Shown here: positions 1-64,000 of the stretch, piece after piece | Layout: every line of letters starts with the position of its first letter | Position numbering within the stretch: the stretch's first letter is position 1 | NCBI RefSeq assembly: GCF_006345805.1 | Contig: NC_043012.1 | Span: forward strand, 27,652,001-27,716,000 | Source of the DNA: Octopus sinensis | Lineage: Eukaryota | Reading direction: 5' to 3' | DNA: 64,000 nucleotides | Translations under genes and position numbers: made by a program | The notes under the pieces: generated by a model | Databases searched by the model: none | Told to the model about the DNA's origin: nothing | Seen by the model: only the letters and a program-made list of their open reading frames with translations

Positions 1-179
1 TAACCTTCCAATGAAGAAATAAGTTTGTTGTTTTTTAATGTTTGGTTTTCCATGTTAACATAGGCTGAACTTGTGTCCAAATATGGCATACCACCAAGTT
101 ACTTGATCTTGTCGTTTTTGTATGTGAGAAACTAATCCCCCGGCAGAAGAATATCCTTTGCTATTTGCGAGTGTTTATC

Positions 180-551
180 TTTTATCTTTTACTTGTTTCA
201 GTCATAGGACTGCTGCCTTGCTGAAACACCACCTTCAAGGGTTTCGTTGAACAAGCCGAGCCTGAATAGTGTTTCTCCAAGTCAGGTACTTATTCTCTTG
301 GTCCATAACTGCTAAGTTATGGGGATTTAAACAGACCAACACGGGTTGTCTAGGTGGGGGGCAAACACACACACACACACACACACAATCACAGCACAAC
401 AACTGGCTTTTACAGTTTCCACCTACGAAATTCACTCACAGGGCATGGGTCAGCCTAGGGCTATAATTGAGTATGGTTACCTAGGTTGCCATGCAGTGGC
501 ACTGAACCTGAGACCATGCAAAGCAAGCTTCTTAACCATATAACCATGCCT
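180..551 (-). mobile_element. tRNA-derived SINE, diverged copy
   Basis: Reverse complement of the SINE at 12372-12780 (head, central CA tract, tail ...gactgaaacaagtaaaag). Confidence 0.75.
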
Positions 552-559
552 CTCTCTCT

Positions 560-1165
560 CTCTTGACAGCATTCACCCGGGGTGGGTTGAGCTGGCTTCT
601 TTAATCCTCAATGCTACATCTCTCACAAACGCCGACCAGGCCCGCGTGATCTCCAACCACCCCGTATTCCAGCAGTTAATGCCATAGACATGGGGGCCTA
701 GGTTGGGTTCCAGATCAGCCTTGACTGTCATCAGCCAGGTTTTTCGTTGTCCACCACATCACTTTCACTAACCCTGAAGGGGAGCTGGGGCAATTACTTC
801 GTAGATGAATTCTCCTAGTTGACGACGGAGGGCATGACCCAGCCAATGCAGACGTCTCATGTGGATGACTTGTCGGAGGGAGGTGATTCTGCACTGGTGT
901 TGCACCGAATTGTTGGAGACAAAGCGATGCCATCGGACATGAAGGATGCGGCGTAGACAGAGGTGATCGAAGGATTCTAGTCGCTTAATATCTTCCACCC
1001 TCATTGGCCATGACTCGCTGCTGTAAAGGAGAATCGTTCGCACTAGTGCTTGGTAGGTCCGTACTTTGGTGGTGCGTCGGATCTCAGATCTTGACCAGAG
1101 TCTTGCACTGAGTCGGTTGAAGGCTTGGCGAGCGAGGTTGATTTGTGTTTTAATGTCTGCCTCAC
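560..1165 (-). mobile_element. RTE-clade LINE 3' fragment
   Basis: ORF 768-1043 LLYSSESW...RLESFDHLCLRRIL...RRLHWLGHALRR is the typical RTE post-RT region. Confidence 0.75.
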
Positions 1166-1368
1166 CTTGACATTAAAAATATATAACCATACCTGCACCT
1201 ATATGACTACTTGTGTCTATGTGAGATTATTGTAAATATTTTTTGTAATTTACTCTAATGCTGTAATAGTTTATAATCTGTACTGACCTGACATGTAGAG
1301 TTGTGATTAAATTTCATCCCAGTTTTTTTTTTGGAAGGTTAAAAGCTTTTTCATTTTTTCTGTTATTC

Positions 1369-3421
1369 TTAATCCTTTTTTTACTATATCTCTAACTAAA
1401 ATGCACCCCTTTTAAGTTTCAATTATATTCTAAAATAATCATGAATTTAAACTGGTTTCATAGACATATTAATGCAATTTTTGGAACATAATTGAAGAAA
1501 AGCTTCTTAATCAATTCTGTTGCATAACTGAAAGTGATTCTAATTACAGGTAAATACAGGTAAATTCAACAAAATATAAACATATTTAAATTTTGTTTAA
1601 ACATCACCATAGAAAATGAGTCATCAGTTAATATTCAGTTGGGTATGCAACAAAATTTTAATATAGAAGAATTGTGCACATCACAGTTGAATTTAATGCA
1701 CATAAGAACACGAGTACCATAAAGGTAAAATAAAATGAAATACTGGAATTTGTTTTTGAAGAAAACTAGAAAATGAAATACTGTAAAAACCCATCTAATT
1801 TACGCACTTTTTTTGCACAAAAATAAAGGATTCATTGATACTAATGTATATTTCTGTTTTTTGCTATGGCAAATTTAATTTTTCTATATTCCCCCGTACA
1901 TATTTGCCTTGTTTGTTAGTTCTTCATGTAGATACAATTACCATTTTCTTTACAAACTACATACAAGCCCATTTTTTGCTCTTCTTGGGTGCAAATGTTA
2001 GATCTTCGGATGTTTTTCCATGCTGTTTAACACATTGGAATGATTTCGGATTAGTTTCCAATATGTTTCATCTTGCCATCAGTTTATTGTGTAGCACCTA
2101 GAATTCAACCAATGTTTAGCATATGCGTTAAATTTGACTGGTGACTGCTATTGCTGCTGCTATCTGCGGTTGTTTTCAGCATAAGCGGTGGCAAGAAAGA
2201 GGGCTTGCTAAGAAATAGAAGAGGGGGAGAAATTTCCCTCAAGGGAACCACTGAGAGAGTTTATTTTAATTTTATATATACTTATTTTATTAGGTGAGTG
2301 GATATAATTAATTTTTTTTTTCTATTTTGGTTGTCCTAGTATCTGCAAGTAGATGCAGATAAATTTATTTCACTCTGATTTGGAACTTGTCAGTGTATTG
2401 CAACTTGGGATAAAACTGCATAGTCATTTAAAACATTTAGGAACTATATAAACAATCAACTTTCTTTTCTTTTCTTTTTCATTTTGTGGGTTCTCCTGGC
2501 ATATATTGTTGGAAACATACTCTACCTTTATACCCCACCATGCCCTCATTGACAGATAGGTACCAGGGTTGTAAAATGTTTTGTATGCATTTTGAACGCA
2601 GTTGATGAGGGGTCTTACTTTAAATAAGGGGTCGAAGTTTGGTTCTCCACATACTGGGGTACTGCTAGTGTCTCTCACATGTTAATATTGTTTTAATTTT
2701 ACAAATCATGTCCTTGTCTTAATATTGGAAATCTATTGGTCTCCAAAAGGTTCATCATTACTCCAGTAATTTGTAATTCTGGGTAACTTCCTTATACTCA
2801 TGATAATATTTATGGCAAAAATATTTACTGGAAAAATTTTTTTAAAAAATAGTCTAATGGCTTTGATTCATGAAAATGACTGTGAATAGATTCTCTTCTG
2901 AGAAATTATTTACAAAAGTTGTTTTTAAATTCTTACTCCATTCTGGTATAGATTTGCTCTCACAGTTGCTATCGGTGTTCTCTTCAGAATAGCTGATTTC
3001 AATTTCAGTTTGGGATATCAAAATATCTGATTCATTTTTGTACAGCTCGTGGTTTCCTTGTTCACTTATACATTTGTTCGATTTCTCCATATCTTCCATT
3101 GAAAAACTCTTAAATTTAGATTCACTGCTTGATAGCATGAAGTTGTTATCTATTTTGAAAGTTGAAAATAATCACCAAAGAAAACGTGGAAGAAAAATTC
3201 TAAAATTTGCAGAGCTCAGATATTATTTCAAATAATGTTGGATATTGTTACTTGACTATTTACAAAGTGAAACTGTATTTTCACAAATGAACTGAAGAGA
3301 TGTATGCTGAAATTCACATTTAAATATGAATGGGTTCACCTGGCCATCTATTGCCAGGTTGATCTTCTGAACCAAAAATCTGTTCAGCTGTCTACAACCA
3401 GGTTGGTATCGAAAAGGTTAA
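1369..3421 (-). mobile_element. Degenerate piggyBac DNA transposon (about 2.05 kb) with transposase remnants
   Basis: TTAA at both ends, decayed TIRs (tccttttttacta / tggtatcgaaaagg); ORFs 2854-3138 (acidic N-terminus) and 2424-2678 (FDPLFKVRPLINCVQNAY..YNPGTYLS) are PGBD4-like. Confidence 0.8.
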
Positions 3422-5244
3422 ATTGTAAATAAATTCTTATCTTTTTGTCATAATTTCCCTGATGTTATGCAGTATTTTAGTTGACTATATCTTATATTCA
3501 CTTTAAGAGCTTTGTAAAACATCATTAGTTGGTTAAATAGCATGGTGTAGTCCACAGATACATGGTTCCATTTGTGCTATATTTCCAACAAGTGGAAGAC
3601 CACTCTATGCACTTCAACCTGCAGTGGTTTACCATATGGAGTGCAGTGTAGCAGTAAGGGTATTTTTTTTTATTATCCAATCTGTCTTTGTATGTCTGTT
3701 GGTTTTGGTTTGGCAGGTTCTCAGTACTGGTAGTCAAGGTGGACTTAATTAGAGTGAAACAGCAGTTTCTAGCGAAATGTTTTGGGCGGAATTAAGTTTT
3801 TTGATATTGCTACTAGTTTTCTGTGTGTGTATTTTTTTTTTGGTTGCTCAGGATTGAGTGGAGAGATATTGTTGTTAAGAAGGTACTGTAGTAGCTTGTT
3901 GTTGGTACAAGTAGTAGCAAGACTATGGAGGTTGGGGCTTGCAAAAAAATGCCTCTTCAGTGTCTAGGTGGAGTTTCATTTTGGGCTTGGTTGGGTACCT
4001 CTGTGGTTTTTCAGTGAGTAGAGTTAGTGCTAAATTTCATTTTACTGCCATAAAATTTAACAGTGTAACTGATAATGTGTTCTTGGATTACATTATGCTA
4101 GAGAAAAAAGCGGTTTGTGTATATATTCAAAATAAAATTGATTAGGATAAAGTGGGCCTTTTGTATGGCATAGCAGCCTTTACCGTACCAAGTTAATTAC
4201 ATTCAGTCCTTTCTGGTTATGTTGATGAAATTTGGTTGTAGTCAATCTAGTACAAAATAGTAAATCAAGCTGTAAGGTTATCTTTGAAATTTAACTTAAT
4301 GTTATAAAATTTGTTCAATCTTACTGCATCTATATCTATATATATGCAGATATACTCACATCAGTGTGTATTTTAACTTTATTCTAGATGAAGGTGTACA
4401 AGGAATCAAAATCTTAAAAGCTACCTGTATTAGGTTCATCAAAATTTTTTTACAAGTTTTATTTTCCATATGACCTTGGTGATATTTACAAAATGTCATC
4501 AAATGCTTCATTTGTTCACGTAATGTTTTTCTATTTCATATTGACTTTTATTGACATCAGATATACTCACTTTGTTGTCTAAAGTAAATATTATCATTCA
4601 TTATTTTCAGTATCCTAGGAGAAAAACCTTTGTCTTTGCAACTTTTAGCATGTGTTGCTTTTGAAGAGATGTTTAGAGAGTGGGGAAATCACTGAATTTA
4701 GCTGTTTTATAACATATATTGTATCCCAAAATTGTTAACATTTGTAAGATAGTGTTTGATTTGTTAATATAAGAAATTTTACATCACAACTAAATATATA
4801 AGCCAATAATATAAGTGACATCTTAATTTTCTTGAAATAATTTGCGTCTTCTCAAGTTAAAAGTTGAACTCCTTGGATATTTTGCATATTTTAACAATTT
4901 CATTATAAAAATTGAACTTATAGTTTACAAATTTAAATTTGTTGCCTCCATTTTTGGGAGGCTAAATTTCTGCAGTAATCATGTGTAGAAATGTGAATCT
5001 ATGGCCCAGTTGTCGAATTTTAAAATTAAATATTAGTTTTCCTGAGGACAATCTGTTTTTAATTTATGTTATGTCCACAAAACTACATTTTATATTCTCA
5101 GTCACAGTCTCTGCAATTACATATACAATCATTCTAAATACTGAGAGACATCTGCAACATTCCATAACTCTATTACAAAAATGATATCTTTCCCACTCAG
5201 CCTTGATAAACAACACAAAAAAACCCATAAAACTAATAGTTTCT

Positions 5245-5790
5245 CATCATCATCTGTCTGTTTTCCATGCTGGCATGTGTTGGATGGTTTGACTGAAAAT
5301 TGGCAAGCTGGGGAACTACACTAGGGTTCACTCTGGTTTGGCATGGTTTATACAGCTGGATGCTAATGCCAACCACTCAAAGAGTATAGCTGGTGCTTTT
5401 TACTTACCTCTGACATGACACTGGCATTGGCCATGCCACTGGCATGGGTGCCAACTAATTGGCACTGGCATTGGCTACGGCTGTGATTTCACCTGGTTTG
5501 ACAGGTCTTCTCAAGCACAGCATATTGCCCAATGTTTGAGGGGTGATTTTGCATGCCAGTTACATGACCCTGGCATTGGCCATGACTGCAGTTTCATTTG
5601 CCTTGACAGGTCTTCTCAAGCACAGCATATTGCCAAGGGTCTCGGTCACTTGTCATTGCCTCCATGAAGTCCAACATTCAAAGATCATGCTTCACCAACT
5701 TGTTCCATGTCTTCCTGGGTCTACCTTTTCCATAGGTTTCCTACACCGTTAGAGTGTGGCACTTCTTCGCACAGCTGTCCTCTCTCGCAT
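5245..5790 (-). mobile_element. RTE LINE 3' end (ORF end, 3' UTR and (GAT)n tail), diverged
   Basis: catcatcat tail; similar to 47610-48520. Confidence 0.7.
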
Positions 5791-6225
5791 CAGTAACAGT
5801 AGTTCTGTTTTGTCTTTGATGGTGTGTACTTTGGTACAATGTTTAGCGTTCATTAGCCTTAAACACTATTCAGTTACACATCACTAACAATGAGTACAGA
5901 GGAGGAATAATGACTGTGTTCCCATTGAATATGATGCATGTCTCCACTGTGGTCATCGTCAGATCCTACTGAAGAATGAGAAAAAAAAAAAAAGGTTATC
6001 TAGAAAGTTGGTTACATTATATCTCATATTGCAGTTTGCAGTATGGTTCACTAGGTAAGAAGCCTGTGGATTCCTAAATCACAGTTAGTCACAGTTTACA
6101 TGGCTCTTTAGTGCTCAGTTGGGGCTATCTATTGTCTATTTCATCAACTTCTGTACCATAATTACAATTAATTAACTATTAAATTTGAAAGAAATTTATT
6201 GGTGTCTCTGTACATTGTTTTAAAG

Positions 6226-6444
6226 GTCAGAACCAGCAACCAAATTATCCAGGACTTAGTCGAGGCTTAGTGGCTGTTCTTCTCTATTATGATGGACGTA
6301 GAGCCCTGTGCAGTTCTTTGCGTGTCCTGCTTCAAGCACGTGAAGGACGGATGTGGACCATGGGGAATGATCAAGAAATCACAGACCTTGTTATGAAATA
6401 TACAGACAACCTCATAGAAAATGGACTTGTCAACAAAATATTAG
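6226..6444 (+). CDS. NUP205: NUP205 internal exon (GQNQQPNYPGLSRGLVAVLLYYDGRRALCSSLRVLLQAREGRMWTM...NGLVNKIL), phase 1-1
   Basis: Translation aligns with human NUP205 GEHQQPHFPGLTRGLVAVLLYWDGKRCIANSLKALIQSRRGKTWT (recalled); acceptor ttttaaag|GT, donor TTAG|gtaggt. Confidence 0.93.
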
Positions 6445-6779
6445 GTAGGTTTAATTTTATTTGTTGAAAATTTCTTTTTCCAAACTGTGGTGATTGTTGA
6501 TTAGTTTTTTACCTTTCTTCAGAGATGTTCAAAAACTTTTGAAATAAACTTTCTGTGAGTATACTTTGGGGAAACAGATTTGTATTCATTGGCAGACACC
6601 ATTATTTATGTGTAAAACACTGAGAGAGAGGCCTTTTGTTACCAACATCGGTAATAATTCTCTGAATTTTCTTCAACCAGTTCTTATTCTAGCAACTATA
6701 TTTTCAGAACATCCCCCTCCACTATAATTAGGTCACCTAGATAACAGAAACTACTACTTCTAGGGAACCTCCAGGGCAT

Positions 6780-7660
6780 TCCAAAACATGTTTCCCATGT
6801 ACTCTTACTATTTATTGCTCCTGCTTCTCTGCCATAAAAAAAATTCTACTTTCTCTGTTAACCTTCCTGTGATTCCACTGTTATGTGTCCATAGTTTGCA
6901 CTGAGTAGACTGCATGGAATTTCTACCTACACTGTCTACATATAGTACTGGGCCCTTCACTTGAAGGGATTGATGCCCTGTCTGTTTTTCTGATAAGTAG
7001 AACTTTGGTTTTGCTAAATTAACTTTGATTCCCGGTTTTGCTTCCACACCTAGAATTTCATTTCTAATTGTACTCTGGTTGCAGCGATAATTACAAGATG
7101 ATCAGCATAGAGTTCCCATGGGCAACCAGTCTTAAATTGCTCTGTTATGGCTGGGAAGACTATGATAAATTGGAGGGGACTGATAACCGAACCCTGACGA
7201 ATTCCTACCTGAGTTATGACTTTCATAACCTGATCTGGTAATTTGATACCTCTGTAATTCTCTCTAAGGTAAATCCTTTGATGCTACTGCAATACTTGTT
7301 GGTCTGATACCTTCTGTACAACCTGGTTAACTATATGGGTAACTAGGGTGTATCCTATCCCTCCACATCTATAACACTGCTGTCAACAACAATGGCTGGA
7401 TCCCCGGTTAGGTTCACATTTAGGAAGACACGCTTTTTATCATTCATTCTACACATTTAGTAGCTTTCATAAATGCATCTTGTCTGATACACTGCCTTGC
7501 AATCCAGAACACTATGCTTTGTTCCTCACACTGTAGAGCATGGGCAATCCTCTTCTTTTCTGCTTTCCTAAATAGACCTGTCTCCTAGCCTCTCTTCTGG
7601 GTATCTGGTAAAGTTCTCTGCTATCCAAATTCTTCCAAACTTTCTAAGCCTGTGTCTTCA
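6780..7660 (-). mobile_element. Degraded RTE LINE fragments
   Basis: GIKVNLAK...VGRNSMQSTQCKLWTH matches RTE ORF 48295-49869; further RT and linker pieces follow. Confidence 0.65.
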
Positions 7661-7958
7661 CTTTCTTGCACAGACTTATCTCATTAACATCATCAGTATT
7701 TTATTGTCCACTTTCCCATGGCATTGGATGGACAGAATTTCTTGAAATGGCTTTTCCACAGCCAGATGCACTTCTTGTTGCTAACCCTCACCTATTTCCA
7801 AGTTAGGTAAAATTTTCCTCATGACTAGACATGTTGTCAAAGAATATTGGAATTGGAGGACATGGCATGTGCTACGGTGACAAGTTTATAATCCAAGAAG
7901 ACAGTAAAACACTCTGGCGCAATGTGTTTCTTTCAGCTTCCATCTACCAAATCTATTC

Positions 7959-8085
7959 ACAAGGCTTTAATTGTCCTGGAATTATAGTAGAAGATACTTG
8001 CCCAAGGTGCCATGCAGTGGAATTGAACCCAGAACCATATATTGTTGAAAGCAAACTTCTTGCTACAAAGCCCCACCTGCACCTG
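7959..8085 (-). mobile_element. SINE 5' (tRNA-like head) fragment
   Basis: Reverse complement of SINE head (ggttcaattccactgcatggcaccttgggcaagt). Confidence 0.6.
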
Positions 8086-8969
8086 TGTGTGTGTGTTATG
8101 AAGGTTGGTAGGGTAAAATTCCAGTTGTTTCTTCTTGAAACATCTGCTTATTCCATTATTACAATCTAGTGTGTAGTTGTTGTTGTATAGATGCAAAATA
8201 CATATTTTTTAATATCCTGGTGTTGGATAAATAATTTAACAAAGCAGAGGGAATGAAATATTCACATGATGCACCATGATTACTGTTACACGAGGTTAAA
8301 CACTCTCACTCACGGCTCACAGTGAACTGCTTACCCAGAATTGCTGACAGTTTTTTTATTTTATAGCAATGTGTCATTCCACTTTTAGTCACTTGGTGGG
8401 TTGTTGGAATCCTTCCACAGCATCTCTCCTTTTGAGAGTTAGCCTCCCCTAGCTTCTCCCTTTTTTGAGAATTAAACTCAGTCCAGGGTTTTATATCTCT
8501 TATGATTAGTGTTTAATTCCAGTGTTTCTGTTCTTTTCTGTTTTCTGGTGCCGGAATGTGTAGTTTCAAATTGTTTGGATGTTGGTACCTCAAATGTATT
8601 GTATAATACTTCCATGGGGATTTCATTTTATGTGACTTTTTTCTATGAATCTTTTTTAAAGTTGGTTATTATGTCTTTTATATTTGACATTTTTTCCTTC
8701 TATCAGGAATAACATTCTTCCAATTTGTCCTCCCAGCTTTCTTTATCATATCTACAGGCTTAAAAAAAAACTTTATCATAGTACATTTGTATGCTTTTTT
8801 TAATTTTCACTTGGTATCAGCTTATCAAAGATCTTTCTAGCAAACATCAATTCCTCTGGTGACATTTCATCAGGGTATTCAGATAAGATATTACCCAGTA
8901 CACACTTGTTGAAGTGCAAGGTCGTCTATTACTTCATTGTTTATCTTTTTTAAGGCCTTCTTGACGCGA

Positions 8970-9700
8970 CCTTTCATGTACATGTTGCTAAACTGGCAAT
9001 GAAATGTAGACGGCTGGCTGGATGGATTCTTAGAACCTTTAGAACAAGAGAGCAAAAAACCATGATGGTCCTCTGGAAGACACTTGTCCTAAGCCACTTT
9101 GACTATTGCTCTCAGCTATGGTCACCATCCAGTGTCAAGTTGATCACAGAACTTGAGGCGATCCAACAACGCTACACGAAGAAGATAGCCTCAGTGCAAC
9201 ATATGAGCTACTGGGAAAGACTCAAGAGATTAAAGCTCTATTCCCTGGAGCGTAGGCGAGAAAGATATGCCATAATATATATCTGGAAGATCCTAGAAGG
9301 ACTTGTCCCAGACTTTGGCATCGAGAGTCACACAAATGCCAGAACCGGACGCCACTGCGTAGTACCAAGGACTCCAAATTTGCCATCAAGATGTAGGACA
9401 AAATATTGTGATAGCCTGGGCTTCAGAGGCCCACAGCTCTTCAATATCCTCCCAAAGAACCTGAGGAACCTGCATGGTGTGGATGCGGATGTATTTAAAG
9501 TAGGACTGGATCTCTTCCTGTCAGGTGTCCCGGATGAACCAACTTCACGGCAGGAGGTGCAGATGAGGGCAGCTGCATCAAACTCTCTCATGCATCAGAT
9601 GGCGTTTGCTAAAAAGCATCCGTGACGTAAAATCGTGTAGCAAACCAAATGGCGGTGCCCCGGCATGGCCACAGCTCATTAGCTGAAACTGGAAAAATCA
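8970..9700 (+). mobile_element. CR1/L2-superclade LINE, 5'-truncated 3' end
   Basis: ORF 8999-9625 GWILRTF...LVLSHFDYCSQLWSP...LEAIQQRYTK...YWERLKRLKLYSLERRRERYAIIYIWKI is a CR1-type C-terminus; short 3' UTR ending (aaaatc)n. Confidence 0.85.
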
Positions 9701-9707
9701 AAATCAA

Positions 9708-10375
9708 AATCATATATATGTATATATATATGTGTGTATATATATATGTGTATATATTATGTGTATATATATGTGTATATATATATGTGTCTATATATAT
9801 ATATGTATATATGTGTGTGTATATATATATGTATATATATTGTATATATACATATGTATATATATATATGTATATATACATATGTATATATATATATGTA
9901 TATATATATGTATATATATATATGTATATATATATGTATATATATATGTATATATATGTATATATATATGTATATATATATGTATATATATATGTATATA
10001 TATATACATATGTATATATATATGTATATATTATGTATATATATATGTATATATATATGTATATATATATATATATATGTATATATATTGTAATATATAT
10101 GTATATATATATGTATATATATATGTATTATATATTATATATATATGTATATATATATGTATATGTATATGTATATGTATATATATGTATATGTATATGT
10201 GTATATATGTATATATATGTATATATATTGTATATATATGTATATGTATATATATGTATATATATATGTATATATACGTATATATATATATGTATATATA
10301 TATATAATATGTATATATATGTATATGTTATATATATGTATATAATATGTATATATACGTATATGTAAATATACG

Positions 10376-10407
<32 letters not shown>

Positions 10408-11361
10408 TAGTATATATATATGGTGTATATATATGTATATATATTATGTGTATATATGTATATATATATATGTGTATATATGTATATATATTATGTGTAT
10501 ATATATATGTGTATATATGTATATATATATATTATATGTGTATATATATATGTATATATATATGTGTATATATATATGTTATATATATATTGTATATATA
10601 TGTATATAATATGTATATATATAGTATATATGTATATATATAGTGTATATATGTATATATATATATGTATATATAATGTATATATGTATGTATATATATA
10701 TGTGTATATGTATATATATTATGTGTATATATGTATATATATATGTATATTGTATATATGTATACATATGTAATATATTGTATATATTGTATATATATAT
10801 ATATGTAAACATATGTATATATATGTATACATATGTATATATATATATGTATATATGTGTATATGTATATATATGTATATATGTGTATATGTATATATAT
10901 GTATACATATGTATATATATGTATATATGTGTATATATATATGTATACATATGTATATATATGTATATATATATGTATATATGTGTATATATATGTATGT
11001 ATATATGCATATATATATATATTATATATATATACATGTATATATATATATGTATATATATATGTATATATATATGTATATATGTGTATATATATGTATG
11101 TATATATGCATATATATATGTATATATATATATGTATATATATTATATGTATATATATATATGTATATTGTATATATGTGTATATATATAGTATGTATAT
11201 ATGCATATATATGTATATATATATATTGTATATATGTGTATATATATGTATGTATATATGCATATATATGTATATATGTGTATATAATATATGTATGTAT
11301 ATATGCATATATATATAATATATATATATATACATGTATATATGTATATATTATATAATAT

Positions 11362-11404
<43 letters not shown>

Positions 11405-11527
11405 GTATATATGTATATATGTAATATATATATGTATATATAATATATATATATATGTATATTATATATATGTATATATATACATATGTATATATGTGTA
11501 TATATGTATGTATATATATATATATAT

Positions 11528-11560
<33 letters not shown>

Positions 11561-11872
11561 GTATATATGTATGTATATATGTATGTATATATGTATATAT
11601 GTATGTATATATGTATATATTATGTATATATGTATATATATATGTGTATATATATGTGTATATATATATGTATATGTATATATGTGTATATATATGTATA
11701 TATGTATATATGTGTATATATATGTATGTATATATGCATATATATATATATGTATATATATGTATACATATGTATATATGTATATATATGTATGTATATA
11801 TGTATATATATGTATGTATGTATATATGTATATATATGTATGTATATATGTATATATATGTATGTATATATG

Positions 11873-11903
<31 letters not shown>

Positions 11904-11942
11904 GTATATATGTATGTATATATGTATATATATATGTATATG

Positions 11943-11995
<53 letters not shown>

Positions 11996-12371
11996 GTATA
12001 TATGTGTGTATATGTATATATGTGTATATGTGTGTGTATATGTATATATGTGTATATGTGTGTGTATATGTATATATGTGTATATGTGTGTGTATATGTA
12101 TATATGTGTATATGTGTGTGTATATGTATATATGTATATGTATGTGTGTGTATATGTATATATGTATATATGTGTGTATATATGTATATGTGTGTATATA
12201 TGTGCATATATGTGTGTATATATGTATATGTGTGTATGTGTGTATATATGTGCATATATGTGTGTATATATGTATATGTGTGTATGTGTGTATATATGTG
12301 CATATATGTATATGTGTGTATGTGTGTATATATGTGCATATATGTATATATATGTGTATATATGTATATAT
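9708..12371. repeat. About 2.66-kb degenerate (TA)n/(TATG)n/(TG)n microsatellite
   Basis: Directly visible; source of the Y/I/M/C-rich pseudo-ORFs. Confidence 0.97.
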
Positions 12372-12780
12372 GGCGCAGGAGTGGCTGTGTGGTAAGTAGC
12401 TTGCTAACCAACCACATGGTTCCGGGTTCAGTCCCACTGTGTGGCATCTTGGGCAAGTGTTTTCTGCTATAGCCTCGGGCCGACCAATGCCTTGTGAGTG
12501 GATTTGGTAGACGGAAACTGAAAGAAGCCTGTCGTATATATGTATATATATATATATATGTATGTGTGTTTGTTTGTGTGTCTGTGTTTGTCCCCCCAGC
12601 ATTGCTTGACAACCGATGCTGGTGTGTTTATGTCCCCGTTACTTAGCGGTTCGGCAAAAGAGACCGATAGAATAAGTACTGGGCTTACAAAAAAGAATAA
12701 GTCCCGGGGTCGAGTTGCTTGATTAAAGGCGGTGCTCCGGCATGGCCGCAGTCAAATGACTGAAACAAGTAAAAGAGAGT
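12372..12780 (+). mobile_element. tRNA-derived SINE, full length
   Basis: A-box-like tggctgtgtggtaag, B-box-like ggttcagtccc, central TA/TG tract, tail ggcggtgctccggcatggccgcagtcaaatgactgaaac; near-identical copy at 29629. Confidence 0.9.
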
Positions 12781-12794
12781 ATAAAAGAAAGAGA

Positions 12795-12899
12795 GATTAT
12801 ATATATATATGTATATATATGTATATATTGTATATATATATGTATATTTGTATATATATATATGTATATTTATGTATATATATGTATATATATATATAT

Positions 12900-12948
<49 letters not shown>

Positions 12949-13041
12949 TATGTATATTTATGTATATATATATTGTGTATATATATATATTATATGTGTA
13001 TATATATGTGTGTATATGTATATTATATATATATGTTTATA

Positions 13042-13093
<52 letters not shown>

Positions 13094-13097
13094 TACA
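12795..13097. repeat. (TA)n-rich microsatellite
   Basis: Directly visible. Confidence 0.95.
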
Positions 13098-13989
13098 TTG
13101 GCAAAAATATTCAAAATAATAACTTATACCAGTGGTTAGCATGCGTAATAAAAGTCAGAAGACATAGATATTTTCATAATATAAGTGTGTATTATAATTT
13201 ATACACAAAAGGAACTCCACCGTATGGACGTCTTAAATGCTAAAGAGAGCAGTAAAATCTGAATCTACGAGAAAATATTCTTATTTATGTGTAGTATAGC
13301 CAACTGGAAATGACATTTCCTGGCGCTAAACAACTGTAATATTCAACCCATCCATGATTGCCACGTTATGTTGGCAAATAGTCTTTACTTTAAAGTACTG
13401 TTACTGGTTATCTCTCCTTGAGAGATTTCTATTCATGAGATCAGTGACTGTGTGTCTCTTAGAAAATTATATACTTTTGAACGGAAATTCAGCAGCGCCA
13501 TCTAGCTGAGCAGTTACTCTGTGCTAAAAGGCCTTCGTTAAATGAACAGAAGATAGAACGAGCTACTTATTTTAAAGTTACTTGACGAGATGCAATCTGC
13601 ACTTGTGATGCAAGACAATTTGATGATTCAGCATCTCGACTGTAATTTACAGATGTATGATGAGTTGAAACATTTGTAGTGGAATGAAAAATCAGTATCA
13701 GCTAGTAATTACTGAAAGTTACATATATTACACACATTATTGCATTCATATAACCTAACAATAGCTGTGTATAAGCACATGTTCAAGTGCATGTATACAG
13801 AATTTTTTCTCATTTGTATCTCTTTATATATGTGTTATTTGCTCAATGGAATGCTCAAAAGACTATAGTGGTGTGGGTATATAATACAAACTAAAGATGA
13901 TATTTGAGGGAGTCCATTTTCTGTATGATCCTAATGTTTATTGTACTTGCACATCTACCACACAAAGCCTGCAATCTCTGTTAGTTTCC

Positions 13990-14600
13990 CAGTGATACTG
14001 CTTCACCTCTTATCTGTCTGTATCTTGCACTGAGTATACCTTAACGAGTTTCTACCTACACCTTTTCTATATATTGAGCTGGGCCTTCTCCCTGAAAGGA
14101 TTTGTGATTTGTCTGTTTTCCTACCTATTAGGATTTTGGCCATCGCAAAATTTACTCTCAGCCCTTTGATTCAAGACCATATTTCCACACCTGAATTGTC
14201 TTCTAGTTCTGGTAGTGATTCAGCTATAAGAACAAGGTCATCAGCAGAGGGGACAATGATAAGCAAGAAGTTGCTGAGATGTGATCCTTGGTAAACACCT
14301 ACTTGTACATTAAATTCCTTGCTATAATTATTAGCAACTTTCACCTTATTGATGGTATAGCTTGTATAGCTCTCACCAAGCACTCGTCTATCACTAATTT
14401 CTGCATTAACCTCAAGATAAGTGAGTGTGGAACTATATCAGGTTTTTTCCATGTCAACAAAAGCTAAATACTGAGGTTATTTTTGGCTAAATACTTCTAC
14501 TGCATTAGCCTTACCAGGAAGATAGAATCAGTAGTGCTTCACCCTGGCACAAAACCAAACTGCTTCACAGATACGGTGTTCTGAATGCTACAACCACTAT
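13990..14600 (-). mobile_element. Degraded RTE LINE RT fragment
   Basis: EFNVQVGVYQGSHLS..LLIIV...ADDLVLIAESLPELE matches the RTE RT motif region. Confidence 0.7.
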
Positions 14601-15148
14601 ATTGGTTGCATGGGCCAACCACTCCATTTTTCTTCCCCAAACACTTCGCCAATGTGATATACACCTCCATACTGGTGATAGAGGGGAACACAGGAAATCT
14701 CTGTGTCAAAGCAGCTTTGCTGATCTACCACCTTAACTTCAAAATCAATAGTTGATCAGAGGTGGTCTGATGACTCCTGTGAAGATTCCACCGAACACTC
14801 CCTATGTCACTGTGATCATAACCAATATCCTAACATATGTTATCAACACCATCACCCACTATTACCACGGCACCACCGCCACTAGCCTACAGCCAGTCCT
14901 CACCACCACCCCTACATGATGGAGCAGCTGCTGCTGCTAACTCAAACACTGGGCTATCCAAAATGGCAAATGGATGTGTGTAAAGGTATGTTTCTTTGAT
15001 TGTATTTCTTCTGTTGAGATAGGCTTTTGCTCCTCTAAATATAAAAGCTTTTAAAACTTTCCGCATTGTTATTTTGTCTTATTTTACCTCTCATTCATTC
15101 TTTTAATTCATTTGTATTCAAGCAAATGTTTAACTTTACAGAACAGTA

Positions 15149-15480
15149 GGCGCAGAAGTGGCTATGTGGTAAGTAGCTTGCTTACCAACTACATAGTTTT
15201 GGGCAAGTGTCTTCTACTATACCTTGGGCCAACCAAAGGCTTATGAGTGGATTTGGTAGACAGAAACTGAAAGAAGTCTGTCGTGTGTATATATATATAT
15301 GCTTGTGTGTGTTTGTCCCCCCACCATAGCTTGACAACCGATGTTGGTGTCTTGGTTCGGCAAAAGAGACTGATATAATAAGTACTAGGCTTACAAAGAA
15401 TTTGACCAGGGGTTGATTTGTTCGACTAAAGGCTTTGCTTCAGCATGGCTGCAGTCAAATGACTGAAACAAATAAAAGAA
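15149..15480 (+). mobile_element. tRNA-derived SINE with internal deletions
   Basis: Same head and tail as 12372-12780. Confidence 0.85.
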
Positions 15481-15659
15481 TTGTTGTAATTCGTTAAAAA
15501 TGCAGAATAAGAATTAACATTGACTGGCTGTTATTAAATTTTGTGCATCATTTAATTTTTTCCTTGATTTAATTGAATTATATGAAATAGATGATATCCT
15601 TGTTAATAATGTTAGTATCTCTATTCTGTAAGTTTTGTTAATATTGACTTATTTTGTAG

Positions 15660-15745
15660 ACTTAATTCAGAAAATGGACCTTGATTCGGAAATTGAAAAA
15701 CTGGAAAGAGATAGAGCTTTAGGTCCACCAAAACACAGGAAACAG
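15660..15745 (+). CDS. NUP205: NUP205 exon (DLIQKMDLDSEIEKLERDRALGPPKHRKQ), phase 1-0
   Basis: 86 nt, ttttgtag|AC...CAG|gttagt; matches NUP205 segment TLVSQIDVNNEFEKLQRERGLGSEKHRKE; frame continuous with flanking exons. Confidence 0.92.
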
Positions 15746-16399
15746 GTTAGTGTATATTTTTAAAAATATTTTCAGTTTACCACCTTAAGTATAATAGATG
15801 GCATATAACAATATACCTTTCATGCTGAAGAGTAGCTTTCAGAAATTTTGCATTATGCTAAAAAAATTTTTAAATATCTAAAAATATGTACTGATTGAGT
15901 CAAATAGATGCTATTGTTATAAAACTACATTATTTTAGATAAGATTATATTCTTAAGCCAAAGGCAGTAAAGTTTGACTTTTAATTATAGATAGTAATTG
16001 TTACAAAAATTGTACACAAGCTCTCAGTGTATTCTTTTAAAGTATTGGTTGTGAGATAAACTTGCTAAAATGTATCACTTTTTTCAATAAAAACAATAAT
16101 TGGGAATGTAATCAAGTTCAGTAATACTTTAAAATTCAAATTACCACTTGCTGTCAATATTGACACTTCAAAAATTGTTTCTACAGACAGGAGCATTTAA
16201 AGATGGAAAACGTAGACAGAACTTTCTTGCTTCTCAAGCAGAGGTGAAGAGATTCCTAAAGAAAGCAAGGTTGTTGGCAAACATGTAAAGCCATAGCATT
16301 GATCTACATGCTGAATAATGGTGACAGCAATGCTTGCATCTATCTTTCTCACCACTACATAGTTTTCTCACCACTACATAGTTTTCTCACCACTACATA

Positions 16400-16615
16400 G
16401 TTTTCCAAAATTAACTGTTTCAAATTTTGGCACAAATTCAGGAATTTGGTGTTGGATGGGGAAGAGTTAAATTCATTGACCCCAATATTCGACTGGTTCT
16501 CTATTTTATTAGTCCTTAAAGGACGAAAGGTACAGTTGACTTCAGCAGGACTTGAGCTCAAAATGTAAAGAACTGGAAGAAATTTGGTGAAATAGACTAA
16601 CAGTTCTGCCAGCTC
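16400..16615 (-). mobile_element. Second SINE family (tRNA head plus conserved central domain), preceded by a 19-bp x3 tandem at 16345-16405
   Basis: Minus strand gagctcaagtcctgctgaagtcaactgtacctttcgtcctttaaggactaataaaatagagaaccag resembles the Meta/Nin-type SINE central domain (recalled, not verified). Confidence 0.5.
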
Positions 16616-16639
16616 ATCATCTTATAACCTTCTCTGTCA

Positions 16640-19533
16640 AAAAGAATATTTGAGTGCTGTAATTTAAAAGAGATGAAAGAGGCAGTGGTATACGAAGTGA
16701 GAAAGGAGGAAGAAGAAAGGCGAAATGTACATTTGGTGCAATGCAGTCAACAGGGACAGTGCCTGAGATGGGAGGAATATGTGATCAGCCGCAGAATATC
16801 ATGGAAGGAACTTTGGGCTTGGGAACAAGCAAGAACATCCTTCCTGATCAAGTCTACCTTTGATGTTCTACCCTCACCGGCAAACTTAGTCTGGTGGAAC
16901 ATAAAAACAATTGATGAATGTAGATGCAGAGAGAAAGCGACGATTAGACATGTTCTGTCAAGTTGCAGACTAGCACTTGAAAGATATACTTGGCGGCATA
17001 ATCAAGTCCTCGGCATCATAAGCGCAGCACTCAAGGAGAAGATCGAGAGGTACAATAGGGGAGAGTACCCAGAAGTAGAAAAGCGCAGGAAAGTATACTT
17101 CCACAAGGAGGGAAATGGTTATAAAACCAGGCCTACATGTAAAGTACATGAGATAGACGAAAGATGGAAGGGATACTGGGAGGTGATCACGGACTTGGAA
17201 AGACAAGTAATATTTCCACTAATAAAAACAACAAAAAGACCAGATTTAGTTCTATGGAACAGAGACCGGAGAATGGGAATTTTACTAGAACTGACGGTAC
17301 CTTGGGAAGAGAACATCGGCAACGCAGAGGAACAAAAAGAGAAGAGGTATGAAAAGCTAATCGAAGAATGCAGAGAACAGGGATGGAATGTCACATATTA
17401 TCACCTGGCAGTGGGGGCTAGAGGCTTCATTGAAAAGAAAATGACAATGCTTTTCAAAAGAAGATTTGTTTTTTCTAGCCCCGAGCTGCGTAAACTAATA
17501 AGGAGAGTACAGGTGGCGGTTGAAAAAGCCAGCTTCTATATATGGCTGAAGTGGAAAGACTGAAAATGGCTTGAAAGTCATAACATGCCGGCGGGAAATA
17601 ACATCACTAGGTGAGACAAGCTGTCACTGAATCAGCTTCGCTGACTGACAGGTGACGGTCGTTTAGAGAATGCGCGGGCTAAAACTACGCGCCTTCACTA
17701 GTCAGTTATGGTGGGACAGTGTCACGTGACAACTTACTGGGGCTGCCTGCTGGAGCCTAGCGGCAGGTATTTAATCCTTTCGTTACTATATTTCTGACCA
17801 AAATACACCCCTCATGAGTTTCAATTAAATTCTAAAATAATCATGAATTTAAGCTTGTTTCATGAAATAACTGTAACTTTTTTACTTATCAACATATTAT
17901 TATGATATTTGGAACATAATTAAAGAAAGGGTTCTTAATCAATTCTATTGCATAACTTTTGTCTCAAAGTGACTTTAATTACAGGTAAATCCAGGTAAAT
18001 TGAGCAAAAGGTAAAAATATTAAAATTTTGTTTAAACATCACCATAGAAAATGAATCATCAGCTAATATTCAAATGGCTATGCAACAAAATTTTGATAAA
18101 GAAGAATTATGCACATCACTAGATCATCAGTTGAATTTAATGCACAACAGGTGTACCATAAAGGTGGAATAAACTGAAATACTGGAATCCACCGCAAGTT
18201 TGACCGAACTAAATAAATCGGTCAAAAAATAATATACGGCCCTGGTATGGAAGTGATAAATTCCAGACCACATCGTTTCCTTGGCCATGCTGACTAACAT
18301 TAATTTCTCTGTATAAAAACTAAATCCACGCAGTACCCAGTATTTGCTTCACAAATTTTCCAAAATTTGATCCCCCATTTTGTGTTTGCCTACAATCTGC
18401 GTAAATTTGTTTCCGCATTGATCGCTTCAAACAATAACTTCCAGACCACATCGTGCCCTAAGCCATGCTGACTAATACTATTTTCCCTGTATAAAAACTA
18501 AATCCACAGCAGTACCCAGTATTTAGCATCACAAATTTTCCAAACTTTGATCCCCCATTTTGTGTTTGTTTACAATCTGCGAAACAGTTTGCTTCCACAG
18601 TGATCGCTCCAAACTAGCATACTGAAAAAAATAAAAGTCTAATGGTTTCACTTCCTAAGAAAGGCTATAGATAAACTTTATCTCCTAAGAAAAATTGCTA
18701 ATAAAAACATTTTAAAAGTTTTTTTACTGCATTCCGATGTAAAATCGTCTTTGCTGTTGCCATCGCTGCTTTGTTTCTTCAGAATCGCTGCTTTCATTTT
18801 TGGATAAAAAATTATCCTATTCATTATTTTGTACACCACATGCTTTAGTACCTATTTCATTCTTTTTCTCGATATCTCCCTATTTTCCGTTGAAAAAGCT
18901 TTAAATTCTGAATCAATGCTTGATAAAATGAAACTCCTATCCATTTTTGAAGTTGAAGAAAAATCGATGCCGAAAAAAATGTGGATAAAAATCTCCCAAA
19001 ATTCACTGAGTTGAGATATCACTTCAAGCAATGTCGGATACTATAAGCCAACTACTTACAAAGTGAAATCACATGTTTTAACGAATGTACCAACGAGATT
19101 TGGGTTCAAATTTACACTTAAATAACAATAGGTTCTCTCGGCCGGGTACGGCCGGGTTTGTATTATAAAACAAAAACTTTTTCAGCCAGGTACGGCCAGG
19201 TTAGTAACGAAAGGGTTAAAGGGAAAAATTGACAAGACAGCCAGTCACTGGCTGACACTCGCTGACGATCTATCGAAGAGGCCAGGGAACAGAAGAAAGA
19301 AGACATGCACCCAACACCAGAGCTGAAGACACCTCCAAAAGGGTGGGCCCTGCCACGTCAAAACGGTAGAGGAGTAGGGGCCGAAACCGGACGTGGTTCC
19401 TCCTGATGATGTCTTGAGCTAACTGGATCCTATGAAGGAGCTGTTGTGGTAGCAGACCACGAAACACGGTTGTAATTCCTTCCTATCAGCATCGATTGAT
19501 TGTTATTGGCTACTGCAAGGGACGTTCAGTTAC
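16640..19533 (+). mobile_element. HERO-type (NeSL/R2 group) non-LTR retrotransposon, 5'-truncated; 3' UTR apparently split by a piggyBac
   Basis: ORF 16673-17563: CCHC knuckle (CRC..ATIRHVLSSC), RYTWRHNQVL, RPDLVLW..ILLELTVPWEE...KRYEKL..GARGF form a restriction-like endonuclease (PD-D/ExK) domain; extent beyond 19219 is inferred. Confidence 0.85.
17771..19219 (-). mobile_element. Non-autonomous piggyBac (about 1.45 kb) with internal 180-bp tandem duplication (18259-18620)
   Basis: TTAA TSDs; TIRs tcctttcgttacta / tagtaacgaaaggg; homologous to 46591-47609 plus 52411-52677. Confidence 0.88.
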
Positions 19534-20045
19534 AACTACTAATTTATTTTAGTGGTGTGTGTGTGTGTGTGTTTGGTATTGTTGATTGGAATAGCAGTGA
19601 AAGTGCTCATTGATTATACATTGCCAGGATGAGCTGTCCCTAATACTGTATTAATCATCAGTAGTTGAATGGATTATTAATGCCTTGGCTATCAGTGAGC
19701 TGCTAATCTCTTTAAAATGGTCATCCTCAACTCCCATAACAGGAATTTCTTATTTTCACACGAGGGAAAAGCTTACTTGATTGGATTTTACTTATTGCTT
19801 TATTTTTTCTCATTTTATCAAATAGATAGGATGAGACACTAAGTTAACCAGGAACAACATAGTATAATTAACGAAAGTATAATGTGTAGTACTTTGCACA
19901 GAGCAAAACTGAGATAGTGAATTATGTACACAACACAGTATTGGTGATAAAACATAAACTATCAAATCTCTGGCTAGTTAACTGTCTTCTTCACTATTTA
20001 TCATTTTATATTCAACTTTAAAAATATATTTTACATTGTGCTATA

Positions 20046-21404
20046 CAGGATGGCCCAAAAGTCACTAGACCATTTCAAAGTATAACTCTTTTATTTATTA
20101 AATATCAACATTCTTCCTCAAACTTCCATTTTCTATGCTGGATGGTTTGACAGGAGCTGCCAAGCTGGAGGATGCCCTTCCTAATGCCAACTATTTTACA
20201 GTGTACTGGGCACTTTTTGCATGGAACCAGCATAGATGCTTTTTATGTGGTTCTGGCACAGTTGCTTTTTTGGTAGCACCACACTTCTCAGAAAACATTT
20301 TAAATTAGTCTTGAAAATTATGTTCCTCAAATGACTGCCAAGTTGTTCTTGATAATGGTGGGCCCTTTCTAAAGAGTGTTCTATCACCATTTGTAATGTT
20401 CCTTGGCTTATTCTTTCAGTTTCTTCACTAATTTCAGCCTCAAATTGCTGGATGGTCTGAGGTTTGTTAGAGTATACTCTGTCTTTCAGATATCCCCTCA
20501 AGTCATTAAATCAGATGAGTGTGAAGGCCAATTGAATTTAGAGTTTCTTGAAATTATTCTCTTCTCAAAAATTTGCTTTAAGTGCTCCATCGTTGGCTGA
20601 GCTGTATGGACTGTAGCCCCATCTTTCTACCATCATACCTCTGGATGAAATGCTTATGCATGTCCTAATACCTTACACCTATGATAGTTAGTCTGTTTTC
20701 TGCCTTATCTTCAAATAATTAAGGACGAAGCATTCTTTCCTCACTTAACCTGCACCAAAGCATTACTCACATTGATGGGCTCTTTTTCATTTTCTGTCTC
20801 CCAAAATCAAATATTTTGCTTATTGACAAAGTTGTTGTGATGAAAGTGGGCCTTGTCACCCATAATGAAGTTGTGAATGAAATCATCTTCTTGCCATACC
20901 AATTCTCGGATCTAAGCAGCATACACTAATTGTACCTGATAATCAGCTGGCTTCAGTTCTTACACTAGTTGCACTTTATACAGGTATAAATTAAGCATCT
21001 TTGAATCCCCTGTTATGAGCTTCAGGGTATGCCCAAGCTGCTGGGATCACCTTTGGGTTGATGTTGAAGGCTCTTCTTCAGTGATCCACCATACACACTA
21101 AATGTTGACCTGTGACCTTCCTCCACCTGGTAAATCAATTAGATCCCACTGTTGTTCAAACTACTGAATATTACGTGTCTAGATGGCAGTTGTCCGACTC
21201 CAAAATGATGAAGGTAAGCTCTTTGAGCTAGCACAATTGATCATTAATTTTGCAGATAAAATTTGATTATTTTTAGTCATTGCTCTGTCAGGACTTTCTT
21301 CATGATTATTTTCTGTGAATTACATGTCAGTAATGTCCAACACAAAAAAAAATAATGGTAAAAGAGTTATATTTTAAGAGGTTTATTCACTTTTGGGCAA
21401 CTGT
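20046..21404 (-). mobile_element. Degenerate Tc1/mariner DNA transposon
   Basis: TA|caggatggcccaaaagtcactagac with decayed inverse gtttattcacttttgggcaactgt; minus-strand KDGATVHTA...WPSHSSDL...GYLKDRVYSNKPQT...GSHLRNII. Confidence 0.8.
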
Positions 21405-21459
21405 GTTTTTAACTTGTATGTTCTTTTTTGTCCTTGAATTAATGAATTCTGTTTTTCAG

Positions 21460-21685
21460 GTTATAGACTTGTTCAAAGAAATTCGGCTCTGCCTAGCTGA
21501 ATGCTTGTTTTATCTGGCAGCCCAGCAGCCTCTCCAAGAACATGATACCTTACAGCTTATAGCTTTTTTAAAAGAGCACTGTCGATGGAGTCCAGATGGG
21601 TCTTTGGATCCAGTGTCTTTATTTCTTCTTATAGCTCTCTTGTACTGCTTTGATAATAGCATATTAGAGCTTGAAGATAATGAAG
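21460..21685 (+). CDS. NUP205: NUP205 exon (VIDLFKEIRLCLAECLFYLAAQQPL...DGSLDPVSLFLLIALLYCFDNSILELEDNE), phase 0-1
   Basis: 226 nt, gtttttcag|GTT...GAAG|gtttgt; matches VSDLIKECRQSLAESLF...NGSLDAVNLALLMALLYCFD. Confidence 0.93.
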
Positions 21686-22214
21686 GTTTGTTGCTATAAA
21701 TTTATTGTTTTGTTTCTCATATTTAATAATACGACAATTTCCACTGGAGTTGTTGGACAATTTATCAATTTCCCAGATCAAAACTCATTATGCTTTTTGT
21801 AATTTTATGCACAGAAAATGAATTAGCTAATATTCAACTGGGTATACAGCAAAATTTTGGATTATTTACCAGATGAACTTAATGCACATAAGACAGGTGT
21901 ACTATAAATGTGAAACAGAATGAAATAATGGAATTTGCTTATGAAGAAAACTAGGAAATGATATACACACCATCAACTAAAATAATCTCTAATGTATACA
22001 TAAATATAGAGAAGCATATAATAATGATTCACAATGCAAATTAATCAAACTTTGACTTGCATCTTACAAGTATATTAAAATTACAGGTAAATAAAAATAA
22101 GGTCAATTTGAAAAATATTCCTCCCTACTTGCTCTCACAAAAAATATTTAAAAAAATGCTTGGATTTTTAACTTTCTTCCAAGTTTGTGGTTTTTATGTT
22201 TCCTATATATATAT

Positions 22215-22433
22215 ATATCATCATCATCATTGTTTAACGTCTGCTTTTCATGCTAGCATGGATTGGACAATTTGACTGAGGTCTGGTGAACCAGATGGCT
22301 GCACCAGACTCCAATCTGATCTGGTAGAGTTTCTACAGCTGGATGCCCTTCCTAACGCCAATCACTCCGAGAGTGTAGTGGGTGCTTTTACGTGCCACAG
22401 GCATGAGGGCCAGTCAGGTGGTACTGGCAATGG

Positions 22434-22435
<2 letters not shown>
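22215..22435 (-). mobile_element. RTE 3'-UTR terminal fragment with (GAT)n tail
   Basis: Matches 47610-47800 and 28540-28709. Confidence 0.8.
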
Positions 22436-22489
<54 letters not shown>

Positions 22490-22506
22490 ATAAATACATA
22501 CATACA

Positions 22507-22970
22507 CTAGCAGCTAAACCCGTTTTCACCCGGTTGGTTTGGATGATGTGGCTGTAAAATCTGCTCTGTGTAAGCATTCGACTTGTTTGGGCACGTTTAC
22601 TTTAAAATTTTAGAATGACTTTTTCTTTCAAAATGCTAAAAATAACTGACCAACAACAAAAAAACAAAAACAGTCAAGATTAAACTAAATCCAAAAAAAA
22701 TTGCTTTTTATAAGTCAGATATATCTAAAACTTATTTGAACTGATCTCAAGGTTTGCTTCATCCTCAACACTGCTTTTGCAGGGCTACTGCTGCTGCTGC
22801 CGCCGCCGTTGCGATCCTTGATACTTGTGAGCATACCGTGGCACTTCACCATCTCTCTCCTGCTCTTACTCTCTATCACTTTCCCTCACTTTTCCCTCTG
22901 GCTGGGTAGCCGCATATCACCTCTTCAGCAACACACCTATTCCTGCCCTCGTTCTTGGTGTATCTGATAT
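22507..22970 (-). mobile_element. Helitron-like non-autonomous element (3' end on minus strand)
   Basis: Minus strand ...ccgggtgaaaacgggtttagctgCTAG|T resembles the 3' end at 44010-44038. Confidence 0.4.
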
Positions 22971-22989
22971 ATATATATATATATATAAA

Positions 22990-24796
22990 TGGCTGAATGA
23001 ATTATCCTTTGTTTACCGTTAACATGGAAAATTCAACAAACAGTTACCAGGGTAGCAAAATTCACGGATGGAGCGACCTATTCAAAGGTAGAAACTCCGG
23101 GTTAATGTGCAGTAATTTGTGTAGTATAAGTAAATAAATGGAGTTGGACAAAGATGTTATTAAAATTCTTTTACTTTCGACATATGTTTCGAAGACAACA
23201 TTGGTTTTATTCCAAAGTAAACGGTGTAAAATGCAATCTTCTCATCAGGAAGATTGCATTTTATGGTCCATCGTGAAGAATATAAAATTTCACCGGTCAC
23301 CTCTCAGGAATTAACATCTTAGATATCTTCATAATGTCTCTAGAGAAATCAATAACTTAGATTACATCCTTGTTCAATCTGATAAAACCGGAAACCTCTA
23401 TATTCTTACCAAGAGCCACTATTTGGAACTGCTCGAAAAGGAGATCCATAAAAACTACAAGATCACCGGTATGAATACTCTCAGGCAGGCCAACTTGGAA
23501 GCTAAAGGAGTTATGGAATTGTATGGATTACAGATGAAGACAGAACCGTTGAACCCCAGGCAACCTCGGTTTATTTTAAAAGACCACAAACAGAACTTTT
23601 ATATTAACCCATCACTAAGGCTTATATGTCCTTCCAGCTCCGACATCGGTACTCTTAGTAAATACATATTAGATAAGTATATCCCTACATTAATCAATAA
23701 ATTAAAACCTAGCTTATGGTTGAATTCTTTTCAAGTTGCAGATTGGTTTACTTCTATTACTAATAAGGTTAACACTAAATTTATTCAGTTTGATATATCT
23801 AGCTTCTATTCATCAATCAACCCTATTATACTTAATAAGGCCCTATGGCACGCACATAATAAAGCAGGTCTCTCTAGAAAAGAAATTAATGTGGTACTGG
23901 CTGCTAGAAAATCATTCATCAAGTTTGATAACAAGTTGTGGGTCCAGAAGGATACTCCCAATGCGTTTGATGTCCTAATGGGAAGTACAGATTCCGCTCA
24001 AATTTCTGATTTGGTTGGAATATATATATTTTATGAAATGGCCAACCAGTTCCCGGACATCTGTGGAGATATTTATTGCGATGATTGTCTACTTTAACTC
24101 CAAAACATTTCAAATCAAAAAATACAGAAGGTTAAGAATAGATTAGTTAGGTTTTTTAGTAGAATGGGCTTTCACATCGTTTTTGACGATGAGTTAACTA
24201 AAGCTAACTTCTTAGACATTACTCTCAATTTTTCAAAATAACTCGTACTTCCTATACCATAAACCTTCCACAAATCTCAAATATATTAATCTTTACAGTA
24301 ATCACGCTAGGGCAATTACTAAGAATTTAGTTAAAAACATTTCACTTAGATTATCTAAATTATCCGCCAATGTTGACATTTTTAACGACAAGGCAGAATT
24401 CTATAACTCTGCCTTGGTTAAAGCTGGCTATAAAGAGAAAGTGACATACATTGATTCTGCTCAATCTCGTCCTTTATCTACTTTTCAAGACAAAAAATCT
24501 AGTTGTAATAAGGGTGATTTTAATTCTAATATTGTAAACAACACAATACATAATATAAATCCTTTACAGAGTAAGGGAGGTAAGCGTTATTTAAGCTCAA
24601 ATTTTCACTCTGGAGGTTTTTCACCTTCCTTTACAGATAATACCACTTACAATTTGAATGTTACTAGGAAAACTATCTAGTTTGTAATTCCGTTTGGAAA
24701 ACAGATTAAATCGAATCTTCCTTTGCAATTCCTGAAGTGGTTGCTGAGAACTTTCCAAAAAATTCTAGATATTATTCAATTATTAACTCTCATATA
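22990..24796 (+). mobile_element. Penelope-like element (PLE) RT region with an inverted pseudo-LTR at its 5' side, truncated before the GIY-YIG endonuclease
   Basis: ORF 23423-24097 LKDHK..P.LRLICPS.SDIG.LSK.ILD...FIQFDISSFYSSI...ARKS...FDVLMGSTDSAQISDLVG...YCDD; flanking frames SDKTGNLY and FLKVVAENFP; hammerhead motif upstream. Confidence 0.85.
23172..23255 (-). ncRNA. Type I minimal hammerhead ribozyme motif
   Basis: Minus strand CUGAUGA-GAAGA...UCUUC-GAAAC-AUAU-GUC; extended stem II; imperfect stem I (AUCUUC/GAAAGU). Confidence 0.75.
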
Positions 24797-27700
24797 GGGG
24801 CACTTGCCTTTAATGTTGGTGAAAAGAAAGAGGCTTGGAGAAGCCATTATGAAAGACTGCTGAATGTGGAGAATGAATGGGAGGAGGAGAGCCTGCCAAA
24901 TGTTGACCCAGTAGAGGGACCAGCTATCCGAATAGACGGCTCCCTAGTAGATAAAGCAATTAAGGATATGAAACTGGGTAAAGCCCCCGGCCCATCAGGA
25001 ATCACTGCTGAGATGCTTAAAACAGCTGGTTATGCGGGCTATGGCCTAGTCACCCGTATTGTTAACCAGGTAGTTCATAATGGAGTCATACCCAATGACT
25101 GGCGTAGCAGCACCATAGTCAACTGCTACAAGGGTAAGGGTGATGCTCTAGATAGAAATAACTACAGGGGTATTAAACTGTTGGATCAGGTGATGAAGAC
25201 CACAGAGAGAGTCATAACCCATCTCATTAGGGAGAGAATTCGCTTAGATGAGATGCAGTTTGGTTTTGTGCCAGGTAGAAGCACCACTGATGCTATATTC
25301 CTGGTCCGACAACTGCAGGAGAAGTACCTAGCTAAAGACAAATCCCTCTACATAGCTTTTGTGGACTTGGAGAAAGCCTTTGACAGGGTTCCCCGATCCC
25401 TTATCTGGTGGTCGATGCGGAAACTGTTGATTGACGAATGGCTAATAAGGGCTGTACAGGCTCTATACAGAGAGGCTGTCAGCAAGGTTAGGATTGGCAA
25501 CGAATATAGTGAAGAATTCCGGGTAGAAGTAGGTGTACACCAGGGCTCAGCTCTCGGTCCCCTTTTATTCATCATAGTCCTCCAGGCAATAACAGAGGAA
25601 TTTAAAACAGGTTGCCCCTGGGAGCTCCTCTATGCTGATGACCTGGCCCTCATAGCAGAATCACTACCGGAACTAAAAAAAGAAATTTCGGGTGTGGAAA
25701 CAAGGGTTAGAATCTAAGGGCCTTAGAGTAAATGTAGTGAAGACCAAAGTTATAGTATGCAGAAAGGTGAACTCAGCACACACCCCATCGGGCAAGTGGC
25801 CCTGCTCGAGCTGTAGGAAAGGTGTAGGTAGAAACTCCATAAGATGCACCTAGTGTAAGCTATGGACGCATAAGAGGTGCAGCAACATCAAAGGGAAATT
25901 AACTGATAAGATAGCTTTCATGTGTGGCAGATGCACAGGGACAATAGACACCACAGACACTCAAAAAACAGATTCCATCACACTCCAGGGGAAGAAACTA
26001 GAAGTAGTTGATAGTTTCCGCTACCTGGGTGACCAAGTTAGTAGTGGGGGTGGATGCTCAGAGAGTGTCACCACTAGAATACGAATAGCCTGGGCAAAGT
26101 TTAGAAAGCTCCTACCCCTACTGGCGACAAAGGGTCTCTCACTCAGAGTGAAAGGTAGATTGTATGATGCATGTGTGCGAACTGCCATGCTTCACGGCAG
26201 TGAAACATGGGCCATGACTGCAGAGGACATGCGTAGACTTGAAAGAAATGAAGCTAGCATGATCCGCTGGATGTGTAATGTCAGTGTGAATGCACGACAG
26301 AGTGTAAGCACCCTGAGAGAAATGCTAGGCATAAGAAGCATCAGATGCGGTGTGCAAGGGCGACGCTTGCGATGGTATGGTCATGTACAGCGGATGGATG
26401 AGGAGAGATGTGTGAAGAAGTGCCACTCCCGAACAGTTGAAGGAATCAGGGGGAGAGGTAGAGCCAGGAAGACATGGGATGAGGTAGTCAAGCATGACCT
26501 CAGAGCGTTGGGCCTCACTGAGGCAATGGCGAAGGACCGAGATCTCTGGAGATGTGCTGTGACTACTAAGACCCGGGATGCTTCCGGCACCAGTTCCGCA
26601 TAACCCCTGCCCATCCAAAGTACTTTGGATCCCGGAACATCTCGCTGTGCTTGAGGAGACCTGTCGAGTCAAGTGCATATACATGAACATCGAACCAAAT
26701 ATCAATGGAAACAGTAGCTGTGATACCTGTGCCGGTGACACATAAAAAGCACCATCCGAACGTGGCCGATGCCAGCATCGCCTCGACTGGCTTCTGTGCC
26801 GGTGGCACATAAAAAGCACCAACCGATCGTAGGATCCCGGAACATCTCGCTGTGCTTGAGGAGACCTGTCGAGTCAAGTGCATATACATGAACATCGAAC
26901 CAAATATCAATGGAAACAGTAGTTGTGATACCTGTGCCGGTGGCACATAAAAAGCACCATCCGAACGTGGCCGATGTCAGCACCGCCTTGACTGGCTTCT
27001 GTGCCGGTGGCACATAAAAAGCACCATCCAAACGTGACCGGTGCCAACCCTGCCTCGAATGGCTTCTGTGCCGGTGGCACATGAACATCGAACCAAATAT
27101 CAATGGAATCAGTAGTTGTGATACCTGTGCCGGTGACACATAAAGAGCACCATCCGAATGTGGCCGTTGCCAGTGCAGCCTCCACTGGCTTCTGTGCCGG
27201 TGGCACATAAAAAGCACCATCCGAACGTGACCGATGCCAACCCTGCCTCGAATGGCTCCTGTGCCGGTGGCACATAAAAAGCACCATCCGAACGTGGCTG
27301 ATGCCAGCACCGCCTGACTGGCTTCTGTATGGCACATAAAAAGCACCATCCGAGCGTGGCAGACGCCAGCACCGCCCCGACTGGCTTCTGTGCCGGTGGC
27401 ACATAAAAAGTACCAACCGATCGTGGGATCCCGGAACATCTCGCTGTGCTTGAGGAGACCTGTTGGGTCAAGTGCATGTACATGAACATCGAACCAAATA
27501 TCAATGGAAACAGTAGTTGTGATACCTGTGCCGGTGATACATAAAAAGCACCATCTGAACGAGTGCAGCCTCCACTGGCTTCTGTGCCGATGGCACATGA
27601 ACATCGAACCAAATATCAATGGAAACAGTAGTTGTGATACCTGTGCCGGTGACACATAAAAAGCACCATCTGAACGAGTGCAGCCTCCACTGGCTTCTGT

Positions 27701-28709
27701 GCCGATGGCACATGAACATCGAACCAAATATCAATGGAATCAGTAGTGTGATACCTGTGCCGGTGACACATAAAAAGCACCATCTGAACGAGTGCAGCCT
27801 CCACTGGCTTCTGTGCCGATGGCACATGAACATCGAACCAATATCAATGGAAACAGTAGTTGTGATACCTGTGCCGGTGACACATAAAAAGCACCATCTG
27901 AATGAGTGCAGCCTCCACTGGCTTCTGTGCCGATGGCACATGAACATCGAACCAAATATCAATGGAAACAGTAGTTGTGATACCTGTGCCGGTGACACAT
28001 AAAAAGCACCATCTGAACGAGTGCAGCCTCCACTGGCTTCTGTGCCGATGGCACATGAACATCGAACCAAATATCAATGGAAACAGTAGTTGTGATACCT
28101 GTGCCGGTGACACATAAAAAGCACCATCTGAACGAGTGCAGCCTCCACTGGCTTCTGTGCCGATGGCACATGAACATCGAACCAAATATCAATGGAAACA
28201 GTAGTTGTGATACCTGTGCCGGTGACACATAAAAAGCACCATCTGAACGAGTGCAGCCTCCACTGGCTTCTGTGCCGATGGCACATGAACATCGAACCAA
28301 ATATCAATGGAAACAGTAGTTGTGATACCTGTGCCTGTGACACATAAAAAGCACCATCCGAACGTGGCCGTTGCCAGTGCAGCTTCCACTGGCTTCTGTG
28401 CCGGTGGCACATAAAAAGCACCATCCGAACGTGGCCGATGCCAGCACCGCCTTGACTGGCTTCTGTGCCGGTGGCACATAAAAAAGCACCAACCAATCGT
28501 GGCCAATGCCAGACCCCTCTGGCTCCTGTGCAGGTGGCACGTAAAAAGCACCCACTACACTCGCGGAGTGGTTGGCGTTAGGAAGGGCATCCAGCTGTAG
28601 AAACACTGCCAGATCAGACTGGAGCCTGGGGCAGCCCCTGGCTCCCCAGACCCCGGTTGAACCGTCCAACCCGTGCTAGCGCGGAAAACGGACGTTAAAC
28701 GATGATGAT
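24797..28709 (+). mobile_element. RTE-clade LINE, 5'-truncated, with expanded repetitive 3' UTR and (GAT)n tail
   Basis: RT motifs (KAPGPSGI, NYRGIKLL, FVDLEKAFDRV, GVHQGS, YADD); frameshift near 25680, TAG at 25851, ORF ends 26603; ends ttaaacgatgatgat. Confidence 0.92.
26690..28560 (+). repeat. Tandem array in RTE 3' UTR, including seven near-identical 114-115 bp units (27492-28294)
   Basis: Unit starts at 27492, 27607, 27722, 27836, 27950, 28065, 28180, 28295; core hairpin tgtgcc-ggt-ggcaca. Confidence 0.93.
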
Positions 28710-29557
28710 ATAGTTAGAGTTGCCTTCTCCAACATAAAGAATCTTTCACAAATTATATCTTCTCACAGTACCAATCTCTATATTATAAATCTGAAATGCG
28801 AAAAGTTTGTTTGTTTGTTTGGTTTTGGCATTGAGAACGGGTTAAAGGCCAAAATTTACAGGGACATGTAAAATGAGGTGAGGATGCCAGTGGGCTAGGT
28901 TAGAAATCGCTATCTTAAAAGGTGTCGTTGCTAGGGCCAAAAACGCACTTTGACAAGTCTACTCTCATTCTTTTATGTATCTGTCTTCCTCTGTCACTCA
29001 CTCTTTCCTCCCTTCCCATTACTTTCTATATATAATGTCGTTTCATGGCGTCTAACTCCCTTACCTTCACTTTCTCTTTATAACGTCGTGTCACGGCGTT
29101 CTATATCTCCCCCCTCCCCGCCTTCGGCAGCGCTTTCACACTCTCTCTCTCTTTGTCTGTCTGCATTCATAGACAGAATTTTCATCGCCACCACCACCAC
29201 CACGCAATCATGAGAACAAATATTATGAATCAGATATTTATTGGGTTAATTTATATATATGTGTGTGTGTGTTCTATATATAAATATGTATATCAAAATT
29301 TTTAATACTTTTTGATAGTTATATATATTTTTAAAAAAAATTATAAATATAAATTAATAATTTAAATTTTAAATTTAAATAATTTCAATTTTTAAATTTT
29401 ATATTTTATATATTTTGTATATTATATTTTTATTTTTATGTTTTCGTTTATGTTTTTCACTGTTTGATTTGCCTAATAGTGGTTTTATCTCTAATTTAAT
29501 TTATATATATATATATATATATACATATATAATTTGTATACATTTGTATATATAATG

Positions 29558-29597
<40 letters not shown>

Positions 29598-29628
29598 ATG
29601 CGTATATATATATATATATATATATATA

Positions 29629-30030
29629 GGCGCAGGAGTGGCTGTGTGGTAAGTAGGTTGCTAACCAACCACATGGTTCCGGGTTCAGTCTCACTGCGTG
29701 GCATCTTGGGCAAGTGTCTTCTGCTATAGCCCCAGGCCGACCAATGCCTTGTGAGTGGATTCGGTAGACGGAAACTGAAAGAAGCCTGTCGTATATATGT
29801 ATATATATGTATGTGTGTGTTTGTGTGTCTGTGTTTGTCCCCCTAGCATTGCTTGACAACCGATGCTGGTGTGTTTGTGTCCCCGTCACTTAGCGGTTCG
29901 GCAAAAGAGACCGATAGAATAAGTACTGGGCTTACAAAGAATAAGTCCCGGGGTCGATTTGCTCGACTAAAGGGGGTGCTCCAGCATGGCTGCAGTCAAA
30001 TGACTGAAACAAGTAAAAGAGTAAAGAGAG
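29629..30030 (+). mobile_element. tRNA-derived SINE, full length, preceded by a TA/CA microsatellite
   Basis: Near-identical to 12372-12780. Confidence 0.9.
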
Positions 30031-32499
30031 ATATATATATATAATGTGTGCATTATGTGGTCGGTTGTGCTGAAAATATGCACACCTATGTTAAAAGTGC
30101 TGGCGAGTTTGCATGGCAACTATTTTTTTCCTCAAATGAAAGGCATGACCTCTAGGACAAAATTCCTCATCTTATAAAATGTGATCCGAGTAGACCCGAA
30201 TGAAATCAGGTTGTATTAACCAAAATGTGAAAAGAGGTCTAAATGGGGCTTGAAGGGGATTAAAATTTACAGGAGTGGGTGTTTAGGAATTCTCTGTTAC
30301 ATGAAGCTAAAAAATTTGCGCCAGCCTTTAAATCGTCAATGTGTTGCCGTCCATGATGAAGAAGTTTTGAAAGCTTGCCATGGTGAGTCTACTGTCGTGA
30401 GAAAGAATCACTTCAAAGCTTGGTGTTTAGGAATTTTCTTTTAAATCAAGTTCAAAATTTTACGCCAGCCGTTAAACTGCCACTACATTACTGTCCGTCG
30501 TTAAGAAATGCCAGCCATGGTGACTCTACTATCCTCAGATTCTATCCTTTCAAACTTTGGTTTCCAATATTTTTTTATTTTCCAGCAGACATATCCCTTT
30601 TTTTTTTCTATGGCATTAGTCATGTTTTTAAGGCATATTCTAGTTGAGAAAAAAAAATCAAGAGTTATGAGTTGTTGATGCATATTTAACAATAACAAGT
30701 TGTCATTTTTCAAATGTTCTGTTTCAAAGGAAGTTGTTTGTCTAGATTAGGAATTTGTCAAGAAAATATTTACATGTCTCTCAATTCTTAATAAAAAAAA
30801 TATTGGAATCCATTTTAGGATTGGTAAATTTTTATGTTTGGTACTTGCCAAAATATTCTAAAATGATTTTCATTGAAACCTTGAATTTGTACCTAAAGAC
30901 AATTGATAATTTAAAAAGTGCCTTTGTGGAAAATTCAGTTGTGAAGATATTTGATTCTAGCTAAGATGTGATATTGACAATTGGTACTTAGAGATAGTCT
31001 ATGTGAGAAATTTTGTGGCTGGATAAGGCTGCTATATTCATCAAGGAAGTTAACTACTGATGAATTTAATATTGACATGGAAGCTTTTAGTAATTGTGTG
31101 TGTGTGTCTTACTTGTCATTTTATAATTGGTAGAAAATTCCTGCTTAGATCTGACTGCAAGCAATTTGATTTCATCTCCCTATGAGAAGAAAATGTAAAG
31201 ATACTCCACATTTGAATTTGATATCATTTATGTCTAAAAGACTGCAACTGCAAGATACTTGTTCAGTTAGATAATTTTAGTCTGTAACAAAGCAGGAGTT
31301 TGGATAATGTGGATGTGCTGGAGAACTAATTTTGATAACCTAATTGCAAAAACACTTAGCAAACTCACTTCCAGAATAAAAAGAATGTCAGGGGTGAATG
31401 CACCAATTCTTAAAAACTCGATGAACATATTAAACATAGATTAACTCTGGAAAACAACATTCTACTTGTTTCACCAAAAGTATGCAGGAAGATATGTGCC
31501 CGTCTTTTTTATGCTATTAGTTGTGTGTCTTGATCTGATATACAGTATAATAAATTTTTTTTGCTTTTTAATAATTGGAAATTCTTTGATTCCTTATTTA
31601 CAATATGGTCCCTCATTGACTGCATTCAAAACACTTACAAAACATTCTAGAAACCTGGGAGACATCCATTTATGAAGGTCTGGTGGGTTAGAAAGGTCAG
31701 ATATATTTCTGACTGTATATTTCTGGAAAACCTGCAAAATGGGGAATCAGAGTTTGGAAGATTTGTGAACTGAATGCTGGGTAATGCTTTGGATTAAATT
31801 TTTATACTAGAAAAAGAAATAGTAATGTAAGTTAGCATGGCCTACTGTATGATAAAGTTTGTGAATTATCAATACCATACCCTAACCATATATATTATTT
31901 TTTGACTAATTTTTCACTTCAGTCAAACGTGAAGATTTAGATGCTGTGGTGACATATACATGTGCTATAGCAAGTGGGAAAGAGATACTGTTAGTTGTAA
32001 AAAGAGCAGTATTTAAAAAAAGTGATAAAATAATCCAGTGGCAGAAATGAAATTTGCTAGAAATTGCATGCAGAGATGAGGCAAATCAATTTTCTGTCTA
32101 CCTGGTATCCCATTTGTGATCCTCCAATGTAATTGGCATATTGGTGGTGTAGATTGTTGTATAGTGAAACTGTACACCCCTCCCAGTAAGAAATGGTAGT
32201 AGCCAGCCATTATAAATAGACCAATAGCCGGTTGACAGGAAGAAGGTCAGAAGATCAAGAGTATGTGTAGTCGTGTCTGTGCTGATATAGTAATTATACT
32301 GTGATACTTAGTGGACATTATAATGATCTGGCATTTTGAGTATAAAAACAGTGTACAATTGGGGTGGGGGTGGGTCGTACAATGCCAAATAAAACCATTC
32401 TGTTTGAGGACTTTGAAGTATAACAATATCTGTCAGAGTAACAATTGTCATCAAAAGACAGATACAACAGTGGCAATGAGGAAAAACCAATTAATGCTG

Positions 32500-33444
32500 T
32501 TAGCATATTCCATGGGTTGAGATTATTCTGTGCAATGAACTTGGTATGACAGAGGTTTCTGAATGCTGGGTACTACATCTTTTGACACCTGAACAAAAGT
32601 GCAAGAAGCTGATCCCATGCTGGCAAAATCCGACATTGAGGCAGATCCAACTGGATTCCTTGAACATTTCCTGGTTCAAAGTGATGAACCCAACACTCAT
32701 TCTGGTCTAGGAAATGTTCAAGGAATCCAGCTGGATCTGCCTCAAACAGTGTCAGATTTTCCTGGGACGTGACCAGCTTCGTGTACTTTTGCTCAGGTGT
32801 CAAAAGGCATGGAACCCACCGTTCAGCACAAATGTTGGATTCATCACTTTGAACCAGAGACAAAGTGATAATCCATGCAGTGAAAATACTCCCCTTTACC
32901 TGATCCAAAGAAGGCCGAAGTTTTTTAATCTGCAAGGAAGGTAATGGTTTTAGCTTTTTGGGATGCAAAAGGCATTGTGTTTATTGACTATCTTCAGAAG
33001 GGCCACGCCACCAACGGAGAGTACCATGCCAACATTTTGAGGTAGTTAAGAAAGGCTATGAAGACCAAATGCTCAGGAAATCTTACAAAAAAAGCTCTTG
33101 TTTCATCAGGACAGTACTCCGGTATATCAAGTCCTTGCTTTCAATGGCTTCTGTGACTTTGAACTGGTTGATCACTCTACCTCTTCTCTTTATTTGGCTC
33201 CATCTGACTATCATCTCTTCTCCAACGTGAAAACATACTTGGCTGGGAAACAGCATTGCAGTAATGATATCAGCTGTTGATAACTTTTTACACCAAGAGT
33301 ATGAAGGCTTCTTGACCAGTGGGATCCAAGCACTGCAACACTGATGGAAGAAGAGTGTGGACTATGCTGAAAAATAAATGTCATTTGGTCACATTCTATG
33401 AGAGTATCTTGGTCAGCCTATGAACTTTTCAGTCAACCCTCATA
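32500..33444 (+). pseudogene. Mariner transposase remnant with right TIR and an internal inverted duplication
   Basis: ELGM..S..WV..LLTPEQK, WIHHFEPETK, KVMV..FWDAKG...DYLQKG, LFHQDSTP, YLAPSDYHLF; ends aacttttcagtcaaccctca|TA. Confidence 0.85.
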
Positions 33445-33896
33445 TTTACAGTTCATTTTCTAGTTTCCTTCAGAGATAAATTTCAGTATTACATTTTATT
33501 TTACCTCACGGGAAATCTATCTTGTCTACAATTAAGTTCAACTGGTAATACAGTTATCTGTGTCATACTTCTATATTAAAATTTTGTGATATATTCAATT
33601 GAATATTAGATAAGGACTCACTTTCTATGTTGATTTTTAAACAAAATTTGCATAATGTTGTTGAATTTACCTGTATTTGAGATAAAAATTATGCTATAGA
33701 TTTGGTTAAGAACCTTTTATTAAACTGCATTCTAAATGTCACATATGCAGATAGATAAAGGGTTAGAATTGTTGTATGAAACCAGTCTAAATTCACAATT
33801 ATTTTAGATTTTATTTGAAACACATTGGCTAGAAATATAGTAGTGAAAAAGTTAAGTACACCAAATGAAAATTAAAAATTTTCTTTTCTTTTTTAG

Positions 33897-34067
33897 AAAT
33901 GATTCATAATTTTCCAATATTGTCAGATGATCAATACATTCGCAGCATCCACCAAGTTCTTGTATCAGATGAGCTATGGACCCATCCAGAAGTCAGAGCA
34001 GTTATTAGATTTGCGTGGGCCATGAGCCTTCGCCAGCTGTATATTTCACAGCACTCTTGTGCTCCAG
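33897..34067 (+). CDS. NUP205: NUP205 exon (EMIHNFPILSDDQYIRSIH...VRAVIRFAWAMSLRQLYISQHSCAP), phase 1-1
   Basis: 171 nt, long pyrimidine tract ttttag|AA...CCAG|gtacag; matches MIHQLPLLTEKQYIATIH...LQATVRLAWALALR. Confidence 0.93.
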
Positions 34068-34544
34068 GTACAGTTTCTAGTGTTTTCTCCTTTGTTGAAT
34101 ATGATCATGTCAAGTATTTCTAATTTCAGATTTAAATATAGAATGTGATATTTTCTTATAATGATAAACTTTATCTGTTATATAAAAATTTTTGCTCTAT
34201 TTATTGTTATATTTTTGTGAAGATATAGCATAGAAACTGACAGACATGAAAACTAAGGAAAGCAAATTAAATTGTTATTGAAATCAGGAAGTGCAAGGGA
34301 CTTATTTTCCAGACAGTTTGAAATAGTTAAGTAATTCACTGAATGTAGATAGTTGTGATGCTTTATTGCTGAAAAAAGATCAAATTACAGCAGCATGATA
34401 TGAGCATAATGGTTAAAGGGACAGGGTACACAGAACACATTGTATCCAGTATTGTATTTTGAAAACCCAACTTCATTGCAGAGTCTCATTTAATGACGTT
34501 TCTTTTTATCATTTTGGACAAGATATTTGGTACTTGAATACTTT

Positions 34545-34900
34545 TCTTTTTCTTGTTTCAATCATTATACTACTGCCTTGAATGTTTTGATCAAACAAAT
34601 TGACCCTTGTATTTATTTCCTCTTTCAAGTCTGGTACATATTCTATCAGCCACTTTTTGCTGACCTGTTAAGTTACAGGGATGTAGACTAACTAATACCG
34701 GCTGCCAAGCAGTGGTGGTGGACGGGTGGACACCACACACACACACACACACAGACAGATAGACAGACAGACTTGTTAGAATTTCTATATCCCAATAGTA
34801 TTCACAAGGTTTTGGTTGACCTGAGGCTATTATTTTAGTAGAAATGTAGAAAATTTTAAAATATTTAAATTTTTTTGTCTTTTTCACTTGCATGGGCCTA
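34545..34900 (-). mobile_element. Diverged tRNA-derived SINE
   Basis: Reverse-complement similarity to the SINE tail and centre (ttgtttcaatcatt..., CA tract). Confidence 0.6.
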
Positions 34901-35625
34901 TGAGCACACTCACACACTGAAATAGAATGAAAATCAATAGATGACCATAAATATTTTTCAGTTTCAGCCAGCAGAAGTTAGAAAGTGATTTAAGAGTCAC
35001 AGTTTGGTAGGAATCTATGAAAAGTACCTTGCCATTAGCTCTCAGCCTGTTAGGCATTTGTAAATTCTATTGATGAAAGCTAAAATAATAATGATAATTA
35101 ATGTCTATTTTCCATGTTGGACTGTTTGACAGGATCTGGCAAGCCACAGCATTCTCCTGAGCGCTGATGTCAGGTTTGGTAGGATTTCTACAGTTGGATG
35201 CCATTCCTATCCCTAATCACTTTACAGTGTGTAGTGGGTGCTGTTTTTGTGCTACTGACACTAATGAGGTTTCCAAGTAATTTGCATCACAGGGAAAGAA
35301 AAGGAAAGCCTTTTTGATTAAGTGGTAGGAGTACTTGAGAGGCAGTGGTAGCTTTCTGCTAGAAGTAGGGAGGCCAATGTCTAATAGAAGGACATGTTAG
35401 CTGTCTTGCTATAGGAAAAAGATACATGTGTAGTGTTTAATGCTAATGAGGTGAACAAAGGCGATAGGAATGTGGATGCCTTTGAAGTAAACAAATGAAT
35501 AAATCGATTCATAGTTAAAATAATTTATTCACTGGACTTAATTTGTCGTTGGCACACATAATTCTTCACTGCATACAAAATGTTGACAACTGCTACGAGT
35601 TGCTCGAAATAGAAACAGAGTACAT

Positions 35626-37415
35626 GGCACTGTCATGCCTTTGGGTGTCAGAAGTGAAAGTAGAGAAATCTGACGTCAGACGTCAACTTCGTGTATTTAC
35701 GTCGTCTTTCGTTTATTTACGCCGTTTATTTACGTACCACTGAAATGCAAGTAAAAGCTTGTATGTATGTATATATATATACATACATACACACATATAT
35801 ATAATATACATGTATATATACATATATATATATTTAATACATACATATATATAATATATACATGTATTTTTACCGCCTTTAGTCGCACAAATCGACCCCA
35901 GAACTTATTCTATCGGTCTTTTTTCTTAACCACTATACATTATATACATACATACAGATAGATAGATAGATACACACACACACATATAATAGATATAAAA
36001 TGTGTACGTGTGTACATTTTTCAGAAAAAAATTCATACATTTTAAATATCAATAGCATTTCTCTTATTTTTTACATGAAGTTTTCGAAAAATGAATTTAG
36101 AATGTAAAAATCAAATATATCAAATTAATAAACGCAAATTATTTTCAAATATCATTTTCAACGGTGAGATTATCAAAATATAAACTTGAAGTTAAGTTTA
36201 AAAATAAATGCGATACTCATTCTGTCTTGATACTTATGCTCAAATACATGGATATAGCTGTCGAATTTGTTCTATCAACTTCCCGAATATATCATCCTTA
36301 AATTCATAGCGCCACATGAATTCGATGAGATGGGTCTGAAGTAAATTTCTGGCTGTTCCACATTCTCTCCTATTTCGAGTCTTTACGTGTTTCCATAAAC
36401 ATTCTATGTGGTTGGTTGTGGCAAATGTTACCGGATCAACAAAATTTATGGCAGTTGAAAATCGAACAGCGGACACTCTATTACAGATTATACGCGAGCG
36501 TATATTGCCTGGTACAACAATAATATCCGACCTTTGGCGTTCGTATAATACACTCAGTCAGCTAGGATACAGACATTTGACCGTGAATCATTCTATAAAT
36601 TTTGTTGATCCGGTAACATTTGCCACAACCAACCACATAGAATGTTTATGGAAACACGTAAAGACTCGAAATAGGAGAGAATGTGGAACAGCCAGAAATT
36701 TACTTCAGACCCATCTCATCGAATTCATGTGGCGCTATGAATTTAAGGATGATATATTCGGAAGTTGATAGAACAAATTCGACAGCTATATCCATGTATT
36801 TGAGCATAAGTATCAAGACAGAATGAGTATCGCATTTATTTTTAAACTTAACTTCAAGTTTATATTTTGATAATCTCACCGTTGAAAATGATATTTGAAA
36901 ATAATTTGCGTTTATTAATTTGATATATTTGATTTTTACATTCTAAATTCATTTTTCGAAAACTTCATGTAAAAAATAAGAGAAATGCTATTGATATTTA
37001 AAATGTATGAATTTTTTTCTGAAAAATGTACACACGTACACATTTTATATCTATTATATGTGTGTGTGTGTATCTATCTATCTATCTGTATGTATGTATA
37101 TATGTATAGTGGTTAAGAAAAAAGACCGATAGAATAAGTTCTGGGGTCGATTTGTGCGACTAAAGGCGGTAAAAATACATGTATATATTATATATATGTA
37201 TGTATTAAATATATATATATGTATATATACATGTATATTATATATATGTGTGTATGTATGTATAATATATACATACATACAAGCTTTTACTTGCATTTCA
37301 GTGGTACGTAAATAAACGGCGTAAATAAACGAAAGACGACGTAAATACACGAAGTTGACGTCTGACGTCAGATTTCTCTACTTTCACTTCTGACACCCAA
37401 AGGCATGACAGTGCC
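35626..37415. mobile_element. Palindromic Merlin (IS1595-superfamily) DNA transposon derivative
   Basis: 8-bp TSD GAGTACAT (35618-35625 and 37416-37423); termini GGCAC.../...GTGCC; arms 35626-36449 and 36595-37415; transposase piece NRTADTLLQII..ILPGTTIISDLWRSY...HLTVNHSINFVDP..TTNHIECLW. Confidence 0.9.
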
Positions 37416-40143
37416 GAGTACATCTGTGGAGTTGATATGTCAGAAACGAATATTTTTCTGTGTGTGTGTGTGTGCATAGTTCATCTGAGACAATAGTCTA
37501 TCGTTTGAAAATTTCTATCGGTCTCTGCAATCTGCAAAAACCTACTTGTCTGTGTCATAGACCTTTCTCGTCTGTCTCCTAGGCCTTTCTTATCTGTCCC
37601 TCTGCTGACCACTGTATTTATAACAATTGTGGCAGCCAGAAGGATAGGCATACTGCAGCAGAGATTGTGCCTAAATAGGTCAGCTCTACCTGACATGGCT
37701 GAAGTTGTAGGTCAAAGGGAAATGTTCAATCACTTTTTGACAGGACAAAGAAAACCTTTTTTCGCGCCTGTTGATCATGGTGGTATGGACGACTGAGAGT
37801 TCTTAGATTCGGTTTTGAATCTAGGCTTGGAGAAGGAAGTGTTAATTTTTACACATGGCTTCCCTGGATTGGTGAAATAGAAGAGTCAAGTGGTGAAGAC
37901 ATTATTTCGGCCTAGCTAAGGCAGTCTAGCAAATGTAAAACTGCTGTCACAGAAAAGCCATTGTTCCACCGTGCAAAAAGTTCTGTTGAAGTGTTAATTT
38001 AAATTTGGCTATGGTGGATCGAATCCACTTCATGCCTGCAAGATGCACTACATCACTCCACTCACCAGTGATGTTCCAGGAAAGGAAACGAACGATCGAA
38101 GGAGACAAAAGAAATATATAGTAAATGTCTTGGAATGTTTTTCAGCATTGAAATGTGTCTGGTGCTGTTGTCGTGGTTCCTTGCTGAGGTTACCAAGGAT
38201 GATAGTATAGCATGCTGGAGTGATGCGCAAGACAGAAAATTTTCTATCTTAATTACGTAACCAAACAAGGGTCTAACAGGGGGAAATTATGTCTAAACAT
38301 GAATGCAAAGCATATGAATGTTCGACATGCTTTGAGTTGGGAAAATAGTTGAGCAAAATAAGACAGTAGAGGTGCATGTGTGCAATAGGGCTTGCAAGGC
38401 TGAGGCAGTAATGCTAGTGCATTGATTCAGGTACAGTGTACAGTGTTGAATATGCCAGCTGGTGCATGAGGCATTATATGCCTCGATCGTACAGGAGCAA
38501 AAGTGTGGCATGCTGGCACATTGTAAGGGACAAACAACTTTCTCTGTATGTGTGACTGACCTAGGGCTTTACAGAGACTAGTTGTGTCTATAAGAGCGCA
38601 GGGAGCAGAGTGAACATGTATGTGTGTATGAACCATGTGCAGATGCGTGTGCAAGACCAGACATTGAGGAAAGGTGCATGCGTGAAAAGAAATTGCAGAC
38701 ATCCAAAAGGAGAACATATAGCAGAAAACATGTTATAAAAACAGGTGATCGATGTGTGTGCAGTGCAAACAATGAATGAATGAAGCAAAAATGACAAACT
38801 TGGTTAGAAAGTCTTTTGGTCCTGGTAAGCTAAATAGTAGCATTTGAAATGCAAAAATAGGTGCATGCAAAGAAAGTTCAAGTCTATGGCTGTGGAAAAC
38901 ATTGTGCATGTGTGCTCCCATAGTTTTATCCAGCTAGTTTCTGTGCATGTAGCTGTCGAAATGATGCATTTATTGGCTTCCATGGTCTGCAAATTCCTTG
39001 TGTGTCGGCTGTGTTGCATTTTCTTGAAGTGCATCATGGATTGCATCACAGTATAGAGCTTTCTGTAGCAGGTCAAAGGAGGGTGCATCTTAGTGGTGAT
39101 GAAGGTTGTAATTATTTTTCCTTTGGTTTAGCGACTATTGATATGAAGACTGTAGTTCTTTAATTTGAAGTCAGAAAAAATGCAGTGGTATGTAGTATCA
39201 GACAGTAGCAATTCTCTTTACACAGAGTCACTAGTTTGTTGGTAATGTAGCTTCAGAAGACAGCAATTCTTTTTCATGGCGTCACCAGTTGTAATAATGA
39301 AAGATTATTTTGTATCGGTTAAAATTAAATTTTAACAGCATGTTGTAGGATGTGAAAGTTGAACAATGCATGAAGTTTTAAGGAAATATTTATCTTTACC
39401 CGTTACATTATACAATATCTTGCCTCGATGGGCAGGTGATAAAATCATAAAGCATGCAAAGTAAAGATAGTTGTAGGTTTTTCTTGCGTAATTTGTGTTT
39501 GTGTCATTGTTTAGTAGTAATTACAGAGAAAGATAAAATGTTGTAAAAGAACAGAATTAGAGCTAGTGAGATTGAGAGAGTGTGGGACGTTGTCTCTCTC
39601 TCAATTCAGGAGTTGTCACCAAGGTGACTATCTGTCTTTTGCTTGCAGGTTCTTGTTATTATAACTATCCAGAAGGATAGACATATCGTTAAGAACAATA
39701 GATTTAGTTGGTGGTCTTGTTATCTTAATTCTAGCTTTTGGTGAAATAGGTTAGAAGGGTCAAGTGGTGAAGACATTATTTCGGCCTAGCTAAGGCAGTC
39801 TGGCAAATGTAAAACTGCTGTCACAGAAAAACCATTGTTTCACCGTGAGAAAAGTTCTGTTGAAATGTTAATTTAAATTTGGCTATGGTGGATCGAATCT
39901 ACTTCATGCCTGCAACATGCACTACAGGTATGTTTGAATGAAGCTAAAATTTTTTTTTTTTTCAATTTCAACATGAGCTGCAATATTTTTTAGTTTCATG
40001 TCCTGTACTTTTCCAGATGCAATTAACTGAGAATGTTATCGCTCCTCTAGCCACATTACTTGCTAGTTTAAATTTTAGTATACAATTTTCTTTAAATTAC
40101 CATTTATCATGATAATATAATTATTGTATTCCATTCTTGCCAG

Positions 40144-40256
40144 GTGTCAATGAGTATTGTGAGGAAGATGAAACTATTGTAATGGCTGCTATCAAAGAAA
40201 AAGTATTTCTGTTTCTCAGAACTCAAGTTGTAGCTTCCCCAAGTTTCTTTCAAGAG
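40144..40256 (+). CDS. NUP205: NUP205 exon (GVNEYCEEDETIVMAAIKEKVFLFLRTQVVASPSFFQE), phase 1-0
   Basis: 113 nt, not in ORF track; ttcttgccag|GT...GAG|gtgaga; matches EFTEADEAMAELAIADNVFLFLMESVVVSEYFYQE. Confidence 0.9.
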
Positions 40257-41366
40257 GTGAGAATAATTTAGTTATCTTTTATCTTCTACTTGTTTCAGTC
40301 ATTGAAACTGGCCAAGAATTTTTGGTCATGAATTGATCCCAGTTCTTTTATTTTTATATATTTAGTTTTTAACTACTAGTGATGGGGAAAACTGTCATGT
40401 TTTACAGCCTTTCATGAAAGATGTGATTAGTACCTGTTGTGAAATGTGTGTTACATTTTTTCACATGATTCTTCACCTCAAAAGCTCTAAACCCAGCAGT
40501 TTACCGTACCTAATTTTAAAACAATCAAGTATTTAAAGGATTCATTGAGATCCTCGGTCCTCTGATCGTGTGACATCTTGTGATATCATTGCGGTGTGAT
40601 AGTGAGCCAATTCATGAAAAAATATTTACTGACAACCAATCATATTTCTGTGATTATATATTTTCTAAACTTTATTTCATTAGTTTTCCTATTCATCAAA
40701 GTCCTTCAGACCATAACAGAAAGATCTAAAACTAGAAAATCAGACATGCATTCATTCCTTGCAGAATTGAGGTTTTCTGCTAAAATAAGATGAGACTTAG
40801 TGTAGAAAACATCACAAATTGAGAAGTGGTTAGTGGAGTGATTGGACTATTGCTTTGAGAACTATTTTGGCATTGTTCCAGACATTGAGATGATGTTCAG
40901 AGAACTGGTTGATCAAACAAGACCCTGTCATGCTTACAGTGTATTGCAGAGATTTTATGTCATATAGTATATTAAGTTGGGGTGGGTGGATGGTACAGTG
41001 AAAGTGGTCATTTAATTTTACCATAGACTGAGAAACTTTAGGTCTGTTCTTTGTGAGATGAAGGACCCAGTTTGGTATTGGAGGGGAGGAAGTAAATGGA
41101 AGCACCAGGTTGGGTGTGGCTAGTGACAAAAAAACATCCGAACTGATTTACATGTGCATTTTTGCCCCTTATGTGACAGAGGAATGGAGAATCATAGAAG
41201 AATGTGATGGTTACAAATATAAACACTCTGTTCAGTAAACTTTGTATGTTGATATTTGTAGCAGGGTAGATATGTCTTCTTTATGTCATAATGAAAAACA
41301 CAGATTTATGTAAATACAGAATTTAATAGAGTGATATTTCATTCATTTTTACATGTTTGTCTATGG

Positions 41367-42650
41367 CAGTGGTTCCCAAATGGTGCAGCATGCTTCATAG
41401 GTGAGGCAGAATGATTGAAAGACAATCAAAGATTTAGAAACAGTTTCAAAAAATTCATATGCCAAAAAAAACATGATTTCATGAGTCCCAGTAAATAATT
41501 ATAGTCTGATTTTATCATCGTGATACTTTTGCATGTTATCAATTATTAAGAATAGAGAGAGTTATCAATGATAATGTTCTGACTTCAAATCTGTGGTTAT
41601 CTTCCTTTAACCCTCTCTCTTTGGATATTCTTTGCCATAGAGCTACTTGCACCTTTTCATCAGGATCTGGTGTCTCCATATCCAACATTATGGCCATTAG
41701 AAATAAATGGCTAAACACAGGCTCATATATCTTATCCCTTTCAGATCATGAATAGATATTTAAAAAAAAAACCCGAAAACATCAAGTCTGATTTGGCAAT
41801 CAAGAATCATTGGAAAAAGAGGGTATTGAAGAAGACTTGTCAATTGCTGCAACAGAAGCAGGCTCAAGCAAACCTTGAAAAAAGAAAGTTTACTGACGGT
41901 CTGTGGATAGCTATTTGAGTCTTGGTTTCTCACGGATTGGAGATAAAAATGCACCTCAAGCTATGTGTTTGAATTGCGGCACAAAGCTTTTCAATTCCAA
42001 TATAATCCCAAACAAGATGAAAAGACATCTGTTGTCAAAACATGAAAATTTGGCAGGCAAGGATGTTCAATACTTTGAACGGTTTTTGGAACAGCAGAAA
42101 TACCAGAGTTCATATTTTGAATCATGTGTGACAATTTCAGACAAAATGCAGATTGTATTGTACAGAGTTGATTGCTCAATAGACAAAACCTCATTTAATA
42201 GCTAAAAAATTAATTCAGCCTGCTAGGTGCTTGATTCTGAAAACTGTTAGATGATGATGCTGAGCAAGAAGTTAGGAAAATTCCTATGTCTGATAATACA
42301 ATTTACAGAAGTATAGTTTCTGAAAGTATTAAGAATTCTAAATTTGCCAATTCAAGTTGATGAATCTATCAACCTTAGTGGAAAGGCACAGTTACTTGCT
42401 TATATCAGATCCATTCACAATACTGAAATAAGAATACACTTTTTATTTTGCAAGGAACTTGCTCGAATGTATGAAGGGAGAAGATATTTTTCAAGCCCTG
42501 TGTGAGTATTTTGAAAAGGTTGAGGTTTCATGGAATTCTTGTATTGGAATTTGCATGGATAGAGCCCCAAGTATGATAGGGAATGTGAGAGGCAATCATT
42601 GGAAAGATAAATCCAGATGTAATATCAACTCACTGTTTGTGGTGTAGTTT
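41367..42650 (+). mobile_element. hAT (Buster/Charlie-type) transposon remnant
   Basis: Terminus cagtggttcccaaa; YLSLGF...PQAMCLNCG..L.N....PNKMKRHLLSKH (BED finger), Q.DES, GEDIF..L..YFE...W..CIGIC.DRAPSMIG. Confidence 0.8.
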
Positions 42651-43249
42651 CTGTATTACAGTGGATGCATAACAGTAGGCGTAAACTTTGAGAGTAAACT
42701 CAACGTACCACGTCTCTGTACAGACAGACCCACAAAACAAATTTGTAAGGTAGGTGAGTGCTGCCTTTTGTTAGTTTAAAAGATGTGAGTGTGGGGTTAC
42801 AATATGAGACAGTCATGGCTAGCCAACGTAAAGGATGACGCAAAGAAGTGTTAGATGAGCAGCCAAAATAAATGCTACAAAGATTTTTAGTGGTGTGCTG
42901 GAGGTTACAGTAATGTTTTTTTTTCATTGCATCCGTAAAGGTAACAAAGCCCAAAGTGCCGGGACCTTATTTTTATATTTATTATTTTATTTTCAAATTT
43001 TTGGTTGTCAAAATTAGGGTTTGTCCTCGAGGACAAAGCATCTTCAATGCTGGGAAATACAGTAATTAATTTTATTAGTGTTTAAGGTGTAAAAAAAAAA
43101 AAAAAGAGTTGTAATAAATAAAAAACACTGCAATATACAAATTAGCACCCTTATCTACTTCAAAATTTGAATCCCAGATTTCCTACCAAATTTCAGAATA
43201 ATATAGAAAATGTATTCTTTAAAAAAATTATATTAGTTTACTTTTGTCA

Positions 43250-44037
43250 TCTCTCTATATATAAACGGCAGTTTGTCTGTCTGTGTGTCTGTCAGGTTGT
43301 ACCCTCACCCTGACCACGGCTTTCAACCGATTCTGATGAAACTTGACACACACATAGCCCAATGTCATAATTCAAAACTAACGCAGCGAAAATTTTGAAA
43401 AGTTCCCCCAGTTCTGAAACAAAATCGATAAATTCCACATGGGTCGAGAATTTAAGCTTTTTATATGCAACACGTTTTCTACAGACTGTCTAGGGGACGC
43501 AACTCGACCTTTTTAACTCTCGGAACACGTGGGGTAAGTATCCCAAAATGTATAAAAATGTATAAAAACGGCAAAAAAGCGGGTAGCAATGTGAGTGACA
43601 ACAACGAAAAAGTCAAAAGTGACCAAACTGAACAAACGAATGGAAAAGGTTTTTTGGTGCACACGACAAAAGCGGTTTATAATAAACCAAAAGTTTGCAA
43701 GTAGCGTCCGAGGACCCTTAGGGTGCGTCAAAAATTTAAGGTAAAACGTTTGGGGTGGTAGTTATAAAGAAAGTGTAAACAAAAAAAAGTATTTGAATAA
43801 CTTGCGGCTGCAGCAGCTATTAGCAGAAGTGGGGGTAAAGTCGCGAATGTAATTTCTTCCTGGTAGGAATTGGTTGGGTTGAATTATCGATAGCTGTTTG
43901 ATAGTTATTTGGGAGTGAAGAGAAGACATTGCAACCTACACATGCGCCTTCGTTCCCTAGAGGGAAAGGAGTAGATTGGGATTAGTTGTTGCCTACTAGG
44001 GGCAACATACCCGGGCAACGCCGGGCTATGCTGCTAG
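43250..44037 (+). mobile_element. Non-autonomous Helitron
   Basis: Sits between A and T; 5' TC(TCTATATATAAA); 3' hairpin CCCGG-gcaacg-CCGGG about 11 nt before terminal CTAG; no TSD. Confidence 0.8.
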
Positions 44038-44250
44038 TAAATATATATATATATGTATATGAACTGCATTATTACATGTGTCAATAGGCTGAACCTAGTT
44101 GAAATTTGGAGATGTGATGAATTGATTTCATTAATTTTGTCCACTTTTCAGTAAAAATTAAAAAATTTTGTCTTTATGTCTGTGTGATAAAGTTTCACTT
44201 CACCCTGGCTGCAAGATAAGGTTAAATAAAATGCTTTTGTTTTATTGCAG

Positions 44251-44313
44251 GAGTTTTTTGTCTCTCGTATTCATGGTCTGCTGACTGATTTTATTGTTCA
44301 CATGCCACTCAAG
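44251..44313 (+). CDS. NUP205: NUP205 exon (EFFVSRIHGLLTDFIVHMPLK), phase 0-0
   Basis: 63 nt, tttattgcag|GAG...AAG|gtaaac; matches EFYIRRVHNLITDFLALMPMK. Confidence 0.92.
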
Positions 44314-45269
44314 GTAAACATTCATATTTCACATCTTACTTTTATTTTGTGTGCTTTTTATATGATAGTTGTGTCCTGGATGTCAGACTTAAAAGAAAGG
44401 AAGACCTTAGTTAAGAAGCAGATTGTGTGTGTATTTGTGTGTAATGTTTAATTCAAAGCCTGTGGTTTTCAGCAATTGTAGTGTAAACAATACCTTGGGA
44501 ATGTAAAATGTTTTGATAAGAGTACTTTTAAAAACTTCCCCTTTTGCTTAAAATAAGTTATATATTTCTGAGTTTTGGAATACTTGAGCAGAAAAATTTT
44601 GTATTTCATTATATGTGAAAAATATTTTTGAAAATTTATGAATTTTTTTCAACCACTCTCCTTTCCCACACAGTTCTGATTTGGGCCAATGTGTTTTGCA
44701 CTATGAATTTAAAATTAGGGGAGAAGGCTTGAAGGTTTATATATATATATAAGAAAGAATGGGCAATTACAATCCCCACTGCTTTTATTTTCAAACAGAG
44801 AATGAAATGTAATTTAAGAACTATAGTGGAATCTTCAAAAATGTTTTCATTAAGCTGGAGCCTAACCCCAAAATTCAAAAATTTTGCCTTTTTTTGAAAT
44901 TCTTTTTTTAATCAAAGTTTTAAAATATGGACTGTGGATCTGTAATTTGTTTCTGTTATTTCAAAATAATTTTCAGATGAAAAGGTAATTTAAGGGAGAT
45001 TTAGCAGTTATTTCTAGCACATTCCTCGACCACCTGGCACCTTTCTGGTTCTTTTTTGTTACTCTGATGGTGTAAAAACTCCCCTCCTCCATAAACAATT
45101 TTATGGAATGATGATACAGTGGTCCATGGCTGGAATTTAAGAAACAACAACGCAACAACAAAATTTGTTATTTAAATCTTTAACCCACCCACATCAAGCA
45201 AACCTTTGTGTATCAAAAAATAACATAATTTACTAACAGAAAAGTATCTTATTAAATGAAATTTCACTT

Positions 45270-45830
45270 GGCTTGACAAGTCTTTTCAAGCGTGGCATAT
45301 TGCCAAGGGTCTGGGTCACTTGTCATTGCCTCCATGATGTCCAACGTTCAAAGATCATGCTTCACCATCTCATCCTATGTCTTCTTGGGTTTACCTCTTC
45401 CACAGGTTCCCTCTAATGTTAGAGTTTAGCACTTCTTCACCCAGCTGTCCTTGTCCATACACATCACATGACCATACCAGCATGATTGTCTCTCTTGCAC
45501 ACCACATCTGATGACTCTTATGCCCAACTTTTTTCTCAAGATGCTTTCACTCTGTTGTGCATGCAGACTGACATTATACATTCAGCGAAGCATACTCACT
45601 TTATTTTTTTCAAGCCTACGCAAGTCCTCGCTGCTCACAGCCCATGTTTCACTGCTGTATAGCATGGCTGTTCATATTCAGGCATCATACAATTGTTTCC
45701 AATCTCTATGGGAGGTCTCTGAACTTTGCCCAGCCTCCTGTCTGATTTGGCATGGTTTCTACAGCTGGATGCCCTTTCTAACACCAACCACTTCACAGTG
45801 TGTGCTGGGTGCTGTTATGTGGCCCTGCAC
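45270..45830 (-). mobile_element. Diverged RTE LINE 3' fragment
   Basis: Similar to 48330-48800 and the RTE 3' UTR. Confidence 0.7.
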
Positions 45831-46590
45831 TCTCTTATGTATCTTTGTAGGAGCTGTAACAATTTTTTCATAGTTTAGTGATATCTTCCAATTATTTTAG
45901 ATACTTCTAATGCCAATTGACTTTTTGCATGTCCAGATGTAATAATAGATTTCTCTGAAGAAGTTATGTCACATTTACGACCCATATTTACACGATTATC
46001 AGATAACCATTAATAATTTGGAATATTGAAAGCTTGTGGAAATGGTGTGGTTTGTTTACACTTGCACAAAGCCTCATGTTTTTTTACATACCACATATAA
46101 CTGTTGCCATCATTCTGTGGAAATTTTGTTGAATTCCAGTGAGTATTTTTAAAATAAAATTTTAACATACTACATTGTTAATAATTTGAAACACAATGTA
46201 TATGAAAGGAAAAAATGGTGAAATGAAAGTGCTATGTTAAATAGGTTATTCTGGTGGCCATACTTGTTATTTTGTTTAGAAAAAAATCCGTTTAGAGTGA
46301 TAAAGGTTACAATCATTTAAATAAGTTACATATGTCCATGCTAAAACATGAATGTTCTCAAAGACATAAACTCATTCATAGATCTAGAAATATTTGGGAG
46401 TGTTCCGATAGACTTGCAATTGGATGCGTTAAAAAAACAGAGCATACAATTACATAATAAAGCTAGATGAAATAGATTCATTCTGCAGCGATTGATGCAG
46501 TTATTTCTCTCAGTCACCAGGAATTATCATTTCAGAGTTATCTTGAATCTAAGGAATCCAGTAATCTCAGAAATTATAAAAAACTCTTAT

Positions 46591-49500
46591 TTAACCCTTT
46601 CGTTACTAACCCAGCCGTAGTCTGCCGAAAAATTTTTTGGTTCATAAGACCAACCCGGCAGTAGCCAGCCGAGAGTGCCCTTTGTTATTTAAACATGAAT
46701 TTAAGCACAAATCTCGTTAGTATATTTGTGAAAATGCATGATTTCATTTTGTAAATAGTTGAGTTATAGTATCCGATATTGCTTGATGTGATATCTGAAC
46801 TCAGTGAATTTTAAGAGATTTTTTTGGCATCGATTTTTTTTTAACTTTGAAAATGGATAGGAGTTTCATGTTATCAAGCAGTGATTCCAAATTTAAAGCT
46901 TTTTCAATGGAAAATATGGAGATATTGAGAAAAAGAACGAATGAGGTACAAAAGCATGTGGTGTACTAAGATGAATCGGATATTTCTGTATCTGAAACCG
47001 AAAGCAGCGATTCTGAAAAAACTGAAAGCAGCGATAGCGAAGCAAAGACGATTTTACATCGGAATGAAGTAAAAACTTTAAAATGTTTTGTTTAGCAATT
47101 TTTCTGAGGAGATGGCGTCTATGCAAAGTCTTCCCTAGGAAGTGAAACCATTAGATTTTTATTTTTTTCAGTATGCTTGTTTGAGGCGATCACTGCGGAA
47201 ACAAACTGTTACACAGAATGTAAACAAACAGTATATGCCAGGAAAGGCCACGAAATGGGGGATCAAAGTTTGGAAAATTTGTGAAGCAAATACTGGGTAC
47301 TGCTGTGGAGTTAGTTTTTATACAGGGAAAATAATGTTAGTCAGCATGGCCTAGGGAACGATGTGGTCTGGAATTTATCACTTCCATACCATAACCAGGG
47401 CCGTATATTATTTTTTGACCAATTTCTTTAGTTCGGTCAAACTTGCGGTGGATTTAGGTGGATTCCAATTTATTTCACCTTTATGATACACCTGTTCTGT
47501 TGTGCATTAAATTCAACTGATAATCTAGTGATGTGCTCAATTCTTCTATATCAAAACTTAGTTGCATACCCATTTGAATATTAGCTGCTGATTCATTTTC
47601 TATGGTGATCATCATCATCATTTAGCGTCCGTTTTCCATGCTAGCATGGGTTGGACGGTTCTACTGGGGTCTGTGAAGCCAGAAGGCTTCATCAGGCCCA
47701 GTCAAATCTGGCAGTGTTTCTACGGCTGGATGCCCTTCCTAACGCCAACCACTCCGTGAGTGTAGTGGGTGCTTTTTACGTGCCACCCGCACAGGTGCCA
47801 GACAGAGCTGGCAAACGGCTACGAACGGATGGTGCTTTTTATGTGTCACCGGCACAAGGGCCAGGCGAGGCTGGCAACGGACACGAAACGGGGCGGTGCT
47901 GGCAACGGTCGCGAAACGGAAGGTTCTCTTACATGCCACCGGCACTGGTAACACATCTGCAATTTCCATTGATCGATTTCCATTCTGATCCTCACTTGCC
48001 TCAACGGGTCTTCACAAGTAGAGTTTCGACATGCCACCGGCACTGGTAACACATCTGCAATTTCCATTGATCGATTTCCATTCTGATCCTCACTTGCCTC
48101 AACGGGTCTTCACAAGTAGAGTATCGACATGCCACCGGCACTGGTAACACATCTGCAATTTCCATTGATCGATTTCGATTCTGATCCTCACTTGCCTCAA
48201 CAGGTCTTCACAAGTAGAGTTTTGTGTCCCAAGAAGGGAAGGTATGCATACGTAGGCTGGCTCCATCCCAAGTAGAAGGCCACGGGTTATGGACTCACTT
48301 GTCCTGCCGGGTCTTCTCGCGCACAGCACACTTCCAGAGGACTCGGTCTCTAGTCATTTCCTCAGTGAGACCTAAAGTTCGAAGGTCGTGCTTCACCACC
48401 TCGTCCCAGGTTTTCCTGGGTCTGCCTCTTCCACAGGTTCCCTCAACCGCTAGGGTGTGGCACTTTTTCACACAACTATCTTCATCCATTCTCGCCACAT
48501 GACCATACCAGCGCAATCGTCTCTCTTGCACACCACAACTGATGCTTCTTAGGTCCAGCTTTTCTCTCAAGGTACTTACACTCTGTTGATTATGAACACT
48601 GACATTACACATCCATCGGAGCATACTGGCTTCATTTCTTGTGAGCTTACGCATATCCTCAGCAGTCACGGCCCATGTTTCACTGCCATGTAGCATGGCT
48701 GTTCGTACACACGCATCATACAGTCTGCCTTTCACTCTGTGCGAGAGGCCTTTTGTCACCAGCAGGGGTAAGAGCTCTCTGAACTTTGCCCAAGCTATTC
48801 TTACTCTAGCAGTTACACTTTCAGCACACCCGCCCCCGCTGCTGATTTGGTCACCTAGGTAACGGAAACTATCAACTATTTCTAGTTTTTCTCCCTGGAA
48901 AGTGACGGAAGTTGGTCTCAGAGCATTTTCAGTGTTTATTGTTCCTGAGCATCTGCCACATACAAAAACCATCTTCCTAGTTAGCCTTCCTTTGACATTG
49001 CTGCACCTCTTATGTGTCCATAGCTTACACTTGGTGCATCTTATAGAGTTTCTACCTACACCTTTTCTACAGATTGAGCAGGGCCATCTACCTGAAGGCG
49101 TTTGTGATTTGTCTACCTTCCTACTGATTACGACTTTGGTTTTAGCTAGATTGACTCTGAGGCCCTTCGATTCTAATCCTTGTTTCCACACCTGAAACTT
49201 CTCCTCCAGTTCTGATAGCGACTCAGCAATTAGAGCAAGGTCATCAGCATAGAGCAGCTCCCAAGGGCATCCTGTCTTGAATTCCTCCGTTATTGCCTGG
49301 AGGACTATGATAAATAGGAGGGGGCTGAGTACTGAGCCTTGGTGGACCCCTACCTCTACCCGGAATTCTTCACTGTACTCGTTTCCAACCCTCACCCTAC
49401 TAGCAGCGTCCCTATACATGGCCCGCACAGCTCTCACTAGCCATTCATCTATCCCTAGTTTCCTCATTGCCCACCAGATAAGGGATCGGGGGACCCTGTC

Positions 49501-52500
49501 GAAGGCTTTCTCCATGTCAACAAAAGCCAGGTACAGGGGCTTATCTTTGGCTAGGTATTTCTCCTGCAGCTGCCTTACCAGGAATATAGCATCAGTAGTA
49601 CTTTTCCCTGGCACAAACCCAAACTGCATCTCATCTAAACTAACTCTCTCTCTAATTAGTTGGGCTATGACCCTCTCCGTAACCTTCATCACCTGATCCA
49701 ACAGCTTGATACCTCTGTAATTATTTGTATCTAGGGCGTCACCTTTACCTTTGTAGCAGTTGACTATTATGCTGCTACACCAGTCATTGGGTATGACTCC
49801 TTTGTGTATCACCTGATTAACTATATGGGTGACTAGGCTATAGCCGACACTACCAGACATTTTGAGCATCTCTGCAGTGATTCCTGATGGGCCTGGGGCT
49901 TTCCTGTCTTCATGCTTCTAATTGCCTTAGCTACCACGGAACTATCAACTCGGATAGCTGGTCCCTCTGTTGGGTCAACATTCGGCAGATTCTCTTTATC
50001 CCATTCATTTTCTTTATTCAGCAAACTTTCATAGTGGCATCTCCAAGCCTCTCTCTTTGCATCCTCATTTAGCGCAAGTGAACCATCTTCCATGCGAACA
50101 CACTTCTCTCCTACCACATCACGATTCTCTCTCACACACTGTCTTGCAACGCGAAACACCTCCAGTGTTTGGTCCTCACAGCGCAGAACATTGGCAAATT
50201 TTTTCTTATCTGCTTCCCCTCTGGCTAAATAAACCTGTCTCTTAGCTTCTCTTTTGGCAGTCTGATACAATTCCCTGCTACCCCCATTTTTCCAGACCTT
50301 CCAAGCCTGTCCTTTTCTCTAATAGCCCTGTCTACAATATTGTTCCACCACCACGTTATTAGGTCGAGAGGGGACTTTGCACCAGCCACAGATCTGGTCA
50401 GTGGCTCTCAGCAGGTTGTCCCTTAGAAACGTCCAGCTGTCTTCTACCCCCTGTGATGCTCTATCCCCTTCTACTTCGTCAGAGGCTTCAAGTAATATGT
50501 CTCTAAATCTCTGTCCATTTGCAGGATCTTTAAGCTTCCAGATCCTTCTTCTCCATATTGGTCGTCTTCTGGTTGTCCTCCTAGTCCTGATCCTAAAGTC
50601 ACTAACTACCAGTCTATGTTGTGGGGTACATTCTTCACCTGGGAAGGTTTTGGCATTTATAAGCAGCCATCTCTCCCTTTGCCTTGCAAGGATGTAGTCA
50701 ATTTGGCTGGTATGTTGGCCCGATCGGTAAGTGACTAGATGGCTGGTAGGTTTCCTGAAGTTAGTGTTGCAAATCATAAGATTATTTGCATCGCAGAACT
50801 CCAGCAGCCTGGTTCCCTCCTCGTTTCGGGAGCCATAGCCATAGCCTCCATGTACGCCATGGAAGCCCCCAGCATGTCGTCCAACGTGACCATTGAAGTC
50901 ACCAGCCACAAAGATAAGGTCTCTGTCGTTCGTCAACGAGGTAGTCTGCAGTAGAGTGTCATAGAATCGGTCTTTCTGTCCATTGGGTAGCCCCGACTGA
51001 GGAGCATAGGCTGATATAATGGTTGCTAAACTATGATGAAGCACTAATCTAATCTTAAGTATTCTGTCACATACTCTGATTACCTCAATTACTTTATCTA
51101 CCCATTTCTCAGCGATAAGTATAACCACGCCACCAACCCCGTCAGTGTTCCCTGCCCAGAAAATCTTGTACCTGCGTTCCTTGCCTGTGAGGAACCTAGC
51201 TGATCCTCCTCTCCACCTTATTTCTTGCATGCAACATATATCCACACATCTCCATTCAAGCATCTCGACTATCTCACCAGACCTACCTTTCAGAGTGCCA
51301 ACGTTGAGGGTGCCAACCCTGAGGGTGTGGGAGGCATGGGCTCTAGAGACCCTGGGACGGTGGACAGTAGCTTCGTATACCTGAAAAGAAAGCTCGCATT
51401 TGGCAGAATTCATGTGCAAGAAATGAAGTAGTAAAGTAGCCTTCAGTACAACCTGCATAACGCTAGCCTTTCATATTTTGCACTGTATGAACATTACCTT
51501 ACATAGGTCGAGACTAGGGGTAGGGAGGGGTAGGGATGGTGAGAGCATTTGCAGTCTTCATGGGAAGCAACCCCGGAATGGCAAAGAATAGGAACTTCCG
51601 GCATGTGTGGTGGGGGTGGGAGGGCGGGTGCACCGTAGGTTAGTAAGGTTCTGTAAAATCGGAGCTAGCAAATGGGTTTGAAAAATCAGAGTGGCAAGAC
51701 TAAACGAAAAAAAAATTTGAGCTAGACAGGGTAATGAGGGAATACTGAAAGAATGAGGAACAATACAATGAGATGGAAATTGAAGAATAGTGAAAGAATA
51801 AAAATAAGTGCAAGATAGAAGGTAGTCGTAGCTAGGTTGAACAATTCACTTAGCTTTAGCCAATCATGATCTGTGCGTATTTCGTCTTTAGATATTTTGA
51901 AGCGAGTGGGGTTAACGATAATGCGATCGCTCTTTTATATATGGCGATGATGGTTATGGAAGGGGGGGGGCATAGAGAGACCTAGGGAGAGAGATATGGC
52001 GATGATGGTTATGGGAAGAGGGGGACATAGAGAAACAGGGAGAGAGATAGGGTTAGTTAGAGAGAGAGGTCAAGGAACACGTAGTGATAAAGCGGTGTGA
52101 GGAAATTTGACTAGGGACGGCATTGTCGATAATAAACATTTGATAAATAGGTTTGAAAATCAACATTATCGATAAATAGGTTTGAAAATCAGAAAAATCA
52201 GAGGGAATAATAATCATTATTGATAACTACTATAACATCGTGGCTTAGTAAGGTTAGTAAGGTTCTGTAAAATCGGAGCTAGCAAATGGGTTTGAAAAAT
52301 CAGAGTGGCAAGACTAAACGAAAAAAAAAAGTTTGAGCTAGACAGGGTAATGAGGGAATACTGAAAGAATGAGGAACAATACAATGAGATGGAAATTGAA
52401 GAATAGTGATGTTTAAACAAAATTTTAATATTTTTACCTTTTGCTCAATTTACCTGGATTTTCTTGTAATTAGAGTCACTTTGAGACAAAAGTTATGCAA

Positions 52501-52677
52501 TAGAATTGATTAAGAACCCTTTCTTTAATTATGTTCCAAATATCACATTAATATGCTGATAAGTAAAAAAGTTACAGTTGTTTAATGAAGCTAGTCTCTA
52601 AATTCATGATTATTTCAGAATTTAATTGAAACTCACGAGGAGTGTATTTGTCAGAAATATAGTAATGAAAGGGTTAA
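46591..52677 (+). mobile_element. Non-autonomous piggyBac (about 1.29 kb net) interrupted by a full-length RTE at 47610-52405
   Basis: TTAA-ccctttcgttacta ... tagtaatgaaaggg-TTAA; QYMPGKATKWGIKVWKICEANTGYC transposase remnant; the uninterrupted site ctatggtgatgtttaaac is present in the copy at 63961. Confidence 0.9.
47610..52405 (-). mobile_element. Near-intact full-length RTE-clade LINE (APE endonuclease plus RT)
   Basis: ORF 50319-51458 APE (GTLNVGTL, CMQE, SAYAPQ, GDFNGHVG, SQIDYIL); 49833-50270 linker; 48295-49869 RT with YADD; two frameshifts; (GAT)n tail at 47610. Confidence 0.93.
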
Positions 52678-52964
52678 TAAGTAAAGATGATGAAAAATAT
52701 TCAAGCCATCTTCATGCAGCTTTTGCTTTCTCAAGTCACTGAAACAGAATTCAAAATGATTTAACTGATGCAGTTGAAAAGGTTATGGTTGATGAAACAG
52801 AATATGAACTGAAGTAGGCTAAATTTGTAGCTATTTTTGAAGTGAAATGTCTGATGTATTGAGATATTCAAAACTATCAGCTGCTTGTTTTATGTTATTA
52901 AAGATAACTTTATCGGTTTTAATGATGTCAATGCAGGTCGTTCAGCTAAATCTTTATCTGAACC

Positions 52965-54417
52965 TATTTCCCTCCATCAAGGAAGTAGGTTATGTTTTTA
53001 TTAGCGTTGGTTTGTCCGTCTGTGTGCAAAATAACTCAAAAAGTTGTGAACGGTATTTGATGAAAGTTCCAGGAAAAGTTGTTAATGACACAAGAAACAA
53101 ATGATGAAATTTTGGTAGTGATCCAGGAATTTTTATGGATTCTTGTAGGATTTTTCATTTGTTATATTTACTTTACATGAAGTATTACAATGTCACGTTC
53201 CTTGATTATCTTCCCTGAAACCACGTTCATCGTTTGCATGTAACCTATGGTGGCGTTGCTATTTCCAAAGTTTATTTTCGTTTCTCTATTAGTAATTTTA
53301 CTTGCGTATCTATCTTAAAATTAGCTGCTTGGTGGAGGTCTGCAGTGGATGACATGACAAGCCTTGACTATTGGGATTGACTCAAAAAGGTCAGGCTTTG
53401 CTCCCTCTACCACCGCTGTGAGCTCTATATCATCTGTATGATGTGGAAAATATTCCATCAACATTGCCCATCTTTAAAATTCATCCAAGGCTTGGCCCCC
53501 TGCCGTCCATCCACTACAGAAGTGGTCGTGTCATATCACAACACTATGACAGAACTATTTCACCTCAATTGGCCCTGCTCTCATCAACATCGTGCCAGAC
53601 ACACATAAAGGAGGTAATATCAGATAAACCACCCATGCCCAGATATGTCTTTGAAAACAATAACCCTCTGCTTGAATGGGCTACGGTTTTCCGGTGCTGA
53701 CTGTGTATCTAATCCAGGTGGTGCTATTAAATGGGATATGGCTGGAACTATTAAATGGGATATTGGCCGAAACTTCTCTAAGTAATCTAATCAAAGCATG
53801 ACGTGGGCAGAGGCTGATAATCTTAACATCTCTGATGGTCTTCAGTATAAAAAAATTATTAAAGATCTATATAGAATTACATTCGGAGTATGTCTATAAG
53901 CTATTGTGTTTAGACACAATTTGTTTTAATTAAGCGCTTCAAAATTAGAAAAATCAGGAATCTGCAACAATGTCGGTCCCATGAGTATCGGATAATGGAT
54001 TTTCAATTGTGTAAAGAAACTGATTGTGGTGATTGTGGTGAAAGCAGAGACAGTGTTGATGATGACGATGGTTGAGATAAGAATGGGAGGAGGATAAAAT
54101 AGTGTCAGTGGATATAATGGCGATGGGAGCGGTGTGATGTGCGATGCTGAATGATAGTGATAAGAGTGGTGTTGATGATAGTGTTAGTTGTGTGATGGTG
54201 GTATTGTAGTGGTTATACTGGTTGTGGTGGTGAAAGTGACTGTCAAGGTAACTGTCATCATAACGTTGATGGTTGAAGTTGAAGCAATGACAATTCTGCT
54301 GATGATGTTGGTGGGTGTGGTTGTGATATGGTTTGTAGTGGTGGTAGTGGTCGTCGTCATGGTAGTGTTGCTCCTGTTGGTTTGGCAGAGGTCTGCGCTC
54401 TCCAGATGCTTTTCTAG
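52965..54417 (+). mobile_element. Helitron/Helentron-like non-autonomous element ends with a nested decayed LINE piece (53345-53800) and a GTG-rich low-complexity tract
   Basis: ccctccatcaaggaagtaggttatg...gtttgtccgtctgt...aaataactcaaaaag 5' part; ttggcagaggtctgcgctctcc...ttttctag 3' part. Confidence 0.4.
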
Positions 54418-54691
54418 TTTTAAATGCATTGAAATGTGGAAGTGTGGAAACAAATTAATTGCACAAACCTATGGTGTGGCCACTACAATGGCAGGACAGT
54501 TAAGTGGATTGCAGTCAAATGTAAGGGAGAAATAGGAATGTGAGATTTTTGTTCATTATCGTACAATGAACAAATTGTACAAATTTAGTTCTTTTGCAAG
54601 AATGCTTTTCTATAAATGAATGGAAGATATTTTGTCTATCACAAATGTACTGGGTACATTTATTACAAATAAAACTGTTTTACGTTTGCAG

Positions 54692-54808
54692 GTAACAGAA
54701 CTACGAAACATTGATGATGAAACAGCTAGAATTATCCTGGTTCATATTCAAAAAGGATTGGATCCACCATCAAATTTAAGCAGAGATTTTGAAGAACTTC
54801 TAAAACTC
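54692..54808 (+). CDS. NUP205: NUP205 exon (VTELRNIDDETARIILVHIQKGLDPPSNLSRDFEELLKL), phase 0-0
   Basis: 117 nt, tttgcag|GTA...CTC|gtgagt; matches VKQLRNRADEDARMIHMSMQMGNEPPISLRRDLEHLMLL. Confidence 0.92.
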
Positions 54809-54999
54809 GTGAGTTCATTGTTTAGATTTACTATCACTATTATTTTATGAGTGTATGCGCATGTGTGTTTTTTCTTACTTGTGTGATTTTAGTGGGACTG
54901 CTGGAAGTCCATCCGTGCCAGCATCTGACTTTGTGTCCACTTCATCTATGGCTGTTATTACATCTTCTCCAATGTTTATGTACTTAATTTTTTTTTTAC

Positions 55000-55700
55000 T
55001 TTGGTTTTAGGTAATGTTGCAAAGAATTCTGCTTGTTTGTTCACTTACCTGTGTCCCAGCAGCGTAGTGAACACACTTTGGAACTATTTGTTCAGTATTT
55101 CATTTACTCTCAGGGAGTTTCCTGCAAGGGAGCCATCTTTTTGGAAGAGGGGTCCTATCTTGTGTATTAAGGCTGTTTCTTTAGCAAACTTAAAGCTTTA
55201 GGATTCAACTTGATATTTCCTATAATCCAAGCTTCATTATTTGCTCTCTCTCCTTTTCATGAGACTGATGCAGATGTTTCTCAGTCTCCGATAGCGGTCT
55301 CTCCACGTGAGACACCTCACTGCTTTTGGGATACTTGCTCAGGTGGTTCATAATCTGTATCTGTCGTCTCATGTGAATCTTCCTTTCTCTAGGGATCCTG
55401 TTTTGTGTATGTTGGCCTTGCACAATGGGACAGAGAGATATTTAAACCAATTCAGTTTGAAGATCTCTTTCTTAATCAGCTTCCAATTTGCTTTATGAAA
55501 GATTAGTCTGGAGAGATTTTGGGTACTTCGTATAGGCTGTGTGTCTGCAGGAGCTTTTGGTTCATACATAGAGAGATCTATTATATTATGATCCAAGATC
55601 AGCGTCGGTGTCACTTTCACATTATGTTTAGCAGAGATCCAGTATATTATTTGTCCTGGTTGGTTGCAGCACGATTTGCTCCATAAATGTGTGTGTGCAC
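55000..55700 (-). mobile_element. CR1-type LINE internal fragment (EN-RT linker)
   Basis: FHKANWKLIK...; HEKERE; KIGPL..DGS..FQSVFT-like remnants in minus frames. Confidence 0.5.
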
Positions 55701-55790
55701 ACACGCGCACACACATATGTATCTATATTTACATCTTATATATGTATCTATGTATATTTATATTGATATATATATATAAATACATATATA

Positions 55791-56266
55791 TTAGAAATAT
55801 TGAATTTCTAAATGTCTCAGAGAGACATGAGCAGTGGTGGAGCGGTATAGTGGTCGTGTACTGTCAACTCAATGTGACAGTCCCATAAGGGAATTACACC
55901 ACCACCATTTAGCCCTAGGAAACATCGACGTCTCCTTTCGGCTTTGACACATTTTCTGTGTCCTTATATTTGCAAAGGGGAGGCAATCACCCCCGCCAGC
56001 TGGGACAGGCACCTGAAGATATATGTTTCTGAGTCTATTGCTTGTCGTCAGTTCAGGGTAGCCAGTCTCGGTCGCTGAGATGACCGTAACCTCTTCGCAA
56101 ATATATCCTATTTTCAGTAAAATATATTTACTGATCACCGAAATTAGAAATATTGAATTTCTAAATGTCTCAGAGAGACATGAGTGGTGGTGGAGTGGTA
56201 TAGTGGTTGTATACTGTCAACTCAATGTGACAGGGAATTACACCACCGCCATTTAGCCCTAGGAAA
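55791..56266 (-). mobile_element. Penelope-type pseudo-LTR remnant: about 130-bp direct repeats enclosing a decayed hammerhead
   Basis: Repeats 55791-55923 and 56143-56266; minus CCUGAA-CUGACGA...GAAAC-AUAUA-UC-UUCAGG at 56012-56057. Confidence 0.55.
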
Positions 56267-56270
56267 TATG

Positions 56271-56709
56271 AGACTGGCTCAGATTCGCTGCTTTTGGTTT
56301 TGGATACAGAAATATCCGATTCATTTTCATTCACCATGTGCTTGTGTACCTCATTCATTCTTTTTCTCGATATCTCCATATCTTCCGTTGAAAAGCCTTC
56401 AAATTCGGAATCATTGCTTGATATCATGAAACTCCTCTCCATTTTCAAGTTGAAAAAAATTAATGCTGAAAAAACGTGGAAAAAAATCTTCCAAAATTCA
56501 CCAATTTCAAATATCATGCCAAAGTGGGATACAATAAATCAACTGTTTACAAAGTGAAATCATGTGTTTTAACGAATGTACCAACGAGATTTGGGTTCAA
56601 ATTTACATTTAAATAATAATGGGTACTCTCGGCTGGTTACAGCTGGGTTGGTCTTATGAATCAAAAAATTTTTCAGCCTGCTGTGGCCGGGAAAGTAATT
56701 AAAGGGTTG
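56271..56709 (-). mobile_element. piggyBac 5'-end fragment of the same family as 46591
   Basis: Reverse complement of 46591-47030; ends gtaattaaaggg. Confidence 0.8.
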
Positions 56710-56759
56710 ATGGTTGTACTGGATAAATTTTGAAAATAAAATACTAAGAAATAAGCATA

Positions 56760-57060
56760 CTCAATTTGATTTATACCAAATGATTTAGGAAAATGAATGG
56801 ATTATTTCCCCCTCGCTGTTAAAATGTGAGCGAATGGGTTATTTCCCTTTGGTGTTAAAATGAAATATATTAGGTTAATATAAGGATCCCTTCCAGAGGC
56901 CCTATTATTGTTTTCAACAACTTGAGTATGCCATGAGGTTTCCAGACACGAGTTCTACTCCTGTGTCAAGTTTCATCAAAATCGATAAAACGATGTATGA
57001 GTAGTTAGCTAAGAACTTAAATACAACCACAGACAGAATTTCTCACATATGTAGTATATA
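56760..57060 (-). mobile_element. Helitron-like 5' fragment (second copy at 59470-59826)
   Basis: Both copies share gtttccagaca.gagttct...caagtttcatcaaaatc; reverse of the aaccgattctgatgaaacttgacac motif in the 43250 Helitron. Confidence 0.55.
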
Positions 57061-57099
57061 TGTGTGTGTGTGTGTGTATACCTTTTATTTAAATTACTT

Positions 57100-57830
57100 C
57101 AAAAATGCTTCAGCTTCAAAGCTGCAGTCATTTTGGGGCACCATTATTTGTAACCTCTGATATGTGACATTTGGTTAATGAGGGAGTTTGATGCTGCTGC
57201 CCTCATCTGTCTGTCTTGCCATGAGGTAGGCTTGTTTGGAACCCCTGACAGGAAGAGATCCACTTTTGTTTTAAAGGCACTTACATTCACACCATGCAGG
57301 TCTTTCAGGCATTTTGAAGGATATTAACGAGCTGTATGCCTTTGAAGCCCAAGCTGTTGCAGTATCTGGTGCTGTATTTTGATGGCGATGCTGAGATCTT
57401 TGGCACCATATAGTGGCGCCCCGTTCTGCAGTGTGAGTAATTTTCAATGCCACCTTTGTTCTAGGGAGAAGAGTTCTAATTCTTTCAGTCATTCCCAGTA
57501 GCTGATACATTGCATTGAGGCAATATTTTTAGTGTTGCTTTGTTGCATGGCTTTCACTTACGCCATGAAATTTATATTGTGTAATGACCATAGTTGGGAT
57601 CAGTAGTCCAAGCAGCTGCTGACATATGTCATCCAAAGGACCATCACTGTCACTTTTTCTTCTGTTTTGAAAGTTTGGAAGATCTATCCAGCTAGCCGTC
57701 TGCATTTTATTACCAAATTGGTAATATGTACTTGGAAAGATGCAGCGTTGCTCATGTCAATGCCCAGGTCACGCACTGGTTTTGATTCAGTTCCTCCTGG
57801 GCCAGTGTATCCTGTCTGCCTGTCATTTAA
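57100..57830 (-). mobile_element. Diverged CR1-type LINE 3' end (same family as 8970-9700)
   Basis: gagggagtttgatgctgctgccctcatctg is the reverse of 9560-9590; tail remnant near 57110-57145. Confidence 0.75.
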
Positions 57831-57880
57831 CTTTGTGTGCTGGTAGCGTAGGGCTCGGAAATTTCCTGCACTAACCCTTT

Positions 57881-58710
57881 AGTGTTCAAACCGGCCGTAA
57901 CCGGCCAAAGTAATTCCCCTCTATTTGTTCAAGCTGGCTGTATCTGATTTCTCTACGAAATCGCTAAAACAATAAACAAATCACATTATTGAATTCTCGT
58001 AGCTTTGAGATAATGCGAGATGAAGCCTTTCCTGTCTCTATTCAAGTATAACTACTGTGAAATTGTTTAGACCACATGGTTTTTTCAACATTTCAAGAGA
58101 AGTGTTTACCTTGGTAGGGAAAGAAATCGTGTCAGTAAGCAGTGATTCCAACTTGGAAGGATTTACAATTGATGATATAGAAGATATAAACGAAAAGAAA
58201 AGTATTTTGTCTTTGGATGAATCTGATATCGATATCAGTGATTATTTGTCAGTCGATGAAGATTTTGATAACGAAAGTGATGAAAATGATATTGTAAACA
58301 AGGCAACATGGTCAAAAATTACAACACCAAACACTATGTCTGATTTTACAGAAAACACTGGTCCACAACACAATTTACCTCCTGATGCTCAACCATTAGA
58401 CTATCTGTTTTTATTTTTACCTGAAAGTTCTTTGAAGATGTTGTGGAGGAAACAAACAAATATGCGCAACGTTTAATTTCTATTCGTGGAAGAAGCGAAA
58501 CACTATGGCAGCCAACTAATACTGCGGAAATGAGAGCGTTTTTTACAATTAATATTATGTTGTTAAACAGATTCCCCGACTGTGGAACTATTGGAGTCCT
58601 GATGTAAGGTATGGCAATCCATATATTTCAAGAATAATGTGGAAGACGAAGTATTCAAAAATATTTCAGTATTTGCATTTAACTGATTCTGCTAATGCCC
58701 CCAACAAAAG
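57881..58710 (+). mobile_element. Second piggyBac family, 5' part with transposase N-terminus
   Basis: Begins taaccctttag; ORF 58057-58476 acidic N-terminus, WSK...FTENTGP..NLPPDAQPLDYLFLF; later KYSKIFQYLHL. Confidence 0.75.
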
Positions 58711-59856
58711 AGAAGGAAAGAAGAAGGCGAGAAAGAAGAAAAATTTGTTGATATTTTTGCAGCTGGTCAGTCTTGCAATAGTAAGTGATACTTGGCTTTA
58801 GCAATGGCAAACCCAGCTGGTCACTCCAAGGGGGGCAAAATGTCACTTTTCAAAAAATTGTCTGGATTTCCTTTCTATCATTATCTTGTGAGAGAGTGTG
58901 TGTGTGCGCATGTGTGTGTATCTGAAGGGGTGTCAAATGGGAAAGGGGAATGAAAGGAAGGAGGAAGTACCCCTTCCTATATCTATAAATAGAAAAAATT
59001 CTTTGTCTCCATCCAACCAAAAATAAAAACCTCCTCCCCACTGACAGATCTAAATAACAAAGTGAACTCAATGATAAAATCTACAGTCAGAGAGTGAATA
59101 TACTACTATCATGTTCTTAAGAATGAAATCAACCTCTCTGTCTATATATCTACCCTCTTTATAATGTTGGCAAATGAAATAGGGATGAGAATGTGCATTG
59201 TCCATTTGATTGGAAAATTCTATAAGTGGCTGAAGAGTGCTCGACATTTTAAAACTGATGTAATACATACAGTGTTTAATAAAATGAAGTAGCATGAAAC
59301 GATTGTACTACTCTACCTTGGATATACTTGTTGCTTATTTTGATTATAATTATCCCATTTGATTTATATGGATAATACTATAGAAAATTCTGGTGCTTTT
59401 GACTTAAGTACCATATTCATCTGAATCTAAATTTTGCTGAACTTATATATATATATATATATATAAAAGTGATATTGTTTGCAAAAATTAGAAATAGGAC
59501 ACACAAAAATCAATATTCAACGTAATCGAACATAACCAATGAAATGGGTTATTTCTCTTGAGTGTTTAAAAAAGATATTGTACAGGGGCTATGGGTTATT
59601 TCCCTTGGGTGTTTAAAAAATTAGTTATATGAGGTAGATATAATGGTCCCTTCCAGGGGCCATATTATCGATTGTTTTAACAATCTAAGTATGTCATGAG
59701 GTTTCCAGACATGAGTTCTTCTCACGTATCAAGTTTCATCAAAATCAATAAAACGACGTAGGAGGAGTTAGCTAACAATGCCACAAACAAACACACACGG
59801 ATTTTCCACATATGTAGTAGATAGATGCCTTATATATACATACACATATACATATA

Positions 59857-59898
<42 letters not shown>

Positions 59899-59899
59899 G

Positions 59900-60720
59900 T
59901 AGAAATAAGATAATTTATTTTAAAATGCAGATGCACTAGAAATATTGGGTGAATTACCTTTACAAAGCAGAAACTGTTTTGTCCACATGGGACTCGAACC
60001 CACATCCCTTGAATACCCCAGCCAAATGTTTTACAATTAACCATTTTGCATTTAAACTGGTCATAGTCTACCTGCATTGTTTCCAGATTGGCCAAATCCA
60101 ACCTCTCACACTTAGCCTACAATATTATTCTAATAAACAATTACATCATGGAAATGTGAAAGCTAATACATGATTAATTCAAAACTATGTGAATAAATAA
60201 GCATTACATTTGACAGAGTAATCTGAATGCTAAAGGGTGAAACTAAACTGCCAGCTGACAAATCAATCTGCTTTTTTAGACGCTACAAAGCTAACTCTAC
60301 AACTATATTGCATATAAATATCAACAAATCAACGAAATGTGTATTGTAAGATATAAATAAGATGGTAATTTATTTACGAATGTAGGAGTGCCATTAGAAC
60401 AGCAGAATTATTGGGTAAATTACCCTTAGAAAGCAGAAAAATTTGGGACTCAAACTCACATCCTTAGAAGACTCTGGCCAAGTGCTTTACCATTAAGCTA
60501 AACTACCAGCTGACAAATTAATCTACCTGTTTAGACACTATAAAGATAAATCTACAACTATGTGTATATAAGTATAAGCAAATTAATTTGTTTTTTCTTT
60601 ATAAGATCAGATATATGTATTGTAAGATACAAGTAAGATGATAATTTATTTTTGAATGCAGAGATGCCATTAGAACAGCAGAAATATTGGGTGATTGACT
60701 CTTACAAGTGCTTGAAATTG
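59900..60720 (-). repeat. Diverged tandem units carrying a tRNA-like head
   Basis: Units start near 59905, 60357 and 60633; minus TAGCTTAATGGTAAAGC (A box) and GGGTTCGAGTCCC (B box, 59989-60001). Confidence 0.55.
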
Positions 60721-61105
60721 TACAGTGTGAAAGTAAATGTGTGTTTGTGTGTAATGATATAAAAAGGCAACTGAAAAATATGACTGCTGGAGGATGGTGA
60801 GAGCAAGTACAGATATAATTTTGATAAAACTGCATTTTTCTGAAAGCTTATGCTTGCTTGAAGTTTTATTTCTGTTCATGTGTGATCAATTTGATCCATT
60901 GCCTAGTTACTATCACTTCCTGGCTTCAACCAGATTTCACTTTGTTGCAAACATTGAGACCAACTCCCTGGTCCGAGAATACGTAACGAGTTATAGTTTC
61001 TTCCCCCTTCTCTGGTTTGTGCATTTATACTTATGTGTCTATATGTGTTTATGTATAATAATGTTACCATGATGCATAAAATTATTTGTGTACTTTTCTT
61101 TATAG

Positions 61106-61237
61106 CTTGCATATCTATATGGAGATGATAGACTTGGTTTGGAATATGCATTAGAATATTGGTACCCTGCTGAATCTATTCAAACTGAAAGTCATTTTGG
61201 ACCTGGGACCTTACGTCATCGTCCTACTCAGCGTCAG
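61106..61237 (+). CDS. NUP205: NUP205 exon (LAYLYGDDRLGLEYALEYWYPAESIQ...HRPTQRQ), phase 0-0
   Basis: 132 nt, ttctttatag|CTT...CAG|gtaata; matches IGELYKKNPFHLELALEYWCPTEPLQ...HQRPPQRQ. Confidence 0.92.
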
Positions 61238-61794
61238 GTAATATTTTCTATATCTTCTTGTAGTATAACTTATAAAAACCTGATTTTAAGCATCATATTT
61301 AACATGTTTAACAATACTACTAAAGCATCATTTAGTGATTGGGTACATGGTGAAAAAGGCAAAGTTTACATAATATCAGATAGTTTAGTAACCCGATTTA
61401 GTATATCCTTACGCACATTACCTAGACTAACAAGATTTGTTGATAATTATAATAAGGTACACCATTAATCCTTTTACTGGTATTAACAAGTTAAATTCCT
61501 CAAAATGTAATTGGAGTCTGTGGATATACTGTATAGTCTCAATAAAATTTCCACAGGAGTTATAAGTATCGGAAACTAATTTAAGGGTAATGTTTAACAA
61601 ATGAACTCTACAAACATTAGTACTTAAAGTGTTTTTAAGGTCACAGCTTTTGGAAGAAGGTTTAACCAAGTCTTTCTTGAGGTTGTTGAGTTGGTAGCCA
61701 TTTCTATTACTGGATAAAATTAATTTGATATCTCTGTATCAACCTGATTCAATAGAATGGCGTTTAATTATATTATCTCCGGCAAGACTAGTCA

Positions 61795-62422
61795 GGCCAT
61801 AACCCGTGGCCCCTACCTGGGATGTAGTCAGTCCACCTGTGCATACCTTCCTTCTTGTGACACTTGTGAAGACCTGTTGAGGCAAGTGAAAATCAAAATC
61901 AAATCAAATCAAATCAAATCAAAACAAATCAAAATAGATGAACATCAATGGAATTTGTATCTTTGTGGTACCAGTGCCGGTGGCATACAAGAAAACCATC
62001 CGAACGTGGCTGTAGCCAGTACCGCATCGACTGGCCTCCGTGCTGTGGGCACGTAACAAACACCATCCGATCGTGGCCGTGCCAGCCTCGCCTGGCCTCT
62101 GTGTCGGTGGCACATAAAAACACCATCCGAGCGTGGCCGTCTGCCAGCCTCGTCTGGCACCTGTGTCGGTGGCACATGAAAAAAAAACACCATCCGAGCG
62201 TGGCCGTTCGCCAGCCTCGTCTGGCACCTGTGTCGGTGGCATATAAAATCACCCACTACACTCTCGGAGTGGTTGGCGTTAGGAAGGGCATCCAACTGTA
62301 GAAACACTGCCAGATCTGACTGGCCTGGTGCAGCCTTCGGGCTCTCCAGACCCCAGTTGAACCGTCCAACCCATGCTAGCATGGAAAGCGGACGTTAAAT
62401 GATGATGATGATGATGATGATG
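61795..62422 (+). mobile_element. RTE 3'-UTR-only copy with hairpin modules and (GAT)n tail
   Basis: Homologous to the reverse of 47610-48300; about 5 tgtgtcggtggcaca modules; ends ggacgttaaa(tga)n. Confidence 0.85.
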
Positions 62423-62956
62423 AAACCAGTTAGGTTTCAGACATTAGCTCTTCTAAACAAAAACTCATGGGAACATCAAAAAGTTCTGTTATCCTTAGAA
62501 TGCAGTATGAGTCATGCAAGAACTTTCTTGAATGTATAATTATATCAATCTCTTAGTAATGAAAGTGTGTGACACTAATTTTTCAGCAAGTACTACTGTA
62601 AGTGACAGTTAATTTTAGGGTGCTCTTTATGAATATGTCTATTTGTTGATAGAGAAAATGTGCTACATATACTACATTTACAAAAGTGTTTAATCTTGTG
62701 ATTGCATGTAATTTATTGTTGAAATAACAATATGCACTTAGAAAAAATTTACCTGAAAAAAGGTACACTATTAATTTCACTGTCATGAACAGTAGCATGG
62801 AATTCAGAAAAAGTGAAACCAGCAAAAGTCTTCCATCATGCGGGGTCAGCTCATACTTGATATTTTGTTTCAATACTTGTGATCACTTGATGAAATCTTT
62901 CGCCATGTTCCTCACTGATTTTGCCCAAGTTCAAAGGAAAGAAATCCAAATGACTC

Positions 62957-64000
62957 TAACCCTTTTGATATTAACCCGGCTGTAGCTGGCCAAAAAATTT
63001 TTTGGTTCATAAGACCAACCTGGCCGAGAGTACCAATTGTTATTTAAATGTGAATTTAAGCACAAATCTCGTTAGTACATTTGTGAAAATGCGTGATTTC
63101 ATTTTGTAAATAGTTGAGTTATAGTATCCGATATTGCTTGACGTGATATCTGAACTCAGTGAATTTTGGGAGATTTTTTTCCACTTTATTTTGGCATCGA
63201 TTTTTTTTAACTTTGAAAATGGATAGGAGTTTCATGTTATCAAGCAGTGATTCCAAATTTAAAGCTTTTTCAATGGAAAATATGGAGATATTGAGAAAAA
63301 GAACGAATGAGGTACAAAAGCATGTGGTGTACTAGGATGAATCGGATATTTCTGTATCTGAAACCGAAAGCAGCGATTCTGAAAAAACTGAAAGCAGCGA
63401 TAGCGACAGCAAAGACGATTTTACATCGGAATGAAGTAAAAACTTTAAAAATGTTTTTATTAGCAATTTTTCTGAGGAGATGGCGTCTATCCAAAGTCTT
63501 CCTTAGGAAGTGAAACCATTAGACTTTTATTTTTTTCAGTATGCTTGTTTGAGGCGATCACTGCGGAAACAAACTGTTACACAGAATGTAAACAAACAGT
63601 ATATGCCAGGAAAGGCCACGAAATGGGGGATCAAAGTTTGGAAAATTTGTGAAGCAAATACTGGGTACTGCTGTGGATTTAGTTTTTATACAGGGAAAAT
63701 AATGTTAGTCAGCATGGCCTAGGGAACGATGTGGTCTGGAATTTATCACTTCCATACCATAACCAGGGCCGTATATTATTTTTTTGACCAATTTCTTTAG
63801 TTCGGTCAAACTTGCGGTGGATTTAGGTGGATTCCAATTTATTTCACCTTTATGATACACCTGTGCATTAAATTCAACTGATAATCTAGTGATGTGCTCA
63901 ATTCTTCTATATCAAAACTTTGTTGCATACCCATTTGAATATTAGCTGCTGATTCATTTTCTATGGTGATGTTTAAACAAAATTTTAATATTTTTACCTT
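62957..64000 (+). mobile_element. Non-autonomous piggyBac, same family as 46591; runs off the window
   Basis: Very similar to 46591-47609 (QYMPGKATKWGIKVWKICEANTGYC identical). Confidence 0.9.

What the first reader, a model, noticed from the sequence alone, without database searches (positions are those of the whole stretch)
35626..37415. A 1.79-kb Merlin transposon that is almost entirely a palindrome, built from two right ends and still flanked by a clean 8-bp TSD
Seen: arms 35626-36449 (824 bp) and 36595-37415 (821 bp) are reverse complements; I noticed only about three 1-nt indels. The 145-bp spacer encodes the middle of an IS1595/Merlin DDE transposase (NRTADTLLQII...IISDLWRSY). Both arms carry the transposase C-terminus and the 3' end, and GAGTACAT flanks both sides. 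Known: Merlin elements start with GG and make 8-9 bp TSDs. Inference: the 3' half was copied in inverted orientation over the 5' half (template switch or abortive gap repair), and this head-to-head element then transposed as a unit, i.e. a foldback or large MITE caught at birth. Transcribed within the NUP205 intron it would form an about 820-bp near-perfect dsRNA hairpin, a strong candidate ADAR substrate (coleoids edit heavily) or endo-siRNA source that could silence the parent family.
Basis: partly seen in the sequence, partly recalled or inferred. Interest (0 to 1): 0.8.

Follow-up and report, generated by a model that had tools for sequence, protein, structure and literature searches.

The report
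Palindromic Merlin transposon remnant in NUP205 intron
A 1.79-kb remnant of a Merlin "cut-and-paste" transposon, sitting in an intron of the nuclear-pore gene NUP205, has had its front half replaced by a mirror-image copy of its back half; the structure is real and very young, but it is a known kind of transposon rearrangement, and its proposed mobility and RNA roles are untested.

Summary
Arms 35626-36449 and 36595-37415 are reverse complements with no substitutions and three 1-nt indels. They flank a 145-bp spacer, and GAGTACAT sits on both sides.

The coding remnant matches Pfam DDE_Tnp_IS1595 (E=5e-14, profile 50-152 of 153). It is 85% identical to an Octopus bimaculoides protein. The element starts with GG and has an 8-bp duplication, so it meets the published Merlin criteria. 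It lacks the N-terminal half, including the first catalytic Asp, so it cannot move on its own.

The host gene is a NUP205 orthologue on the + strand. The element lies in a ~6-kb intron.

The claim that the palindrome "transposed as a unit" is not shown. A template switch at the terminal repeat, during repair or replication of a parent already inserted here, gives the same structure and the same duplication. No second copy could be looked for, because no cephalopod genome was searchable.

The dsRNA is predicted (-1406 kcal/mol), but editing and small RNAs are untested.

This is a new member of a known kind, analogous to maize Mu killer. Interest is moderate to low.

The parts
35618..35625 (.). 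Left copy of the 8-bp target-site duplication GAGTACAT
   Evidence: It is identical to 37416-37423 and directly abuts the element end.
35626..36449 (-). Left arm (824 bp). It is an inverted copy of the Merlin 3' end: terminal GGCACTGTC..., subterminal repeats, a 3' non-coding region rich in microsatellites, and the transposase C-terminus.
   Evidence: 0 substitutions and 3 one-base indels against the reverse complement of 36595-37415.
35626..35656 (+). Outermost 31 nt of the terminal inverted repeat, starting with GG. The mirror copy is at 37385-37415.
   Evidence: exactly two matches in the window and none in 100 shuffles.
35688..35734 (.). Subterminal direct repeats (three ATTTACG motifs; units of 13 and 20 bp), next to two overlapping GACGTCA motifs (the first a complete TGACGTCA palindrome) at about 35672-35687. 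These are candidate transposase-binding sites (inference). They are mirrored at 37307-37353.
   Evidence: (Tandem Repeats Finder).
36240..36449 (-). Left-arm copy of the transposase C-terminus (INFVDPVTF...DDIFGKLIEQIRQLYPCI plus the stop codon). It keeps the ancestral reading frame.
   Evidence: The C-terminus aligns to the ends of the Octopus bimaculoides proteins P0001 and P0002 (...EIFGKLLEQIRHLYPCV).
36449..36450 (.). The non-homologous junction where the inverted copy meets the original sequence. In the parent, the break maps inside the conserved FLV|AVE strand, between the first and second catalytic residues.
   Evidence: G36450 cannot pair with T36594, so the arm boundary is exact.
36450..36594 (+). 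The 145-bp unique spacer. It encodes the middle of the DDE domain and includes the second catalytic Asp (IISDLW).
36595..37415 (+). Right arm (821 bp), the original 3' end of the element. It holds the transposase C-terminus with the catalytic Glu (NHIECLW), a 1-nt deletion that creates a frameshift (…DDIFGS*), about 650 bp of 3' non-coding sequence, and the terminal repeat.
36282..36282 (.). Extra C in the left arm (CCC, versus CC at 36760-36761). The left arm holds the ancestral state. The other two indels are at 35777 and 35940.
37416..37423 (.). Right copy of the 8-bp target-site duplication GAGTACAT
33917..34039 (+). Upstream NUP205 exon (ILSDDQYIRSIHQVLVSDELWTHPEVRAVIRFAWAMSLRQL). The coordinates cover the aligned part only.
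   Evidence: it aligns to human NUP205 residues about 301-341.
40128..40256 (+). Downstream NUP205 exon (IPFLPGVNEYCEEDETIVMAAIKEKVFLFLRTQVVASPSFFQE). The coordinates cover the aligned part only.
   Evidence: it aligns to human NUP205 residues about 343-385, directly following the upstream exon.

Best explanation
This is a genuine, very young, non-autonomous derivative of a Merlin (eukaryotic IS1595-like) DNA transposon, lying in a sense-strand intron of a NUP205 orthologue.

The last 966 bp of a parent element survive intact (36450-37415). Everything upstream of them has been replaced by an inverted copy of the last 821 bp.

The most likely origin is a single DNA-synthesis accident. A nascent strand that had just copied one terminal inverted repeat re-annealed to the identical repeat at the other end, copied the 3' end inwards in the wrong orientation, and was then joined without homology at 36449/36450. 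This could happen during synthesis-dependent repair of the gap left by excision, or as a replication template switch.

The 8-bp duplication shows that a Merlin transposase integrated something at this site. It does not show whether that was the normal parent, later rearranged in place, or the palindrome itself. I slightly favour rearrangement in place, about 60:40.

The remnant lacks the N-terminal half of the transposase, including the first catalytic Asp, so it can move only if an autonomous relative supplies transposase in trans.

As part of the NUP205 pre-mRNA it is predicted to fold into a hairpin of about 820 bp. Any editing or small-RNA consequence is inferred, not shown.
For: - Structure and TSD.
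- Transposase identity: Pfam DDE_Tnp_IS1595 at E=5e-14, covering profile positions 50-152 of 153. The closest proteins are from Octopus bimaculoides, at 85% and 81% identity.
- The first-Asp motif (V.IDE..F), present in the longer homologues P0004, P0007, P0011 and P0016, has no counterpart anywhere in the window.
- Published Merlin criteria (terminal GG, 8-9 bp TSD, DDE_Tnp_IS1595 domain) are all met, and O. bimaculoides is reported to be unusually rich in Merlin, with 191 sequences (PMC8101967).
- Youth: there are 0 substitutions in 821 bp. This puts a 95% upper bound of about 0.36% on arm divergence, assuming no arm-to-arm gene conversion.
- Against an assembly artefact: both flanks are unique and carry collinear NUP205 exons. 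The palindrome stops exactly at the transposon ends. No other perfect palindrome exists in the window.
- Fold: the minimum free energy is -1405.9 kcal/mol, against about -347 for shuffles. 821 of 856 pairs are arm-to-arm, and the longest perfect helix is 342 bp.
Against: - No parent element or second copy could be examined, so the breakpoints in the parent, the parent's repeat length and any microhomology are unknown.
- The difference pattern is unusual for neutral decay: 3 indels, all in short runs, and no substitutions. It fits long-read consensus errors, or slippage during error-prone repair synthesis, equally well. The indels therefore say little about age.
- No reads were available to confirm the assembly.
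- The host taxon was not directly identified.
Confidence: 0.8

Rival explanations
1. One reading: the palindrome formed elsewhere and then transposed into this intron as a unit, using its two identical right ends. It would be the founder or a member of a mobile foldback-like family.
For: - The 8-bp TSD is clean and the ends are perfect and identical.
- From my own knowledge, some transposases work as well or better on two identical ends; Mos1 mariner with two 3' repeats is an example.
- The zero divergence between arms also fits a very recent insertion.
Against: - The TSD is explained equally well by insertion of the parent.
- There is only one copy in 64 kb.
- The 22-nt terminal sequence is absent from JGI metagenome contigs. 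That is a weak test, because no cephalopod genome was searchable.
- From my own knowledge, P elements and Ac/Ds need non-interchangeable 5' and 3' ends. Whether Merlin does is unknown.
- Most unusual internal rearrangements of young DNA transposons are singletons at their site of birth.
Confidence: 0.35
2. Assembly artefact: a normal Merlin insertion, or none at all, sits here, and a chimeric fold-back long read or a mis-threaded assembly graph produced the palindrome.
For: - The arms differ only by 1-nt indels in a homopolymer and in TA runs, a typical long-read consensus error pattern.
- Inverted terminal repeats can confuse assembly graphs.
Against: - The palindrome ends exactly at GG...CC termini flanked by a TSD.
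- The flanks differ from each other and continue the same gene collinearly.
- The inner junction at 36449/36450 has no sequence overlap that a graph could mis-thread through.
- No other perfect palindrome exists in the window.
Confidence: 0.07
3. Two independent, 5'-truncated Merlin copies inserted head-to-head.
For: None beyond the bare inverted arrangement.
Against: - The arms are identical over 821 bp, down to their microsatellites and a shared SINE-like fragment.
- A single TSD brackets the whole unit, and there is no internal TSD.
- Cut-and-paste insertion does not produce 5' truncation.
Confidence: 0.01
4. Functional reading: the intronic hairpin is a working source of double-stranded RNA. 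It would be hyper-edited by ADAR and/or diced into small RNAs that repress the parent Merlin family, as Mu killer does in maize.
For: - It lies on the sense strand in an intron of a housekeeping nucleoporin gene, so read-through transcription is expected.
- The predicted stem is about 820 bp.
- The arms include 207 bp of transposase coding sequence.
- There are precedents: Mu killer (PMC3440606) and Ac composite insertions (bioRxiv 10.1101/2020.01.07.897926).
Against: - No expression, editing or small-RNA data were available.
- Most of the stem is AT-rich non-coding sequence and microsatellite.
- Introns are short-lived.
- An endo-siRNA response to hairpins has not, to my knowledge, been shown in cephalopods.
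- A single young copy shows no sign of selection.
Confidence: 0.1

Closest known systems
Merlin superfamily DNA transposons (Feschotte 2004; survey in PMC8101967), related to bacterial IS1016/IS1595
   Same: It has the DDE_Tnp_IS1595 transposase domain, termini beginning 5'-GG, an 8-bp target-site duplication and an animal host. Its closest relatives are in Octopus bimaculoides, a genome reported to be rich in Merlin.
   Different: Its inverted termini are 821-824 bp and include coding sequence. Described Merlin repeats are 24-462 bp. The transposase is truncated, lacking the N-terminal half and the first Asp. The long arms are a secondary duplication, not the family's native repeats.
Maize Mu killer (inverted duplication of part of mudrA plus TIRA; PMC3440606) and Ac/Ds composite insertions with inverted duplications (bioRxiv 10.1101/2020.01.07.897926)
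   Same: It is a natural inverted duplication of one end of a DNA transposon, including part of the transposase gene and the terminal repeat. It is placed where read-through transcription from a host gene would make a long hairpin RNA.
   Different: The maize cases have demonstrated hairpin transcripts, siRNAs and heritable silencing in a plant with RNA-directed DNA methylation. Here nothing downstream of the DNA structure is shown. The host is an animal. The duplication is bounded by both transposon ends and a TSD, so it might still be mobilisable.
Internally rearranged non-autonomous derivatives made by abortive gap repair (Ds from Ac, Rubin & Levy 1997, cited in PMC4678618; P-element and mariner deletion derivatives)
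   Same: It is a non-autonomous derivative that retains the ends, has a non-homologous internal junction, and was presumably made during repair synthesis.
   Different: Typical products are simple internal deletions, with or without filler DNA. Here the product is an almost complete palindrome in which one end replaces the other.
Foldback / long-inverted-repeat elements (Drosophila FB, Galileo) and palindromic MITEs such as human MADE1 (my own knowledge)
   Same: Most of the element consists of two long inverted arms around a short centre.
   Different: Foldback arms are built from tandem subrepeats, and the families have many copies. MADE1 is 80 bp long and has thousands of copies. This element is a single known copy of 1.79 kb, and its arms are ordinary 3'-end sequence.
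Intronic inverted Alu pairs as ADAR substrates in primates (my own knowledge)
   Same: Inverted transposon copies within one intron are predicted to pair in the pre-mRNA.
   Different: Alu pairs are about 300 bp, diverged, and come from independent insertions. This is one element with arms that are perfectly matched apart from three 1-nt indels.

Membership tests
Merlin superfamily (eukaryotic IS1595-like DNA transposons) | Transposase with a DDE_Tnp_IS1595 (PF12762) domain | tested here: met
   E=5.1e-14, 53 bits against a cut-off of 27, covering profile positions 50-152 of 153 (a partial domain); every hit but two (P0019, P0029) carries PF12762.
Merlin superfamily (eukaryotic IS1595-like DNA transposons) | Terminal inverted repeats with a conserved terminal 5'-GG-3' (PMC8101967) | tested here: met
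   both ends read GGCACTGTCATGCC... The arm length of 821-824 bp exceeds the described range of 24-462 bp, because the arms are a secondary duplication.
Merlin superfamily (eukaryotic IS1595-like DNA transposons) | Target-site duplication of 8 or 9 bp | tested here: met
   GAGTACAT on both sides, exactly 8 bp. The neighbouring bases differ.
Merlin superfamily (eukaryotic IS1595-like DNA transposons) | Complete D-D-E triad (needed for autonomy, not for membership as a derivative) | tested here: not met
   the second Asp (IISDLW) and the Glu (NHIECLW) are present. The first-Asp block (V.IDE..F) is absent from the element and from the whole window.
MITE | Small size (a few hundred bp), no coding remnant, high copy number | tested here: not met
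   The element is 1,790 bp and holds 145 + 2x~207 bp of transposase coding sequence. There is one copy in the window. The genome-wide copy number could not be tested.
Foldback-type elements | Long inverted arms built of tandem subrepeats, in a multi-copy family | tested here: inconclusive
   Long arms are present. They hold only microsatellites and a short subterminal repeat, not subrepeat arrays. The copy number could not be tested.
Mu killer-type hairpin silencer locus | Inverted duplication that includes transposase coding sequence and a terminal repeat | tested here: met
Mu killer-type hairpin silencer locus | Transcription through the duplication from a host promoter | not testable with these tools
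   The context is favourable: a sense-strand NUP205 intron. No RNA data were available.
Mu killer-type hairpin silencer locus | Small RNAs from the hairpin and silencing of the autonomous family | not testable with these tools
   No small-RNA or expression data were available, and no autonomous copy was identified.
   There is no second copy in the window. The terminal 22-mer is absent from JGI metagenome contigs. Exact-protein look-ups found nothing. No cephalopod genome was searchable.

The most novel reading that the evidence does not exclude
An animal counterpart of maize Mu killer. A spontaneous inverted duplication of an active Merlin transposon is transcribed constitutively inside the NUP205 pre-mRNA. 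It would yield a near-perfect double-stranded RNA of about 820 bp that is hyper-edited and/or processed into small RNAs which start silencing of the parent Merlin family in a cephalopod.
Probability: 0.08. Interest if true: 0.65.

Novelty: new member of a known kind. Interest (0 to 1): 0.3.

Why it matters
This is a clean, datable snapshot of how a cut-and-paste transposon can turn one end into both ends in a single step. Such an event could seed long-inverted-repeat or foldback-like non-autonomous families, and it creates a built-in hairpin-RNA gene. If sibling copies exist, it would show that Merlin transposase accepts two identical right ends. If the intronic hairpin is edited or diced, it would give a natural entry point for asking how a cephalopod first recognises a DNA transposon. 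As it stands, it is one rearranged transposon copy in an intron, with no demonstrated effect on the host.

Tried and rejected
- **Other copies in the window.** A search for the 31-nt end with up to 3 mismatches, blastn with the element, and tblastn with 30 homologues found only the element itself, plus microsatellite and SINE-fragment hits.
- **Exact-protein look-ups.** Look-ups of the two ORFs in the element and of the two Octopus bimaculoides homologues found nothing on record.
- **More distant homologues.** Loci of P0007 and P0003 (58-61% identity; L001 and L002) were fetched. L001 showed no DNA-level similarity to the element; the script stopped before L002 was compared. I therefore dropped them as models of the parent's ends.
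- **Metagenome scan.** A scan of JGI metagenome contigs for the terminal 22-mer gave 0 hits.
- **Paralogous empty site.** The joined flanks have no paralogue in the window that spans the insertion point.
- **Rfam.** No family match anywhere in the window.
- **Species identification.** A search with NUP205 exons returned only one Logan-derived fragment at 94% amino-acid identity. Its contigs are about 85-87% identical to the window at the DNA level, so they come from a related species, not the same one.
- **Explanations rejected.** I rejected two independent head-to-head insertions, pervasive assembly palindromes, and the label 'MITE'.

Full report

- A global alignment of 35626-36449 with the reverse complement of 36595-37415 has no substitutions and exactly three 1-nt indels.
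- In all three indels the left arm is longer: A at 35777 in a TA run, T at 35940 next to a TA run, and C at 36282 (CCC versus CC) (the same blocks appear).
- The arms flank a unique 145-bp spacer (36450-36594).
- GAGTACAT lies immediately outside both ends (35618-35625 and 37416-37423). From the window's composition (36.6% G+C), an 8/8 match at those fixed positions has a probability of about 2e-5.
- The terminal 31 nt occur only at the two ends, with no matches in 100 shuffles.
- The apparent extension of the inverted repeat into the flank (pair I4) is just the palindromic GTAC inside the duplication.
- No other near-perfect palindrome exists in the 64 kb. All other long inverted pairs are diverged repeats at 74-94%.

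**What the element is.**

- The spacer and right arm form one reading frame...AVENRTADTLLQIIRERILPGTTIISDLWRSYNTLSQLGYRHLTVNHS|INFVDPVTFATTNHIECLWKH....
- It matches Pfam DDE_Tnp_IS1595 at E=5e-14, over profile positions 50-152 of 153.
- A search of the protein collection returned 30 relatives, all but two of which carry that domain. The best two are from Octopus bimaculoides, at 85% and 81% identity.
- In the alignment, the second catalytic Asp (IISD) and the Glu (NHIE) are present. The block holding the first Asp (V.IDE..F, seen in P0004, P0007, P0011 and P0016) lies upstream of the break and is missing.
- tblastn with all 30 relatives finds no such sequence anywhere in the window. The element is therefore non-autonomous.
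- The survey PMC8101967, summarising Feschotte 2004, defines Merlin by terminal repeats of 24-462 bp with terminal 5'-GG, TSDs of 8 or 9 bp, and the DDE_Tnp_IS1595 domain. It also notes 191 Merlin sequences in O. bimaculoides. The GG termini, the 8-bp duplication and the domain are all met here.

The C indel lies in coding sequence.

- The left arm (CCC) reads ...DDIFGKLIEQIRQLYPCI-stop. This aligns to the very ends of the octopus proteins (...EIFGKLLEQIRHLYPCV).
- The right arm (CC) is frameshifted to ...DDIFGS-stop.
- So the copy that is contiguous with the spacer carries the derived deletion, and the inverted copy keeps the ancestral state.
- Three indels with no substitutions is not what neutral decay usually gives. 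It fits long-read consensus errors, slippage during error-prone repair synthesis at the time the palindrome formed, or later slippage. I could not separate these without reads.

**Context.**

- Candidate exons on the + strand, joined together, match Pfam Nup192 (E=1.6e-16, 59 bits against a cut-off of 28.7).
- They also match human NUP205 from PDB entry 5ijn (E=3.5e-47).
- The exon at about 33917-34039 aligns to human residues about 301-341. An exon at about 40128-40256 follows on directly, at about residues 343-385.
- The species was not identified. A related species in the Logan assemblies is about 85-87% identical at the DNA level over one NUP205 exon and its flanks.

**Mechanism.** The structure equals the reverse complement of the last 821 bp followed by the last 966 bp of a parent element. 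The inner boundary is exact: G36450 cannot pair with T36594, so there is no ambiguity on the side that can be read. The parent's sequence upstream of 36450 is unknown, so microhomology cannot be fully assessed.

The simplest route is a template switch. A strand that has just copied one terminal repeat is complementary to the other end's repeat. It can re-anneal there, copy the 3' end inwards in inverted orientation, and then be joined non-homologously to the normally copied 3' portion. This can happen during synthesis-dependent repair of the gap left by excision (abortive gap repair; Rubin & Levy 1997, as cited in PMC4678618) or at a stalled replication fork.

Either route, acting on a parent already inserted in this intron, leaves the parent's GAGTACAT duplication and perfect GG ends untouched. 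The clean duplication therefore proves a Merlin integration at this site. It does not prove that the palindrome was what integrated.

I slightly favour in-place origin, for two reasons. Unusual rearranged derivatives of young DNA transposons are usually singletons at their birthplace. It is also unknown whether Merlin transposase accepts two right ends; from my own knowledge, P and Ac/Ds do not, while Mos1 does. Only a genome-wide junction search, or a parental allele at this site, can decide.

**Artefact check.**

- A fold-back chimeric read would not end precisely at transposon termini inside a TSD, with two different flanks that continue the same gene.
- A graph mis-threading through the terminal repeats cannot create the overlap-free inner junction.
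- I put an artefact at about 7%. Spanning reads remain the proper test.

**RNA consequences.**

- Folded as RNA, the 1,790 nt give -1405.9 kcal/mol, against about -347 for shuffles.
- 821 of 856 pairs are arm-to-arm, and the longest uninterrupted helix is 342 bp.
- Being in a sense-strand intron of a housekeeping gene, the element should be transcribed, and from general knowledge long perfect duplexes are promiscuous ADAR substrates.
- The closest functional precedents are maize Mu killer, a partial inverted duplication of mudrA plus TIRA that is read through from a flanking gene and makes siRNAs (PMC3440606), and Ac composite insertions.
- Nothing of this kind is shown here. Only 207 bp of each arm is coding. 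The rest is AT-rich sequence, microsatellites and a SINE-like fragment.

**Verdict.** 'Transposed as a unit', 'MITE at birth' and the dsRNA roles are unproven, and the first of these is no better supported than its in-place rival. The element is a new member of a known kind: an inverted-duplication derivative of a DNA transposon. It is tidy and young, and of moderate-to-low interest unless sibling copies or RNA effects are found.

Noticed in passing
window 37118-37170 (mirror copy at about 35871-35923): Both arms contain a fragment of about 55 bp (AAAAGACCGATAGAATAAGTTCTGGGGTCGATTTGTGCGACTAAAGGCGG) homologous to a dispersed SINE-like repeat also seen at 12656-12720, 29903-29977 and 15409-15433. 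Relative to those copies, it has an internal deletion between two AATAAGT motifs. It is flanked by TA/CA/GATA microsatellites. It predates the duplication, so the parent's 3' region already carried captured or filler DNA.
   Followed up: partly
window 35672-35734 (mirror at 37307-37369): The subterminal region has two overlapping GACGTCA motifs (the first a complete CRE-like TGACGTCA palindrome), followed by three ATTTACG motifs (13-bp unit CGTTTATTTACGC, 1.9 copies). These are possible transposase-binding sites or promoter elements.
   Followed up: no
window 24980-26576 and 48307-49902: Two copies of a LINE-like retroelement lie in inverted orientation about 22 kb apart, at 80-83% complementarity over about 1.6 kb. 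Both are inside NUP205 introns. The ORF at 24710-25714 matches RVT_1 (E=7e-24). They form a second, more diverged potential intramolecular duplex in the same pre-mRNA.
   Followed up: partly
window about 26.5-28.6 kb: Reading frames repeat the peptide ...NIEPNINGNSSCDTCAGDT... about every 115 bp, which indicates a minisatellite array next to the LINE copy. The 115-bp period comes from ORF spacing only; no tandem-repeat search was run here.
   Followed up: no
window 63507-63719 (+); similar ORFs at 47139-47351 and 18.1-18.6 kb; weak hit at 58425-58604: There are piggyBac-type transposase fragments. Pfam DDE_Tnp_1_7 matches at E=9e-7 at 63.5 kb and E=1.5e-3 at 58.4 kb. They recur in several NUP205 introns, in both orientations.
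   Followed up: partly
window 9843-11980: A cluster of many overlapping inverted pairs at 74-79% identity, each about 230 bp. It looks like a degenerate repeat array with internal inverted symmetry.
   Followed up: no
L003 and L004 (Logan runs SRR11869394, SRR11869384) versus window 20387-21979: Contigs from a related species align at about 85-87% DNA identity across a NUP205 exon and its flanking intron. These runs could be mined for the orthologous, probably empty, insertion site.
   Followed up: partly
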